From a virus, in IMG/VR virus record IMGVR_UViG_3300029267_002792: DNA of 64,000 nt; one strand, 5' to 3'. The position numbers and the translations under genes were made by a program. Below the pieces are notes generated by a model. The model made no database searches. It was given only the letters and a program-made list of their open reading frames with translations, and had not been told where the DNA came from. Position 1 is the first letter of the stretch, and every line of letters begins with the position of its first letter. Positions 1 through 64,000 of the stretch are shown here, in pieces.

Positions 1-1032
1 CGCCTTCGAGATGTCTTCCTTCCCCTGCCACTTGTCCACACGCGTCATGCCGAAGACCATCAAGCCGTTCTGCACGACACTACGGAAGTCCGCTCGGTCG
101 AACGTGTTGTAGTCGCTGTCCTTGGCGGCCAGGAGATTGAAGGTGTGCAACACCCCGGCGAAGTTCCGGTTCGCCGTCTGCCAGAATTTCTTCACCGGAA
201 GCCCGGGGTACAGCTCATGGATCTTCGCGTTGTCGACGATGATGAGGGACGCGATCTTCCCGCTCTCCAACTTCTTCAGCGCATCGGTGATGGCTGTGTG
301 CGCATTGCGCTGGACTCGTGAGCCCTCAGAGCGCTTCGGCAGGCTCATAATCACACCGAGGTGCTTGTAGAAGGGCTTCTCGATGTTGGTGGACTTGGCG
401 TACTCACGTGCGGCGTCGAGCAGCACCGGCCACGACCCCGTACCTGATCCGCCCCCTCCGCCGACACAAATGTAGACGTGCTCCACCCCCTCGCCCCACG
501 ACCGCATCATGAGATCCATGATGTCTTCGTAGGACTCCTGGGCCGCAAGCTTCCCCTCCTCGGGGTCCTTGCCAGCACCACCACGATCGTTGCCGATGAC
601 GAGCTGATGCGGGATGGTGAGAGCTGCCATGTCCTGTGGAGTGGTGTTGCACACGCATACGCGCCGGTAGCCCATGTCGTAGAAGGCCTGAGCAATACGA
701 CCGCCTCCTTGACCCGCGCCAATGAAAGCCATCTTGATAGCTGAGCGAGTCTCCCCGCCAGCGAAGTCGTCCTCGACCTCCCGAGAACCATCGAAAGAAG
801 CTTCGTATTCGGCGCCGAAGTCTGGAATGTCGACGCCACCGCCCGCATCGTCTAGCGGATCAATGTCGGCCCCCTGGAACCGGCGCCGCATCGCGACTGC
901 GTCCACATCGCGGTTGGCTGCAACGTTCTTCGCTGCTTTCGCTGGCGAGGCCTCCCGCGGCACCGCGGGCAGCTCGTCGTAGAGGGGATCTCCGCCATCG
1001 TCAACGGGTTGACTCTTCGGTTGCTTCGCCAT
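1..1032 (-). CDS. Tubulin/FtsZ-family GTPase (PhuZ/TubZ/CetZ-like), 3' end runs off the window; ~98-aa acidic N-terminal extension
   Basis: Hand translation from ATG at 1032, open to position 1 (344 codons). Contains KMAFIGAGQGGGRIA, GGAGKDP, the tubulin signature GGGGGSGTG, IIVDN and a T7-loop-like NTFDRADF. Absent from the ORF track because there is no stop codon in the window. Confidence 0.93.
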   Translation of the reverse strand, partial: MAKQPKSQPVDDGGDPLYDELPAVPREASPAKAAKNVAANRDVDAVAMRRRFQGADIDPLDDAGGGVDIPDFGAEYEASFDGSREVEDDFAGGETRSAIKMAFIGAGQGGGRIAQAFYDMGYRRVCVCNTTPQDMAALTIPHQLVIGNDRGGAGKDPEEGKLAAQESYEDIMDLMMRSWGEGVEHVYICVGGGGGSGTGSWPVLLDAAREYAKSTNIEKPFYKHLGVIMSLPKRSEGSRVQRNAHTAITDALKKLESGKIASLIIVDNAKIHELYPGLPVKKFWQTANRNFAGVLHTFNLLAAKDSDYNTFDRADFRSVVQNGLMVFGMTRVDKWQGKEDISKA

Positions 1033-1321
1033 CGTAATCTCCTGTCATATCGGGCGCCCAGCCGATCCATAGCAAGTCTTTGCCCGTACCTTCAGACCGG
1101 GCAGCCCCCGCCTCCTCCAACCACGCCAGGCAATTCCGGAGCAGGTAGCCGTTGACACGCCGGGATCGTCTCCACGTCTCCAACTCTGTCCACGAACGCG
1201 GACGTTTTAGCAGGAACTCCAAGAGAGGGGCCGACCACTCGGCCCACACTGGGTCGCTCATCGGCGGCGTGTCCGCGTCGCTCCACACGCGCTGCTTCTG
1301 TCGCTCCATAACCCATCTCAC
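1001..1321 (-). CDS. Hypothetical protein (106 aa), possibly winged-helix
   Basis: Fills the gap between the MTase and tubulin genes with an overlapping stop/start. No diagnostic motif. Confidence 0.6.
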   Translation of the reverse strand: MRWVMERQKQRVWSDADTPPMSDPVWAEWSAPLLEFLLKRPRSWTELETWRRSRRVNGYLLRNCLAWLEEAGAARSEGTGKDLLWIGWAPDMTGDYDGEATEESTR

Positions 1322-1968
1322 CGGCCCGATTCAGAATACACAGTCGCAGCATCAGCAACTCTCTTCCGCTCCTCCACGGAAGTGAGGTCGAGCAGCTCAA
1401 TCAACCCGCGTGCTCGCGCCCGAGGCCATGGCTTCCAGACGAACCACCCGTACTCGGGAGAATCGGTCTTCCCCCAGGCCTTGAATCCCGGCCGATTCGG
1501 AAGCACGTACACATCGGGCATGTACTGGCTCATGAACCCGTGGCGCCCTTTGGACGCGATGAAGTTCACCCGGAGCAGCAACACAATGTACGAGTTTGGA
1601 AACTCCCGCAACATCTTGTGCAGCAGCTCCCAAGCAATTCGATATGGAGGGTTCGTGATGATACACACCGTCTTATCCCGAGGAGGCAACGGTGTCTCCG
1701 GGTCCAAAATGTCACCAACCGACACCGGTGCCATGGGCTCCAATCGCCTCAGCGTCTCATCCATCTCCGACCGCAGCTCGTTCAGAGCCCACGCCACGTT
1801 CGGGAGTCGCGAGTTCACGACCTGGACAATCGCACCGTCCCCAGCACACGGCTCGTACCACAGCCCGGAAGGCAACGTCACCCGATCCAGCAGCCTGTGA
1901 ACGCACCAAGGAGGCGTGGGATAGGCGTCAGCGGGAGTACGTTGACCGCCTCTTTTCGTGGACGACAT
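1318..1968 (-). CDS. Orphan SAM-dependent DNA amino-methyltransferase (N6-A/N4-C)
   Basis: DAYPTP, motif I EPCAGDGAI, motif IV IITNPPY. No cognate endonuclease nearby. Confidence 0.85.
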   Translation of the reverse strand: MSSTKRGGQRTPADAYPTPPWCVHRLLDRVTLPSGLWYEPCAGDGAIVQVVNSRLPNVAWALNELRSEMDETLRRLEPMAPVSVGDILDPETPLPPRDKTVCIITNPPYRIAWELLHKMLREFPNSYIVLLLRVNFIASKGRHGFMSQYMPDVYVLPNRPGFKAWGKTDSPEYGWFVWKPWPRARARGLIELLDLTSVEERKRVADAATVYSESGR

Positions 1969-1976
1969 GACACCCA

Positions 1977-2005
1977 GAGCTATCAGATAGGAGGGAGCTA
2001 GTCAA
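1977..2005 (-). promoter_or_regulatory. Possible sigma70-like promoter for the MTase-tubulin operon
   Basis: TTGACT-N17-TAGCTC with a TG just upstream of the -10. The palindrome CTATC-A-GATAG (1980-1990) overlaps the spacer/-10. The -10 match is weak. Confidence 0.3.
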
Positions 2006-2014
2006 GAGCAAAGA

Positions 2015-3409
2015 CTAGCTGCGAGCAACCACAGCCTTGATGCCGGGCTTGAACGTGATCGTGCGGAAGGTCCCGAACTGGTCAGGGTCGCGCTGACGGA
2101 GGCGAAAAGTGTTCTCTTTCTCATCCACCTTCGCGGCCTTGAACCCATGAGCTTTCGCCCACTTCATTGCATCCTTCCGGCTGAACCGGTCCTTGCTGAA
2201 GATGAGCGTCTGAACCTTCATAGAGCTGCGGCTCCCGCCCTCGGTGACTCGAAGCTCGAAAGGGAGGTCCATGAACGCCTGGCCCGGGTCCCGCTCCTCC
2301 AACCCGTTAGCCTTCGCGAACTCTCGGCCGAGACGAGCGATCTCATCGGGAGCGATATCTTCCAGTTCTCCGGAATCTCGATCAGCCCGATTGTGCGCGG
2401 TCACATAGCGACCGAAGTCCTCAGAGTCGATGTCAGGATGGGCCTCGCAGTACCTTGTGAAGGCGTGGCACCCGAAGTCACAATACGCATCGTAGCTCTC
2501 CAGATGAGGCCGGATGTGTCGGCGGACCCAGCCCGAACGCTTGGTCTTTCGCATGAGGGCGTCGTGCCACTTGTGGCGCTGGTGGTACATCCGATCCGTT
2601 CGCATCTTCCGGCGGTGTGCGGACGGATTGCGACGGACCATCTTGACAAAGGCGCGGTGAGCCTTGGCCTTGGCAGCTCCAAACTTCTGCCGGACCCAGT
2701 GAAGAACGGCACGGGAGTTCTCCTCCAAGTCATCACCCTCGGTGTGGATACTGCCGTCAGCGTCCGAGAGTTCCTTACGAAGCCGGGAAAGGGCGTCGGC
2801 GATCCGTTGGATATCCTCCCGTCGGAATTCGCCACCAATGAACCGGCGTCCCAGGGCGAGTGCCCCGCGCGCGCTGGCGTCGGGCTCATCCTTCAATGCC
2901 TGATCGATTATCTTGAGCTTCTGCGACTTCGACAGCTTCTCCCACTCAGCATCCGAAACACCCAGGATCTTCCTCAGACGACCCGGACGCTTGACAGCTC
3001 CCTGAATCCAGAATTTGGACTCCTCGGCGTGCCCCTCCAACTGCAGGTGCGCAGCAGCCTGGATGTAAGGCCTCAGAGCGGGACCGGCCAGGCGCCCATG
3101 ACGGGTAGCCCGACTCGCTGGAACCCGCTGAAGGTCCATCCTGATGCCAGGCATCACCGGTTCCAGCCGGTTGGACCGATCCTCGTCCCGGTAGAGCCTC
3201 AACCCCGGGTCCTTCTGGAGGGCCTTGTCGTAGACCGTGAGGCAGAGAAGATCCTTCCCTCGTTTCCCCTCCTCTTTGCCCACCACGACCCCGTACATAC
3301 GGCCAGTCGGCGTGCGCCAGCCAACCATTGAACCGAACGGGGCGCTGGCGGCGGACTCAGATAGCCGCTGCCGCGGCGTCTCGAACGCTCTTCGGGATTT
3401 GGTCGCCAT
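2015..3409 (-). CDS. Putative head-associated multidomain protein (~464 aa, start uncertain)
   Basis: GGAGG lies 6 nt before the ATG at 3409. The C-terminal VQTLIFSKDRF..WAKAHGF..VDEKENTFRLRQRDP module resembles domains I recall from phage head proteins. Carries LSES and LEEN motifs. Confidence 0.6.
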   Translation of the reverse strand: MATKSRRAFETPRQRLSESAASAPFGSMVGWRTPTGRMYGVVVGKEEGKRGKDLLCLTVYDKALQKDPGLRLYRDEDRSNRLEPVMPGIRMDLQRVPASRATRHGRLAGPALRPYIQAAAHLQLEGHAEESKFWIQGAVKRPGRLRKILGVSDAEWEKLSKSQKLKIIDQALKDEPDASARGALALGRRFIGGEFRREDIQRIADALSRLRKELSDADGSIHTEGDDLEENSRAVLHWVRQKFGAAKAKAHRAFVKMVRRNPSAHRRKMRTDRMYHQRHKWHDALMRKTKRSGWVRRHIRPHLESYDAYCDFGCHAFTRYCEAHPDIDSEDFGRYVTAHNRADRDSGELEDIAPDEIARLGREFAKANGLEERDPGQAFMDLPFELRVTEGGSRSSMKVQTLIFSKDRFSRKDAMKWAKAHGFKAAKVDEKENTFRLRQRDPDQFGTFRTITFKPGIKAVVARS

Positions 3410-3770
3410 TGGCATCCTCCAGCAGGTAGCAGATGTGGTTTGCATCGATATAACCGACGTACTCCTCATCTCCACCATACTCATCGGTCTGCGTGGGCTC
3501 CAGCTTCGCCCACCACGCAAACTCCAGTCGCTTGAACGCGACGATGTCGCCCGGCTTCAGCTCCCGAGCGACACCCTTGGGACCGGCACTGAGAATGATC
3601 GCATAGACCGTTCTCAGGTGGGGCAGCTCGCCATGGAAACTGGCCATCTTCGGGGGGAGCCAGATGCTCCCGATCTTCCGAGGGCGCGGCAACGTCCGCA
3701 CCCACGCACGGTACCCGGTCGCTCGGACCTTGTACCCCAACTCTTTCCACGTCTGCTCAACCACGTCCAT
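3357..3770 (-). CDS. GroES/cpn10-like co-chaperonin
   Basis: VRATGYRAWVR..IGSIWLP..IILSAGP..LKPGDIVAF follows the cpn10 pattern; 137 aa. Confidence 0.65.
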   Translation of the reverse strand: MDVVEQTWKELGYKVRATGYRAWVRTLPRPRKIGSIWLPPKMASFHGELPHLRTVYAIILSAGPKGVARELKPGDIVAFKRLEFAWWAKLEPTQTDEYGGDEEYVGYIDANHICYLLEDANGDQIPKSVRDAAAAAI

Positions 3771-3797
3771 CGTCCGTCACCCCTCACTGTCGTCTGA

Positions 3798-5867
3798 TTA
3801 TCTGTAGTGGACGGTCAGGGTATTACCCTTCACCCGCACACTCTGAACTCGCTTCCTCGGGTCGCCCGTGCGGCTGTACTTGCCGTACTTGTTGATCGAG
3901 TTGGCTGCCGCCGAAGCTGCATTGTAGGCAGCATCGACTTCCTTGCCCCCCTTGTCCGGGAAGTACGCGATATCGACCTTACCCTTGTCTGTATCGGCGT
4001 AGACAACGTAGCCGCGCTGGGTACCCTCAACACCGGCCTTCCCCTTGATTTTGTAGGTTTTCACCTTGTCAAAGGGGTCTTCCTTCCGAGTCGGCACACC
4101 ACTAACAAAGCTCGACGCCTCCGCCAAGCGGCGTCGGGGCAACGGGTCGATGCCCGACATTGTCCGGAACTGCCCCACGCTCTCGGCCAGGACAGTACGC
4201 CCCAGCAAAACAGGCCCATCTGACCGCTCGCAGCTTTCCGAGACCGACTTGACGCTATTTGTGGGGTGGCGGAAATGACCTTGTCCGTGATACCCGGAAT
4301 ACGCCTTCACGAGCCCCAGATCGTGGGCTCGGTTCAGATGCTTGGTGGCTGTCCCATTCCAGTGGGCGACGGCTGTCTGGTAGCCAACCTTGTAGTCTGC
4401 GCTACGGCCAGACACAGCCTTTTTCACCCCGCGCTCGACATCCTCGACAGGGAGATCCGATATCCGTTTCATGGCAGCTACCCAACCCGCTGCAAACTCC
4501 CGGTCTGGCTCGGTCTTGGCCGTGTAATACGCGGACTCGTCCATGCCTTCTTGCTTGGACTTCACATACCATATCCCTGACATGTGGCCCAGCACACCCA
4601 TCTGGCGCATCCACGCTAGCAGAGCCTCGGTCTTGTAGATCTGCCCGGCACCTTCGTTGCCGAACAGCGCGGTATTGACCGTCTGAGAGGTTTTCCCGCC
4701 CTTCTGGAGAATACCCGGGATCTTCTTGGCCATCTGCTTGTAGTTCGGCAGCATCTTCTTGAGGGTCACCTCGAACCGAGCAGCTTCGTCGAGGTCATCC
4801 CCTTCAGGCTCAACACCTTCGGAGGTGTAGACTGGCTTTCCGCCCTTCAGAATGCGGTACTTCAGGGGCTCGCCGTGTTTGCGATCCATCTTCTGGAAGG
4901 TGGCGATCATCTTCTTCGCCCCGGCCAACGTCCGATCCGCCGCGCCCATCCGGCCTTGCGTGCCCGGCATGGACATATCAACAAAGCTCTTTCCCCCGGG
5001 AGGCTGGACCTGGATCTTGAAGGGCTTCTGCCCCTGGTAGAGGTCGTAGTCGCTCTCGTCCAGAGCGTTCTCGTCCTCCACGACACGCATCCGCTCGTAC
5101 CCAGTCCCGGTCTTTCGCATCACACCATGACCCTTTGCAAGGAACGACGCCTTCTTGGCCACCCGCAGCGACGGCACCTTGGTAGGCTCGTAGTGATGGA
5201 TCGCGTAATTGAGGTAGTTCTGAAACTCCCGGTACGCAGCCTCGGGAGAGGTCTCCTTCGCGAACTGAATCACCTTCCGGCCCTTGTACAGGTACGTAGT
5301 GATGCTGCCGCTCCGGTGCCACTGTCCGGTGATCTTGTAGTCACCGATCTTGACCTCGTCACCGTGAGTGAGCGTGACCTGTCCTGCCTCCTGCCGGCGT
5401 TTCAACCAGGTGGGCAGCGACTTGTAGAGCGCACCCATCACAGTCGTCGAATTGTTCATGTCCGAAGGCTTGAGCCCCTTGATCGAGTAAGCTTGAGTCG
5501 CGGCTTCCTGTTGCTTCTCATCCTCGGTCTCGATGCCCTCCTTCTCTTCCAGGCTCGGCAGCGTCGGCCGGATGCCAGCAAGCTTCTGAAAATGGGTCAT
5601 GTGATCTCGAGCCATGTCTTCCTCCCTCGCCTCCACGAGCCGGTGGAGGTGCTCATGCGAAGTCGTCTCGTGATGGCGCCGCGCTTCTCGTACTTGCTTC
5701 ACGATGCTCTCCTTGCCGGGATGCCCCTTCGCGTGCTTGGCCGCGAGCTTCACATCCTCGTCGGTCAGCTGATGAAACTCGACGACCCCTGAGCGCTTGA
5801 GCCTCGTGTCGCCATTGTAGATCGCCCACGCCGTGTAGACGCGCTTGTATGCTTTCTCCGGAGTCAT
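3798..5867 (-). CDS. Large modular hypothetical protein (689 aa), candidate internal head/ejected protein
   Basis: Basic domains separated by acidic linkers: LDES, LDEA, MDES, LAES, LAEA. Two K/R-x-(L/M)-(A/S)-G-I motifs. Confidence 0.7.
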   Translation of the reverse strand: MTPEKAYKRVYTAWAIYNGDTRLKRSGVVEFHQLTDEDVKLAAKHAKGHPGKESIVKQVREARRHHETTSHEHLHRLVEAREEDMARDHMTHFQKLAGIRPTLPSLEEKEGIETEDEKQQEAATQAYSIKGLKPSDMNNSTTVMGALYKSLPTWLKRRQEAGQVTLTHGDEVKIGDYKITGQWHRSGSITTYLYKGRKVIQFAKETSPEAAYREFQNYLNYAIHHYEPTKVPSLRVAKKASFLAKGHGVMRKTGTGYERMRVVEDENALDESDYDLYQGQKPFKIQVQPPGGKSFVDMSMPGTQGRMGAADRTLAGAKKMIATFQKMDRKHGEPLKYRILKGGKPVYTSEGVEPEGDDLDEAARFEVTLKKMLPNYKQMAKKIPGILQKGGKTSQTVNTALFGNEGAGQIYKTEALLAWMRQMGVLGHMSGIWYVKSKQEGMDESAYYTAKTEPDREFAAGWVAAMKRISDLPVEDVERGVKKAVSGRSADYKVGYQTAVAHWNGTATKHLNRAHDLGLVKAYSGYHGQGHFRHPTNSVKSVSESCERSDGPVLLGRTVLAESVGQFRTMSGIDPLPRRRLAEASSFVSGVPTRKEDPFDKVKTYKIKGKAGVEGTQRGYVVYADTDKGKVDIAYFPDKGGKEVDAAYNAASAAANSINKYGKYSRTGDPRKRVQSVRVKGNTLTVHYR

Positions 5868-7840
5868 CAGCCCTTCCTCGTGTAGACCGAGTATCTCACT
5901 CCGTCAATGTTGATGGTCATGCGATTGTCGTGCACGCGCCGAGCCTGCATGGTCGACCAGTCCGACCCCAGCATCTGCAACAAGGAATCGGGAATCTCCT
6001 GCCGAGTTCGGTCCGGACGCTCCACGCTTCCCCGAGAGTCCTGACCCCGACGATTCACGCCCTTGCCAGTTGAGCGCTTGATGGGCTTTCCGGCCTTGAC
6101 CCCCTGCATATCGCTACTCGTGCGCTTCCGGAATAGCGCACCGCGGGGAGTGTCCCTGCGTCCAATGGACGCACGTGGGGGTGACTCTGCCGGAGCCTCG
6201 GCCAGCGCGCTCTCTGCGCGACGAGGGTCCGCCTGCAGACCGAAGTAAGCGCCCGGAGGTGCCTCCTCCACGAAGTCGAGAGCGGGGCGCAGAGCCTGCT
6301 CCATGCGCCCGCGAGGGGCAATCGGCCCTTGCTCGACCTGTTTCACGTCGCACACGGAGTCGTTCTGCGAGGCTATCTGGTTGCGCGCCTTGCGCTCGTG
6401 TGCCTTGCAGACGGGGATGTAGGCCCGACCGTCTGCCCAGATGAGGCTGACTGCGGCGGGTTCGTCACAGTATTTGCACTTCTGAGCTTTCGTGGCCGTG
6501 CCCTCTTCCAGCGACTCTGTGCGCGGCCGGTGCCCAGTCATGAACTGCCGGAAGCGATCGTGCTGGTCCTTGGTGAGCTTCTGCTTCATCACGTAGAACA
6601 TGAAGACCTCGGCAAAGTCCTCAGCTGGGCTCACACCCCCGTACTCGGACACAGCCGGAACGTCACCGAACCACTTCGAGAAGTTGGCCCGGTCCTGCCT
6701 GGTCATGTGTTTGTACCAGTACCGATGGCCGATCTCGTGGATCGCCAGACCTGGAATATCGTGCACCTTCAGGCTGCCGTAGAGGTGGATCTTGTCCCCC
6801 TTGCGGTAATACCTGCCACCAACACCGAAATGGGCACCGTGCTGGTTCGTGCCTGCCCGTTCTTTCGGCTCCACAATGAAGTGCCCGCGGAAGAGCTTGC
6901 CGAGGCGGACTGCCCGCAGCATCCCCTGGGCCTGTTTGAGCCCATCGACGAATTCTGCTCGCCGCCGAGGGTGCATGTATCCGCCGCCGTACTTCGTCCT
7001 CGACGTCAGCTTCGTCTCAGAGCCTCCCGACTTCGTATAGCTATGCGAGCCTACCTTTCGCGGTGAGATGATGCTATGTGGCTCATCCCCGATGCGCGGC
7101 ATGTCCTGGAAGACAACCGTCGCCTTGCCAAGGTGCACCACTTCAGGCTCGTGCTCGCCCCAATCGATGGGAACCTGCTTCTTCACATAGCGCTTCTTGC
7201 TCCGCCACTTCTCGCTCCCCGTGGTCGGGTACTCCATGGAGTAGGAGTATGACGTGGCGAGGATCTTCGTCAGATGCCGAAGGAGACGACCAGAGATTGC
7301 CTTGTCCGCCTCCTCGACGGCATTGTCTACGTTGACGCCGATACCGTTGAGATACCAGTCGAACTTCTCCTTGTCGTTCTGGAGCCGCTTGTACCAGTAC
7401 CCGGTGTGACCGAAGCGGTCGACCTCCTGCGCGTCGGTCTTGGCTCCCGTGACACGCATGATCCCGTCATCGATCGCCTCCTCGGCAGCGTCCAGCTCGT
7501 CGATGACCTTGGTCTTGTAGCGCCGGATCATGCTGACTTCTTTCTTCCCCTGCGCCTCAGAGGGAAGATCCCAGAAGCCCTTGTTCAGGAGAAGGTCGTC
7601 ACGGAGCCGACCGATGTAGCGCTTGACGTTCTGGAGTGCTGCCTCACCGCCCTCCGAGGCATCGTAGATGTACTGGAAGTCAATCTTCGGGGCCTTTGAC
7701 CGGCGCCCCCTGAATTTTCTGGTCTGCTTCGCCAGCGCCTTCCATCCAGCCCGCACACCCTTGATCCATTGGTCGTCTATCGTGCCCTCTGCAAGAGCCT
7801 GCAGACCAACACGCTGAGCCTCTGTGAAGATAGCCTCCAT
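5867..7840 (-). CDS. Zincin-like metallopeptidase domain protein (657 aa) with a CxxC..CxxH module
   Basis: AIHEIGHRY (HExxH) followed by VSEYG..PAEDFAEVF. After the ESLEEG linker comes CKYC...CKAH. Confidence 0.75.
   Translation of the reverse strand: MEAIFTEAQRVGLQALAEGTIDDQWIKGVRAGWKALAKQTRKFRGRRSKAPKIDFQYIYDASEGGEAALQNVKRYIGRLRDDLLLNKGFWDLPSEAQGKKEVSMIRRYKTKVIDELDAAEEAIDDGIMRVTGAKTDAQEVDRFGHTGYWYKRLQNDKEKFDWYLNGIGVNVDNAVEEADKAISGRLLRHLTKILATSYSYSMEYPTTGSEKWRSKKRYVKKQVPIDWGEHEPEVVHLGKATVVFQDMPRIGDEPHSIISPRKVGSHSYTKSGGSETKLTSRTKYGGGYMHPRRRAEFVDGLKQAQGMLRAVRLGKLFRGHFIVEPKERAGTNQHGAHFGVGGRYYRKGDKIHLYGSLKVHDIPGLAIHEIGHRYWYKHMTRQDRANFSKWFGDVPAVSEYGGVSPAEDFAEVFMFYVMKQKLTKDQHDRFRQFMTGHRPRTESLEEGTATKAQKCKYCDEPAAVSLIWADGRAYIPVCKAHERKARNQIASQNDSVCDVKQVEQGPIAPRGRMEQALRPALDFVEEAPPGAYFGLQADPRRAESALAEAPAESPPRASIGRRDTPRGALFRKRTSSDMQGVKAGKPIKRSTGKGVNRRGQDSRGSVERPDRTRQEIPDSLLQMLGSDWSTMQARRVHDNRMTINIDGVRYSVYTRKG
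6158..6172. promoter_or_regulatory. Palindromic operator-like site GCGTCCAATGGACGC (intragenic copy)
   Basis: Perfect 7-1-7 palindrome (8-bp arms at 6157-6173). Matches the intergenic copies at 29861 and 61618. Confidence 0.5.
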
Positions 7841-7843
7841 GGA

Positions 7844-8398
7844 TTACTCCGATACCTGATTCACCGCGAACGTAATCGCAACCGTCACAGCCGCCCCGAC
7901 TACAACCCCAACCGCTGTCAAGATCGTACCATCGTGTCTTTCCCACCAGCTGGGCTGGAGCCTCGAAATCTCCTCACGGTCGGCCGCTACCTGTGCTTCG
8001 TATAGGTCGCGGTGAGCTGCCCACACACGGCGGTCCGACTCGTAGGTTCGACGCAGCTCCGTGTAGCGGATGCGGTAGATGGCATCACGATTCGCCCGAG
8101 ACTCCGACACGAAAATACCAGAATGCTCGGGACAGGGTCCGGGAACGACCTGAGGCTCGTCCGATGCTGGAAGCTCAAAACCGGCCTCGGGAATGCACTC
8201 CCCACGGTCCACTGGCATGACGTACCCTTCGGGCAGGTCCAGCGGAGTGTCCGCGGGCAGAGGCTCCGATCTTGCGTCGACAGGTAGCGCTCGCGACTCC
8301 GGGCGACGATCCTCCGCCACCAGCGGGTGAAGATCGGGGCGCTGGGCTCCACCACAACCAACCACACCAAGAACAAAGATGGCTAAGAACCTTCGCAC
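7844..8398 (-). CDS. Lipoprotein with C-terminal transmembrane helix (spanin-like)
   Basis: MRRFLAIFVLGVVG-C lipobox, a helical charged segment, and a C-terminal hydrophobic ILTAVGVVVGAAVTVAITFAV. Confidence 0.65.
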   Translation of the reverse strand: MRRFLAIFVLGVVGCGGAQRPDLHPLVAEDRRPESRALPVDARSEPLPADTPLDLPEGYVMPVDRGECIPEAGFELPASDEPQVVPGPCPEHSGIFVSESRANRDAIYRIRYTELRRTYESDRRVWAAHRDLYEAQVAADREEISRLQPSWWERHDGTILTAVGVVVGAAVTVAITFAVNQVSE

Positions 8399-8403
8399 GC
8401 CTC

Positions 8404-8604
8404 TTACTCCTCCAGGTAGGCCTCAAACCGAAGCCAGCGGTTCATGCGTTCCTTGCGCTCGTCGCAGTCGTCGCAGTGCTCGATCCCGAGCGCTTCGGTC
8501 GCCTTTCGCACAACGTCCCCGGCACCGATCGACTTCTTCAGGCCGGGGACCTTCAGACGGAGACGGGCCTTGACCGCCTCCAGGTGTTCCTCGCGGTCCC
8601 CCAT
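8404..8604 (-). CDS. Small CxxC protein (66 aa)
   Basis: GDVVRKATEALGIEHCDDCDERKERMN, a pattern I recall from small phage proteins. Fits the operon spacing. Confidence 0.65.
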   Translation of the reverse strand: MGDREEHLEAVKARLRLKVPGLKKSIGAGDVVRKATEALGIEHCDDCDERKERMNRWLRFEAYLEE

Positions 8605-8606
8605 CC

Positions 8607-9626
8607 TCAGTACCGCCTCATGTTCTTTTCGAGTTTGCCGATCAGCCCCTCTTCGTCGCGATACTCGGACGAAGGGGTGCTGTCATCCCAAGACCGCCTT
8701 TTCTTCAGGTGGTTCAAGACCGCATACAGGAGCTTCCACGGAACTGGATTGCCCGCCTTCGCGATCTTCAGAGCCTTGGAAAACACGTCGTTCGGACCGC
8801 GCACATTCTTCTCCAGAGCCGCTATGTCCCACTTAGACATTTTCAGCGCAGAAAGTTCTGCCTCGTCCAGCTCCACCTTCGGGAGCGCCCACGAGGGGTA
8901 CTCCCAGCGGGGGTTGCGGCAGCGGTCGATGAGGTCGGCCTTCATCTTCTCCAGCGTCGAAGGCTCAGCGTCCGAGACAGCGAAAGCTCCGGGAGCCCCG
9001 GCGACGGACTCCTTCATGCCCTTCGGCATCATTTTGTTCAGCTTCGCGAAGACGGGTCGAGCCTTCGCGAAGACCGCTCCGGGGTTGTCGTACCGATTCG
9101 ACTTGGAGCCTCTGCCGAGATCGAAAGAGAACGTCTTCTCGAACTTCCGGTCGTCCGCCTGTGTACCCTTCCGACGCACCGTGCCGTTGATACGCAAGAA
9201 GACCTCGCGAACATCGTTCGGTTTTGAGTGCCTGGGGGAGACCTCGTACTCGACACGATACATCCGAATCACGCCCGCATTGTCCACGTGGTTGAGCTGA
9301 AGACTCAGCGCGGCGAAGGTGCCGAAGGGAACGAACACCCGTCCATGCCGCATAGCAGCCCCGTAAGAGGTCCACCCCCCATAACCACTCATCTTCTCTA
9401 ACGCCGCACGGAAGCGAGGCTGAGCCTTGTTCAGGCGCGGAATCATCTTCTGCATCTCAGCCATCGAGTGCTGGTAAAGTCTCTCGTCCTCTTCTTCGTC
9501 CTCGTCATCATCTGAGAACAAATCGTCGAGAGCCCCCTCTTCGAGTCCACCATCCGCAGTCAGGGACCAATGCTTCCGAGCCCTACCCGGCATAAGATTG
9601 CGAGCTTCTTCAAGAATGGATGCCAT
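8607..9626 (-). CDS. Hypothetical protein (339 aa), candidate head cargo
   Basis: N-terminal ILEEA and GLEEG, an acidic tract, and tight operon packing. Confidence 0.65.
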   Translation of the reverse strand: MASILEEARNLMPGRARKHWSLTADGGLEEGALDDLFSDDDEDEEEDERLYQHSMAEMQKMIPRLNKAQPRFRAALEKMSGYGGWTSYGAAMRHGRVFVPFGTFAALSLQLNHVDNAGVIRMYRVEYEVSPRHSKPNDVREVFLRINGTVRRKGTQADDRKFEKTFSFDLGRGSKSNRYDNPGAVFAKARPVFAKLNKMMPKGMKESVAGAPGAFAVSDAEPSTLEKMKADLIDRCRNPRWEYPSWALPKVELDEAELSALKMSKWDIAALEKNVRGPNDVFSKALKIAKAGNPVPWKLLYAVLNHLKKRRSWDDSTPSSEYRDEEGLIGKLEKNMRRY

Positions 9627-9635
9627 AGTCGTCCC

Positions 9636-9935
9636 CTACGTCACGCTCATAGAGCGAATTCGCACAGCCCACCTCACTCGCCGAGAATGAGAATGGGCTT
9701 TCATTGACTCGATCTCTTGTACCACATGGGTCGCTAGCTGAAACAGGGCAGTCTTCTCATCGTCTCCCCCGGTTCGATCCGGGTGGCACTCAAGAGCTAC
9801 AAGCTTGTAGGTCCCCTTCACACGCCGCTGGAGGGCTTCCAGGGACCGCTGACACGACTGCGCACGCACGAGATCGGAGTGGTCAACACCCAACTTCGAC
9901 ATGACCTCCGCAACCTGTGCGTCCGAGTAGTCCAT
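9636..9935 (-). CDS. J-domain (DnaJ-like) protein
   Basis: VKGTYKLVALECHPDRTGGDDEKTALFQ contains the HPD tripeptide in helix II-loop-helix III context. Confidence 0.75.
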   Translation of the reverse strand: MDYSDAQVAEVMSKLGVDHSDLVRAQSCQRSLEALQRRVKGTYKLVALECHPDRTGGDDEKTALFQLATHVVQEIESMKAHSHSRRVRWAVRIRSMSVT

Positions 9936-10546
9936 CACAGCCTCAGCCGGAGCCCCGTCCACTCGGTGAACAGCGGCTGAAGCTGGTCGAAGTAGATGCC
10001 AGAGTAGGTCTTGACCTTCTTCACCTTGGTCCCACCGCCGCTGATGACTGAAAACTCCATGTCGTAGGTGTCATCGCCGCGGAGCGTGATCTTCACGTAA
10101 TTCCCCTTGGACCGCTTGCGATTCGGGAACTGGAAGGAGAGGGACTGGCCGTGGTCGATGAAGTGTTTGGCGCCGATCATCGCCTTCAGGCGGCCGGAGC
10201 CCCCCATCTGCTTCAGGATGGTCCTCGCGACCGACTCATCCAACGCCTCAACCTTCGGAGCCGGCTTCGCCCCGTGACTCTTCAAAAATGCGAGAAGATC
10301 GCCCGGGTCAGCATCACGAGGCTCGACTGAAGTCAGAATCCCGCCCAGGCGGCTAGCCTTGTCTTCCAGCTCCACGCCCTTTCCAACCTTCCGGTATCGC
10401 AGGAACTTCACGTCCGCCGGCTTGACGGCCTTGACGGAGAATGCCTTGGCCAGGACCCCCAGCATGGGGTCGGCCGACGCCTTTTCAGTGAGCGAGGGAC
10501 CAACACCAGTCAGTCGGTTGTACTCTTCGATAAGATGCTGCATCAC
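9935..10546 (-). CDS. Two-domain hypothetical protein (203 aa), candidate head cargo
   Basis: N-terminal LIEE..RLTGV..LTE. An LDES linker precedes a compact domain (VARTILKQMGG..MIGAKHF..YVKITL..DDTYDMEF). Confidence 0.7.
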   Translation of the reverse strand: MMQHLIEEYNRLTGVGPSLTEKASADPMLGVLAKAFSVKAVKPADVKFLRYRKVGKGVELEDKASRLGGILTSVEPRDADPGDLLAFLKSHGAKPAPKVEALDESVARTILKQMGGSGRLKAMIGAKHFIDHGQSLSFQFPNRKRSKGNYVKITLRGDDTYDMEFSVISGGGTKVKKVKTYSGIYFDQLQPLFTEWTGLRLRL

Positions 10547-10878
10547 AATCTCCTCAACATCGCGGCGAGGCGACGGCGACGCTCAGCCCCGTCCTCTACC
10601 TGGTTGATGCGCTCCAGCTGCTCACGGTCGGCATCCGCGCGAACCTTGGCTTCAATGCGAGCAACGGTCGCCTCTTCTTCAGCCTGTGCCACCCGCTCCG
10701 TGATCCGCTCGTCAACAGGAGGCAACGGCTGCGGCTCTCCCGGCTTCGGTGGAGGCTTGGAGGGACGACCAGTGAAAAGACCCCGGAGGATGAAAACGAC
10801 AATCAGGAGCACAGCCCCCGAAACGCTCAAAATCACCCACTTGGACCGCTTCCATAGCGCTTTGAGCCACGCCGACAT
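10543..10878 (-). CDS. Single N-terminal TM protein with Pro-rich linker and coiled coil (i-spanin-like topology)
   Basis: WVILSVSGAVLLIVVFILRGLF TM segment, then a PSKPPPKPGEPQPLPP linker and a helical C-terminus. Confidence 0.6.
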   Translation of the reverse strand: MSAWLKALWKRSKWVILSVSGAVLLIVVFILRGLFTGRPSKPPPKPGEPQPLPPVDERITERVAQAEEEATVARIEAKVRADADREQLERINQVEDGAERRRRLAAMLRRL

Positions 10879-10922
10879 GACGTAGCGATCATACATCTAA
10901 ACGACGTAGAGTGATAGTCGGC

Positions 10923-11204
10923 TCAGAACAACGCCAGCTGCCGCGCGATAGCTCGCCCATCAATGGGCTTGATCAATGGCTCAACGAGATCGATATACAC
11001 GCTTATGCCCAAACGATGCAGGCGGTCTCGCAAATCTGGAACCGAGGGCTCCTTCGCCTGGATCGTGTACCAGCCGGCGGTTGAGTCCACCTCGGTTCCC
11101 AAGCCGTGCTCGTAAACACGCCCCAACTTGGCCACCTCACGTTTGAAAGCCTCAACGGATTCTCGGGTATTGCACCGAGGTACCCGCAGGAAGTACCACG
11201 CCAT
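10923..11204 (-). CDS. Hypothetical protein (93 aa)
   Basis: ATG with upstream GGAGG. Loosely resembles the segment preceding the NUDIX domain in the adjacent gene. Confidence 0.55.
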   Translation of the reverse strand: MAWYFLRVPRCNTRESVEAFKREVAKLGRVYEHGLGTEVDSTAGWYTIQAKEPSVPDLRDRLHRLGISVYIDLVEPLIKPIDGRAIARQLALF

Positions 11205-11227
11205 CGTCCGCCTCCCAAACTCTCGTC

Positions 11228-12061
11228 CTAGCGCTGGTAGTACTTCAGCGCCTGTCTCGCCAGCCGAGCCACGTGTCGGTCCCGCTTGTTGTGCTGGAAC
11301 AGGTGGTCGGCTTCGTCCCACGTCACCAAACGCGCCCACTCGGTTTCCCGAGTCGGGCGGGGGTGCCCTCCCGTCTTCACGGCGAGGAAATAGTGGGTCC
11401 AGGAGTAGGACCCCTCGAACTTCCCCAGGTAGGACACCTTGCCTGGCAGGATCTTCACGCGGAGACCTGTCTCCTCCCATACCTCGCGAAGAGCCGTCTG
11501 TCGGAGGGACTCTCCCTTGTCCACGCTCCCCTTCGGGAAGCTCGGAGGTCCGTAGTTGTTCGAGGGCTTGATCACGTAGACATGATCCAAGTCATCCATC
11601 GAATCGATAACGACGCATCCGGCCGAAGTCCATTTTGGCTTAGGCTTCGCCGGCTCCTTGCCAACGATCAACGCCCCCTTGTTCTCAGCTGACGCGGCTT
11701 TCGCCTCGGCCCTAGAGACAACGGCCATGTGGTAGTAGCCGCCAGTCTCAATCTTCGGGTGACCGACCGCCAGACCGAGCCCCAGCTCCTTCAGCCGTTT
11801 GGCGAATGCCTCCACCCCCACCGAGTGCTTCGGAACCTTCAGCATGACCAGATTCGGATCGGCGTCCTTAGCACCCGAAGGGGTGTACTTGAACACCTCG
11901 ATCGGGCGGGGCTTCGGGGTTTTGGGGCTCAAGGTCTTGGGCGTGGACGTGGAATGGTACCCTCCCTTCTTGGGGAGCGGTCCCATTGCCTTAGCGACTT
12001 GACCGAGCTTCATCCCTAGCAAGCCAAGCGGGGGAGGTTCGTACGGTTTCTTCCCGGCCAT
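11228..12061 (-). CDS. NUDIX hydrolase with N-terminal extension
   Basis: Complete NUDIX box GSVDKGESLRQTALREVWEETGL. Confidence 0.9.
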   Translation of the reverse strand: MAGKKPYEPPPLGLLGMKLGQVAKAMGPLPKKGGYHSTSTPKTLSPKTPKPRPIEVFKYTPSGAKDADPNLVMLKVPKHSVGVEAFAKRLKELGLGLAVGHPKIETGGYYHMAVVSRAEAKAASAENKGALIVGKEPAKPKPKWTSAGCVVIDSMDDLDHVYVIKPSNNYGPPSFPKGSVDKGESLRQTALREVWEETGLRVKILPGKVSYLGKFEGSYSWTHYFLAVKTGGHPRPTRETEWARLVTWDEADHLFQHNKRDRHVARLARQALKYYQR

Positions 12062-12065
12062 CGCT

Positions 12066-12500
12066 TCACCACGCGTACACTACAAAATCGTTGCCATTAC
12101 CGCGTACAGCGATCCCAGCTTCCTTCCGCGACATCAGAATCGAGCCAGACGCCGGTACTTGTCCGTGATCGTTCACACCGTCAAATGAGAAGTAGATTGC
12201 CGACACCCCGTTGTTGATGATCATCATCTCCTCGGACCAGATCATGGGGTGGGGATCATCCCCGCGCTGCCCAGTCCCTAGAGGGGGAGCCCCCAGGTTG
12301 GTGGGGCCGCTATAGTCCGGGGCTGACACATCTTCCCCCGGACGAACTTCTGGGAGAGGTGTGTACGGGTTTGCCCCAACCTGATCGGCGAATAGGTAGG
12401 CCCGATCGGCGTAGGCTGCTGTAGCCGTCGCCGCGATGTAAAATCGGATGTTTCGTTGTCCGCTCGGGAACCTTGGCGGCCATCCTGTCGGGAAAGGCAT
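12066..12500 (-). CDS. Hypothetical virion-type beta-rich protein (144 aa)
   Basis: Operon-packed ORF with a beta-strand-rich C-terminus. No family recognised. Confidence 0.6.
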   Translation of the reverse strand: MPFPTGWPPRFPSGQRNIRFYIAATATAAYADRAYLFADQVGANPYTPLPEVRPGEDVSAPDYSGPTNLGAPPLGTGQRGDDPHPMIWSEEMMIINNGVSAIYFSFDGVNDHGQVPASGSILMSRKEAGIAVRGNGNDFVVYAW

Positions 12501-12501
12501 G

Positions 12502-12702
12502 TCACTCCTCCTCGATCACCAGCGTGATGGCACGAGCAAGCAGCTGGGCCACCGTCATGTTTTTCTTCGCCGCCGCGTCGGACAGGGCCTTGTAGACCGG
12601 ACTGGGAAATGGAAGCATGATCCAATCCTCCCCAGGCTCCGGCGCAGCGTCGGCCTCAGCCTCGATCTCGTCGATATGTGAAGCTACCGGTCTGATCGGC
12701 AT
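12502..12702 (-). CDS. Small RHH-like protein (66 aa)
   Basis: IMLPFPSPVYKALSDAAAKKNMTVAQLLARAI fits the strand-helix-helix pattern. Confidence 0.5.
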   Translation of the reverse strand: MPIRPVASHIDEIEAEADAAPEPGEDWIMLPFPSPVYKALSDAAAKKNMTVAQLLARAITLVIEEE

Positions 12703-12742
12703 CCCCTGAAACCTACCATCTCGGAGGGTTGTACTACAAGGG

Positions 12743-13177
12743 CTAGGGTGCTCCACGCTTCGGGAGCCAATGCCCCATGCCCCACGAATTGTACGGACCA
12801 CCGGGCGTGCTACCCCCGATCCTAGGCCGCTTCTGCCAAGCAGCACCCGCCTTGCGCCACTCAATGGCCATTTCGAGGAGCCGCCAATCTTCCGGGGACA
12901 GATCGAGAGGATCAACACCAGAGTTCTCGATCGCCTTCTTCAGGAGGTCAACCTCATCCAACTCGGGATGTTTGGGGATGAGATCGGAGGCGTGCTTCCA
13001 CACTACCTCTGCTGTCTCGGTGCGGTAGGGCCACGCCTGCTGCACACCATCCCGGTTCATCGGGACGGATAGCTGCCCTAACGGCGCGTAGAACCCCTTC
13101 CACGCGGCTGAAGAACGCTGCGGACTCGGAGCCCCCAGCGTCTCTCCCAAGACCTTCAGGAGGGCTTTTCGGCTCAT
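12743..13177 (-). CDS. Hypothetical protein (144 aa)
   Basis: ATG overlaps the upstream stop at 13174 (ATGA coupling). Confidence 0.55.
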   Translation of the reverse strand: MSRKALLKVLGETLGAPSPQRSSAAWKGFYAPLGQLSVPMNRDGVQQAWPYRTETAEVVWKHASDLIPKHPELDEVDLLKKAIENSGVDPLDLSPEDWRLLEMAIEWRKAGAAWQKRPRIGGSTPGGPYNSWGMGHWLPKRGAP

Positions 13178-14007
13178 GGTGACACTCCTGATGCACCGGC
13201 CCGAGCCGCAGCGACCATCTTGTGCCAAACCATATACTGATCCATACCTGCTGCCGACGGGAACCTAACTCGCCCAGCTCTCTGCGGGACCTCGGCGAAG
13301 GCGAGGCTCACCGAGGCGATTCGGATGTTCCCAGAGGGGAAGAACGCCTCAAGCGTGATGTCGCAAGAGGTCATAATACAGAGGACACCCCCACCGCGAG
13401 GGCTGAACCCTCCCGCCCCGCCAAACAGCTCGATCTCAGAGCCGGGAAAGTGGAGCAGGAGCTTGTGTGGCGGCCTGGTGAGAGGAACACCGATCTCAGC
13501 GTTCTCCCCGTACCGCGGAAGCATGAACCGACGGAGCCAAATCAGCATACCGGGAATGAACGGACTCCGGTCCCGAACCCCCGAAGCTTGAAGGCGCTTG
13601 TACAAAGCCTCAATCGCCCCGTCCACTGTCTGCGTCCGAAACTCAACACCCGGTGGAAGAGTCTGGTCACCTAGTAGCGACCCTGTCCCTCCGTCGTAAT
13701 CAATCGTCTGCTGGTCCGCCAGGTGATCAACGTCGGTTGTGAAGTAAGCTGTGAACGAGATCGCCCGCTCTCCCGACCCTGTAAATTGGTAGAGGGGGAG
13801 AGTCCCCCCGGGGACCTCTTTCGGCTGGTAGTTGACTTGCTTTGTGTCGGAAACGGACTCGGGGAAGTACTGGAATTTTCTCCACTGAGGAACCCCAGTC
13901 GTCATAGCTGGGCGGTCATCGTCATTCAGCTCGGTCAGGTAGACCTCACTGCGACGAGTAGCGGAGACGCTCTGAATCCCCGCCGCCAGCGTCCCCAGGG
14001 TCGGCAC
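13174..14007 (-). CDS. Tube-fold baseplate/tube initiator protein (CIS-tube / gp48-gp54-like)
   Basis: FQYFPESVSDTKQVNY....PGGTLPLYQFTGSGERAISFTAYF, followed by a P.K.LL.F motif and a C-terminal ..SVSLAFAE. Confidence 0.65.
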   Translation of the reverse strand: MPTLGTLAAGIQSVSATRRSEVYLTELNDDDRPAMTTGVPQWRKFQYFPESVSDTKQVNYQPKEVPGGTLPLYQFTGSGERAISFTAYFTTDVDHLADQQTIDYDGGTGSLLGDQTLPPGVEFRTQTVDGAIEALYKRLQASGVRDRSPFIPGMLIWLRRFMLPRYGENAEIGVPLTRPPHKLLLHFPGSEIELFGGAGGFSPRGGGVLCIMTSCDITLEAFFPSGNIRIASVSLAFAEVPQRAGRVRFPSAAGMDQYMVWHKMVAAARAGASGVSP

Positions 14008-14021
14008 TCAGCCCTCCCGGC

Positions 14022-14546
14022 CTAGTCCGACTCGTAGCCCTTGTGGTGCGGCTTCTTCGGGGCTTTGAAGGTCTTCCCGGCAGCGAAGCGCTTGGCGTGC
14101 TTCTGGCGCCACTTCTTGTAGCGCTGGTTGTAGCCCGCCTTGTACTGCTTCTTGATCTCGACGTGCTTGACCTTGCCCTTGTTCTCCTCGCCCTTGCCGG
14201 TGCAGATGCAGTGGTAGTGGCTGCAACGGCAGCGCCACTGCCCCCTCTTCCGGCCAGGAGTCGTCGTGCTCGGACCCTTGATACGAGCCACAGCTTTCGA
14301 GGTGCCGCCGAGGTGCTTGCCCTTCTTCAAGTTCTTGAAAGGGTTGTGCCGAGTAGAGGCCGCGTGACCCTTCTTGATCTTGGACATCACCTTCTTGGCG
14401 TGGGACTGGGCATCCGCACCGTGCTTCGGGTTGCCCTTCTCATGCGTCGCGGCGATCCGAGACATCACGCTCGCCTTGTGCGCCTTCTTCATGCCGGAGA
14501 CCTCGTGAAGATCGAGGATGCCACGCACCTCCTCCACGAGACTCAT
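14022..14546 (-). CDS. Highly basic Lys/His-rich protein with CRCSHYHCIC (174 aa), candidate DNA-condensing core protein
   Basis: Composition; N-terminal LVEE/LHE motifs. Confidence 0.6.
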   Translation of the reverse strand: MSLVEEVRGILDLHEVSGMKKAHKASVMSRIAATHEKGNPKHGADAQSHAKKVMSKIKKGHAASTRHNPFKNLKKGKHLGGTSKAVARIKGPSTTTPGRKRGQWRCRCSHYHCICTGKGEENKGKVKHVEIKKQYKAGYNQRYKKWRQKHAKRFAAGKTFKAPKKPHHKGYESD

Positions 14547-14608
14547 GATTCGCTCCATACGCTCCACGTCAAACCCTCCAAGTCTAGAACCGAGTTGTAC
14601 CACAGCCC

Positions 14609-14956
14609 CTACGCCGCGCCCAGCTCCTGCAGCTTCATATCCCACTTCACCGAGTTCACCAGGAAGACTTCCTCGATCGATCTCCCGAACGTGGGGTCCT
14701 GCTTCAGCACGTGAGCCGCGTTCCTGGACCTGCCGGCCGCATTGAAGGTGAAGGTATTGACTTCAGTCCCTCGCCTCCGAGTACCGACAAACATACCTGG
14801 CTGGATGGCCCTGAGAAGCATCAGAGACGTTCGCGTCCGAGAGGGGGAGAACCGCTCAACCAGCGCGGGCCAGTCCAGTGTCACGGCCTCGCCGTGCCTC
14901 TCCGGGACAAACTTCCCGTCCCGTATCCTGGCTGGCTGGAGAACAAACTCCGACAT
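14609..14956 (-). CDS. Hypothetical protein (115 aa)
   Basis: Start coupled to the upstream stop at 14956. Confidence 0.55.
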   Translation of the reverse strand: MSEFVLQPARIRDGKFVPERHGEAVTLDWPALVERFSPSRTRTSLMLLRAIQPGMFVGTRRRGTEVNTFTFNAAGRSRNAAHVLKQDPTFGRSIEEVFLVNSVKWDMKLQELGAA

Positions 14957-15264
14957 CAGATGTCTGCCCCGACCTTCCGAAGTGCCTCGACTGCCTGCGC
15001 GAGGTACAACCCCGCGTCGGTGTCGATAGCCTCCACGAGTGGGTAGAGGTTCTGCAGCGTGGCAAAGACCACACGGCGAACATCCGCTCGGGAGTTCATG
15101 GCCGTGTACGCCGGCAGGTCGCGACAGTACGCCAGGGCCGTTCGGGCAGCTCCCGAGAGGTTCCTGACGTCCGGCCGTGCCTGGTTCGAGGCCTCGTGCT
15201 TCCATCGGGAAAACGGCCCGGGAGCCATTACACGGGCTCGAACTTCTTCCAACAGGTGACCCAT
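14956..15264 (-). CDS. Hypothetical protein (102 aa)
   Basis: AGGAGGA Shine-Dalgarno; N-terminal HLLEEV. Confidence 0.6.
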   Translation of the reverse strand: MGHLLEEVRARVMAPGPFSRWKHEASNQARPDVRNLSGAARTALAYCRDLPAYTAMNSRADVRRVVFATLQNLYPLVEAIDTDAGLYLAQAVEALRKVGADI

Positions 15265-15303
15265 AGATCCTCCTAGGAGCTTACTCGCTGCAGGCAACGT
15301 CGA

Positions 15304-15645
15304 TCAGACAGCGTTGACGAACAGCTCTTCCTGGTCGCGCCGGTTCGCCTGGGCAGCCACGGTCAGCGTGCAGATGCCCGCCTGTACCAGCTGATTCCAC
15401 TTCTCGGAGACGGGCATCCCGCGCGCCATCTGCGAGCGGCTGTAGCGCCAATCCCGCGGATGCATGGGGAGCTGCTTCGTTCCCGCAATCGCCAGCGTGC
15501 CGATGTGGCTGAAGGGGTAGGGAAGCGGATCAGTCCGATGAGTGGCCTCCTGCGGGTGGTTACCACCTGGAAGCGAAACCCCGTCCTCACCCACGGCGGG
15601 AACGTTGATGGCACGGCCAGCAGTGTTGGTCACGGTGACTAGCAT
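15304..15645 (-). CDS. Hypothetical virion protein (113 aa), possible capsid decoration
   Basis: Strong GGAGG. The N-terminus MLVTVTN.. resembles MQVTFTN.. of 53205-53552. Confidence 0.6.
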   Translation of the reverse strand: MLVTVTNTAGRAINVPAVGEDGVSLPGGNHPQEATHRTDPLPYPFSHIGTLAIAGTKQLPMHPRDWRYSRSQMARGMPVSEKWNQLVQAGICTLTVAAQANRRDQEELFVNAV

Positions 15646-15659
15646 ATCGTTTGCCTCCT

Positions 15660-15678
15660 ACCGGGGGATAACCCCGGT
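15660..15678 (-). promoter_or_regulatory. GC-rich hairpin abutting the Shine-Dalgarno of 15304-15645
   Basis: ACCGGGG-TTATC-CCCCGGT immediately 5' of AGGAGG. Confidence 0.4.
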
Positions 15679-15724
15679 GTTCTTCGACAAAGCCTAGTGT
15701 AACTCCGATCGTCGAGTCAAGCTA

Positions 15725-16132
15725 CTAGTCTCCGACAGCCATGACAGTGATCTCCGTATCCACACTCGTGGCGTTCGATGCGAAGAGGTCAGTGATGCCC
15801 GAAGTCGACATGAGCAAATGCCCCTCCGTTGCTCCGGGAAGAGGCTCGACGGTCGTCGGCTCATTACCGATGGCGTTCTTCTTCACCGTGATAGCCCCCA
15901 ATGTTTCAGTCGGATCGGCAGCGTTCGTCCGGATGAGCACAAACCGCGCGGCCGAGATTTCGGTCATCATAACCGACACGTCCGTAGCACCTGCAGCTAG
16001 GAGCGTCTTCCGGACCCCGCCTTCCCCTGCATCATCGTTCACGACCTCGTACGAGACATTTCCAAGATCCTTCTCCTCCGCGGATGTGGAAGAGACAGAC
16101 GCTTCGATCGAGTACCTGATTCTAACGCTCAT
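15725..16132 (-). CDS. Hypothetical beta-sandwich virion protein (135 aa)
   Basis: Operon-packed and beta-rich. Confidence 0.6.
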   Translation of the reverse strand: MSVRIRYSIEASVSSTSAEEKDLGNVSYEVVNDDAGEGGVRKTLLAAGATDVSVMMTEISAARFVLIRTNAADPTETLGAITVKKNAIGNEPTTVEPLPGATEGHLLMSTSGITDLFASNATSVDTEITVMAVGD

Positions 16133-16140
16133 AGCTGCTC

Positions 16141-16347
16141 CTACTCATCATCGCTGTCGTCGATCAGCCCAGCCTGAACCGCCAACTCCTTCAAAAGCCG
16201 GTCCTTCTGCTTCGCCGTCAGCGTCTCAAAGGTCACCTCGCGAAAACGCGCCGCTCGTTCAGACCTCCGGGACCGCTGTGCCCGGCGGCGCGTCGTAGAG
16301 TCAGACTGCCCTGGAAGGTCGCTCACTTTTTTCATCTGCCGTGCCAT
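16141..16347 (-). CDS. Hypothetical protein (68 aa)
   Basis: Start/stop overlap with the upstream gene. Confidence 0.5.
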   Translation of the reverse strand: MARQMKKVSDLPGQSDSTTRRRAQRSRRSERAARFREVTFETLTAKQKDRLLKELAVQAGLIDDSDDE

Positions 16348-16742
16348 CAGTTGTCCTCCACCTTCTCCGCCACGATCTTCCAGACAGTGACCAAGACTTC
16401 ACTCAGGTCAGTCGCTCCCGCCGGAACGTTCATGTGGAACAGACGATTCAAAAGCCGGTAAGGACCCGATTCGCTGAATCGATAACGCCGATCCCCGCGC
16501 TCGACCGCCACCTCATCCACCAAGAGATCGAGCTTTCCCGACTCCCGATCCTGCACAACATATCCGAACACGGACACCGGATAGTCGTCATCGCTAACAA
16601 TAGTGCAGGCAGCCGACGGGACAGTACCTACCACCTCACCCAGTGTGACCTTCCCCCCGACCACCGAGATTTCCATCCCTTCCACGGATACCTCAAGATC
16701 CATAGAAAGCGTATCAGAGAGAGCCTCTGCGTACGTGATCAT
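16347..16742 (-). CDS. Hypothetical protein (131 aa)
   Basis: Operon-packed ORF with a GAGG Shine-Dalgarno. Confidence 0.6.
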   Translation of the reverse strand: MITYAEALSDTLSMDLEVSVEGMEISVVGGKVTLGEVVGTVPSAACTIVSDDDYPVSVFGYVVQDRESGKLDLLVDEVAVERGDRRYRFSESGPYRLLNRLFHMNVPAGATDLSEVLVTVWKIVAEKVEDN

Positions 16743-16750
16743 GATACCTC

Positions 16751-18853
16751 CTAGCTCTGTCGAGCTATCACAATGGCAGTCCCCGTACGAACATCGGTAC
16801 CCGGCCCGAAGTCTGTCTGAGCGTGCCCGCCTCCAGCATTGTGAGTGAGACCCCCGAAGTCGAAATCAGAGAAGTTCAAAGTTATCGGCCGGAAGGTTAT
16901 GGACGTTGACCCTACATTGATCATAGCAAGCGCATATGTAGTGGTACTCATAGCCCGATGAAACGTGAGTGTCGGGGTGTACTGATCGTAGGTAATGCCG
17001 CTAAACCCGTACGCCTCCAGAATCGTGGCCAGGCCATTTCCGATCGTAAAGTGCGCCCAGGCCTTCACCGTGTTGGCAGCACACAGCACGTTGTCGAAAC
17101 CTGGATCAACCCGATTCGAGCGATAGAAAGTCGACGCGTTCGTAAATCGGATCATGCCGTCTCGAAGGTACACACCCACATTCGGAGACGGTGACGAGAT
17201 ATCCGAGATAACCTTCAAAAAATCCGTGAAGCTGGGAAACGACGACCCTGCTGTGTGATCGAGCCCGCCGAGACTGCAACACTCCGATACCCCGTCCTGC
17301 AAGTTCCGGAGCAACAACCGAATCGCGTCCTCGTTAGTTTCGTCAAGTACAAACTCCCCTGCCGATTCATCCCAGCGAGCGTTGATGATCTCGCTGAGTG
17401 CTGCATAGGTCAGTCCCGCCTGGTGATAACGGCGGGCAACCTGGTCGTATGCATTCGAGTACGCTTGCAATACATTCGTTCGGAGGCACGTTGCCGGGTC
17501 CGCAACCTCAACCCCGAGACGCGCGTATTCCGCCTCGTCGGCTGTCCCTACCACTCCCTCCAGCCGAAGCGCCCCCTCCACCAGCCGAAGCGCAAACGGC
17601 TCATCGTCCAACCGCTTCCAACGGTACCGGTTCACCGGAGGCGTCGTCAGGTTGTCGAACTTGTGAAGCTGCAAGACGCCCTTCACAAAGCTCTCGAGGT
17701 CCTGCGTGATACCGAACTGCGTCAAGTTGGTCTCAGCCACCCCGAGCTGGCCAACAATTTTCCCACCGTTCGTCAACCCGTCCTGCAAGGAAGAGTAAGG
17801 AATCGTGGGAGGCCCATTCGCCACCCAGACACGAACGTCATCGAAAACCAGAGACCCCGTCGCCGGCGTAGTGGGGTCGTAAACGACAATCGAAGGAACC
17901 ATCCACGCCACGCCAGAGGGCACCTCGATGTATTCGTCGAACTGCTGCCACGCGAACGTCCCGGACAGTGTCTTGTCCTGCACAACCTGAAACGACAGTA
18001 AGCTCAGGTTCGGGCCGTAGAAGTTCAGCTGAACCCCCATCGTACCAGCAGGGTCCACACCCGCCCATGCGTTCCCGCGGAGCCAGTAGGAGACACGAAC
18101 CAACTGCCCGGGCTGGACCGCTACAATCCGATCTGGAGGAATCGAACTGAGGGCTGTCGTACCCGTGCCAGTCACCTGCAAGGCATAGCGCCCGGTGTGA
18201 GGGTTCGTAGCTGTGATGGCCCACGTATGGTTGGCGGGGATGTACTGAGTGTCCCAATGCGGAACGAATCCGCGGTCAGAAGCAGTAAACGTGGCCGCAT
18301 CAGCCGCGACCTCGAAACTGCCATTCTCGATGATCTGCTCCCAGGGCATAGCGTCCGACCCGACGTGATCCCAAGCGAGCGTGCGATAGTCGGGGGTCTG
18401 GGAGGTGAGCACACCTGTCGCCTCAGTCACGGTCCCGAGAACCACCAGCTCGTCTTTCTCCGCAGCTCCGGTGAACTCGTCCGTGGGGCTAAGCTCATAG
18501 GCCCGGATCTCCGCGAACGTGGTGATCGCCGTTCCGTACTCAGCGAAGATTGCCAGGACCCATGTCTTATCCGCCCCAAGAAGCGAGGAAAGGTCGACGG
18601 TGAAGTTCCCACCAGTGCGTCGGATACGAAGTGTGTAGCCATCCGCCGTTGTGTAGGCTGCCACGTGGTCGCTGTCCGCCGGATCAGCCTCCACCGTCAC
18701 GTTTGGCGAAGCGATGGACCCAAGGCGAAACCCGCGATGGATGCCCTCGGGAGTAATCCCCGTCAGCATCTGGTCCAGGGCGGCAGTCAGCAGCGGTTCC
18801 TTGTACCGTACCTTGACCTCAGTGTCGGCGAACTGTTGAAGGGTGGTGGGCAT
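16751..18853 (-). CDS. Tail fibre/baseplate protein with a galactose-binding-like (CBM4/9-type) domain
   Basis: IIENGSFE...W....HTGRYALQV...VRVSYW.RG...LVFDDVRV is a typical CBM4/9-like pattern. Lies directly after the tail-collar gene. Confidence 0.65.
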   Translation of the reverse strand: MPTTLQQFADTEVKVRYKEPLLTAALDQMLTGITPEGIHRGFRLGSIASPNVTVEADPADSDHVAAYTTADGYTLRIRRTGGNFTVDLSSLLGADKTWVLAIFAEYGTAITTFAEIRAYELSPTDEFTGAAEKDELVVLGTVTEATGVLTSQTPDYRTLAWDHVGSDAMPWEQIIENGSFEVAADAATFTASDRGFVPHWDTQYIPANHTWAITATNPHTGRYALQVTGTGTTALSSIPPDRIVAVQPGQLVRVSYWLRGNAWAGVDPAGTMGVQLNFYGPNLSLLSFQVVQDKTLSGTFAWQQFDEYIEVPSGVAWMVPSIVVYDPTTPATGSLVFDDVRVWVANGPPTIPYSSLQDGLTNGGKIVGQLGVAETNLTQFGITQDLESFVKGVLQLHKFDNLTTPPVNRYRWKRLDDEPFALRLVEGALRLEGVVGTADEAEYARLGVEVADPATCLRTNVLQAYSNAYDQVARRYHQAGLTYAALSEIINARWDESAGEFVLDETNEDAIRLLLRNLQDGVSECCSLGGLDHTAGSSFPSFTDFLKVISDISSPSPNVGVYLRDGMIRFTNASTFYRSNRVDPGFDNVLCAANTVKAWAHFTIGNGLATILEAYGFSGITYDQYTPTLTFHRAMSTTTYALAMINVGSTSITFRPITLNFSDFDFGGLTHNAGGGHAQTDFGPGTDVRTGTAIVIARQS

Positions 18854-18854
18854 G

Positions 18855-19349
18855 TCAGCTCCTGTCCGCGTTGATCTTCACAGTGAAGGTCCGCTGAACA
18901 CCAGGGTTCTTCTCCACGACTGGGAAGGTACCATAGGCCACCATGCTCCCAGCCGAGTTGAAAAGCCCGATCTCGTACATCTCGGGGAAGTTTCCACTCC
19001 CGTCGTCGTTGAACTCCGCAAAGTCAAGAAAGCACGTCACTTCCATCGTGGTATTGCCGGTGAAGGCAAAATCCCCGGGAGCCAGCGCTTTCGTAAAGTT
19101 GCCCCTGGAGTCCGCCGGGTAATCCGACGGGTTGGCAATGCAATCGAGATCCGACAGAGTCGGACCGCGGTTGTTCGATGGCCCCGGGTCGGTCGGGTCG
19201 CGCGGGACCTGCCCCGCCGGCGTGCTCTCCCATCCACCCTCACCAACCTTGAAGTCTGTGATATAGGTGAGGGGAGTCGTCTGTCCCCACCCCTGCAAAA
19301 GGCGAAGCCGCCCGATGTCCGTTACCACTGCCTCAATGTCTGTCGGCAT
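18855..19349 (-). CDS. Tail-collar fibre N-terminal-like protein (DUF3751-like)
   Basis: VVTDIGRLR..ITDFKVGEGG..EIGLFNS.GSMVAYGTFPVVEK. Confidence 0.6.
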   Translation of the reverse strand: MPTDIEAVVTDIGRLRLLQGWGQTTPLTYITDFKVGEGGWESTPAGQVPRDPTDPGPSNNRGPTLSDLDCIANPSDYPADSRGNFTKALAPGDFAFTGNTTMEVTCFLDFAEFNDDGSGNFPEMYEIGLFNSAGSMVAYGTFPVVEKNPGVQRTFTVKINADRS

Positions 19350-19357
19350 ACGCTACC

Positions 19358-22189
19358 TCACGGGGAGTCCACAGTCGCTGTCAGGCTCAAGCTGGCATTC
19401 AGCTGGAACCCGTAGTTTTCGATCAGCTCGACGTGCTTAGGCGTCCCCTGCTCCAAACGATCCCGGAGCCGCTCCAGCCCATTTTCCAGCAAATAAGGCG
19501 TGCTCGCCTCGACCAGAGCCTTGTTCGACCGGCAGTAGTCGCAGGTCATCAGCTCAGGGCAGATGTACTCCAACGACGCAGCCCCGACCACCGGAGGCTC
19601 CGTCGCGATCACCTGAAACTCATAGGAGAACATCGCCCACGCAAGACTCCCATTGTTCGCGTCCGGAACGGTTGGGGAGTCGTACGGAGCGAGGTCCACA
19701 TTCTGAGCGTCGATGAACGTCTCGATCGTGTAAGTGTGGTTGTTACCGGACAGGCTCTCGGTAACGACAAGTCGCTTCCCCTCGTCAGTCGCAACAAACG
19801 TAGCCGAGGGGGCTGAAAACCGTCGTGTCGCTGTCAGAGAACCATCCGACCCGCTCATATCAGGGTCTCGAACCTCCCACACCAGGCTACCATTGTTGGG
19901 GTCTGTGACCGTGTTGTGGGAGGGAGCCAAAATCAGAGTCATCCCGAAAGCCGGAACGGCGGCGATCACGTACGCCTGGTTCTGCGTAGGAATCGCAGCG
20001 TTTGACACAATCAGTACCCGCCCTGTATCGGCCGCCGAAAACCGCATCTCCGACACATTGAAGTTCCGAGGTGCGGAGAGCTGCCCATCCGTGCCCGTGT
20101 GAACGAGAGGAAACTCCGGTACCGTGTCGAGCAGGAACGTATCCGGGTCCGAGTCCGTAAGCCGCCAACGGCCCTCCCCCAGCCCTGTCACCACCTCGAA
20201 GTCGCCTCGTCCCCGAACTACGTACGGGGAGGGTACAGGCATCGGCGTGGCCGGCGACGCACTCGTGATGAAAATCACCCCGTCCCCGCTCGACCCTGGA
20301 CCTAGGAGGGTGGACCACGGAGACGGGTTCTGCTCCCAACAGTACTTGTCCACAGTAAACACAGCCGCGGTTTTCAGGTAGGTCATGAGGTCCATGTGGA
20401 CCTCATCGTAGTACGGCAGCAACGGGGCTTGGTCTGCGTAAAGCCGCACCACCCGCCACGTCAGTAATCCGTTGTTCGGGTCCGCTGTCCCGGTCATAGA
20501 GTCCACTGATCGGAACTCGACGGTGTAGGCGTCTATTACTTTGTTGATGGTGTAGAGCCCGTCGTTTGTACCCCCGGACGAATCCGAGATGTCGATTTGG
20601 CGCCCCACATCGCCGCCCCAAAAGGCAGCTGTTGGCGAAGAGAACCGAACGAGCAGCGCCACCAAATCCAAACTTCCGTCCGTACCGGACCGTCCTGCCG
20701 CACTCTCTCCAGGATCGTAGGTGGTGGCCCCAGCAGCCGCCACGGCAGCGTACAGTTCCTGGCTCACGCGGTAGAGTCCTACCACCTCCGCCGTGAACCC
20801 CGTCAGCTCCGCTAGGTACTTGTAGCAGTCCTCGTGCCCCTTCGTCGCGATCCACCGAGACACGGATTCCACCCAGCGTCGCTGCCACTCCTCTTCCTCG
20901 CGGTAGTCGACCTCGATCCCGAAATCCTGAGCCAGGTACTGCAGCAGGCTCGACGCTCGAACCTCAACCTGTGTCTCGTCTCCCACGTCGGTCGGGTCCC
21001 GAACCTGCCAGTGGAAATCCGTGCCGACTACCAGCGTACCGTCAACCTCGACCTGAACCTCCGACACCACATCCAGGATTTCGTAAGTCCCATTGTTTGC
21101 GCTCAGGGCCGGGTTCAGGGTGTGAAGTGTGAGAAGCTTACCCTCGTCGTCTGTCGTGAACGACGCCGTTACCGACTCGAACACCGAAGGAGGCCCGACA
21201 GATACGATGTCCCCGTTCTCCCCCTCCTGCTCAACCGCCCCCCGAAGAGTTGCCGACCCTTGAAGCACCAGCTCCGGATCGCGCAGGAGCGCCCACACGA
21301 GCACCCCCGTTGATTCAATCACCAAATTGGTAGAGTCGAGAATGCACTCGGTCGGGCTCAAAACGTCCACGATCTCGAACTTCCCATTGTTCGTGTCCGG
21401 GTTGATCGAAGACGCAATCGTGAGCCGGCGTCCGACGTCCTTGGAAGTCAGGGCCAGCGTGGGCGAAGTGAACCGCAGCGTAGCGCTGATCGATCCGTCG
21501 AGTCCCTCCCTGAGGGTCAGGAGCTTCCTCTCTTCCGACTCCGGCTTGAACTGTTTTCTCTCCAGCACCGTAAAATCGGCAAATCCGTCAGACAGAATCC
21601 ACCCCGGGGCGATGCCTGTGACGTCCCCTGCCAGCACCTGCACACGGGTCTCCACAATGGTGGAGGCGTCCGCCTGCCTCAGCTCCCACCGAAGTGGACC
21701 GCTATCTGTCGCCAATGACGGACTAGTCAGGACTTCCTTCGGACTGTTGATGCTGGTGACCATAATGGTCCGGTTGTTCGCCTCTATTGTCGAACCGGCC
21801 ACCGTGATCTCTTTCCCTACGTCCGCGAACGTGAACCGCCCCCGTCGAGTGACGAAAACACCACTCGCGGAAACAGAGGCCAGCGCGCCCTGCTGCTCTA
21901 CGGCCCCTTTGACAGCCTCGACTCGGCCTAATCGAAGGAGTGCTGTCTCATCGTAACGAGTTCGGGCCGCTCGTGGATCTCGGAGGTCGGCAAAGGCGGC
22001 GATCTTCTCGCGCAAGTTGTCAAACGACGCTCCCTGAGCCTCCGCATATCGACGGAACAGATCGTCGTTCTCCAAATCAGCCGTCCGGTAGATTTCCGGT
22101 GCCGCCTCGAAGAGCACGCGCCTTGACCAGTTGAATCGCCCAAACGCCGCACTACCAAAAGGCCCGGTCCCAAATCCAGGAATAGTCAC
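19358..22189 (-). CDS. Baseplate wedge protein (gp7/P2 gpI-like) containing six internal repeats
   Basis: N-terminal LFEAAPEIYR..D...LFRRY and central LLQYLAQDFG..QRRWV..WIATKG wedge motifs. Repeats of the form F...D.G+.L....NN..Y.I..V....NG.L.W. Confidence 0.65.
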   Translation of the reverse strand: MTIPGFGTGPFGSAAFGRFNWSRRVLFEAAPEIYRTADLENDDLFRRYAEAQGASFDNLREKIAAFADLRDPRAARTRYDETALLRLGRVEAVKGAVEQQGALASVSASGVFVTRRGRFTFADVGKEITVAGSTIEANNRTIMVTSINSPKEVLTSPSLATDSGPLRWELRQADASTIVETRVQVLAGDVTGIAPGWILSDGFADFTVLERKQFKPESEERKLLTLREGLDGSISATLRFTSPTLALTSKDVGRRLTIASSINPDTNNGKFEIVDVLSPTECILDSTNLVIESTGVLVWALLRDPELVLQGSATLRGAVEQEGENGDIVSVGPPSVFESVTASFTTDDEGKLLTLHTLNPALSANNGTYEILDVVSEVQVEVDGTLVVGTDFHWQVRDPTDVGDETQVEVRASSLLQYLAQDFGIEVDYREEEEWQRRWVESVSRWIATKGHEDCYKYLAELTGFTAEVVGLYRVSQELYAAVAAAGATTYDPGESAAGRSGTDGSLDLVALLVRFSSPTAAFWGGDVGRQIDISDSSGGTNDGLYTINKVIDAYTVEFRSVDSMTGTADPNNGLLTWRVVRLYADQAPLLPYYDEVHMDLMTYLKTAAVFTVDKYCWEQNPSPWSTLLGPGSSGDGVIFITSASPATPMPVPSPYVVRGRGDFEVVTGLGEGRWRLTDSDPDTFLLDTVPEFPLVHTGTDGQLSAPRNFNVSEMRFSAADTGRVLIVSNAAIPTQNQAYVIAAVPAFGMTLILAPSHNTVTDPNNGSLVWEVRDPDMSGSDGSLTATRRFSAPSATFVATDEGKRLVVTESLSGNNHTYTIETFIDAQNVDLAPYDSPTVPDANNGSLAWAMFSYEFQVIATEPPVVGAASLEYICPELMTCDYCRSNKALVEASTPYLLENGLERLRDRLEQGTPKHVELIENYGFQLNASLSLTATVDSP

Positions 22190-22220
22190 ACCCTCCGAGA
22201 TCGCAAGAGCATCTCAAATC

Positions 22221-24080
22221 CTACTTGTTATGGGCCACATCATTGAGCGCCCCAAGGTCCGTGTACGTAGCCCCCTGGAAATTGTTACCGCTCACGATGT
22301 TGTTGTCCGAGCTAGCATCCAATCGCACGGCCCCCATCACAGTTCCAAACGACCCTCCTCGGTTACCGCGGACGGTGTTCCAGTCTGCCGCGACGCACTC
22401 GATCGCCTCTTGTCCGGCCGTGGGAGCGTCGTTGTAGATGTAGTTGTCCACCACTCCGACAGCCGTGACGGTGTCTAGGACAACCCCACGTCCCGTCGCC
22501 AGCGCCCCTATGGTGGACAGGAAAAAACAATCAGCAATCTCACTTCCGACAGCGTCCGAGCCAGTGATCAAAAACCCCAGCTCGTGAAAGTCCTCGAAGG
22601 TGGAATCGATTACGCGTGTGGGCGTGTAACTCACACCGCCTCGGTCCGCGCCGTTAGACCGACATCGTTTGATGAGCGCTGCGATAATGGGGATAGGCCC
22701 ACCAAACGTGACCGAGAAGACAACCATCTCGTTCCCTGCCAGAAGGCCCAAATCGAGAAACTTAGGCACAGCGTTGGTCATCCCGGCTTCACAGTCCACG
22801 AACTGTGCGTCCTGACCCGCTGTCGTTGCCGATACACCTGCCTCAAAGCACGCTCGGAGCACGGTGAGTGTAGCCTCAGCAATCGTCCACAGGCCCGGGA
22901 AGTCTACAGATACACGTCGGCACTGAGCCCGAGCCGCAGCAAGCTCCACGACGGCAGTAGACCCTGAGCCTGCACCAACCGGAAGCGCTACGTTGATGCC
23001 TACGTCCTCCAGGACCGACCGCGCCCCTAGCGTAAAGGCCCCCTGGTCTCCCTGCGCCCTCGTCACGATCTTCGTGTGCGAACGCCCGGCCCCTCGAACC
23101 CGAACATCGGCTGGAATCGCTAGCGGAGCCGGCGGTGAACCGACCTGTCCCAAGTCATAAGTTCCAGGGCGTATGTACACATCAGCACCCGCCCCTGCAG
23201 CAGCCAGAGCAGTTGCCAGCTGCGCACCGTCGCCTGTGTCCAAGTAGTCGCACACGACGGAGGTGTCGCCGTTCGTCGCGTTACCTACAACGTAGAAAGC
23301 CGTCCTACGGTCCGTAGTAGTCCCTGGTGCCTGTGCGTCCCAACGCGAGTTCCCGCCGTCCCAGGCGAGGACATCCCCATTCGACGGGGAGATCAAATCG
23401 AAAACATCCAACCCTTGAATTTTGTCAACCGTCGGGCTCGGATACGTCCCCGACAGATCCCCACTGGCCGAACCGGAAGCTCCACCAGGGATCGACACCT
23501 GTATTTGGTCGGGAGCTGTAACCGTTGCCGTTACCCCAGACCCTACGAAGTCGAGGAGATTACAGTTCGTGGCGAGCGTGCTGCCCTCATCGTCGACCTG
23601 CAGTGGCGAACCACCCCCACCTCCCTGCTTGGAACCAAGGTTTGTAACCGATTCCCCCGTATCCAGAAGTAGGCCGTTCCTCCAGTACAAGCGCGTTCCA
23701 ACGCGAGCGGCGAGCGTAAGAGCCTCGTCTGTGTTCGGAACCTGACCAGCCGCGACGACTGCAACCGTCACTATCCGAGTCGGCGCTCGGGTCAGTACAG
23801 CGTACATGACCTGGCCATCCGCGATCGTAATCGACGCCGGATCTATCTGGACCTGGAATCCAGTTACGGGAGACACGATGCTGATCGCCCCCGTCCACTG
23901 GAGAAGGCCAGTTGACCCATTCCAAGTCACAACATTTCCGCCGGAGAGGATGAGATGCCGATCCTCGCGCGAAGCGAATCCGGAGGAGTCCATCGCCTCG
24001 ACGAAAGACCGGAAGGCCTCATACCACGACTGCTGATTCTCAGCCGGATAGGGCCAGCTCATGCGTAGGCTATTAGGCAC
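22221..24080 (-). CDS. Tail spike/fibre with C-terminal right-handed beta-helix (pectate-lyase-like)
   Basis: ALAAAGAGADVYIRPGTY followed by Asn-ladder repeats (DNYI, WNTVRGNRG, NNIVSGNNF). The N-terminal ~140 aa are paralogous to 28389-29243. Confidence 0.7.
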   Translation of the reverse strand: MPNSLRMSWPYPAENQQSWYEAFRSFVEAMDSSGFASREDRHLILSGGNVVTWNGSTGLLQWTGAISIVSPVTGFQVQIDPASITIADGQVMYAVLTRAPTRIVTVAVVAAGQVPNTDEALTLAARVGTRLYWRNGLLLDTGESVTNLGSKQGGGGGSPLQVDDEGSTLATNCNLLDFVGSGVTATVTAPDQIQVSIPGGASGSASGDLSGTYPSPTVDKIQGLDVFDLISPSNGDVLAWDGGNSRWDAQAPGTTTDRRTAFYVVGNATNGDTSVVCDYLDTGDGAQLATALAAAGAGADVYIRPGTYDLGQVGSPPAPLAIPADVRVRGAGRSHTKIVTRAQGDQGAFTLGARSVLEDVGINVALPVGAGSGSTAVVELAAARAQCRRVSVDFPGLWTIAEATLTVLRACFEAGVSATTAGQDAQFVDCEAGMTNAVPKFLDLGLLAGNEMVVFSVTFGGPIPIIAALIKRCRSNGADRGGVSYTPTRVIDSTFEDFHELGFLITGSDAVGSEIADCFFLSTIGALATGRGVVLDTVTAVGVVDNYIYNDAPTAGQEAIECVAADWNTVRGNRGGSFGTVMGAVRLDASSDNNIVSGNNFQGATYTDLGALNDVAHNK

Positions 24081-24099
24081 CGTAAATCTCCCCGCTAAA

Positions 24100-24387
24100 T
24101 CAGACCCGTGTGAACTTGATCGTTTCTACACGATACCCTTCCGTGTCCACCCCGAATACCCCCGGTCCTGGGTACTCCTTCCCCGTGTCGTCGATCTCTT
24201 TTGTGTCCCAGGGCACCCATTCTCCTGCCACCGTGTCCCACACCTTATTCACCACGTACTGAGTCGAGTCACCAAGAGGATAAGGATACCACCACTCCAC
24301 GTCCAAGACCCCTACCACTCCGTCCCGGCTGAACTGCCCCCATACCATGAAATCGACCTCCAACCCCTCTATCTCGACTGCCATCAT
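24100..24387 (-). CDS. Hypothetical protein (95 aa)
   Basis: Fills the gap between two fibre genes. Confidence 0.55.
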   Translation of the reverse strand: MMAVEIEGLEVDFMVWGQFSRDGVVGVLDVEWWYPYPLGDSTQYVVNKVWDTVAGEWVPWDTKEIDDTGKEYPGPGVFGVDTEGYRVETIKFTRV

Positions 24388-24392
24388 TCACC

Positions 24393-26072
24393 TCACAGCA
24401 CGTCTACTCCAGGCCATTCCCACACGTACCCGTCCTTGAAGTGCAGATATTGATCGGAGTCGAAGGTACTCAGGTCAGGGAGGGTGGACCGCCCCTGGTA
24501 AATGCCTATGTTCGACTCACGAATACTCGGAAATCCTTCGTCCCCGGTCGGGTCCCGCGCAATGATCAGTGGGCGTAGCTGCTCGTCCCCGGAAAACTGA
24601 TTCGCGCAGGCCAGAGAACGAACCCACGGGTTGACGGTACCTGCTCCTATTCCCTCCTGGGCAAGGTTGGTCCAGACGGCAAGATCATCAGGGGTAAAGC
24701 CGATACCTACGTAGGGGAAATACCGATCATCATCGGTCGTAAAATTGATCTCACCCGCTCTCGTTCGATCCTCCCACCTCATCTGCTGGAGGAACTCTTG
24801 AATGCCAGGATGATACGAGTCGTTCCCGGTATACCCGACCAAGAACGCGCCGTGGTACCCAGCACCCTGCTCGAAAACTACAGAAGCCACGTACGACCCG
24901 TCCGAGTCCGTTTTCAAAAAGGCTCGGCACGGCGACGTAACCCCATACCCAGTACCGATTGCAGGCCCGCGCCAGAACGCCGTGTCCGACCAAAAACCGC
25001 TCGTCGTGTAGTAGTAATCCCCCTGCATGCTGCGCTGGGTCGATGGACCTGACGGATAGAAATTCCCAGTTGAAAAGTCGAAGTCAGTATCTACCGGCGA
25101 ACTGGCATAGGAAACACCTTTGTCGGTACTGCCGTACGTCAGGTTGTAGCGGCATTTCAACCGCCAGCTTGAGGAATGAGGACTCTCAAGCATCCAACCG
25201 GCGCCGATGGCGGAGGACGAGCTGGTGTCATCAGGAGCATTGGCCGGATCGAGCATGCGCCACGCAAGAGAGCCCTGAGTCGTAAATGCCGCAGTGGTTG
25301 ATCGCATCTCCAAAGTGGCTACACCAGCCGCCACACTAGCAATCGTGTACCACCCGGTGTTGCCGACATTGGTAGGGTCATGAACGACGATTACCTTACC
25401 AACGTCTCCCGCGACGAATGTATAGCCGGTGCTGGAAAACTCATCCGGGTTTGTGAGCGTCCCATCAGTCCCTTCCTGATCGACATTGTGCTCAAACCAA
25501 CTTCGCCAGATCAGGATACCGTCGACGTAGACGACCTCGCCGCCAGTACCGAGATCATTTACGACCCGGATGTACCTGGTACCGGACGTGTGCGTAGTGA
25601 ACGCGAACTCGTACAGCGTCCACACCCCACTGTTATCAGGAATGGTGCCGACTGAGGAGAACGATCCACTGCCGTCGTCAACCTCGACGTCCCAGGCAAC
25701 GCCACTGTCGTTATACGCCCAGATGGCCACACGATAGTCCGTCGAGTCGTCCATGCTCGTGAGGGCGGCACTCCTGGCACCGTCACTCGTCGCCGGAGCT
25801 GTGATCTCGAGACTCTGAGTACCGGAATGAAACTCCGACGTGTCCTTCGCGAGAGAGCCAGTACCTACCGCAGTCCACGATCCCACACCAGCTGCCTCCA
25901 TATTCCCGTCGGGACACCTATTCGGGTCGGCCGCCGTTCCATCACACTCCCACAGCCAGGTCCAACCGATGAGCCGAAGCAAATGGAAAATATAGGAGTT
26001 GATCTTCCCCATACCACCTTGGCCAGCTGCTGTATTGAATGAGACCTCAAGATCTCGTCCCCAGATGTTCAT
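24393..26072 (-). CDS. Fibre/receptor-binding protein with a CBM4/9-like domain and one gp7-type repeat
   Basis: PDGNME..W....FHSGTQSLEI..YRVAIWA..VYVDGI; FVAGDVGKVI..NTGWYTI..GSLAW. Confidence 0.65.
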   Translation of the reverse strand: MNIWGRDLEVSFNTAAGQGGMGKINSYIFHLLRLIGWTWLWECDGTAADPNRCPDGNMEAAGVGSWTAVGTGSLAKDTSEFHSGTQSLEITAPATSDGARSAALTSMDDSTDYRVAIWAYNDSGVAWDVEVDDGSGSFSSVGTIPDNSGVWTLYEFAFTTHTSGTRYIRVVNDLGTGGEVVYVDGILIWRSWFEHNVDQEGTDGTLTNPDEFSSTGYTFVAGDVGKVIVVHDPTNVGNTGWYTIASVAAGVATLEMRSTTAAFTTQGSLAWRMLDPANAPDDTSSSSAIGAGWMLESPHSSSWRLKCRYNLTYGSTDKGVSYASSPVDTDFDFSTGNFYPSGPSTQRSMQGDYYYTTSGFWSDTAFWRGPAIGTGYGVTSPCRAFLKTDSDGSYVASVVFEQGAGYHGAFLVGYTGNDSYHPGIQEFLQQMRWEDRTRAGEINFTTDDDRYFPYVGIGFTPDDLAVWTNLAQEGIGAGTVNPWVRSLACANQFSGDEQLRPLIIARDPTGDEGFPSIRESNIGIYQGRSTLPDLSTFDSDQYLHFKDGYVWEWPGVDVL

Positions 26073-26108
26073 TGTATTTCCTCACTAATCCTCGATCACC
26101 CTCCACGA

Positions 26109-27230
26109 TCAGATCGGCGGAATAATGCGGGGGTCACCATGCCCGTTTCTCGGCACCGCCAGGCCACCATAGGTGTGCATCCACTCGCCATCTGGATCGA
26201 ACGGCGATAACGCCCCAAGAGTTGCGTGAGTGAACCGCAGGAAATCTGCAGGAACCCGCCCACGCCTGAAAGCCTCGTTAGGCCAGTCCGGCCCGTGAAC
26301 CCACGGAGCGTACGCTCCAACCACACCCGGATTACCGTTCACAAGCTGGTATTTTGGGTTGTTGCGCGTCAAGCAGTCACTCGAATCCTGATCCCCGTAA
26401 TACTTCCAGATGCCGGGGTAGACGCTCATTGACACGCCCGTAGCCCCCAACATCCAGTAAGACAGCTCCCATGCGTACACCGATTCGATGTATCCGCCCA
26501 CCAGCATCGCTGGGCCGGGGTCACTCCCGGCCAAACCCAGCTCGCATACCCCGAGCACGTGGCAATAGAGTGTCCCGTTATAGTTGCGCATGCCCCAGAT
26601 CAGCACATCATGATCTTTAGCCGACATGTTGAAGTGATCCTGCCAGGTGTACGTCCCGTAGAGCTGATACCCACCCATTTCGCGCGGGTCCCCAGCCTGC
26701 CCGTTCGGCCGGACGTGAACGTACATGTAGTTCACAGCCGCGGACTCGAGACGAACTTGCATATTCGACCCGCCAGGCGCATCTAGCAAAGTCCACGCCC
26801 CGTTCGCCACAATCTGGCTTGTTGCCCTGGTCACCCTCGCCGGTATTCCTGACTCGGTCTCCCACCCAACCACATCATTCCACGACATGGAATCGATCTT
26901 GATCGTATCGGCGTCGATGAACTCAACGATTCGCGCTTTGACCCGATTCTGCTTGTTCGTGGCCAACAAGGAGATGACGTGCTCGTCGTCCACCATAGCC
27001 TGTGTAAAAGGACCGGATGGAGAGGTGATCTGTCTAGGAACGGCACCTACGGCGCAGTCTGACGGTGTAGCCACCACCGACGACCCAGTCCACGCCGCGT
27101 CCCCGTCATTGGAGTTCTCCGTATACCCTGCGAGCAGAAACAGCTCCCGAAGATTGAATACCGTAGCCCCAGACTGATTGTTTGACTGGGGTACCTCCCG
27201 GCAGTTACGAACGAATATATCGGCAGCCAT
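26109..27230 (-). CDS. Putative receptor-binding/fibre accessory protein, tandem paralog A (373 aa)
   Basis: Strong N-terminal similarity to 27246-28358 (DIFVRNCR, YTENSNDGDAAWTGS, SWNDVVGW). Confidence 0.7.
   Translation of the reverse strand: MAADIFVRNCREVPQSNNQSGATVFNLRELFLLAGYTENSNDGDAAWTGSSVVATPSDCAVGAVPRQITSPSGPFTQAMVDDEHVISLLATNKQNRVKARIVEFIDADTIKIDSMSWNDVVGWETESGIPARVTRATSQIVANGAWTLLDAPGGSNMQVRLESAAVNYMYVHVRPNGQAGDPREMGGYQLYGTYTWQDHFNMSAKDHDVLIWGMRNYNGTLYCHVLGVCELGLAGSDPGPAMLVGGYIESVYAWELSYWMLGATGVSMSVYPGIWKYYGDQDSSDCLTRNNPKYQLVNGNPGVVGAYAPWVHGPDWPNEAFRRGRVPADFLRFTHATLGALSPFDPDGEWMHTYGGLAVPRNGHGDPRIIPPI
27081..27125. repeat. 45-bp perfect direct repeat, copy 1
   Basis: CGACCCAGTCCACGCCGCGTCCCCGTCATTGGAGTTCTCCGTATA, identical at 28209-28253. 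Confidence 0.85.
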
Positions 27231-27245
27231 TGTCGAGTCCCCTAC

Positions 27246-28358
27246 CTAAATTGGCGAGTGCACAACAGGATCGCCAGGCCGCCTTGGCACTGCCAACCCG
27301 TTATATAGGTGCAGCCAATCATCCGTAACCGGCTGCAAAATGTCATAATTTTGGTAGGTGAACCGTAACATGTCCTCTGGAATCCGACCCCTTCGATATG
27401 CCTCGTTTGTCAAGCTCGCCCCGTACACCCACGGACTGTGGAGCTGTACGTATCCGGGCTGACCGTTCACAAGCCGGTGCCCGAGCCGAGAGAGCAACGA
27501 ATAATCCGTGTCCTGGCCCCCATACTGTTTCAGAACGCTCGGATAAACTGTAACAGCTGCCGGGACAGTATCGAGCATGTAGTAACTACCATGCCACGGA
27601 AGTGTGGTGCTGATAAGGATGTCGCACAGAAGCCCAGGATTGGGATCGCCGGTAGCCAGATCAAGATCGCAGAACCCGAAGACGCGACCGTACCTAGTCC
27701 CATTGTAGTTGTACATCTTCCAAAACAACAGGTGCTGATCCTTGACAGCCATGTTGTAGGAATTCTCCCAGGCGTACCAACCGTAGATCGTCACCGCGGT
27801 GGTCTCTGTGGGATCGGCGCCTTGGCCATTCGGACGTACGTAGATGTTGTAGTACTGGCTGTTCACCGCAACAATGCGGACCTGCATGTTTGATCCACCA
27901 GGAGCGTCCATCAGCACCCACGCCCCGCTGGACAAAAACTGATTCTGGCACCTTGACACTCGGGCCGTGATCCCGAACTCTGTTGCCCAGCCCACAACGT
28001 CATTCCACGACATCCGATCTATCTTGATCGTATTGGCATCGACGTACTCCTCGATGCGGGCCAATATCCTGTTCTGGTCGTTGGAAGCCAACAATCCGAT
28101 TATGTGATTGTCATCCACCATGGCCTGCGTAAAAGGGCCAGATGGAGAGGTAATCTGCCTCGGGTTACCGGCGTCGACAGCACAGTCAACAGGTGCGGAC
28201 ACGAGAGCCGACCCAGTCCACGCCGCGTCCCCGTCATTGGAGTTCTCCGTATAACCCCCGACCAACAGCATCTCACGAAGGTCCCACACCTCTCCCCAGG
28301 ACTGTGAGGTCGTCCTATCGGGAGTGCGGCAGTTCCGCACGAAGATGTCATTAGCCAT
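27246..28358 (-). CDS. Putative receptor-binding/fibre accessory protein, tandem paralog B
   Basis: Paralog of 26109-27230. Start placed at MANDIF by alignment with MAADIF. Confidence 0.7.
   Translation of the reverse strand: MANDIFVRNCRTPDRTTSQSWGEVWDLREMLLVGGYTENSNDGDAAWTGSALVSAPVDCAVDAGNPRQITSPSGPFTQAMVDDNHIIGLLASNDQNRILARIEEYVDANTIKIDRMSWNDVVGWATEFGITARVSRCQNQFLSSGAWVLMDAPGGSNMQVRIVAVNSQYYNIYVRPNGQGADPTETTAVTIYGWYAWENSYNMAVKDQHLLFWKMYNYNGTRYGRVFGFCDLDLATGDPNPGLLCDILISTTLPWHGSYYMLDTVPAAVTVYPSVLKQYGGQDTDYSLLSRLGHRLVNGQPGYVQLHSPWVYGASLTNEAYRRGRIPEDMLRFTYQNYDILQPVTDDWLHLYNGLAVPRRPGDPVVHSPI
28209..28253. repeat. 45-bp perfect direct repeat, copy 2
   Basis: Identical to 27081-27125. Confidence 0.85.
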
Positions 28359-28388
28359 AGCAACCTCCGAAACAGACAACCGCCACCA

Positions 28389-29243
28389 TCAGACACCCTC
28401 AACGTTGATCCCGGCCGAACCGAGATACACAGAGTCACCTGTCGTCGCACTCTGTTCGACTACGATCTCGTACATCCGAGCGACGTCGAGTATCTCGCCG
28501 CTCGCGGGGGCCGCTGACACGACAGTCAGATCGGTCTCCAAGTACTGCTGGCCATCCGAAGTCGTGCTCAAACTCGTGACCAGGCGAGGGGGTATCGGAG
28601 CCCCCGGGGGACCCAAGTCATACAAGCGAACATAGGACGTACCGGCCGCAACCAGCGTGACCCGCAAGGTGGCCCGGAAAACCGCCTTCAGCCCAGACGT
28701 GACAACCGCACCATCAAATGTCAGCTGCCCAACAACCTCCTCGATGGGACTAGCCGCCTGAACATAGGAGTAATCCGATGCGCCATCCGCAAAGACAGTA
28801 CCCGTACCGGCCCCACCACCCCCCATCGACGCGCCACCTCGCCAGTGCAGATCATTCCCGACACGCACCGCGAGCAGAATGTCTTCATCCGTGTTCGGAA
28901 CCTGATTCGCAACAGCAACCGCAATCTCGAGGTTCCTGGTCGGGGCACGAACAAGCGTTCCGTAGAACACCTGCCCATCCTCAATCGTGATAGTATTCGC
29001 CGGAATATCGAGCAAGAACCCGGTAATCGGGGAAACGATCTGAAGAGGAGCTGTCCATTGGAGCGTCGACCCCACTGCGTCCCACGTAATGGTCCCCCCG
29101 CCAACCAGAATGAGGTGGCGGTCTTCGCGCGCAGCGTAACCCGACGTATCGAGAGCCTTAGCGAAGTTTTCAAGCGCGATGTACCAAGGGTCCTGGTTTT
29201 CGTTCGGGAAGGGCCAATTCATTCGAGGCGTGTTCGCCATCAC
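28389..29243 (-). CDS. Fibre/adaptor protein sharing an N-terminal baseplate-attachment domain with 22221-24080
   Basis: RMNWPFPNENQDPWY..REDRHLIL.GG..VSPITGF..NQVPNTDE aligns with RMSWPYPAENQQSWY..REDRHLILSGG..VSPVTGF..GQVPNTDE. Confidence 0.7.
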   Translation of the reverse strand: MMANTPRMNWPFPNENQDPWYIALENFAKALDTSGYAAREDRHLILVGGGTITWDAVGSTLQWTAPLQIVSPITGFLLDIPANTITIEDGQVFYGTLVRAPTRNLEIAVAVANQVPNTDEDILLAVRVGNDLHWRGGASMGGGGAGTGTVFADGASDYSYVQAASPIEEVVGQLTFDGAVVTSGLKAVFRATLRVTLVAAGTSYVRLYDLGPPGAPIPPRLVTSLSTTSDGQQYLETDLTVVSAAPASGEILDVARMYEIVVEQSATTGDSVYLGSAGINVEGV

Positions 29244-29857
29244 TTCCTCCCCGCGAGTCGATCATCCTGCGCCCGGGCGCTCTCCTCGTGGGATGACCCC
29301 CAATACGCCTCCTCCCCGCGCAGCACCGCCGTCAGCCACCCTGAAATACCCATCATCAGATACCCGCAGGTCCAGATCACCAAAAACACAGCCACGCCAG
29401 GACCCGAGTGCCCGAAAGCCCACAAAGGTGCGCCAGCCGCTAGCCCGGTAATGAACGACCGCAGCATAGCCACTTCGGCCTGTTCAACGTGTACATGTTC
29501 ATGTGCCTGAATCCGCGTCCACTCAGCTAGCCCTTTTCGCCCTTTAGGGCCGTAGAAGATCCCGTGACCGAGAGTCGTTCCTCCCCAGGCGTACACCTTG
29601 TCCCCGTCTCGATACAGATACCACCCCTTGGGCCACGTACCAGACGTAACTGGAAAAGACCCAGCCCGAATTCGACAGGTGAGGCACGGGCCGCCCCCAC
29701 CCCCTCGTTTGCGATCGTAAGGAGGGGGAGTTTCCCAGCGAAGGTCCTCACCCCAGAACAGGCGGATAAGAAGTACTGCTGGCCACGCCACCAGCAAATT
29801 CCAGGGAAGTGCTACAAAGTACAGAATCCAGTGCGTCCACTTCATCATGACCCTCAT
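29240..29857 (-). CDS. Membrane protein with an HExxH zinc-metallopeptidase motif
   Basis: GGTTLGHGIF..IQAHEHVHVEQ, about 3 hydrophobic segments, and a terminal HEESA. Confidence 0.6.
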   Translation of the reverse strand: MRVMMKWTHWILYFVALPWNLLVAWPAVLLIRLFWGEDLRWETPPPYDRKRGGGGGPCLTCRIRAGSFPVTSGTWPKGWYLYRDGDKVYAWGGTTLGHGIFYGPKGRKGLAEWTRIQAHEHVHVEQAEVAMLRSFITGLAAGAPLWAFGHSGPGVAVFLVIWTCGYLMMGISGWLTAVLRGEEAYWGSSHEESARAQDDRLAGRK

Positions 29858-29860
29858 GCT

Positions 29861-29875
29861 GCGTCCATTGGACGC
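29861..29875. promoter_or_regulatory. Palindromic operator-like site GCGTCCATTGGACGC
   Basis: Perfect palindrome filling the 19-bp gap just upstream of the 29857 start. Confidence 0.65.
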
Positions 29876-29876
29876 T

Positions 29877-30263
29877 CTAGGTCAACACCGTGACGCCAGC
29901 GACCACCTTGAACGGCGAGGGCAGAATGACTGGGCTGCGAGTACCGCTTGCAAGCACCACCCACACATCGAAGATGTACTCCCCAGCATCCATGGCGCGT
30001 GTATCCGAGGGAACGAACTTGATCTCAGCCTTCCCCTCCTTCGGATGCGTGATGTCCACCTGCGTCGCTCCCGCATCACTGTCCTTCTGAATCAGCGGAG
30101 AAGGGTCTGCCAAGGCGCACTTCACAGAGAGAATGACCCGAGCCCCCGTCAGGTCCACTTCCTCCTCTTCACCATCAACCACTTCCAACTCGAAAGTCTT
30201 GGACGCACCTCGGTAGATTTCGATCTCGTTCTCGGGTCCCAAGATACTCGTAGTGCCTGACAT
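29877..30263 (-). CDS. BppU N-terminal-like Ig-fold virion protein
   Basis: IEIYRGASKTFELEVVD..VDLTGARV..G.A.I.F.P.DT..AGEYIFDVWV. Confidence 0.6.
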   Translation of the reverse strand: MSGTTSILGPENEIEIYRGASKTFELEVVDGEEEEVDLTGARVILSVKCALADPSPLIQKDSDAGATQVDITHPKEGKAEIKFVPSDTRAMDAGEYIFDVWVVLASGTRSPVILPSPFKVVAGVTVLT

Positions 30264-30282
30264 TATCGTACCCTCTCACACA

Positions 30283-30741
30283 TCAACACACCTCCGCCAG
30301 GCTTCCATGCAGTGTACCTTCGGCCTGGAGTTCAGCGCGGAGCCCCTGCTCGGTCCTCAAAAACCCCTCAATGCCCTCTGAGGCACCCACAGAGCCTCGA
30401 AGATGGGTCTGGACAACCAGGTACCCTTCCAGCCCGTCAACGTCGCGTAGGTGCCCCGTCAAGCGGCAGACAATCGCCGCGTCCAAAACGTCGGGCGAAA
30501 GGTCAATATAGAACACCTGCACCACATCGGGCGTGATCTTCGTGACCCGTGGAGGCTCTTTCAGAGTAACCTCGCCCGTCGAGGGATCAGTCTCGTCCCA
30601 CCCGTCCGGGTAGTCCGCTCGGAGAAGGAGCCCGTTCAGAAATACTGCCGTCGTGCCGGGCCGATACGGCTGCGACACGGTAAACACCCGGTTGACCCCG
30701 TCGATAGCGCCCGATGGGACCTCGAAGTGGGGAAGCGGCAT
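30283..30741 (-). CDS. Hypothetical virion protein; N-domain paralogous to 30774-31004
   Basis: FEVPSGAIDGVNRVF..YRPGTT.VFLNGL. Confidence 0.7.
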   Translation of the reverse strand: MPLPHFEVPSGAIDGVNRVFTVSQPYRPGTTAVFLNGLLLRADYPDGWDETDPSTGEVTLKEPPRVTKITPDVVQVFYIDLSPDVLDAAIVCRLTGHLRDVDGLEGYLVVQTHLRGSVGASEGIEGFLRTEQGLRAELQAEGTLHGSLAEVC

Positions 30742-30773
30742 GCCCCCTTATACCTCAAGTTTGATGGACGTGT

Positions 30774-31004
30774 CTACGCGATCGGCGTGTAGTTGACTTG
30801 AAGGACGTCGCCGAGGCGAGGAGCCTCGTGGAGCTGCAGCTTCTTTCCGCCCATCTCCTTCCAACCGTCCTGCCCGTGTCGGCCCTGCATCAGCCCGTTG
30901 AGCCACACCTGCGTCGTACCAGGCCGGTAGTCCGTACTCACGTAGAAAATGCGGTTTACCCCATCAATCGACCCTGATGGGATCTCAAAAATAGGAAAGC
31001 TCAT
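30774..31004 (-). CDS. Small virion protein (76 aa), paralog of 30283-30741
   Basis: FEIPSGSIDGVNRIF..YRPGTTQVWLNGL. Confidence 0.7.
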   Translation of the reverse strand: MSFPIFEIPSGSIDGVNRIFYVSTDYRPGTTQVWLNGLMQGRHGQDGWKEMGGKKLQLHEAPRLGDVLQVNYTPIA

Positions 31005-31939
31005 TTGCGGTGTCGGACGGGCTCTAGCCCAAACCGTCGGCAGCGAGGCCACTCGCTCTCAGGCACCATGCGCTTGATGGACTTGACAGTGCGGTCCGAA
31101 AGCCCAGAACAGAACTCTTCCGTGGTCTCGTGACCGTTGGCCTTCTGAACGGCTTTGGTGAGCGTCCGAATCTCGCGTTGCACTGGGGCCGTATTCGCTG
31201 TCTTGCTCATCTTCCCCAGCTGCATCTCGAGGCGAGCATAGCTATCCCGGCGCTCGCGTTGCTCAGTCGCCACCTGGGTGTCCAACGCCGACAGAAACCA
31301 AATTAGGGACCCAACCGACGAGAGTCCGAAAATGATGAGGCCGATCAACCCCATGACGAAGCTGCGACGAGCGTTAGAAAACCTCTTCACCTCTTTGTCG
31401 ACAGCTACCAAATCATCCTGAGCAGTGTTCAGACGCTCCCGAGTCTTGATACCCTCAACCACGCTCGTCTCGACCTTACGTCGAGTCTCAAGGCTGGCAT
31501 CCCGGAGGTCCGCTATAACCGCTACCTGGGCGCAGTCGTGTCCACGCTCTTCCACCTTCTCAACGCGACGATCGAGCCCCTTCATCTCCGTGGTCACCTT
31601 CGTGTCGAGAATATCGACCTTCTGGAGTGCTCTGTCCGCCGACTTTTTCGAGGCCTGTACATCCTCTTGGAGGTCCGGAATCTTCTCAACGTACTTGGCC
31701 TGGTTGTTTGTCGCTCGGACGAGCCTCCGTAAGTGCTTCGACATTTGAGCGATCTCATCCCAAGCCAACTCTTGCCTGTTGACGACCGGCGTCCCTTCGT
31801 GGGCAGCGAATGACTCCGCGTCCGGGACACGCAAATCAGAACCCTTGGGTGGCGTCACAGTCAACCTCCATCGCCTATCTAGATCGACATCCTCGACGTC
31901 CAACTTGAGATCCGGAGACGACGAACGCTTCCTCGCCAT
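31001..31939 (-). CDS. Coiled-coil single-TM membrane protein (holin-like topology, unproven)
   Basis: Long coiled coil, TM segment SFVMGLIGLIIFGLSSVGSLIWFLSAL, and a C-terminal domain with two Cys. Confidence 0.55.
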   Translation of the reverse strand: MARKRSSSPDLKLDVEDVDLDRRWRLTVTPPKGSDLRVPDAESFAAHEGTPVVNRQELAWDEIAQMSKHLRRLVRATNNQAKYVEKIPDLQEDVQASKKSADRALQKVDILDTKVTTEMKGLDRRVEKVEERGHDCAQVAVIADLRDASLETRRKVETSVVEGIKTRERLNTAQDDLVAVDKEVKRFSNARRSFVMGLIGLIIFGLSSVGSLIWFLSALDTQVATEQRERRDSYARLEMQLGKMSKTANTAPVQREIRTLTKAVQKANGHETTEEFCSGLSDRTVKSIKRMVPESEWPRCRRFGLEPVRHRK

Positions 31940-32064
31940 GGGTGCACCCTCCTTGCTCTGTCCCGGCTATCCGGCCACTCATGTCTGCTCCCACAGCACC
32001 GCACGCGCAGACTATTCACACAATCCCAGAGCCGGCACAGAACCCTCCTCACACCACGACGTGG

Positions 32065-32733
32065 TCACTTCTGGTCCGTCTCAAACTCAAGTACCTCGCA
32101 TCTACCAGTACTTTCCTCGATGGTTACATACGTTTGGTGGTGAACCCAATCCCCTGCGTTCACCAACAGCACGCCTTCAATAGTCGACATCCCAGGCAAG
32201 TGCGTATGCCCCGCAAGCAAAACGTCCACATCCCAATTCGCCCGAACAAGCCGCCTGTGGAGACCCATACGAGCGCGCGCTATCACCTTGCCCGCCAAGC
32301 GTCGAGCCGCCTCCTGGATGTCCCAACCAAACAGAGAGTACACGACTGCCTCGAATCGAGTGATCACCCGCGACAGCGTCCGATGGCACGTGTAGAAGCG
32401 ATCGACGGAGTGCCCGTGCAAGAACCGGAACCTAAGGCCTGCAATCTCCTCGGTGTGGTGCGGGCACACTTCAATCTTGTGGTCCCAATGGTTGATCTCC
32501 TTGACTACCTCTTCGTCGTGATTGCCGACCGTGTACACCACATTCGCGTCTAGCCGTGAGAGTGTAGCAAGCGTTGAGTCCACCATCGTGACCTCAGGGC
32601 GCTGCCAAAGGTCGAACAGATCGCCGAGGACGAAGATCTTAGACCACTCACGCCCCTCCATCAGCGCGAACGCCCGTTTCCACCCCTCGTGACGATTGCG
32701 CCCAATATGAAGGTCTGAAACGACGAGAATCAT
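32065..32733 (-). CDS. LpxH/YbbF-like calcineurin-fold metallophosphoesterase
   Basis: All motifs intact: SDLH, LGDLFDLW, GNHD, LHGH, GHTH, NAGDW. The real start is MILVVSD at 32733, coupled to the upstream stop. Confidence 0.85.
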   Translation of the reverse strand: MILVVSDLHIGRNRHEGWKRAFALMEGREWSKIFVLGDLFDLWQRPEVTMVDSTLATLSRLDANVVYTVGNHDEEVVKEINHWDHKIEVCPHHTEEIAGLRFRFLHGHSVDRFYTCHRTLSRVITRFEAVVYSLFGWDIQEAARRLAGKVIARARMGLHRRLVRANWDVDVLLAGHTHLPGMSTIEGVLLVNAGDWVHHQTYVTIEESTGRCEVLEFETDQK

Positions 32734-33242
32734 CCCTGCACCTTTGTGAAATACGGAGAGGTCTCGCAGAACGACTGCAATGCCCCAGAGTCCATAGTCT
32801 CGGGGTCCCACTCTTCGGTCCCAGGCACTCCGGCACCCTTCAGAATGCGAGCTACAAACTCCGAGCACGTAACTTTACTAGCGTCCCGACTCGGATTAAG
32901 AATCCGGCGACCGAGAAGCCACCAGGTCATCAAGCGTAGAATGTGACCACCAAGGCTCACAAAGTCGTACCCTGTGCCAACATAGGACCTGTTCGTGCGG
33001 ATTCCGGGGGTGAGGTCGATCTCGCACGAGTATCCCACCCAGGACGACCACACCGCCTTTAGCTGTTCGGCCGGGACCTTCTGCACCCCCGCCCCCGTCG
33101 AATGCGCTATCCACCGACCACCCCAAAGCCCGGACCTGTACTCGATCCAAGAATGCGCCCACCGAGAACCAGTAAAGACCCGGATCAGCCACGACACAAA
33201 CGTCTTCTGACTGGAAAAGCCGACTGTGACGTCATACGACAT
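32730..33242 (-). CDS. Permuted papain-like amidase (YiiX/YaeF, permuted NlpC/P60)
   Basis: His precedes Cys: SRWAHSWI...GYDF...TCSEFVA. Confidence 0.75.
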   Translation of the reverse strand: MSYDVTVGFSSQKTFVSWLIRVFTGSRWAHSWIEYRSGLWGGRWIAHSTGAGVQKVPAEQLKAVWSSWVGYSCEIDLTPGIRTNRSYVGTGYDFVSLGGHILRLMTWWLLGRRILNPSRDASKVTCSEFVARILKGAGVPGTEEWDPETMDSGALQSFCETSPYFTKVQG

Positions 33243-33243
33243 G

Positions 33244-33504
33244 TCAACCGCTCCCCCTCAACAATTTCTCAGTGAGACCTAGAGTGTCGAGTACCCGACC
33301 GGACCACGCCTTGGGAGTTTCCCCGTCCTGTCTTGCCAACCGTTGGACCAACGCCCTGACCGCCTCGCGAGCTTCCACCCAAGTGAGGCTGTCCCGTCCC
33401 TGCACCCACCCCACTTCACGTGTCCGCCCATCACACCCACACAAACCGTAATGGCCGTAACAGACAGGGCACAAACGAACGGCCACCTCGATGGGCCTGC
33501 CCAT
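33244..33504 (-). CDS. Small Cys-rich protein (86 aa)
   Basis: CPVC..CGC; GAGGGGAG Shine-Dalgarno. Confidence 0.5.
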   Translation of the reverse strand: MGRPIEVAVRLCPVCYGHYGLCGCDGRTREVGWVQGRDSLTWVEAREAVRALVQRLARQDGETPKAWSGRVLDTLGLTEKLLRGSG

Positions 33505-33506
33505 GG

Positions 33507-34547
33507 TCAGCTCCCCTCTGCTAGGGACACACAGTAAAAGGCGATGGTCCCCATATCTCCTCGACATGGAATGTCGTGCTCGAGGGACACTCGTACCTCC
33601 ATCCCTTTGGAGTGGTAAAGATTGATCGCCGTCCGATACACCCACGGGATCTCGAGAATCGGACTGGAAGTGCCACGAACAGGGCCGCCTATCTGTGGGA
33701 TCGTCGGATACGCACCGTTTGCTTCGTTGATAAAATCCCCCATGGTCTTGTAGACCTTGTCCTCAAGCTGGATCTTCGTCCCAGACGGTATCTGACCCTC
33801 CTCATTCCCGATCATCTCTGGCGGGAGAAAGTAGTCTGCAATCCCCCAGACCGAAAAGCGGATCGTGTCCATCAGCACGACATTCTCTGAAAACTGCACC
33901 TCAGATCCCACCATAGATAGAATCGTCCCCTCATTAGGCGCCATGATCCATTCCGACGTGGTAACGTACGAATAATCCGCTGTGACAACAGCCCCTTCAG
34001 GAACAGCTTCATTGAACTCGACAATGCCATGCTCGTGGTGCACAACGTAATCCCCTGGCCAGTTACCGTTGGGGAGAGAGTCCAAGCAAGTGAACGGAGA
34101 TACCTCCGTCTGTACCTCGTCGTCGACGTAAATGACGGGTAACTTGCCGGAGCTGATCGAGTCCTCGTCGGACACTCTCCCGTGGTTGAGATCGACCCAG
34201 CGATGATGCTGTGCAAAAAATCGCGTTCGGTCGTGGTTGGCCTCCAGCTCCTCCCCCTCAACCCGCACTGACTTGGTGTGCCATGTCAACGGGTCGCAGA
34301 AATTTGGAGAGATGATGTTCGCGCGCGGCTCAGTCGGCTTCTCTGGCCGAATCTTCATATGCCCCGACGTGTCGAAAACTGGCTGATCGCTGTAGACCTC
34401 GACAATACATGTCTTGGTGGTATCGATCGTGTGTGCCGTATTTTTGGGGCAGGTCGTCGGTGTCGGCTCACCTTCGGCGATCAGCCAAGTTACCCACGCT
34501 GACTCGTCTTCGCACCACAACCTGTACTTGTATGTGGTCGCCATCAC
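33507..34547 (-). CDS. Hypothetical virion protein (346 aa)
   Basis: Operon-packed. Contains G.VEFNEAV..GAVVTADYSY, a motif common in phage structural proteins. Confidence 0.65.
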   Translation of the reverse strand: MMATTYKYRLWCEDESAWVTWLIAEGEPTPTTCPKNTAHTIDTTKTCIVEVYSDQPVFDTSGHMKIRPEKPTEPRANIISPNFCDPLTWHTKSVRVEGEELEANHDRTRFFAQHHRWVDLNHGRVSDEDSISSGKLPVIYVDDEVQTEVSPFTCLDSLPNGNWPGDYVVHHEHGIVEFNEAVPEGAVVTADYSYVTTSEWIMAPNEGTILSMVGSEVQFSENVVLMDTIRFSVWGIADYFLPPEMIGNEEGQIPSGTKIQLEDKVYKTMGDFINEANGAYPTIPQIGGPVRGTSSPILEIPWVYRTAINLYHSKGMEVRVSLEHDIPCRGDMGTIAFYCVSLAEGS

Positions 34548-35743
34548 GTCTTCTCCCGTACAAACTCGATATGGCCGCTGTGGACCGTGTAACGGCCTGC
34601 AGCAAGTTGCCTCACCTGAAGGTCAATGATAGCCCGCCCAACCTGAAAATCGGAGATCGGGCGGTCCGAATCGGCGAGCGTCACGTAACCAACTCCAGCA
34701 CCAGAGGAGGAGAGAACATCGCCGACAACCACCCTATGAGTCACATCGAATAAGCGGAGTTCGACAACCCCGGCAGTTGACAAGTGCGCCGCTACCACAA
34801 AGTTGTAGACGGCCGTAAACCCAGGAATTCCGTAGAGGGATGGGTCGATGCAACACCGGACAGCCGTTCTCCATGGCGTGGGATAAACTGGATTGATCGG
34901 AACAACCAAAAGGGAGGAACCGACTGGCATGTCCACACTAGACACGATCTTCGCACCAGAGGGGAGGGTGGGAGGATGGGTATGTAGACCAGTTTCTCCA
35001 CCACCTGTCAAAGCATTCAAATTTGCGTCCGTACGATTACCGCCAACGGTGAGCATGTTTGGCGAATGCTTGTTGTTCCCGTGAACAGCTGTACCGCCTG
35101 GGCGCGGAGCCCACTTCCACGGGGCTTCTGGCGCTACCTGGCGATACTCGATGTCCTCGTCCTGGACAGGAACGACTGTACCATCTGCCGGAGCCGTAAA
35201 CTCCCACACGCTTCCGGACCACTCCACTATCTCACCGTCGTGACCGACCCAATCACCACTACCAGTCCCCAAAATCAGATAGCGATCCTCAACTTCTGGC
35301 GACTCGGGAGGCTCCAAGACACTCGCGCTGATTACCGGCAGCTCCCACGTAATCCCCTCAATGGCCGCGTCGAGGGACGCTTGGTCAACAACAGGGTTTT
35401 CACCACTGAGTGCTATGTTCGCATCCAGAGCGGCCTTCTGCGCAATCGTCTGATGCCGATCATCCAAACCTACATCCGCAAGATCGCTGTGAGCGAGCAC
35501 CCCCTGTACTGGCGGACCATTTGCTGCAACCGACGAACCCTCGGCGTCCAAGTCGACCCCATCAATCGTGAGAAGTACGCTCCCGCCATCAACAGCCGCC
35601 CCTAGCTCTGGATCGCAAAGGATCTGATAGAACGGTGCGTAGTCAGTAAGAACAGCCTCCCCACTTGCCGGAATCACTACACCGATCTCGTACAACGGGA
35701 CTGGACTGCCAGTTTGATTCCTGGCCACAATCGTGTCGACCAT
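34544..35743 (-). CDS. DUF2793-like domain virion protein (399 aa)
   Basis: PPESPEVEDRYLI..G.GDWVGHDGEIVEW.G..WEF..P.DG. Confidence 0.65.
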   Translation of the reverse strand: MVDTIVARNQTGSPVPLYEIGVVIPASGEAVLTDYAPFYQILCDPELGAAVDGGSVLLTIDGVDLDAEGSSVAANGPPVQGVLAHSDLADVGLDDRHQTIAQKAALDANIALSGENPVVDQASLDAAIEGITWELPVISASVLEPPESPEVEDRYLILGTGSGDWVGHDGEIVEWSGSVWEFTAPADGTVVPVQDEDIEYRQVAPEAPWKWAPRPGGTAVHGNNKHSPNMLTVGGNRTDANLNALTGGGETGLHTHPPTLPSGAKIVSSVDMPVGSSLLVVPINPVYPTPWRTAVRCCIDPSLYGIPGFTAVYNFVVAAHLSTAGVVELRLFDVTHRVVVGDVLSSSGAGVGYVTLADSDRPISDFQVGRAIIDLQVRQLAAGRYTVHSGHIEFVREKT

Positions 35744-35745
35744 GA

Positions 35746-36546
35746 CTACGCCCTCCGCTTCAGCACAGCCAAGATCTGGCCATTCGTGACAGCAGCCCCA
35801 CCAGCAGCATTAGCAAAACCAAGATGGCCAGCGGCAAGATCGATATCAGCGGAGACGTCCTCAGTGAAGTTCCCAGTGTGCGCGAGAGACCCGACTAAAG
35901 ACACCCCCTGATAGACCTCCAAAGTCGAGGAGACGACGTTCTCCGTCTGGATTGCGAGGTACACGATCGTTGACTTCGGAACCGGGATGCCGGCTGTAGT
36001 GGAGAACTGCACGTACCCGACAGCACGGTAAGGTATACCAGCACCGGTACTTACATACCGACCAGCCTGAATGGCCAGGGTACCCACGGAGAGCCACTTC
36101 GCCCGAACGCTGTCGTACCGCATCTGCTCTTGCAACGTCAGATTGAAATACTGATCCCCTGGGTACGGAGAACCCCCTGGATCTGATATTGCGGGGGTGT
36201 TGTGCATGATCTTGTTGATGCGCGCGTCGTCCCCTAGGTGCACCCCCGAGTTCTGAAGGAGCTTCCCTGTCGCACCATCCCACCGAGCGATAGAGTTGTC
36301 CGTAGAAGAAGCAGGACCTACGACGTCCGCGCCTCCACCTTGAGCTTCCCACGCCGTGTTGGCGGAATTCCGCTTGTAGAGCTTTGCCTGATCATCCCTC
36401 CAAAAATACTCGTCCGCCTGAGGGGAGATCGGGAAGCTCGTACCATGGGGCGGGATCAAAATGCCACCAAGGCCGCGATCATACTCGTGTTGACCGACAG
36501 CAACCCAGGTATCACTAGGGTCGACTATGACTTGATTCACAGGCAT
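35746..36546 (-). CDS. Hypothetical virion protein (266 aa)
   Basis: Fibre-like motifs (SFP.SP..D.YF, VVGPASSTDNSIARWDG.TGK). Confidence 0.65.
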   Translation of the reverse strand: MPVNQVIVDPSDTWVAVGQHEYDRGLGGILIPPHGTSFPISPQADEYFWRDDQAKLYKRNSANTAWEAQGGGADVVGPASSTDNSIARWDGATGKLLQNSGVHLGDDARINKIMHNTPAISDPGGSPYPGDQYFNLTLQEQMRYDSVRAKWLSVGTLAIQAGRYVSTGAGIPYRAVGYVQFSTTAGIPVPKSTIVYLAIQTENVVSSTLEVYQGVSLVGSLAHTGNFTEDVSADIDLAAGHLGFANAAGGAAVTNGQILAVLKRRA

Positions 36547-36547
36547 G

Positions 36548-37234
36548 CTACGTTCTCACCCAATCCACATTGTCAATCCGCGATCCAGAATATGTGTAAG
36601 TACCCGTCATCGTCTCCACTAAAACACCTAGCCCATCATACTGCTTTCGCTCCTCAGTGGTGATCCTAGAACCCGTATATGTGTAGTCGATCACTCGAAT
36701 AGGGGTCGTCTTCGAGGCGTTCGTCCACCATCCTTCCTGCACCAACCGCCAACCAGAATACGTCGGCTCGTAATATGAGGTCTCGTCTATTTCATGGGTG
36801 AGCTGGTCTATTTGACGGTGCTGCTCATCCGTCATCACGCCTTCGCGAGGGTTGAACACACCAAGCGAGTCACGCATTCGGAAAGCACTGCCGCTGTACT
36901 TAGCCTGACCCGGGGTTGAAGGGTCCGGTGCGTCTGACAACAACTCGAGGGTATGGTTGATCCGCGTGAGATTACTTGCGAGAGCCTCGAAGATGAGGCC
37001 GTCACCGCTGTCCGTGACACGGAAGAACTCACTGGCTGAGGTTCCGCCGAGCTGGTAGACACCCTTCTTGCAATTCAAATAAAGGGCCTGAGCATCAGGC
37101 CCATACACAGAAATCGAGAAGTTCCCCGCGCTCCGTCTCAATATAGCGTAGCGTGATTCATCATTCGGATCGTAGATGTGGACCGAATCCTCTTCATAAA
37201 GAGGACCGTCAAAGGCCTGCGGAGTACGTCCCAT
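36548..37234 (-). CDS. Hypothetical virion protein (228 aa)
   Basis: Operon-packed; C-terminal YTY.GSRI repeat. Confidence 0.65.
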   Translation of the reverse strand: MGRTPQAFDGPLYEEDSVHIYDPNDESRYAILRRSAGNFSISVYGPDAQALYLNCKKGVYQLGGTSASEFFRVTDSGDGLIFEALASNLTRINHTLELLSDAPDPSTPGQAKYSGSAFRMRDSLGVFNPREGVMTDEQHRQIDQLTHEIDETSYYEPTYSGWRLVQEGWWTNASKTTPIRVIDYTYTGSRITTEERKQYDGLGVLVETMTGTYTYSGSRIDNVDWVRT

Positions 37235-37240
37235 CCTGCA

Positions 37241-37828
37241 CTACTTACCCTTCTTGCTGCTCCCTTTTCTCGGTTTCGCGCGCTTTGCTTTGGAAACCTT
37301 CTCAACCTCAACCTCAGCCACCCCCTCATCCTCGCGCTGGTATTTCAACGGGAGAGGAGCCTCACGATCCTGCACATCCTCAACCTTCAGCTCGCCTGAC
37401 TCGATCTGCCGCTGCAGCTCGCGCAGCTTCGCAAGCTCCTCTTCCGCCGACTTCTGGACCACAGCCTCCGCCTGCTGGAGACCTTTCATTCGTCCCGCAG
37501 CAACTTGAATCGCGATTCCGGCTGCCGTTGCTAAGTTATCAATCGCTCCGACAGCCCTCCGATTCCACTTTTTGATGAAGATTTCGACCTGCTTCGGGTC
37601 CTTCAGCATCTCCGCCGTCAACTCCCCGTCCTTGAAAGCCCGGTCGAGCTTCAACCCAAGGTCCCCAACGGCTTTGGCGGCTTCCTTGAGAGCGTCGACA
37701 GCCCCCTCCTGGCGGAGACGATCTTTCTCCGCCACGGAGGCCATTTTGGAGTACTGAGCACCTAGCGATTTTGCCAGGTCAACTTTCAGCATCGACTTGT
37801 TCACATTCATCCACGTCCTCACTTTCAT
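37241..37828 (-). CDS. Coiled-coil hypothetical protein (195 aa)
   Basis: Helical A/K/E-rich sequence. Confidence 0.65.
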   Translation of the reverse strand: MKVRTWMNVNKSMLKVDLAKSLGAQYSKMASVAEKDRLRQEGAVDALKEAAKAVGDLGLKLDRAFKDGELTAEMLKDPKQVEIFIKKWNRRAVGAIDNLATAAGIAIQVAAGRMKGLQQAEAVVQKSAEEELAKLRELQRQIESGELKVEDVQDREAPLPLKYQREDEGVAEVEVEKVSKAKRAKPRKGSSKKGK

Positions 37829-37856
37829 CCGTCATAGGTAGGGAATTCAAAAACTG

Positions 37857-39464
37857 CTACGGAACGGGATCGCCCCACGTGAGCATCGTGATCACGTCCG
37901 GACGGGTACCCCCGCGGTAGCGGAGTGGATACTCCGCGTAGAAACAGCCGTACTGACGCTCCGCCGCAACAGCACTGGGGTAAACATCGTGGTTAGCCGC
38001 GGCGTCCGCGCCGTTACGCTGGAGGAGACCGTTGATGAAAACATCCACGTCGCTCGTGAACGTCAGCGCCCGGTAGTCGCAAAGATCGGCTGTAATGTTG
38101 GCCGTTCCGGGACCACTTGGCCCTTCGATCAGGATGTCTGCAGGGATGTTCTGAGAAACCTCAGCCACAGCCTTGCAACGGGTCACGCCTTCAGACGCCT
38201 GAACGATGGCGTTGAGGAGGGAGACCTCCCCAAACTCTGCCTCGAAGGCATCCCACTCAGCCGTGGTTTCGGAGAGCTTGATACCGTCAGTCTGCGCCCA
38301 CGTCGAGCCGGTCTGGTTCACGTCATCCAGGAACATCTCGGCAGCCGCCTGGAGATGCAAATCGTCGGAGCCCGTGGTCTCGACGTGGCCGGCGGTTACA
38401 CCGATGTGGATAGGGGTCGACCCGGTCGCCACCTGCAACTGGTTGGCGAAGTCGTTGTCGATGGCGTCGTTGTCGAAGACATCGACATCAGAGCCGAACT
38501 CGATCTCAGAGGTCGCCCCGGCCGATCCCTCGATGACCGAAAACAGGTTGGCTTCCAGATCGTCGCGGATACGCCAAATAAGCCCAGCTCCCTCCAGATC
38601 GAGGATGGCGTTGGTCGTGAGGTCGACGGGAACGACTCCCTGGTTGTCGTAGACACCCTGCCGGTTCTGGGAGGCCGCACCCTGATCGGTGAAGTCATCA
38701 CCGAGCCACGCGTGCTCAGGAATGTCCTCGAAGGCCCAACGCTCGGTCGGCTTGTAGTCGATGGACTTACCATCCATAGTACCAGCCGCTGCGAGTTCCA
38801 GGTCGTCGCCCGTCGCGTTCGCCACAACAAATGAAATCTGCACCCGGTTCGGAGTGGTGGTACTGATGGTGTGACCGTCCGTGTTGCTCTCACTCTGGAG
38901 CAGACCGTACACCTCACGCCCAGAGCCGTCTGTGATCGGATCTCGTGTGGCTGCGTCCACGATCAGGCAGAGGTTCTTCGGAGTGAGAGTGTCACCACCC
39001 GCAACCTCGGTCAGCGTCGCAGTATCGAAGCTAGCCTCATACGCCACAATGGTACCGAGCGTCTGCACAGCACCAACTGCCGCCGTAGTGTTCCCCGGAA
39101 GCTCCCCCGCAGCCGTCAAAACAACGTGCTGGGCATTGACGGCGATCGGGCCGACGTCCGCACCAACGACCGCTCGACGCTTCAGGATTCGTTGTCGCTG
39201 AACGTCCCAAAGGTCCTGACCCAGGCTATCCACGCCACGTCTTGTCGGGGACTCCGACACAAACGTGGTCGGAATCGTGATGTCGTCGTACCAGTTCCCA
39301 GTCCGCACCTTCAACAGGTTGTGAACGGCCGATCGCAGGTTGTTGAAGTCGTCCTCGGCGTGCGAGGTGTTCGTCTCATAATTCGCCAACGACGGCGCAA
39401 TCGAATCATCGTAAGTTTCGGAAGGCTGGACCTGCTCTTCCTGTCTAACCGCGGTGCGCGTCAT
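37857..39464 (-). CDS. Acidic hypothetical structural protein (535 aa)
   Basis: Long ORF; C-terminal VDVFINGLLQ motif. Confidence 0.7.
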   Translation of the reverse strand: MTRTAVRQEEQVQPSETYDDSIAPSLANYETNTSHAEDDFNNLRSAVHNLLKVRTGNWYDDITIPTTFVSESPTRRGVDSLGQDLWDVQRQRILKRRAVVGADVGPIAVNAQHVVLTAAGELPGNTTAAVGAVQTLGTIVAYEASFDTATLTEVAGGDTLTPKNLCLIVDAATRDPITDGSGREVYGLLQSESNTDGHTISTTTPNRVQISFVVANATGDDLELAAAGTMDGKSIDYKPTERWAFEDIPEHAWLGDDFTDQGAASQNRQGVYDNQGVVPVDLTTNAILDLEGAGLIWRIRDDLEANLFSVIEGSAGATSEIEFGSDVDVFDNDAIDNDFANQLQVATGSTPIHIGVTAGHVETTGSDDLHLQAAAEMFLDDVNQTGSTWAQTDGIKLSETTAEWDAFEAEFGEVSLLNAIVQASEGVTRCKAVAEVSQNIPADILIEGPSGPGTANITADLCDYRALTFTSDVDVFINGLLQRNGADAAANHDVYPSAVAAERQYGCFYAEYPLRYRGGTRPDVITMLTWGDPVP

Positions 39465-39504
39465 GGGTGTCTCCCTTCCCCCGCCAAAGTGTCAAACTTG
39501 GCTC

Positions 39505-39513
39505 AGTGTACCA
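39505..39513 (-). promoter_or_regulatory. Candidate extended -10 promoter TGGTACACT
   Basis: Intergenic, ~40 nt upstream of 39464. A near-identical TGGTAGACT lies at 61633-61641. Confidence 0.35.
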
Positions 39514-39569
39514 CCCAGCACGCCGATCCCGCCACCGCGTCCGGTGTAAAATCTCAATGAATACAGCGC

Positions 39570-41738
39570 CTATGTGGTATAGACCTCGGGGTTCACAGTG
39601 ATCGTGCCCAACGTAATGACTTCGCTCTCCTCGATGATTAGGTTACCGCTCGCATCCAGCTTCGAGGTGAGTGTCGTAGTACCGTCCGTATCCAAGTGGC
39701 CAGAAATACGGGCGTTGACGAAGGCTACCCCGTCAATCGCGAGAATCACGTCGTCCAGATCAGACTCGTAAAGCGACACCCCCACCGCTCGGCCGCGAAG
39801 GACGCCCTGCACCGCCGCTTCCACTGCCGTCTTTATGGCTGCCGTGGAGTAGTTCTTGAAGATCCCCACACGCACGGTAATCACAGGTCGAACGAGTGAA
39901 TTCTCCCCTGACGTGACAGCTACCGACTGGGTCACCTCCTTACGAGCGTCCAAGTCCGTTTGAAGAGAATCGATGAGACCAGTCGATGGCGCCGTGTAGA
40001 ACCCACCCGCATCCCGAGCCAGAATTGCCACTGTTACAAGGTTCGCCTTGCAGTCGGAAGCGAGCACGCGATCCAGGTGAGCGTTGATCCCGTCCCTGGA
40101 AGTTTCCACCACAGTCACGAGGTCCGCATTCGCAGTGTCAATAGCGTCCGATTCTGTCTGGATAATGGCCACCTGGGCCACGAGGGTGACCCCTTGCTGG
40201 GTCGCATCGTTCAGGTAGGTACCGGAGGTGACAAGATCGGTCCCGGTCTCCTCCGTCGAAGTGCGGATCGAGTTGGCATCGCTGACGATGGCATTGGCCG
40301 AGGCCTCCACACTCGCCGCCGCGGAGGTGATAGCATCCGCCTCCGCATCGATCAGGTTGAACTGGGCATTGATATTACTCTTCTCGGTAGGGTCGGCACT
40401 CGAAGCGTTCACCAGAGCAATACCACTCGAAACGTGCCCCTTGATATCGGAAGCGTCCGTAGAAATCTCCCCCGTGCTGTTCTTTATTGCCCGTGCGGAC
40501 GCCCTGGCAGTGGTGGCCTCCGACTCAATCGAAGCCAGCTCAGAAGCGATGTCCCCAATAGCCGAGGAAAGGTCAGTCAGAGCCGTTCTGGCGATATCAA
40601 GAGCATCACCTATGTTACCCGTCGATATTGTGAGCGACGAATTCAGAGCATCGACCTGGTTCAGAATATTCGTCATGTAGTTCTGAACCGTCAGGTCCCC
40701 TCCGGCCGATCTGGAAGAGATCGCTTTCGCCACAGCTACACGCCCGAACAGTGGGTCCGCGTATGATCCCGCCAGACCGTCGTAGTCCTCGCCAGTGATC
40801 GCCTTCCCAGCCGATTTCCAAACCTTGGGTGCGAACGCCTTCGCGCTGGCAAGCGTCTCGCGATCATCCCCACCTGAAGACCCCTCCGGGTTGGTAATCG
40901 TGAGAGGAATCTCTGTGAACGCCACAACCAGTGGGGTCGTTTCCTCGTCAATCGTGCCCGAAGAGACCAGCCCCGACTTACCTCTGGAAGCAACGTACGT
41001 GACGTTTATCGACGCCCCGGCCGTCGGGATATTCCCGGCGATTCCATCTCCAAATCGAATAGTGGACGGATCGTCGTTGTACCCTGCCTCGAACTGGTCC
41101 GTTGCACCATACTCGAGTAAGTCGGACTCGTCCCACACCGCCCCATCAACAGTCACCTCCACAGTGCCCTGAACAACGAACTCGTCCTCCGGAATGCGCC
41201 GAAGCTCGAACACCTGGGCAGAGGTCCCATCCGATACAAAACTCTCCTGTATCGTCTCTCCCTCGTATGCCGGGATGACTTTGTGGTTGGCAATCCCCTG
41301 CTCAGCGGGGGTGAAAACAACATCCTCCGCGCACTCGAAAATCAGCCCGTCCGGCCCATCGAACTGGAACCTGGCTGGAACCGTCACATCGAACGCAAAC
41401 ACTTCCCGAACCGTGACGTGTAAGTCGACCGATGACGCAACAGCTCCGCCCATCTTGTACCCGAGCTGCCTACTCGTGCGGGACACGCTGGCTCGTGTGC
41501 GGGCGGTGGCGAGGTAGGTGTCGGTCGCCCGCCGATCCAGATAGAAACTCATCGTATCCAACCCGTAAGCCGTCAGGTCCAACAACATGATCCCGAGGCT
41601 AGACACGGAGAAATCGTTGAAGTCGGAAGCGTACTTCACCTGTAGCTGGGCCAACAGGTCATCATTGTGGGTATCGAAATCCAGCCCAGCATACCGGGCA
41701 CGGTTCAGGGACCCTAGTGCAAGCTCCACCATAACCAC
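39570..41738 (-). CDS. Baseplate wedge protein gp6/J-like with a ~210-aa helical insertion
   Basis: YAGLDFD..FNDFSVSSLGIMLLDL.AY..D..SFYLDR; IRFGDG..G..P; GG.DRET..AK..AP; AIT.EDY. Confidence 0.85.
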   Translation of the reverse strand: MVMVELALGSLNRARYAGLDFDTHNDDLLAQLQVKYASDFNDFSVSSLGIMLLDLTAYGLDTMSFYLDRRATDTYLATARTRASVSRTSRQLGYKMGGAVASSVDLHVTVREVFAFDVTVPARFQFDGPDGLIFECAEDVVFTPAEQGIANHKVIPAYEGETIQESFVSDGTSAQVFELRRIPEDEFVVQGTVEVTVDGAVWDESDLLEYGATDQFEAGYNDDPSTIRFGDGIAGNIPTAGASINVTYVASRGKSGLVSSGTIDEETTPLVVAFTEIPLTITNPEGSSGGDDRETLASAKAFAPKVWKSAGKAITGEDYDGLAGSYADPLFGRVAVAKAISSRSAGGDLTVQNYMTNILNQVDALNSSLTISTGNIGDALDIARTALTDLSSAIGDIASELASIESEATTARASARAIKNSTGEISTDASDIKGHVSSGIALVNASSADPTEKSNINAQFNLIDAEADAITSAAASVEASANAIVSDANSIRTSTEETGTDLVTSGTYLNDATQQGVTLVAQVAIIQTESDAIDTANADLVTVVETSRDGINAHLDRVLASDCKANLVTVAILARDAGGFYTAPSTGLIDSLQTDLDARKEVTQSVAVTSGENSLVRPVITVRVGIFKNYSTAAIKTAVEAAVQGVLRGRAVGVSLYESDLDDVILAIDGVAFVNARISGHLDTDGTTTLTSKLDASGNLIIEESEVITLGTITVNPEVYTT

Positions 41739-41742
41739 CCTC

Positions 41743-42120
41743 TCACAACGCAGGAATCGCCATTGCAGCCGACCCCGGCTTTCTCGTGGACAACACTATG
41801 TAGCTGATCGTCAGAATGACTTCCGAACGCCGCTGCTCGACCCGCACATCGACCAGCTGAACCCGAGGCTCGTACTTTCCGATCACAGCCTGAACCTCTG
41901 CCCGGATAAGATTGCCGAGGACGACATCGTTGTTCTCGAATACAAACGCCTTGGCGTTGGTGCCGACATCGGGGCGCATCACGCGCTCACCGTTCGTCGT
42001 CATGATTAGCTGCGTGAGCGAATCTTTGATGACGTCGTCATCCGTCGCTGCTGCAGGCAACCCTGTACCACTCTTCTGAAACGGATACTTGATCCCCTTG
42101 TAAATAACCGGAGTAGCCAT
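41743..42120 (-). CDS. Baseplate wedge gp25/GPW-like
   Basis: IKDSLTQLIMTTNGERVMRPDVGT...YEPRV. Confidence 0.9.
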   Translation of the reverse strand: MATPVIYKGIKYPFQKSGTGLPAAATDDDVIKDSLTQLIMTTNGERVMRPDVGTNAKAFVFENNDVVLGNLIRAEVQAVIGKYEPRVQLVDVRVEQRRSEVILTISYIVLSTRKPGSAAMAIPAL

Positions 42121-42680
42121 CAGAACACCGTGCACGTGTTGGTTATTGCAACCGGGGTGGGCGTCGTCGTGTCCTCCCCAGTGATGAGCACCGTCACAGC
42201 GCTCTTCGTTACTCGGTCCATCGCGTCTGCCAGCTTCCGCGCCTTCAACCGCGCCGGCTCGTCCGAGGTGGTCAAGACCGGTAGTACCGCATCGTACATC
42301 GCCCGCGGAGACACCTCCGACACCACGGCTGCGGTCTCAACAGAAAACTCGCCCGTGCCCCCAACATTCGGACACGGCGGATCTGCCGGAGGCACCACCA
42401 AAGTAGGAAACGTCAAGTCCTGCCAGTAGGCAACAAAGGCAGCATCGAGCTGATCGGCGAACTGTCGAGCGGTCTGGCTGCGCTGAAACGCGAGCTGATC
42501 TCTAAACGGACGTTCCGAAGCGTTCTCCAGCCTCTCCCCCGACACATCCTCCGCGTCTTGCGCGTAGACGTGGTAGACACTCGCCATCTTCGCTTCCGCC
42601 TGAGCGTAAGTGATCACGCTCTGCGGCGTCTCAAACCACGTCACAAACCCGTTGTAGAGCTTGTTTACGTCGAGGCTCAC
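42120..42680 (-). CDS. Hypothetical baseplate-region protein (186 aa)
   Basis: Lies between the gp5 and gp25 homologs and is coupled to both. Confidence 0.65.
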   Translation of the reverse strand: MSLDVNKLYNGFVTWFETPQSVITYAQAEAKMASVYHVYAQDAEDVSGERLENASERPFRDQLAFQRSQTARQFADQLDAAFVAYWQDLTFPTLVVPPADPPCPNVGGTGEFSVETAAVVSEVSPRAMYDAVLPVLTTSDEPARLKARKLADAMDRVTKSAVTVLITGEDTTTPTPVAITNTCTVF

Positions 42681-43549
42681 TTCATCCTCACGATCTGGGA
42701 GAGGATCGAAGGGTCAGGCGGCGGCGTTGCAACTCCAGACGGCCCTACCGGAGTCGCGTGCGTGTGCGAGACAGCCCAGGTGTACCACTTTGTTCCCAAC
42801 ACACCCGGCTCTGTTGATGGCGATGTCTCGCTCCCACCGAGATCGATCGAAGCAGCCTCGACACGCGCTCCTGCTGCGCTGAGAACCACCTTGTTCCCGT
42901 TCTTGTCGGCGACCTCGATTGTCCCATCGGTCGCATTTGTCTTGATCGTCTGGGCAGGATTCGCGCTGTCAGTAATCTCCATCGACCCGTCAGCAGTGAA
43001 CTTGATCGAGGCACTACCACCTCCCTGCGCGACCTCTCCGGGCGCCGCTGTCTTCGACCGGTCGGTGCGGGCCTCATCATCCGAGTTCGGCTTGTTCCAG
43101 ATGATCTCTACGCGCTCATCCCCATCTGCATCGCTGAACACGAGCTTGTGACCCAACCGGGTAACCATCCCGCGGATGTCTGGATAGTCCCCCGAGTAAC
43201 CAAGGCCCTCAGGCACGTCCGACGTCCCGTCGCGCTGACCCCACCAACCGCCGATATAGCACTCCGGGCGTCCGGGCTGCCCCTGTGCGAACGACACGTA
43301 CACCGGATCTCCTACCTCCGGTGGCCAAAAAATACCGCGACCGTCTCCAGCTCCTAGTACCGCCGCCTTGATCCAGATGTCCGGAGGCTGCTCCTGCATA
43401 GACGGAACGTGTGCCTGAATCCTCCCACGCGATTGCGGGTCGTCGTTGGCCGTCACGATGCCCCGGTAAAGCCCTGGGTAGATACGATAGAACTCAATCC
43501 CGTATCGGACGATGTTGTCCAAAATCTCTTCGGCCGTGATAGCCATCAA
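42677..43549 (-). CDS. Baseplate spike gp5/VgrG OB-fold protein
   Basis: YRGIVTANDDPQSRGRIQAHVP..G..WPPEVGDPVYVSF..G.P..; C-terminal HTH..PVGP. Confidence 0.85.
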   Translation of the reverse strand: MMAITAEEILDNIVRYGIEFYRIYPGLYRGIVTANDDPQSRGRIQAHVPSMQEQPPDIWIKAAVLGAGDGRGIFWPPEVGDPVYVSFAQGQPGRPECYIGGWWGQRDGTSDVPEGLGYSGDYPDIRGMVTRLGHKLVFSDADGDERVEIIWNKPNSDDEARTDRSKTAAPGEVAQGGGSASIKFTADGSMEITDSANPAQTIKTNATDGTIEVADKNGNKVVLSAAGARVEAASIDLGGSETSPSTEPGVLGTKWYTWAVSHTHATPVGPSGVATPPPDPSILSQIVRMK

Positions 43550-44994
43550 CCACCCCCTCGAAGCTCCGCCCTCGCTCGTTCCGCCTGACTCCGATGCACG
43601 GATGCGGTGTACGCAGGACTATCCTCCACATCGGTTGTATTGGCACGACCGGTTGGCTGCCTCGTACCTTCGGATCGAGCAGCATCCACATTCGATTGGA
43701 GCCGCAGATTCGTCGTAAACCCTCCCATCCCTATCGAGTGTGTGACGGCATCCACCCGGTATACCTGGTTATCGAACCGCCTCCCCAACCCGGACAAAGC
43801 CACCATATCCCCAGGAAGTATTGTCGGGTCGCCGATCGTCTCCAGCTCACACTGCAGACTCATCGCTGCCCCAGTACGAACCTCAGCTTCGGCCCTCGCC
43901 ACAGCATCCGGGTTATCCGGATCACCGGGAACCTGATTCGGGACGTCCGGAAGCTCATCAGTCGCGGTCAGTGTCTGCCCTCCCTCTCCGCTATCCACCG
44001 GCTCATCCGTCTGCTCCAGTGTGATGATCTCTTCCGACGGCTCAACGCTATCCGGATCAACACTTCGGAGGGCAGCCCCATGGTTGAGGACATCTTGGTA
44101 CGTCAGCGCATTCCAAACGGCTTCGGTGTTGCACGAAAAAGACAAAATAGGTAGCTCCACCTCGGATAGCTGTCCAGCCTGTAGTTGTAGACCGCCAACG
44201 CCCTGCAACCTCCCTCCCGGATAGTGGTAAAGCCTGAACCTGCGAGTAGGAGGTCGAGAGAACGTGTCCACCCGAGGAAGCCACAGCAAGCGCGAAGCCC
44301 CTCCTGACACACGCGGCCCGACAATGAGCATGAAGCACTGCGTGCGCTCCGCCATCTCCCACAACGCAAACCAGTCCGATCGGCCGCCCTGCACAAACCC
44401 GGCAGCCGACTCATTCAGGTATCTCCCAGCTTCGGACGTCTCAGGCACACTCGAGAAGTCCACCTCTAGCGTTCTCCGCCCTTCCCCTTCCCCAGCTACC
44501 AATCTCCGTATGAGGTTCTTTCGGGTCTCTCCTCGACCCGGCGTTATACGCCCGGGTTGCCGTTGAGCCTGACTACCTAACCCTTGACCCTTCAGGTTGA
44601 TCTGCACGTCAACGTCTATCGAGACCTCAGGAGCAACCAAGGCCACTGCATATGGAGGCGATAGGAGCGCTCCTCCGTCGCTTGTACCTCCGGTGTACCC
44701 GAGCTGGACTTCGAGGCGGTTCGTCAAACGTCCGTCCGCAAGTGGAGAGTCCAAAAACTTCATCCCGTCCTCAAACGGAGGGCTCAACTGAGCCGACACC
44801 TTAGGTAGGCCCGAGAGGTTCATCTCCACTTGCACTTCCTGCAGAAAGGACAACGCTTGCAAACTCTTCTGCCCGGGCACAGCAGGAAGACCAATCTCAG
44901 CTCCCCCTGTATTCGTCCAGAGCGGGTACGCATCCCCACTCGGAAGAATGATCCGAGCCGCTACAAACGGAGCCGAGAAGTCGAAAGTTGGCAC
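43546..44994 (-). CDS. Baseplate hub (gp27/gpD-like)
   Basis: LEVQLGY; QSDW..L..MAER; TIGDPTILPG.MV.L.GLG.RF...Y.V..VTH....GFTT.L. Confidence 0.75.
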   Translation of the reverse strand: MPTFDFSAPFVAARIILPSGDAYPLWTNTGGAEIGLPAVPGQKSLQALSFLQEVQVEMNLSGLPKVSAQLSPPFEDGMKFLDSPLADGRLTNRLEVQLGYTGGTSDGGALLSPPYAVALVAPEVSIDVDVQINLKGQGLGSQAQRQPGRITPGRGETRKNLIRRLVAGEGEGRRTLEVDFSSVPETSEAGRYLNESAAGFVQGGRSDWFALWEMAERTQCFMLIVGPRVSGGASRLLWLPRVDTFSRPPTRRFRLYHYPGGRLQGVGGLQLQAGQLSEVELPILSFSCNTEAVWNALTYQDVLNHGAALRSVDPDSVEPSEEIITLEQTDEPVDSGEGGQTLTATDELPDVPNQVPGDPDNPDAVARAEAEVRTGAAMSLQCELETIGDPTILPGDMVALSGLGRRFDNQVYRVDAVTHSIGMGGFTTNLRLQSNVDAARSEGTRQPTGRANTTDVEDSPAYTASVHRSQAERARAELRGGG

Positions 44995-44995
44995 G

Positions 44996-45319
44996 TTACC
45001 GCCTTTGAACCGAGGCCTTCTTGAACAGCACCTGGGTCACATAACGAGGAGACGGAATGCGGATCTCGTCCCCTACATTCAACTCCGTCGGGACTTCCTC
45101 CATATCATTGGCAACAGCTATCGCCCACCACAACCGCGAGTCCTGGTAATACCGATGAGCTAGGAGATCGAGACGATCAGCTCCGATCACACGATGCACG
45201 AGATCGTCCTTCTGCGTAGGGATGGCAGGAAGATCAAGGACCTCCCAAAACTCTACACCGTCAACCTCGGTCAGTTCCCCAAAACGGAGCCGACTCCCGC
45301 TCTGCACCGATACAGCCAT
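44996..45319 (-). CDS. LysM-like / gp53 / tail X baseplate protein
   Basis: DRLDLLAHRYYQDSRLWWAIAVANDM..L.VG.EIRIP. Confidence 0.85.
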   Translation of the reverse strand: MAVSVQSGSRLRFGELTEVDGVEFWEVLDLPAIPTQKDDLVHRVIGADRLDLLAHRYYQDSRLWWAIAVANDMEEVPTELNVGDEIRIPSPRYVTQVLFKKASVQRR

Positions 45320-45322
45320 GCC

Positions 45323-48300
45323 TTATCTCCCTGGACCACCCGGCATACCAGGATGGCCCCCAATCCGAGAAACCGCTGCTTGGGCCTCTCGAATCGTTCG
45401 CCGGCGCTCCTCAGTTGTTCCTGCCGTTGGATTTACACCAAGAGCAGCCACCGCCTCCCGGAGTTCGTCCATCTTGGCCACGAACAACTGCTGGTATCCC
45501 CCGCGACCTCCCACTCCTCGATACCAATCCGGATGGTGGATGGCCTGAAGGACCTCATTCCCCCGAAGTTGAGCTAGGCGCCGTCGCATCGCCTCTTCAT
45601 CCGCCGGGCGAGCCAGTGCTGATGCTGCTGCTCCCCGAGCCTCAGCCAGACGCGCGTTAGCCGCGGTTATCGTCCGAAGCCGGGCAATGATGCCTTCAAC
45701 AGCTGTCTCGGTTCCTTCCATCGTGACGAGCGACTGCGCCAGCACCCGACTGAACAGGTCTGTCATGATCTCGGAGATGCCCTCGGCCATGGTCGTGAAG
45801 TGATCGACCATCGCCTCCGAGAACTCGCCCATGTTCTCCACTACAGCGGCGAAGCCCTCCTGGAACCCAGACACGATCGCATTCACGGTTGCGTCGTGGA
45901 GAACAGCCTGCATCGTCTCGGACACACTGTTAGCGGCCGAAGTCATGACTTCCTCGGTCGCCTCCATATCTCGCCCCACCACTGTGTTGATGGAGTTCCC
46001 AAACAACCGTACAGCGGCAGCCAGAATCGAATCGAGCTGCCCCCGTCCAGCGTCACCCAGAGTTTGAAACGCTTGCGTCACTGGCTGGATAGCCTGTGTC
46101 AGGCTCTCGAAAATGGGAGACAGGATAGCCGTCAGCCCACTCCACCCCTCTTGAATCCGCTCCGGGACACCTACCAGATCCTCCCACACACTGCCGATCG
46201 ACTCGCTGATCGTCGACCACACCGTACCAGCCACCTCGCTGATTCCCTCCCACGCCGCCGTGAGGTTGTTGAAAAACGGGGTTATCACCCCCTCTTGAAC
46301 CGACGACAACGCTAGAGCTATGTTCTCCCGGATACTTCCCCATATCTCAGCAAGACGAGTCCTAAGTTCCTCAAATCGAGCTACCCACTGCGGGAGCACT
46401 TCCTCGATAGCTTGGGTCGTCTGCGGAAACACGTTCCGAAACCACTGCACAAACCCGGTCCAAAGACCACGCAACCACCTCTCGAAGCGCTGTGGCGCAG
46501 ACGTGGCGTTCTCCCACATCGACTCGAAAGTACCAAACGCCCCATCCCACAGCTCCAAAAACTCCTCAGCTACAGGCTCCCACAGCTCTTGGAACCATAC
46601 CGCTACCGCTCCGACAACCTCCCGGACATTATCCCCCCAGCGCTCCCACCCCTCAGCAACGATTGCCCAGAGGCCTACAAATGGGGCTACCAACAAAGCC
46701 GCTCCAACCGTAAGCGCGGCAACCAACGCCGCAACGATAGCTGCCGACAGCGCTGTGCTCGACACCATGAACACGTCAAGCCAATGGTCTCGGAACCACT
46801 GCCCGATCATCGTCCCAAGAACCTCCAGAGCCGGCTGGACAGCCTCCCACAAGCTAGCGGCGAGGTCACCGATCTGGCTGAACACCTGGTTCCAATCAAT
46901 CCCCTCCCACCATTCACCGATGCGATTCCAAATGATCTCCCGGAACTGAGTCATCTTGGTTTCCAGCCATGGCCGAATGTGCTCAAACAGGCCCTCCAGA
47001 CCCTGCCGAATGTTCGCCCATATCCCGGCCCAATCTACCTCCCCTAGTCTCTCCACCACTCGGCGGATAGCACCCATGACTCCGCGATCCTCTTCTCCAG
47101 CGGCCGGACCCTCGAAGAGCTGATCGAAATTCAGGTTGGAAAACGCCTCCGCCGCGCGGACCACCCACTGTTCGATATCACCAATCCACTCCTCGAAGAT
47201 GGAGGCGTACCGTTGCGCCTGGTTGTCGATCGCCCGGCCAAGCATCACCATGGGGTCGATGGCCTCTTCCCCGGCTTGGCGAGCGCTTCTAGACAAACGC
47301 CCCCACTCGGTAATCACATCCGTCGTGAAGATAGAAATATACCCAAGCACGGTGTCGAGAATGCCACCCCACGACGTGAAAGCTTCAACAAGCGGCATGA
47401 TCTGCCCACGTAGCTCGTCGGCCGCTATCGCCGAACCGCGCAGCTCGGCGGGCATGAGAGCCAGAGCCCCTAGCTGTTGGGACCGAGAAAGAAGCCCCAT
47501 GACATCCCGGAGAGGTCCGGTAGACCGCGCCGCTTCGCCCGCCGCCACTCGAAGATCCCTCAGGCTGTCGCGCGTGCGCCGGAGAAAGTCCCGCGAGTCG
47601 GCCCGCGAAATCCGACGCATCGCCGTTTGAAACCCGGCCCGCATGCGTTCGAGGACCTCGTCCATCGTGCGACCGGTCGTGTGGGCGTCCCGAGCCAACT
47701 GTGTGAGGTCAACGGAGGCGTTGCGAATAGACCCCATCGCCTGGACGGTCTCCGAGTCCATCGTTCCCCAGAAGTTGATCAGCGTCGCCGTCATCTCAGG
47801 ACCAAATACCTGCTGCAGCCGCCCACGCATGAACTCCATCAGACGTCCAACGTTGCCCCCGCTATCCCGGGTGCTCTGGACCAGCTGCCCCATGCCTTCG
47901 ATAAGGCCGCCCGGACCGGCCTGCATGAGGCGGAATGACTCGTTCACCTCACCTCGGGTGACAGCAAGCTCCGTGACCAGCTGAGGAAGCTGATCCTCAG
48001 TGCCTGCAAACATGTTCTGGAACGCTTCTCGACTCTCCGTTACAGTCCCGGCCAGCTCGGAAGCCATCTGACGGGCTCGATCTGAGTCCTGCGTCAGTGC
48101 GAACAATCCTCGCGCAGCCGCAGCGGTGTCAGCCGCAAACGCAGCCATCTGCTCCGGCGTATCCCCCAGAGCCCGACGACGTTCAAGCATCTGCAAAACC
48201 TGTGGAAGCTCATTCAAGGCGCCAGCTACATCCCCCGTCTCACGACCCATCTGCGTCAGAGCAGAAGTGACCAAGTTGATCTGCTCGTCCGAAGCCCCAA

Positions 48301-49120
48301 GATTTCGCAGCTCTAGAGTCGAATTACGAAGAACGTCGGCGTTGATTCCGAGCGCCGAAGTTAGCCTAGCCACATCCTGAGCGCTCCGGAGACCTGTCGC
48401 TCCCAGCACCTCAGCAGATTCGTCCCACGCACGAATGGCCCTGGCGGCCTCATCCGCCCCGATGTTGAGTCCCATAGCCATGCTGGTAGACTGCTGGACA
48501 AACCGATTGAGGTCGCTGCCGATATACCCCATGTTCGCGCCGACTTGCCGTGCCGTCTGACCCAGAGAGACAGCCTCGGCCTCCAGGCTGTTGGTCAGGT
48601 TCACGCCCTCATTCGCGATCCGGTGAATCGCGTCCCCGGCCCGGCGAGGTAGGCCTGTCACAGCATCAACCATACCTCCGGCCGACTCCGCCGCCTGACC
48701 AAACCCAGCAATGATCGGCCCGAGAGCCATACCAACCCAGCCCAGAGCCCCCGTTATCTTCCCGGCCCCTCCAAGAACCGAGTTCGCCATGCGACCAAAC
48801 TTCGTACCACCGACAGCTGCCTCGGCAGCCATACCACCCATAGCGACCGAGAGGTCGTCTACCTGCTCCTTGGGGTCGCTCGGAAGACTCAGATCTAGGT
48901 CGTCGAATGACCACTCGACGCCCTCGAACTCTTTGAGTTCATCACCAAGACCGCTGAATAGCCCTCCAGCCGGGGCGAGCCCTTCTGCGGCGGTGTGCTG
49001 AAAGTCACTGAGCGAGTCGTTCAGCTGCTTGAACTGGGTGTCGACGTTACCGAGCGCAGCGTTCAGACCAGAGTCTTTGGCCCCAAAGCTGAAACCGCAG
49101 CCCATGAAGTTCAAACCCAC
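45323..49120 (-). CDS. Tape measure protein (1265 aa)
   Basis: Very long helical protein with Trp/Phe periodic repeats, between the chaperone and baseplate genes. Confidence 0.85.
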   Translation of the reverse strand: MGLNFMGCGFSFGAKDSGLNAALGNVDTQFKQLNDSLSDFQHTAAEGLAPAGGLFSGLGDELKEFEGVEWSFDDLDLSLPSDPKEQVDDLSVAMGGMAAEAAVGGTKFGRMANSVLGGAGKITGALGWVGMALGPIIAGFGQAAESAGGMVDAVTGLPRRAGDAIHRIANEGVNLTNSLEAEAVSLGQTARQVGANMGYIGSDLNRFVQQSTSMAMGLNIGADEAARAIRAWDESAEVLGATGLRSAQDVARLTSALGINADVLRNSTLELRNLGASDEQINLVTSALTQMGRETGDVAGALNELPQVLQMLERRRALGDTPEQMAAFAADTAAAARGLFALTQDSDRARQMASELAGTVTESREAFQNMFAGTEDQLPQLVTELAVTRGEVNESFRLMQAGPGGLIEGMGQLVQSTRDSGGNVGRLMEFMRGRLQQVFGPEMTATLINFWGTMDSETVQAMGSIRNASVDLTQLARDAHTTGRTMDEVLERMRAGFQTAMRRISRADSRDFLRRTRDSLRDLRVAAGEAARSTGPLRDVMGLLSRSQQLGALALMPAELRGSAIAADELRGQIMPLVEAFTSWGGILDTVLGYISIFTTDVITEWGRLSRSARQAGEEAIDPMVMLGRAIDNQAQRYASIFEEWIGDIEQWVVRAAEAFSNLNFDQLFEGPAAGEEDRGVMGAIRRVVERLGEVDWAGIWANIRQGLEGLFEHIRPWLETKMTQFREIIWNRIGEWWEGIDWNQVFSQIGDLAASLWEAVQPALEVLGTMIGQWFRDHWLDVFMVSSTALSAAIVAALVAALTVGAALLVAPFVGLWAIVAEGWERWGDNVREVVGAVAVWFQELWEPVAEEFLELWDGAFGTFESMWENATSAPQRFERWLRGLWTGFVQWFRNVFPQTTQAIEEVLPQWVARFEELRTRLAEIWGSIRENIALALSSVQEGVITPFFNNLTAAWEGISEVAGTVWSTISESIGSVWEDLVGVPERIQEGWSGLTAILSPIFESLTQAIQPVTQAFQTLGDAGRGQLDSILAAAVRLFGNSINTVVGRDMEATEEVMTSAANSVSETMQAVLHDATVNAIVSGFQEGFAAVVENMGEFSEAMVDHFTTMAEGISEIMTDLFSRVLAQSLVTMEGTETAVEGIIARLRTITAANARLAEARGAAASALARPADEEAMRRRLAQLRGNEVLQAIHHPDWYRGVGGRGGYQQLFVAKMDELREAVAALGVNPTAGTTEERRRTIREAQAAVSRIGGHPGMPGGPGR

Positions 49121-49129
49121 TGCCGCCTC

Positions 49130-49339
49130 CTACCGTCTTCGTGCTCTCGCCCGAGCCTGCTGAAGAGCCGCGTTGTGATTCTGCTGACGCGTCCGCTCGA
49201 GGTTGGATTTCTCGACCATCAAACGGTGACGCCGTGTCACGGGCATGCCCATGACAGCTTCGTAGGAGATACCGGACCAACACTCCATCAAAAAAAAGAG
49301 TTCCTTCTCTAGCGCTTCCGCCGACCCCCAGGGAAGAAA
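49130..49339 (-). CDS. T-segment of the tail assembly chaperone, reached by -1 frameshift
   Basis: The -1 frame reads FLPWGSAEALEKELFFLMECWSGISYEAVMGMPVTRRHRL.., a T-type motif that starts upstream of the first ATG in that frame. Confidence 0.65.
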   Translation of the reverse strand, partial: FLPWGSAEALEKELFFLMECWSGISYEAVMGMPVTRRHRLMVEKSNLERTRQQNHNAALQQARARARRR

Positions 49340-50163
49340 AAATTTGCAGCGCTGAGATCCAGATCCTTCTCCCACTCGCTCCCACACGACGGGCACTCCA
49401 GCTCCAAAGTCGTATCGATGCCGCCCTCCACCTCCTCAAACTCGTTCCGGAGGAATTGGCGATCACGCATCCCTAGCGACTTTACCATCTTGAGGGTGGG
49501 CTTTTCACCTCCAAGCAGCTCCAACCGCATAAGCAAAGACTGGGACGGCCCATCTGCCTTGTGTTTCTGCCGCTTGATGATCTTGTTGAAGTTGGCCTCA
49601 TCGGCCCCTGTCGGTACCCGAAATCTGGCTGTGGTACCGGAAGGAAGCTGCACGTCGTACACCCGCTTCCGCGGGTTTTTCATCTCCTTCGGGTTCAGGT
49701 CTTCCGCAAGGTCAACCATGAACAGCGTAGTTACTCCGCAGTCCGGACACTTCTCTCTCACCGGGAGGTCGTCCCCGAGAGTGACGCGCCGGATGGCGAA
49801 AATGAGAAAGACGCGATCCCCGATAACCAGGTCCTGCACCATCCCCGAAATGAGGCCCTTGTCCGTGACGGTCCCAATACGCTCCACGCACCCGGCTAGA
49901 AGAGTCGACACCTTCTGTGCCGAAGGAACCTGTTGCGAGGACAACATGTCCTCCTCGTGTCCCGTAATCTCCCGAACCTGTACCTCCCGGAATAGCTCTT
50001 GAGTGTGCGGGTCCAGGTAGCCGCATGGCAGCTCGAACACACCTAGCGTACCTTTCGGCGTCTCCATCTGCTGCACGGTGTGCATGTGCTCGATGGCTCC
50101 ACCCACAGGTGCCTCAGGCTTTCCATCGCTGATCTCGTTCTGAAGATTTTGTTCGCCGTTCAT
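49309..50163 (-). CDS. Tail assembly chaperone / baseplate hub assembly protein (gp26-like) with two CxxC
   Basis: FELPCGY..REITGHEEDML..L.IGDR.FL...R..TLG..CPDC..CPSC; directly upstream of the tape measure gene. Confidence 0.75.
   Translation of the reverse strand: MNGEQNLQNEISDGKPEAPVGGAIEHMHTVQQMETPKGTLGVFELPCGYLDPHTQELFREVQVREITGHEEDMLSSQQVPSAQKVSTLLAGCVERIGTVTDKGLISGMVQDLVIGDRVFLIFAIRRVTLGDDLPVREKCPDCGVTTLFMVDLAEDLNPKEMKNPRKRVYDVQLPSGTTARFRVPTGADEANFNKIIKRQKHKADGPSQSLLMRLELLGGEKPTLKMVKSLGMRDRQFLRNEFEEVEGGIDTTLELECPSCGSEWEKDLDLSAANFFFPGGRRKR
49339..49345 (-). other. Slippery heptamer A AAT TTT for programmed -1 ribosomal frameshift
   Basis: In-frame X XXY YYZ arrangement (gca AAT TTT ttc) 9 codons before the chaperone stop. 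Confidence 0.65.
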
Positions 50164-50741
50164 GGTCTCGTCCTTCCTACAATCCGCCGGGTCTCCGCCT
50201 CATACATGCGGATGAGCCCTTTCAGTGTGTCTGTCACCGTCGTCCCGTTCCTGTCCGCGATGGCCTTGAAGCTCGCGTAGACGTCCCGACCAACCCAAAC
50301 GTTGATCTTCACGTCCGAGCCCCCATCCTGGAACATGTCCAGATCGTCGAACTGGTCTGCCTCCGTCACGTATTTCGACATGAGGAAGCGGACCAGAGAC
50401 GACACGCTCCGGAAACCGTGCCTGGCAGCCAAGCCATTTTTGAGCTTTCTGTGGAGGCCTTGGCTCACGAAGAAGTTGATTGGGCGCGTGTGCTCCCCAG
50501 ACGCCGGCTGTGGCACCTTGGCCTGTATATCCCGAGCCATAGCGCACGTCCGGCACAGGAGCACACCGTTGCCGACAACCCTCTTCCCACCGGCCTCTTC
50601 CGGCACGATCATGCGCACCTTCAACCGCTCAATGTCCCCGCAGTTCGAGCACCGGCCCCCACAGGCATCAAAGACACGAGTCTCCCAGGCGCCCCTCCGA
50701 TCCTTGACAGACGCCTTCAGAACCTCTGTTCCACCGTCCAT
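50160..50741 (-). CDS. Degenerate HNH zinc-finger fused to two RHH DNA-binding domains
   Basis: CSNC..LKVRMIVP..GNGVLLCRTC lacks the catalytic His. RHH1 is INFFVSQGLHRKL..RSVSSLVRFLM; RHH2 is INVWVGRDVYASFKAIA..TVTDTLKGLI. Confidence 0.7.
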   Translation of the reverse strand: MDGGTEVLKASVKDRRGAWETRVFDACGGRCSNCGDIERLKVRMIVPEEAGGKRVVGNGVLLCRTCAMARDIQAKVPQPASGEHTRPINFFVSQGLHRKLKNGLAARHGFRSVSSLVRFLMSKYVTEADQFDDLDMFQDGGSDVKINVWVGRDVYASFKAIADRNGTTVTDTLKGLIRMYEAETRRIVGRTRP

Positions 50742-50748
50742 TGTACGC
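50734..50748. promoter_or_regulatory. Operator-like palindrome variant CCGTCCATTGTACGC overlapping the RHH gene start codon
   Basis: 13/15 match to GCGTCCAWTGGACGC. The ATG (50739-50741) lies inside it. Confidence 0.55.
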
Positions 50749-50816
50749 TTCCTCCACTACTGCAATTCTTAGGTAAACCTACTCACACGCCGACGACCCC
50801 GAAAGGGATCTCGGAC

Positions 50817-50999
50817 CTATTTCTGCTTGGGCTTCTTCTTCGATCGCTTGACAGGCTTGTAGGGTGGTACCGGGGGCCGAAGAGGTGCCCCCAAAGGAAC
50901 TTCGTAACCACCCACCCCACTTGAGGTTGTCTGCTCCTGCTGATCGCGTTGACGGCGAAGCACCTTCTCAGTATCGAGAGTCTCCCAATCCTTGCCCAT
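50817..50999 (-). CDS. Small basic protein (60 aa)
   Basis: Operon-packed; contains GVGGYEVPLG. Confidence 0.55.
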   Translation of the reverse strand: MGKDWETLDTEKVLRRQRDQQEQTTSSGVGGYEVPLGAPLRPPVPPYKPVKRSKKKPKQK

Positions 51000-51002
51000 A
51001 GC

Positions 51003-51788
51003 CTACCTCGCAGTTACGCCGCCTACAGCGTCAGCAATCGCAATACCCATAGCCACTGGAGCCGCCTCACTACCGAGCGACAGCTCGTCCCAAGATTCAA
51101 CGGCAATCTCTAACTCCTGGATCGAGATCGACCCGTCAGATGCGTCGAAATCGCCAGCTGCCTTGTATCGGGCCGGAACGCAACCGTAGAGAACCCACGC
51201 CTTGGCAGGGAGTCGCGGAGCGAACTCAAAAGGCCCAAGGGGTGCCCCGGCAGCAGACGACGCTATTGATTGCGCCTGAGCCGCAGAACCGGCCAAAAAA
51301 GCCGTCGAGGCTAGAGACGAGGGACTTCCTACCAGCGCCGTCGCCGTCCCTTGTAGAGCCAGTACACCGGCCGCAGCCGCCAATCCCTGTGCCGCCCCCG
51401 CCGGAATCGGGTTCCTGGACATAAAATGCACCAGGAGCAGGTCTCTTCGAGGCGTTGCACCACCCAGCGCTGTAGCGTGGAGCGGCCCCCTTCCACCAGT
51501 GTTACCTGCTAACGCAGCCAGAACCCACCGATAGAAGTCACTGTCGTACCACTTCGAGGCCCGCGACAATGTCATGTTCGAGGCGTCGCCGCCTTTCACG
51601 ACCTTGCGCTTGAAAAACCAGTTGGCCTCGGTAATCTCTGTGATCTCGACATTCACCTCAGGGGCCGTGATCGAGGAGAAACCGAGAAGCGGGGAAAAGA
51701 GAGGAAGGGCCAAAGGTTCGATCGGCGCGATATCCATCAACCAGAACGGATAGTTCTGCAGGTAGTCAGTCAGCGAGCTTCTGGCCAC
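51003..51788 (-). CDS. Second gp19-fold tail tube protein with an Ala/Gly-rich insertion
   Basis: DYLQNYPF..GFSSITAPEV.VE..EITE..; W.L.GC.P.RYK.AGDFDA....ISI.ELEIA.E aligns with the main tube protein. Confidence 0.75.
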   Translation of the reverse strand: MARSSLTDYLQNYPFWLMDIAPIEPLALPLFSPLLGFSSITAPEVNVEITEITEANWFFKRKVVKGGDASNMTLSRASKWYDSDFYRWVLAALAGNTGGRGPLHATALGGATPRRDLLLVHFMSRNPIPAGAAQGLAAAAGVLALQGTATALVGSPSSLASTAFLAGSAAQAQSIASSAAGAPLGPFEFAPRLPAKAWVLYGCVPARYKAAGDFDASDGSISIQELEIAVESWDELSLGSEAAPVAMGIAIADAVGGVTAR

Positions 51789-51835
51789 GGTTCAACCCGA
51801 TCCAATCAATCAACTCTTAGGTAACGCCCCGCGCG

Positions 51836-51872
51836 AAAAAGGCCGCAAGCCGCGTGAACGCGACCTACGGCC
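51836..51872 (-). terminator. Intrinsic terminator after the tail tube gene
   Basis: 14-bp stem GGCCGTAGGTCGCG-TTCA-CGCGGCTTGCGGCC followed by TTTTT. Confidence 0.75.
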
Positions 51873-51877
51873 CTCTT

Positions 51878-52414
51878 CTACGCCGCAGCGTTGACGATCA
51901 GCTCGTAGTACTCCAGCTCCAAGTCGAGTTCCATGATGGAGATTTCCGACGCCGTGGCATCCAGGTCACCTGCCACCTTGTACCGGGCCGGGAACGCCTC
52001 ATGGACCAAATAGGTCCGCTGGGCGTCCACCTCCGTCGGGATCGCCGTCAGGTTGCCCTCTGTACTTCCTGTGAGCGCTTCCTCCCGGTGGTAGTGCTTG
52101 ATCCGCACATCCTCCCGATAGTTCCCAGCGCCCTCCATGACCGTCTTGGTCCACTTCCAGAAAGCTTGGTCGGTGATCGCCACCCCTCGAGAAAGCGAGA
52201 TCGGTGCGAAAGTCGTGTTCCCCGGCTGCTTGCGGGTGTAGATGTACGTACCTTCCTTGTACTCTACCGCCTCGATCGTAGCCTCAGGAACCGAACACAT
52301 CGAGAAGCCCGCCTGCGGGGGGCCGAGACGTTCCTCGGCCGCCACCTCTCCGCTGACAACCTCGACGTGGAAACGCATCGAGTGAAGGAAGTCTTCTGAC
52401 ACTGGCCGAGCCAT
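51878..52414 (-). CDS. gp19: Tail tube protein (T4 gp19-like)
   Basis: DFLHSMRFHVEV..AGFS.CS.PE..IE.VEYKEG..RK.PG.TTF..ISL.RG..; AFP.RY..GDLDA. Confidence 0.9.
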   Translation of the reverse strand: MARPVSEDFLHSMRFHVEVVSGEVAAEERLGPPQAGFSMCSVPEATIEAVEYKEGTYIYTRKQPGNTTFAPISLSRGVAITDQAFWKWTKTVMEGAGNYREDVRIKHYHREEALTGSTEGNLTAIPTEVDAQRTYLVHEAFPARYKVAGDLDATASEISIMELDLELEYYELIVNAAA

Positions 52415-52434
52415 GTAACAGCCTCCGTCCCTGG

Positions 52435-52501
52435 TCCCGCCGCAGCGAGTTCCCGTCAAAGACGGGCGAGGTCAAAAACCTCTGCCGGAAGGGCTTCCGG
52501 T
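52435..52501 (-). ncRNA. Four-hairpin structured 5' leader, tube copy
   Basis: ACCGG-N8-CCGG CA GAGGT/ACCTC G CCCGTC/GACGGG AA CTCGC/GCGGG, then GGAGG. Confidence 0.7.
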
Positions 52502-52543
52502 CGTTATTCCAAACCTACAACAGCCGAGCTACCAACCGCAAGC

Positions 52544-53182
52544 CTACTCGAAAGCCGTGATGTGCACGACGTCCGTATTCGCCAGGTCACCGCCACCGCC
52601 ATTCAAAGTAACGACCACGTCGTTCCCTGAAATGACAAAGGTGTCCGTGATCGCCATCTTCAGCGCACCCGTCGCATCGAGGACAGTCACCTGAACCGCA
52701 GCCGGCACGAACGAGAACGAAAACCGCACCGCCCCAGCCGTGATCATGGCCGTGGTGATCGCCAGCTTGGTAGCCGCGAGAACCTGGTTCCCCGACTCTT
52801 TCCCAGCCAGAGTGTTGAGGTTGACATCCCCAACGTCACTGGCCCAGTTCGTCACCCCGCTCGCATCGAGTGCAATATCGGGGTTCCCAGAAGCAACCTG
52901 CCCGTTGGCGGATACTGCCGAGCGAAGACGGAGCTGAGTCGCGCTCAGCTTGTCCCACACCAGCGCCTCTGTCCCACTCGCCTGGGCAGCTGCGAGGAGA
53001 TTGTCGAGTGACGCCTCAGCGTCCGCGCCGATCTCGACCTCGATGTCAGCTGTGGCCCCTGCAGGGGCGGTAAGAAACTTGTAGGTGTCGCTACCAACGA
53101 CAAGATCCTCGTCGTTGCTTGGCTGCCCACTCTGCGTCAGAGTAGCCACAGCGACAGAGCCACGTGTAAACCTGAAGCTCAT
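52544..53182 (-). CDS. Hypothetical virion protein (212 aa)
   Basis: Lies between sheath and tube genes; Ala/Thr-rich and beta-rich. Confidence 0.7.
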   Translation of the reverse strand: MSFRFTRGSVAVATLTQSGQPSNDEDLVVGSDTYKFLTAPAGATADIEVEIGADAEASLDNLLAAAQASGTEALVWDKLSATQLRLRSAVSANGQVASGNPDIALDASGVTNWASDVGDVNLNTLAGKESGNQVLAATKLAITTAMITAGAVRFSFSFVPAAVQVTVLDATGALKMAITDTFVISGNDVVVTLNGGGGDLANTDVVHITAFE

Positions 53183-53204
53183 GATGATCTCCTCTCAGAC
53201 TCGA

Positions 53205-53552
53205 TCAGGTGATAACACCCGCCGCGTCCCGCCAATTCGTTCCATCCGTCCAGTTCAGCGCATTGTCATCCGTGTTCCAGATGGCGCCGAAGAGCGGCCA
53301 GTCAGCCGGGGCCGGACGGCTCAAGTCCGTGAAGGGCGGCCAAGGCTCGGTGCCGAGTGCAGCGTCGTCGCCGTCCTCGACCGCGAACGACAGGACAATG
53401 GTACCGGCCTGAACGAGCTTCTTCAGCTCCTGCTCCATGTCCAACTCGGAACGCGACTTCGAGACCGTCACGGCCTCGCCTGCTGCCAAGTTTTTGTAGA
53501 GCAGGCTCAGAAAAACGTCGCCCGACGAAGCGTTCGTGAATGTTACCTGCAT
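53205..53552 (-). CDS. Hypothetical virion protein (115 aa)
   Basis: GGAGG Shine-Dalgarno; C-terminal GAIWNTDDNALNWTDGTNW. Confidence 0.65.
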   Translation of the reverse strand: MQVTFTNASSGDVFLSLLYKNLAAGEAVTVSKSRSELDMEQELKKLVQAGTIVLSFAVEDGDDAALGTEPWPPFTDLSRPAPADWPLFGAIWNTDDNALNWTDGTNWRDAAGVIT

Positions 53553-53615
53553 GACCTACCTCCCTAAACACTTCCTTATCTGCTGAAACCGCTACCGAAG
53601 TCCGCCCCGCTAACC

Positions 53616-56195
53616 CTATGAATCCAAGGTTTTCTGCTGAAAGCGGAATCGGATAAATTCTGCAGGCTTGTTCGGAGCAATCCCGACGTCAATGATCACC
53701 TGACCAGCGTCGATCGACGCCTGGCTGTTGTTGGACTCGTCCACCGTGACAAAGAACGCCTGGGAGGGCGTCGTTCCGGCGAATAGGCCATCGTTGAAGA
53801 GATTGGTGAGGAATGCCTGGAGCTGCGCCTTGATCCGCGCCCAGAGCCCCGAACCATTGTTCTCGAAGACGATCCAGTGCGTCGAGTTGTACACGGACTT
53901 CTCGACGAACATGAACAGACGCCGGGCGTTGATGTACCGCCACTCGGACTGCAACGACAGCGTCCGAGCACCCCAGACAGCGAGGCCGGTCTGCGGTCCG
54001 GACACGAGGGGGTTGATCCTCGCGGGGTAAACCGTGTCGCGCTCCCCCTGGCTGATCGAGTCGATCTCCAGGCCAGAGAGGAAACTCAGCGCGCCATCCA
54101 CCGTCCCTGCCGGGACCTTGCCCACGTTTCGGTTCGTGTCCGTGCGAGCATAGATGCCTGCCAAATGTCCAAGAGGTGGGAACACGACCGGACGGTTGTC
54201 CGCCAACGGGTCCGCAACCTTCACCCACGGCCAGTAGATAGCCGCGAACTTGGAGTACTGCCCCACGTCGAGCCGCACGAAGTCCACCGCCTCCTGCGCC
54301 GACGAGCCCTGCGGCACCATGAGGATGGCAAAGCGATCACCACCAGAAGGGAGTGTCTCGCGGCTGTCCACATAGTCGAGCAGGTCCTTCGTGATCTGCA
54401 CGTCCCCTGCGAAATCGGGGATGATCACCTGCATCAGCTCTTCGATCTTGTTCAAGGCGTACAGGCCCTGGAAGTTTGGCTCCAAGGTGATCGCCGTGAA
54501 CTGGCTCCGACCGTAGTTGGTAGCGTCAAAGGTGCCGTCCGCACCCCCTGCGAACCCATCTAGGTGGCTGTCCTCCTCGGAAACCGACCGATACGTCGCA
54601 GACACGAGCTGATCCTGATCAATCGCATTCGACAGAAGCACGTCGATCGCGCCCGTGGTGTAGTCGATGGTGTTGTTCCCGGCGGCGTCCACATCACCGA
54701 TCAGGTTCCCTGAACCATCGTCCGTGATGGTCCGGGTCGTGCTCGTGGTGTCAGTCCAAGACAGACTGAACGAACGAGGAACGAGTGGGACGTCGAGGAG
54801 CGTGGTCGCGATAGCTCGATTCGCAGCCAACTCGTCGCCGGCAGCGACGACCTGACTCCGAGACTCACCATTGAGCTGCTGCGGCCCCTCAGCGTTGAGT
54901 GCTGGCTCAACCACGTTCACGAGGTCGGACAAGTCATTGAGCACATCGGGGAAGTACTGCGCCGAAGTCGCGTCCGTAAACGTGATCTCCTCGTAGGTCT
55001 CCTTGATGTCGTAGAGATTGGTCAACGAGTTGAGTAGCCGGACGTTGATGTTGAAGCGGGTGTAGGTATCAGTCGCAACCGTGTAGTAGTCGTCGTTCCC
55101 GATCACCTCAATCCGCATGTCGTTAGCCCACGCACCGACCGAGATCGGATCGATGTCCCAGGCCTGAATGTCGTAGTCACAGAGAACCGGGCAAGCCGTT
55201 CCGGGCTCGTACCCAGCCGCCGTGGTGAACGTGTAGTTACCAGCCGTGGCTCCCACGTAGTCGACGGAGCCCGCCGCAGTGAGGATCGGCCCGACGTCGG
55301 GGATGGCACCGCTGCCGTCGTCGGAGATTGACCGTACGTCCGTGCCGGGCGTGTAGTCGAGGGTGATGTTGGTCCCGTCTCCAGCGAGCACCGGAACCTC
55401 GGTACCGCCAAAGGTGACGACGAGGAATCCGGAAATGAGATCGAGAGTGGCCACCGTGCCTTGCGCGGATGTCCCGCTCGCGCGCATGGTCGTGCCGACC
55501 TGCGTCAGGTTGAGGGTCGTCGGCGTGGCACCATCCGGGTCCCAATTCAGGGTGATAGTGCCACCAGGAATGATGCTTGGAAGAGCCGAATCGACACCGT
55601 CAGAAGGCATCGACGTAACAACGCGGCCCTCGTAATGGTGACTCGGGTGCCCAACGGAATCCTGGACAAGCGCGGTCACACCGTCCCGCTCGAACAGGTT
55701 CTCAGTCGCTACCGGAGTATCATCCGAACGCCACCGGAAGGTGACACCAGCCGAACCCGGCTCCGCCACAAGGTCCGTGATCAGGGCAACCGGCGTGAGC
55801 ACGGCCTGAGTGACCGTCGCCGTGGCACCATCACCGGTGTTGCATTGGAAATCTCTCCGAGCACTGGTGACCTGACCTTTGTCGTAAGCCGAGGGAGCAC
55901 CCGACTGGTCGGTCCCGGCCTCCACCGCGTCTCCGGGCATCACCCGGACGACATAGGCTCGGCGTCCACCATTGGCGAAGAACGCGGCCATGGAGAGACC
56001 GGTTCTTGACTCCGCAATGAGATCGCCGAAGATGCTGATGAATTGTCCGAACGAGGTGACCAGGATCGCTTCGTCCGTAGGTCCTCGCTGAGTTGCTCCA
56101 ACGATGCCCAAGTTCGACGTGGAAACCGGCTGCACGACCTGGACGGCACTCGGCACCTCTTCTACGAACACACCGGGCGATAGTATTTCGGCCAT
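53616..56195 (-). CDS. gp18: Tail sheath protein (T4 gp18-like, 859 aa)
   Basis: LSPGVFVEEV..GPTDE..LVTSF; C-terminal A.YWPW..PP.GH.AG.YARTD..ERD..YP..INP..WGARTL..YINARRLF..KPAEFI. Confidence 0.97.
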   Translation of the reverse strand: MAEILSPGVFVEEVPSAVQVVQPVSTSNLGIVGATQRGPTDEAILVTSFGQFISIFGDLIAESRTGLSMAAFFANGGRRAYVVRVMPGDAVEAGTDQSGAPSAYDKGQVTSARRDFQCNTGDGATATVTQAVLTPVALITDLVAEPGSAGVTFRWRSDDTPVATENLFERDGVTALVQDSVGHPSHHYEGRVVTSMPSDGVDSALPSIIPGGTITLNWDPDGATPTTLNLTQVGTTMRASGTSAQGTVATLDLISGFLVVTFGGTEVPVLAGDGTNITLDYTPGTDVRSISDDGSGAIPDVGPILTAAGSVDYVGATAGNYTFTTAAGYEPGTACPVLCDYDIQAWDIDPISVGAWANDMRIEVIGNDDYYTVATDTYTRFNINVRLLNSLTNLYDIKETYEEITFTDATSAQYFPDVLNDLSDLVNVVEPALNAEGPQQLNGESRSQVVAAGDELAANRAIATTLLDVPLVPRSFSLSWTDTTSTTRTITDDGSGNLIGDVDAAGNNTIDYTTGAIDVLLSNAIDQDQLVSATYRSVSEEDSHLDGFAGGADGTFDATNYGRSQFTAITLEPNFQGLYALNKIEELMQVIIPDFAGDVQITKDLLDYVDSRETLPSGGDRFAILMVPQGSSAQEAVDFVRLDVGQYSKFAAIYWPWVKVADPLADNRPVVFPPLGHLAGIYARTDTNRNVGKVPAGTVDGALSFLSGLEIDSISQGERDTVYPARINPLVSGPQTGLAVWGARTLSLQSEWRYINARRLFMFVEKSVYNSTHWIVFENNGSGLWARIKAQLQAFLTNLFNDGLFAGTTPSQAFFVTVDESNNSQASIDAGQVIIDVGIAPNKPAEFIRFRFQQKTLDS

Positions 56196-56220
56196 TGCCT
56201 AGTCCCTCCTAAGGGTCCAT

Positions 56221-56290
56221 CCCCGCATACTGCGAGTTCCCGCCACGTCGGACGAGCAGGCCTTGCGACCTTGCCGGCTGGAACACCGGT
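56221..56290 (-). ncRNA. Four-hairpin structured 5' leader, sheath copy
   Basis: ACCGG-N8-CCGG CA AGGTC-GCAA-GGCCT G CTCGTC/GGCGGG AA CTCGCA/TGCGGG, then GGAGG. Confidence 0.65.
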
Positions 56291-56325
56291 ACTAAGTTTT
56301 CAACACCACACCACCGGCGTGGTAG

Positions 56326-56700
56326 TTACTCCGACCCTTCGATCGCTTCCAGGATCTCCACCTTAGTCCAACTTGATGAGATCTCCAACCCCTTGGCCTG
56401 AGCATACTCGACAAGCCTGGCTTTTTTCCACTCCATGGTTGGAGACTCTACCGGTACAGGCTGCGATTGAGGTTTCACCGGAACCTGTACCTCCGGTACC
56501 GCCGGTGTTGGAGCCGGAACCGCCGCCGGCTTATCAGGGAGCCTGACAAGCAGATTCTTTCGCACACGAGAAAGGATGCTGGCCGATCGATCTTGTTCAG
56601 GTGTTACCGTGAGCACCTGCTTGGGAGCGACGATCGCCGACTCTCCGTTCCTCAGAGATACTGTGACAGGTCCACGAGTTCGATTGAAATACCTTGCCAT
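56326..56700 (-). CDS. Small protein with C-terminal HeH/Rho-N-like helical motif; paralog of 60655-61029
   Basis: PTMEWKKARLVEYAQAKGL....TKVEILEAI. Confidence 0.7.
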   Translation of the reverse strand: MARYFNRTRGPVTVSLRNGESAIVAPKQVLTVTPEQDRSASILSRVRKNLLVRLPDKPAAVPAPTPAVPEVQVPVKPQSQPVPVESPTMEWKKARLVEYAQAKGLEISSSWTKVEILEAIEGSE

Positions 56701-56702
56701 CG

Positions 56703-57533
56703 CTACAACACCTCAGACCGGAGAGTCGCTGCCGTTGCCGCCCGCCATACCACCGGATCGGACAAGTCAAGTTCTGCCTCGACCCGCAGCGTCACGGCGA
56801 ATCCTAGCACACGCTCCGTGATTTCGGGAACCTCATCCAGATGGGAAACAGCTTCCATGAACGCAGAATACTTCCGCTGGTCCCCAACGCTATCTTCCAC
56901 GAGGACTTGGCAGTAGGGAGGGTAGCGTCGGAGCACGTAGTCTAGAACCGCGTTCACCTGGTTTCGAGGGGACCCCGCAGCGTTCGTAAACCCGGTCGGA
57001 ACACCCTTCTTAGGGAGCGGTCCCTTTCCTCGGTGTCTCGCATAGATGGAGATCGTGTAAGTAATGTCGAACGGAACGCCCGTATCCTTGGTCTCGTACC
57101 GATCGAACCCCTCCAAGCGCATCTCCCCGAACGTGTCAGGATTCCGGACCACTGTCACCGGATTAGCTCCCTGCGCCGGAGCCTTCCACGACTTGTGCCC
57201 AGGGTGCCAGCGATTCATCGCTGGTGAAATATCATCTCTGCGAACAACAATCACCGGCTGTCGGTAGCGCTCGTAAACATCCTCCGGATGCGAAAACGTG
57301 ACAGGGATTCCGGGCAACCCGGGGGCCGGCTCCACCGGAACCATATCGCTCTGCGCGATGTAGTAGTTCGAGTGCGGCCCTTTCCCGGTGTCGACCTCGT
57401 GCACCTCGGCCCCGAGCGTCTCCACAACTCCGGCGTCGAAGTTACGCAGCCCTACAATTCCAGCTGGCGCCGTGCCTTGCTCACGTGAGCTTTCACCCGA
57501 AACCGGGATCTGCATGTCCCGCGTCATGAGCAC
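56703..57533 (-). CDS. Tail terminator/sheath stabiliser (gp15-like)
   Basis: IPVTFSHPE..P.I.V.R.DI.....R; VPFDITYTISIYAR; directly upstream of the sheath gene. Confidence 0.7.
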   Translation of the reverse strand: MLMTRDMQIPVSGESSREQGTAPAGIVGLRNFDAGVVETLGAEVHEVDTGKGPHSNYYIAQSDMVPVEPAPGLPGIPVTFSHPEDVYERYRQPVIVVRRDDISPAMNRWHPGHKSWKAPAQGANPVTVVRNPDTFGEMRLEGFDRYETKDTGVPFDITYTISIYARHRGKGPLPKKGVPTGFTNAAGSPRNQVNAVLDYVLRRYPPYCQVLVEDSVGDQRKYSAFMEAVSHLDEVPEITERVLGFAVTLRVEAELDLSDPVVWRAATAATLRSEVL

Positions 57534-57838
57534 ACCGCCTCAGCCATGAAATCCGCAAACCCGTAGTCCGCCGCCGCTACAAGCCAAGTCGCCATCACAT
57601 CGTAACTGACACGCCCTTCTGGGAAAGGCGGAAGCTCCCCTTCCTCACCCAGCAGATCGACCGCGTTGAACACAGCCTCGATAGCCACGGTATCTTTCAC
57701 CCCCGCGGCTACCAAGCGATCTACAACCGCGTCCAAATACCCGTCGAACGCTTCTTGAACGATGTGCTCCCGGCGGCGAATTTCTCGCGCCTGGCGTCGA
57801 GCTGCCGACCGCCGCACCGCCCTGGCTGCTCTGCTCAT
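57524..57838 (-). CDS. Hypothetical protein (104 aa)
   Basis: ATG at 57838 is coupled to the upstream stop. This is the real 3' part of the long track ORF 57524-58672. Confidence 0.6.
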   Translation of the reverse strand: MSRAARAVRRSAARRQAREIRRREHIVQEAFDGYLDAVVDRLVAAGVKDTVAIEAVFNAVDLLGEEGELPPFPEGRVSYDVMATWLVAAADYGFADFMAEAVCS

Positions 57839-58650
57839 CGCTGCCCCACTTGCAGGCCCAGTCTCTTTTGGAATGGCACGTACTTCCGCGCCTCCGCAAT
57901 AGTCGCAAAAGTCGGTGTCCTTCGCGGCCATCTCTCCCAGGCGCTGAAGCGCAGGTCGGTCATCGCTCTCGTAAACTCTCGTTTTCTGGCGATCATACCA
58001 GCTCCACCCCGGAGAGCCAACTTCAAGATCGCTCTCCGCCAGTGAGAGTGTGACCCCGAGCCGCCCAACCCGAACTCCAACCTCAATGACTCGAATGCCG
58101 TATCCGGAACCGCGGCCAGAGAGCCTACAGTTGGACCTACCGTGCGAATCCCAGCCCGAACCATCCTCCGACTCCACTCGGGCCGATCTCGTCGTCGCAA
58201 CCGTCGAACCCGCACGACCTCCCTGCGACTGACCCGGCGAGACACGACCTCGGAAGTTTTCGGGTCTGGCGCGTAGGGCATAGTGTCCAACGTCCACGGA
58301 CTGTAATCCTGAAGGATGGTCGTCTCCTCGGGTACAGCCATCATCAAGTGATCTCGCGCAGAAACGTAGACGACCGTGGTCTCCCCCTCCGCCTTCGCTA
58401 CCCCCCGCCCCTTCGGAATCGACCGAATGAGGTACCCATTCGCGGAGTCTGGAAGCCCGCGAATCGTCTGAACACGAAGCGAGTCTCGAAGCTCCTTCCG
58501 ATCTGGAGGCAAGTGCCCGAGTATGTCGTCGTGAACCTGGTTCACCGCTCGATAGAGGAACTGTCCCCGAACAGCTCGTGCCCGACGCTGCCATTCTTGC
58601 ACCAGCAGGTGTGCTTGATGGAACTGGGCCGTGTCGACCGTTATCTTCAC
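57835..58650 (-). CDS. Hypothetical neck-region protein (~271 aa)
   Basis: GTG start overlaps the upstream TGA. Confidence 0.6.
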   Translation of the reverse strand: MKITVDTAQFHQAHLLVQEWQRRARAVRGQFLYRAVNQVHDDILGHLPPDRKELRDSLRVQTIRGLPDSANGYLIRSIPKGRGVAKAEGETTVVYVSARDHLMMAVPEETTILQDYSPWTLDTMPYAPDPKTSEVVSRRVSRREVVRVRRLRRRDRPEWSRRMVRAGIRTVGPTVGSLAAVPDTAFESLRLEFGLGGSGSHSHWRRAILKLALRGGAGMIARKREFTRAMTDLRFSAWERWPRRTPTFATIAEARKYVPFQKRLGLQVGQR

Positions 58651-59117
58651 GTACGGCCCCGCTTGGCCGCATCCTCGGCCCACTCCATCTCAGTCTCGAC
58701 CATCACATCCACCAAGGAGGGCTTCTTCGGGCCGAAAAATTGCCTCTGAGACAGGCGCCCCAACTTCCGATCGATGAGATCAGCCACGCTCTCACCATTG
58801 AGAGAAAGACCCACTGGCTCGACCTCTCCGAGCATCTTGACGTGCTCGTCGCACATCCCGATAACACGCGGCTCCTCCCGAACTCTCACACCTTTGGTGG
58901 CCCGAGCCCCACACACGAAACACCACTGAGTGAAATCTCGAATCGGGCCGTCGTATTCTGGAAATGTAAGCGCAGCGAACGGAGAGCCACACGGCTTCGC
59001 TGCCGTACACTTTGACCCGGGAAGCCCGCGCTCTCGTCCCGCCCAGTACCGCCTGCATGTCGCACACACAATCGACACACCGCTCGCAATGGCCTGCCCT
59101 ACCCTCACCATGTCCAT
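58647..59117 (-). CDS. Cys-rich zinc-binding hypothetical protein (156 aa)
   Basis: CATC..C....C..CFVC..CDEH. Confidence 0.65.
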   Translation of the reverse strand: MDMVRVGQAIASGVSIVCATCRRYWAGRERGLPGSKCTAAKPCGSPFAALTFPEYDGPIRDFTQWCFVCGARATKGVRVREEPRVIGMCDEHVKMLGEVEPVGLSLNGESVADLIDRKLGRLSQRQFFGPKKPSLVDVMVETEMEWAEDAAKRGRT

Positions 59118-59130
59118 AAACGCACCCTCG

Positions 59131-59715
59131 TCAGCCGTCCAGGCGGCGCTCCGGCGTAAACTCCGTACGGCGGATGATGTTGATCGTCAGCCCAACAAAG
59201 TGATCCGAGTCCTGAACGTGCCCATCGTCGTCCACATTGATAACGTCAAAGAAATACCCGCCGTGGACCCCATGCTCTGCGTTGACCCCGTGCTCCGCAA
59301 AGAACTTGTTGTCCCAGTATTTGATGACGTCCCCTTCCAGCGGAGCCGGGGTACCGGTGTCCTCTAGCTCCTTGCGCGCGACCCAGATACTACCCTCCCA
59401 ACGGACGGTCATACCCTCCTCCCGCATCTGGGGAGAGCCTGGGATGTACGCCACGTACCCCTTGAACTTGTAAGGACCAAGCCAAACCCGATCGATCGGC
59501 TCGTCGTAAAGGGGATCACGAACCGTCTGTTCCAAATTCTGGTGCCAGAGCAGAATGTCCGTGCCAGAAGCCTGCGTATGCTCCTGCGCGAAGTGATCAA
59601 ACATCGTAGCGTCCCGGCCGTCGAGCGCGAATGGCCCGCACTTCTGAGGACCTCTCTTCTTCAGCGTAGCAAACTCACAACTGACGACCCCGGAGCACTT
59701 CTTTGTGACGGCCAT
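59131..59715 (-). CDS. Neck/head-closure protein (gp14-like)
   Basis: EHTQASGTDI......DPLYDEP..P.EGDVI; directly follows the gp13 homolog. Confidence 0.7.
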   Translation of the reverse strand: MAVTKKCSGVVSCEFATLKKRGPQKCGPFALDGRDATMFDHFAQEHTQASGTDILLWHQNLEQTVRDPLYDEPIDRVWLGPYKFKGYVAYIPGSPQMREEGMTVRWEGSIWVARKELEDTGTPAPLEGDVIKYWDNKFFAEHGVNAEHGVHGGYFFDVINVDDDGHVQDSDHFVGLTINIIRRTEFTPERRLDG

Positions 59716-59731
59716 TACCTACCCCTCGAAC

Positions 59732-60475
59732 TCACCCGGACACCAGCCCCATCGGATACCCGGCCCCCATGATCTCCTCCTCAAGACGCTCGATCTCCTC
59801 CTTAGCTTCATCGAGCAGTCGGTCCCAATTCAGAGTCGTCGTGCCCTGAGCACTCGGGTACTCACCGTACTTACCGCGGCTCCACCCTAAATCCTGCTGA
59901 GCCTTGGCTAGCGCGTACCTCTTGACCAGCTCATGGTCTCGCTCCTCCAGCTCCTCGATCTGCGTGAAATTGATCTTCGCCCAGACAATCAGCTTCCGGG
60001 AGTCCACAGGCGGCGGGGCGATGAAGAGCTTGTCGTTGACCTCGTACCACTCGAACTCAGCGCTCAAGATCCGCTTCGCCTGCTCGATGTACTGAAGCGC
60101 CTGCACGTAGCTGGAATAGAGACCGCCAGAGCCTCCGGAAGCGAACACGTCGTAGGGGATTTTCTCTTCGAGCAGCGTGAAAGGGGAAAAGATGAGCGAG
60201 AGGTCCAGTTTGTGTGTCTCATAGGCCACATCCAGAACGCGATCGATCTCGCTGTCCAGCTGGTACTCGACAACGCTGGATTGGGTTTGAATGGCGAAGA
60301 ACTTGGACACACCCTTCTTCGCAGCAAACCACCGAACCGCCATCTCCACAGCATCCTTGACGTGCTCTTGGCAGAGTTCGATATCCCAGAAGGGCGCACC
60401 GAGTCGACGGAGAATCCACTCGTACAGCTCCTCCCGGTCCATTAGCTTGTTTCCAGGCGGGCGAGCCATCACCAC
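59732..60475 (-). CDS. Neck/head-tail adaptor (gp13-like)
   Basis: LYEWILRRLGAP..IEL...VKDAV..A..W; VKRYALA.A...LG..RGKY. Confidence 0.85.
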   Translation of the reverse strand: MVMARPPGNKLMDREELYEWILRRLGAPFWDIELCQEHVKDAVEMAVRWFAAKKGVSKFFAIQTQSSVVEYQLDSEIDRVLDVAYETHKLDLSLIFSPFTLLEEKIPYDVFASGGSGGLYSSYVQALQYIEQAKRILSAEFEWYEVNDKLFIAPPPVDSRKLIVWAKINFTQIEELEERDHELVKRYALAKAQQDLGWSRGKYGEYPSAQGTTTLNWDRLLDEAKEEIERLEEEIMGAGYPMGLVSG

Positions 60476-60484
60476 CTCCCACGA

Positions 60485-60652
60485 TCAGGATAGCAGGACG
60501 TTGCCGCCACCTACAGTGTCGAGAAGCAGTTTTCGTCCCTGACCATCCCTGACCTCATCCAAACCGCACTTCGCGCAGCGAACTCGCTTGTCACCCTTCG
60601 AGCCAACCGTCTCGACCAGGACTCCCGGATTTCCACACTTTGGGCACTTCAT
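60485..60652 (-). CDS. Small zinc-ribbon protein (55 aa), not in the ORF track
   Basis: MKCPKCG...RVRCAKCG; exactly fills the gap and has a GAGGGG Shine-Dalgarno. Confidence 0.7.
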   Translation of the reverse strand: MKCPKCGNPGVLVETVGSKGDKRVRCAKCGLDEVRDGQGRKLLLDTVGGGNVLLS

Positions 60653-60654
60653 GG

Positions 60655-61606
<952 letters not shown>

Positions 61607-61617
61607 CGTCCCCTAAT

Positions 61618-61632
61618 GCGTCCAATGGACGT
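61618..61632. promoter_or_regulatory. Operator-like palindrome GCGTCCAATGGACGT
   Basis: 14/15 match; lies between a TGGTAGACT extended -10 and the Shine-Dalgarno of 61606. Confidence 0.6.
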
Positions 61633-61798
61633 AGTCTACCAGAATAAACAACCGTTTGCTCCCTACGAAGCTTGCAACCAGCGCCGCTCACATCTCCTTA
61701 GCGGGCGGGCTTTTCGCACGCGCACGGAGCACCCGAGATCGTGGCCAAGGCTCGCGCAGTCTAGGTGGAATTTCAGATGTGTGTGGAAGTACCTGTTA

Positions 61799-63289
61799 TT
61801 ACAGGTTATTCACGGTCAGCTGGCCATAAAAATCTGGCCGAAGCAGCTTCTTGGCGTACCGCGTGCGGAGACCCTTGCGGAAGCTGAAGTCCGATGGATC
61901 GAGGAAGGTCGGAGTGACCTGGAGTGGCACGTAGGGAGCCCAAACGAAGCCGCTCTCCAAGAAGGAGCCGCCCTTCAACCCGATCATCATCTTGTTGGTC
62001 GTGAAGAAGGGGTCTTCGTAAACGGTCCACTTGTTCATGAGCGTTCCGGTCTTGTAGATGGAGAACTGACCGTGGCTCGTCCTGGGCCGCATCATGATGT
62101 CGGTGGGCGAGTTCGGGTTCATGTCTCCCGACCAGATCGGCTTGAAGTCACCGTGTGTGGTCAGCTGGGTCAAGAGCGCCGAAATCTCGGGGCTCGTGAC
62201 GATCCAGTTGGCAGGCGCGCGGAGCGTCTTCTTGTGGATGAGATTCGAGACCGTGCTGATCTGCGTGATCATGGCACGCAAGTGGTCGATCTCGGAGATG
62301 CCACCCGGAGGGATGCGATCGAAGGTACCAGTCGTCCCGGTCGAGTTCAGGAACAGGTCCTGAATGATCTCACGGTCGATTTCCAGCGCAATCTCCTGCG
62401 CGATGATCGACACGATCTCGGTCTCGGCGTCGAGGCCGTGGAAAGCTCGGAGATCCTCCGCCGCCTCGGACGACCACAGGGCCTTGAGCCGACGCGGCTT
62501 GGCCTCCACGGGGGACTTCTTGACGTCGAGCTTGACCTCGGGGACCTTCGTGTTCAGCTCGCCGTCGAAGTAGTAGTACGCCTTGACCTGGTTGCCGGTG
62601 GCCGGCGGGTTCGTGAACAGGAAGCCGGTGATGGCACCGTTCGAGTAATTGATCGTGCCCGCAGTGACAGCACCAGTGAAACCACCGGACCCGTCGTCGG
62701 TGGCTTCCTGCACGGTCGCGCCAGCCGAAGACACCTCGCGAACGATGCACGAAAACCCACGAGTCGCGTCCAGTGGTCGAACTGGCGTCCAGGCGAGGTC
62801 GGCATCGAGCGGGGTGCCCGCACCACCGTAGTTGACGTTGTCTCCCGTGACCAGCGGTTCGCCGTTGACATACTCACTGGAGTAGTCCCGATCGAAATCC
62901 CGAGGGAAGACCGCACCCTCGGTCGTGCCGCCCTTGGTGGAGCCGTACACGTAATCTAGGAAGAAAACCGCGCCGATCGGAGCGGTCATCGGCTGGACGC
63001 TGACGATCTCGTTCGCGATCAGGTTGGGGAAAACTCTCCTCAACACCGGGAAAATGAACTTGGTGAACGAGCCGACGTTGACGGTCCTTGTCTCCTCCGT
63101 GAGAGACTGGAGCCACAGGGACTCGTTCTCCATGAGCATGGCCGTACACCCGAGGATGTACCGATCCTGCTCTGAATAGTCGGCGAGGCCCTCCAGGAAG
63201 TCTCCCCACTTCCGAATCAAGGCCCCGACGTAGCTCTGGTCGGCGATGGTTTGACGACCTTCTTCTTGAAGCATCTGTCGAGCTTCCAC
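61799..63289 (-). CDS. gp23: Major capsid protein (T4 gp23-like)
   Basis: FPVLRRVFPNLIANEIVSVQPMTAPIGAVFFLDY..RRLKALWSSEAAEDL..EIDREI..YVPLQ..F..RKGL.TRY. Confidence 0.98.
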   Translation of the reverse strand: MEARQMLQEEGRQTIADQSYVGALIRKWGDFLEGLADYSEQDRYILGCTAMLMENESLWLQSLTEETRTVNVGSFTKFIFPVLRRVFPNLIANEIVSVQPMTAPIGAVFFLDYVYGSTKGGTTEGAVFPRDFDRDYSSEYVNGEPLVTGDNVNYGGAGTPLDADLAWTPVRPLDATRGFSCIVREVSSAGATVQEATDDGSGGFTGAVTAGTINYSNGAITGFLFTNPPATGNQVKAYYYFDGELNTKVPEVKLDVKKSPVEAKPRRLKALWSSEAAEDLRAFHGLDAETEIVSIIAQEIALEIDREIIQDLFLNSTGTTGTFDRIPPGGISEIDHLRAMITQISTVSNLIHKKTLRAPANWIVTSPEISALLTQLTTHGDFKPIWSGDMNPNSPTDIMMRPRTSHGQFSIYKTGTLMNKWTVYEDPFFTTNKMMIGLKGGSFLESGFVWAPYVPLQVTPTFLDPSDFSFRKGLRTRYAKKLLRPDFYGQLTVNNL

Positions 63290-63308
63290 GGTTTGCCTCC
63301 GCCCCGAG

Positions 63309-63374
63309 TCCCGCTCTCACGGGTTCCTGTGTTCAACAGGCGAGGTGTCAACCTCTGCCGGTCGGGTATCCGGT
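63309..63374 (-). ncRNA. Four-hairpin structured 5' leader, capsid copy
   Basis: ACCGG-N8-CCGG CA GAGGT/ACCTC G CCTGT/ACAGG AA CCCGT-GAGA-GCGGG, then GGAGG. Confidence 0.7.
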
Positions 63375-63427
63375 CTGCTAGATCATTCTGTCACGGCGGA
63401 GCGTCGTTGCCCGCCAGAATCTCCCAC

Positions 63428-64000
63428 TCAACGCCTCATGCCCGACAAGTTCTTCAGATCGGACAGAGACACTCCGAGCCCATTATAGTTGTCGGCCCTG
63501 CCTCGATGAGACCTGACCTCCTTTGTGTCTTCCTGTAGATGCTCGTACCCGCCTTGAAGCTTCGCGCGGACACGGGCTCGAACATTCTCCAGATCGTCAA
63601 CATCTCGAGTCGGCTCGCGGAACTCCTCAATCACCGCATCCACGTGTTCCCGAGACTGAAACCCGGATCGTTCCAGCATGCGAAGGATCTTCGCACCCCA
63701 CGGATGAGTTTGCAACCTTTCACTCGCGTAGACCCTTACAGCGAGATCGCGGTTGGCCACGAGCGCCTTCTCCAACCCCTCCGCCAACTCCTGGTTTCGG
63801 GCTCGGAGAGCATCCGCCTCTTCTGTCTGAGCGCGAAGAACCCGCTCCTCTTCGAGGCGAACCGTACGCAGCTCCTGCATGGCCTCTTCAACGCTTTCAC
63901 GAAGATCGTCCGGAGTTTCGTATTGGGCAACGTCCCCAACGATACCTCGAATGCGTCTAGCATCCGAGTTGTCCTCGTGAAGCAAACACTCCAAGTGATA
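63428..64000 (-). CDS. Prohead core/scaffolding protein (gp22-like), 5' partial
   Basis: Glu-rich coiled coil directly upstream of the major capsid gene, ending LSDLKNLSGM. The frame is open to 64000. Confidence 0.7.
   Translation of the reverse strand, partial: YHLECLLHEDNSDARRIRGIVGDVAQYETPDDLRESVEEAMQELRTVRLEEERVLRAQTEEADALRARNQELAEGLEKALVANRDLAVRVYASERLQTHPWGAKILRMLERSGFQSREHVDAVIEEFREPTRDVDDLENVRARVRAKLQGGYEHLQEDTKEVRSHRGRADNYNGLGVSLSDLKNLSGMRR

Follow-up and report, generated by a model that had tools for sequence, protein, structure and literature searches.

The major capsid, tail sheath and tail tube genes of a T4-like phage were each preceded by a copy of one four-hairpin leader, which is a real, selected, structured RNA of the sense strand. 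The three copies were located directly upstream of the Shine-Dalgarno (SD) sequences of these genes and shared one orientation (Table 1). The element belongs to a known kind, the cis-acting structured mRNA leaders; the mechanism that we infer for it is developed below.

Genome context and distribution of the element

The window (the whole stretch of 64,000 nucleotides analysed) corresponds to positions 37461-101460, read on the minus strand, of an IMG/VR viral contig of 109,107 bp whose completeness was estimated at about 69%. The same phage was also present as a 193,864-bp JGI contig, the IMG/VR record being a 109-kb part of the phage genome. Nearly all the genes of the window were on its minus strand.

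The 19-nt word ACCGG-N8-CCGGCA was present exactly three times in the 109,107-bp contig, and all three occurrences were in the window and on the coding strand (positions 63374, 56290 and 52501), and the reversed pattern, used as a control, had no occurrences in the contig. The earlier note on this DNA had described the copy at 63309-63374 (minus strand) and aligned it with the leaders of sheath and tube; the three sequences were as it had transcribed them. A covariance model (R1) built from the three copies scored 87.4 bits for tube, 78.6 for capsid and 67.2 for sheath; these copies match by construction, and the informative part is the gap to the background. The next best match in the 109-kb contig reached only 11 bits and was within coding sequence, in agreement with the previous observation that no other gene of the window carries a copy.

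Table 1. Position of the element copies, their hairpins, the associated genes and the neighbouring signals (window coordinates).
Feature	Position	Strand	Remarks
Capsid copy	63301-63377	-	Whole 77-nt segment that relatives are without; four-hairpin minimum-energy structure
Capsid P1	63373-63370 with 63361-63358	-	
Capsid L1 (8-nt loop)	63369-63362	-	
Capsid P2	63355-63351 with 63346-63342	-	
Capsid P3	63340-63336 with 63330-63326	-	
Capsid P4	63323-63319 with 63314-63310	-	
Capsid tail	63309-63301	-	
Candidate pseudoknot 3' strand, capsid (UCGGG)	63303-63307	-	With L1 CCCGA 63366-63362; 2 nt upstream of SD
Capsid SD and start	63287-63300	-	GGAGG 63300-63296, GTG 63289-63287; kept in relatives
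Major capsid protein gene, gp23-type	61799-63289	-	496 aa; Pfam PF07068, 1.5e-73
Sheath copy	56211-56293	-	83-nt phage-specific segment; relatives have about 23 nt with a small hairpin instead
Sheath P1	56289-56286 with 56277-56274	-	
Sheath P2	56271-56267 with 56262-56258	-	
Sheath P3	56256-56251 with 56244-56239	-	
Sheath P4	56236-56231 with 56227-56222	-	
Candidate pseudoknot 3' strand, sheath (UGGA)	56216-56219	-	With L1 UCCA 56282-56279; 5 nt upstream of SD
Sheath SD (AGGAGG)	56210-56205	-	
Tail sheath gene	53616-56195	-	859 aa; PF17482, PF04984; PHROG tail sheath, 4e-54
Tube copy	52427-52503	-	77-nt segment that relatives are without
Tube P1	52500-52497 with 52488-52485	-	
Tube P2	52482-52478 with 52472-52468	-	
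Tube P3	52466-52461 with 52457-52452	-	
Tube P4	52449-52445 with 52440-52436	-	
Candidate pseudoknot 3' strand, tube (AGGG)	52429-52432	-	With L1 CCCU 52493-52490; 2 nt upstream of SD
Tube SD (GGAGG)	52426-52422	-	
Tail tube gene, gp19-type	51878-52414	-	178 aa; PF06841, 9e-22
Candidate pseudoknot, S1			P1, 4 bp
Candidate pseudoknot, loop 1			3 nt
Candidate pseudoknot, S2			L1-tail, 4-5 bp
Candidate pseudoknot, loop 2			0-1 nt
Candidate pseudoknot, loop 3			Long; holds P2-P4
Intrinsic terminator	51835-51878	-	Directly after tube gene; 20-bp stem including A/U tracts, -37.2 kcal/mol, z=-5.9
Older hairpin (GGCGGG ... CCGCC)	63395-63415	-	Between scaffold-like upstream gene and capsid copy; kept in element-free relatives
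GTAGGTTT motif	52511-52518	-	10 nt upstream of tube copy; directly upstream of SD in relatives

The earlier note had not recognised the motif, and a comparison with the 4227 models of Rfam 15 led to the same result: the window had no match at the gathering thresholds, and the elements had none even at E<=10. No tRNA or tmRNA genes were predicted in the window by ARAGORN. Pattern scans of IMG/VR and GTDB gave only chance single matches after rescoring by model or regular expression, as did, among the matches listed, the scan of metagenome contigs; blastn of the tube copy against cultured phages returned only fragments at E>=3. Beyond this contig, the element was found only in other assemblies of the same phage, where its copies were identical. 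For now, the motif appears to be an orphan, and new as an RNA motif.

Fold of the element and selection on its helices

All three copies shared the same layout: P1, the linker CA, P2, the linker G, P3, the linker AA, P4 and then a gap to the SD. Several details proposed previously were borne out: the linkers were invariant (5/5 linker columns, 3/3 copies), the gaps from P4 to the SD were 9, 9 and 11 nt, within the 9-12 nt proposed, and two of the loops were GNRA tetraloops (GAGA in the capsid copy and GCAA in the sheath copy). The tube copy carried a UNCG-type loop (UGCG). P3 and P4 were near-identical tandem hairpins (CYCGY ... RCGGG) with AA between them. The four hairpins were the minimum-energy structure of the isolated core of each copy (3/3); with flanks, the folding energies were no better than those of dinucleotide shuffles (z = -0.9, -0.8 and 0.0), and thermodynamics alone is therefore unpersuasive. 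The predicted accessibility of the SD, from an equilibrium calculation, was inconsistent across the copies (0.77, 0.21 and 0.31) and uninformative.

Conservation was distributed unevenly over the element. Invariant columns amounted to 27/42 in stems and 5/5 in linkers, but only to 2/22 in loops (Fisher test of stems vs. loops, p=1.9e-5, from three copies), and the pairwise identity among copies was 66-83% in stems and 22-24%, equal to random, in loops. Fourfold degenerate sites were only 38-60% identical between the phage and its nearest relatives, a divergence that gave neutral positions time to become random, with the stems retained over the same period; random loops beside conserved stems imply purifying selection on the helices. 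The strand was also marked: the eight stem pairs outside Watson-Crick were all G-U on the coding strand and none was A-C (binomial p=0.004), so the fold belongs to the sense strand, as had been proposed from wobble pairs that work only in the transcript.

The earlier note had also held that the stems covary while the loops diverge. The divergence of the loops was evident from the counts above, but covariation had been overstated: both sides had changed in only 2/21 pairs, and the observed covariation score was reached by 101 of 500 shuffles (three related copies). Formal covariation of P1-P4 from three sequences is thus a weak signal, and stem conservation against loop divergence, together with the strand asymmetry, are the stronger ones.

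Candidate pseudoknot between the first loop and the tail

Loop L1 probably forms an H-type pseudoknot with the tail that precedes the SD. L1 was 8 nt long in 3/3 copies, while the other loops differed in length, and its positions 4-7(8) were complementary to the tail right after P4, in the same register in all copies. The putative pairs included compensatory changes between capsid, tube and sheath, respectively: G-C, U-A and A-U at L1 position 7, and C-G, C-G and U-A at position 4. For the capsid copy with flanks, the minimum-energy structure included the L1-tail pairing. In the tube copy, P1 could be extended by two A-U pairs, which would compete with the pseudoknot.

Shuffled loops and tails reached at least 4 bp in all three copies in 9.6e-4 of the trials, or in 6.5e-5 when one loop register was required; both values are too optimistic, since the copies are homologous, a central CC/GG is common to them, and they were treated as independent. 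A conservative estimate, using the variable positions only and allowing for the choice of register, was 1e-3 to 1e-2. The SD is outside the candidate pseudoknot, the 3' strand of S2 ending 2-5 nt upstream of it.

Insertion of the element in one lineage

The leader is not a conserved feature of this phage group: it was absent at the three sites from every relative found. At the capsid site, none of 79 IMG/VR loci (25-96% identity in the best aligned segment) carried the element. At the tube and sheath sites, it was absent from 16 tube loci with 5-kb flanks, from three large relative contigs (sheath 81-88% and tube 76-80% identical in global alignment) and from three relatives with an 82% identical tube protein, retrieved from a set of 5.8 billion proteins. 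Protein identity between the phage and relatives without the element was 76-92%. In the 5.8-billion-protein set, the nearest distinct tube protein was the one at 82%, and tube proteins of closer strains (90-99% identical) were not found; the identical tube protein, with identical elements, was present in L561 (JGI 3300029258, 193,864 bp), L562 (Logan SRR14699969) and several other assemblies.

The capsid site aligned with four relatives showed one clean gap of 77 columns. Both flanks were kept in the closest relatives: upstream, the hairpin GGCGGG...CCGCC and then a short spacer; downstream, GGAGGCAA, 2-3 nt and the GTG start. At the tube site, relatives had GTAGGTTTG...TAA followed at once by the SD, and the phage had a 77-nt extra segment between them. 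The capsid and tube insertions were thus both exactly 77 nt, between conserved flanks; at the sheath site an 83-nt segment was found in place of about 23 nt. Gain in one lineage is parsimonious because the outgroups were also without the element, and the alignments accordingly favour a lineage-private insertion, gained rather than ancestral.

Proposed mechanism and alternative explanations

The earlier note had suggested a cis-regulatory RNA that coordinates or boosts expression of the most abundant structural proteins. A sense-strand, cis-acting leader is upheld by the conservation of stems and linkers, the G-U asymmetry, the orientation and the SD-adjacent position; the effect on expression is kept conditional here. 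The last of these points is uninformative taken alone, because the ancestral leaders were very short and any insertion would adjoin the SD.

The explanation that we prefer, to which we give about an even chance, is that of a structured leader found only in this lineage and kept by selection, which stabilises the mRNA and fixes the setting of the SD, raising and equalising the three virion proteins. Its copies, their strand, the hairpins, the pattern of selection and the insertions are established; the pseudoknot, the transcription of the whole element and the stabilising or translational effect are the parts that we infer. A structured RNA module of about 77 nt, read from the coding strand, would make up most of the 5' leader in each of the three mRNAs (capsid, sheath and tube). 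It would have arisen only in this phage lineage and been inserted on three occasions, each time with the promoter-proximal flank on one side and the SD on the other, with purifying selection acting since then on its helices and junction nucleotides. In the predicted fold, P1 would be S1, three L1 nucleotides would cross to S2 (L1 positions 4-8 with the tail), the third loop would bear P2, P3 and P4, and the structure would end 2-5 nt before the SD. If transcription started inside P1, P1 could not form. The action would most likely be post-transcriptional and in cis: the compact knot may shield the 5' end of the mRNA from decay that begins at that end (through RppH with RNase E, or through RNase J) and may also keep the SD in one fixed, context-independent setting, both together raising and equalising the amounts made of the three most abundant virion proteins. 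Protection of this kind is the established function of 5'-terminal stem-loops in bacterial mRNAs, among them ompA, papA and related cases (cited in PMC3997798). The tube gene appears to form a unit of its own, made up of an AT-richer spacer, the leader, the coding sequence and a very strong terminator.

Invariant linkers and a fixed hairpin count exceed the needs of a plain stabiliser and point towards a specific partner; with the P3/P4 tandem, they therefore make a shared trans-acting partner the main rival. The element would then be an operator through which a phage or host RNA-binding protein, a small RNA or a riboswitch-type small-molecule ligand switches capsid, sheath and tube translation together, an explanation that we consider rather unlikely. 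It would account for the invariance of CA, G and AA, for the fixed length of L1, for the tandem of P3 and P4 with AA between, which would suit a duplicated binding site, and for a candidate pseudoknot strand adjoining the SD; however, the loops, which are the usual sites of protein or ligand contact, vary freely (2/22 invariant), the SD is outside the candidate pseudoknot, no riboswitch family of Rfam matched, and in the 109-kb contig a CsrA homologue was absent and a RegA homologue was not found (the latter in a search that had no positive control and is uninformative). A processive antitermination or anti-pausing RNA similar to HK022 put, in which the nascent leader binds RNA polymerase and speeds or protects transcription, resembles the element in size, copy pattern and promoter-proximal position (PMC9378689). 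We give this little credence: the four short hairpins of 4-6 bp contrast with the two long bulged stems of put (PMC9378689), the tube unit consists of one gene with a strong terminator behind it, and this long-stem terminator is found equally in relatives without the element.

A small repeat, selfish or passive, of the MITE, REP or PATE type or resembling the PeSL recombination cassettes, and with no role in expression, would agree with behaviour as an insertion against all relatives, with two copies of exactly 77 nt and with a richness in hairpins like that of the ends of ssDNA transposons. It is nonetheless improbable: there were only three copies, in one orientation and all before the three most abundant virion genes; terminal inverted repeats and target duplications were not seen in the alignments with relatives; Y1 transposase (PF01797) was absent from the 109-kb contig, which is part of the genome (positive controls included); scans of IMG/VR, of GTDB and of the metagenome matches listed gave no copies; and the copies are old, with random loops, yet have conserved stems, which argues for selection at the level of the phage and not for recent transposition. 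An element acting as DNA, for instance as palindromic sites for a regulator of late genes or as a hairpin promoter, is suggested by the invariant CCGG-N8-CCGG dyad and by the AT-richer, promoter-like spacers that the element follows. This is highly improbable, as the stem sequences differ between copies with pairing retained, the eight G-U pairs are A-C mismatches on the other strand, and four different palindromes with variable loops are unlike a protein-binding DNA site.

If the stabilising leader is functional, it would be a clear natural case of regulatory innovation by the spread of a module, with one RNA fold before three unlinked late genes, where selection would have maintained it, whereas the relatives get by with leaders of about 10-25 nt. 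At about 77 nt, the element is also a compact candidate for a part that stabilises or insulates bacterial mRNAs, and the short leaders of the relatives provide a natural contrast for the effect of a structured leader on the yield of capsid, sheath and tube. Its scope is narrow, the element being known from one uncultured T4-like phage.

Comparison with known systems

A parallel in position was that of the 5'-terminal stem-loop stabilisers (ompA and papA of E. coli, and Bacillus cases; cited in PMC3997798): a structured sense 5' UTR is placed upstream of the ribosome-binding site and acts in cis on highly expressed genes. The element likewise lies on the sense strand, between a conserved upstream flank and the SD. 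Unlike the ompA/papA stabilisers, it comprises four hairpins and a possible pseudoknot, with invariant junctions, and is one module repeated at three genes; there is no sequence relation between them.

The putL and putR RNAs of HK022 are about 70 nt long, are located just downstream of promoters, occur as several similar copies in a genome and act in cis with no need of proteins, through two long bulged stems that bind the zinc-binding domain of RNA polymerase (PMC9378689). Two long bulged stem-loops in about 70 nt were not found in the element, which, unlike put, is always SD-adjacent and precedes genes whose layout implies no terminator read-through. In T4-type phages, the PeSLs join an early sigma-70 promoter to a terminator stem-loop, and they border variable early genes of the hyperplastic regions (PMC2839356, PMC4122927). 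Like them, the element is a short, repeated intergenic module marking points of insertion or deletion between close T4-like relatives (PMC2839356, PMC4122927); unlike them, it has four hairpins and is placed before core late structural genes, with no sigma-70 consensus and no U-tract. Neither a composite of promoter and terminator nor hyperplastic flanking was found at the three sites, the capsid, sheath and tube genes being common to all relatives. The many copies in both orientations typical of REP, BIME, PATE and MITE elements were not observed either, with three copies in one orientation in 109 kb.

Flavivirus exoribonuclease-resistant RNAs (xrRNAs) are a mechanical obstacle to 5'-3' exonucleases, bacterial RNase J1 among them, and have a multi-helix junction closed by a pseudoknot from a loop to a downstream strand (PMC5760640). 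The predicted fold of the element resembles them in topology only. Unlike xrRNAs, which are in the 3' UTR, the element is in the 5' leader and has no sequence similarity to them. It is rather unlikely that the element is a self-contained, pseudoknotted expression module new to phages, serving either as a bacterial-virus counterpart of xrRNAs that physically protects the 5' end of the mRNA from RNase J or RNase E or as the sensor of a new regulon operated by a protein or ligand; copying and insertion would then have carried it into the leaders of the three proteins on whose ratio virion assembly depends, giving a small post-transcriptional regulon of this lineage. The translational riboswitches of the preQ1-II and SAM-II types have an H-type pseudoknot adjoining the ribosome-binding site, with the SD inside the pseudoknot and loops conserved for the ligand. 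The candidate pseudoknot of the element also adjoins the ribosome-binding site, but its helix leaves out the SD, which follows 2-5 nt further on; the loops differ freely between copies, and Rfam gave no match.

Neighbouring signals

A sigma-70 scan revealed no promoter-like site at the elements, nor was a terminator-like site found there on the coding strand, the elements being without a U-tract. GAAAACT was rejected as a promoter motif: 14 of its 17 plus-strand occurrences were inside genes, and 14 more were on the other strand.

The GGCGGG-loop-CCGCC hairpin found ahead of the capsid copy was also present upstream of the capsid genes of relatives L004-L015, L059 and L069, and L012 had compensatory arms (GGTGGG/CCCACC) in its hairpin before the capsid gene. 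It could act as a terminator or attenuator, or could stabilise the message of the upstream gene at its 3' end. Another hairpin (CCACGCC ... GGUGUGG, 56301-56328, minus strand, -14.3 kcal/mol, z=-2.6) was located ahead of the sheath copy, after the gene that precedes the sheath gene; each of the three copies thus has a hairpin, and then an AT-richer spacer, ahead of it.

An equivalent of the tube terminator was present in relatives without the element, and its interpretation as an antitermination-resistant operon end (PMC10325885), tried here, therefore has no support. Right after this terminator, a second, longer gp19-like protein of 261 aa is encoded (51003-51788, minus strand; PF06841 at the C-terminus, 4.9e-10), and its gene is without the four-hairpin leader.

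The GTAGGTTT motif (52511-52518, 50775-50782 and 12709-12716, minus strand), a candidate promoter or regulator site, had four occurrences on the coding strand, three of them intergenic; at 50763-50782, GTAGGTTT and an ACCTA core form the dyad TAGGT-TT-ACCTA. The 14-nt motif TTACCTAAGA(G/A)TTG was present at 51811-51824 and 50763-50776 (minus strand), and its core ACCTAAG also at 44800-44806. It was found just past the tube terminator, some 21 nt ahead of the next gene starts, and was equally placed after the tube terminators of relatives G001, G002, G003 and L563, which makes it a candidate for a late promoter or a regulator site. In relatives, an ATG follows only 7 nt after TTACCTAAGA(G/A)TTG, and the corresponding mRNAs might be near-leaderless.
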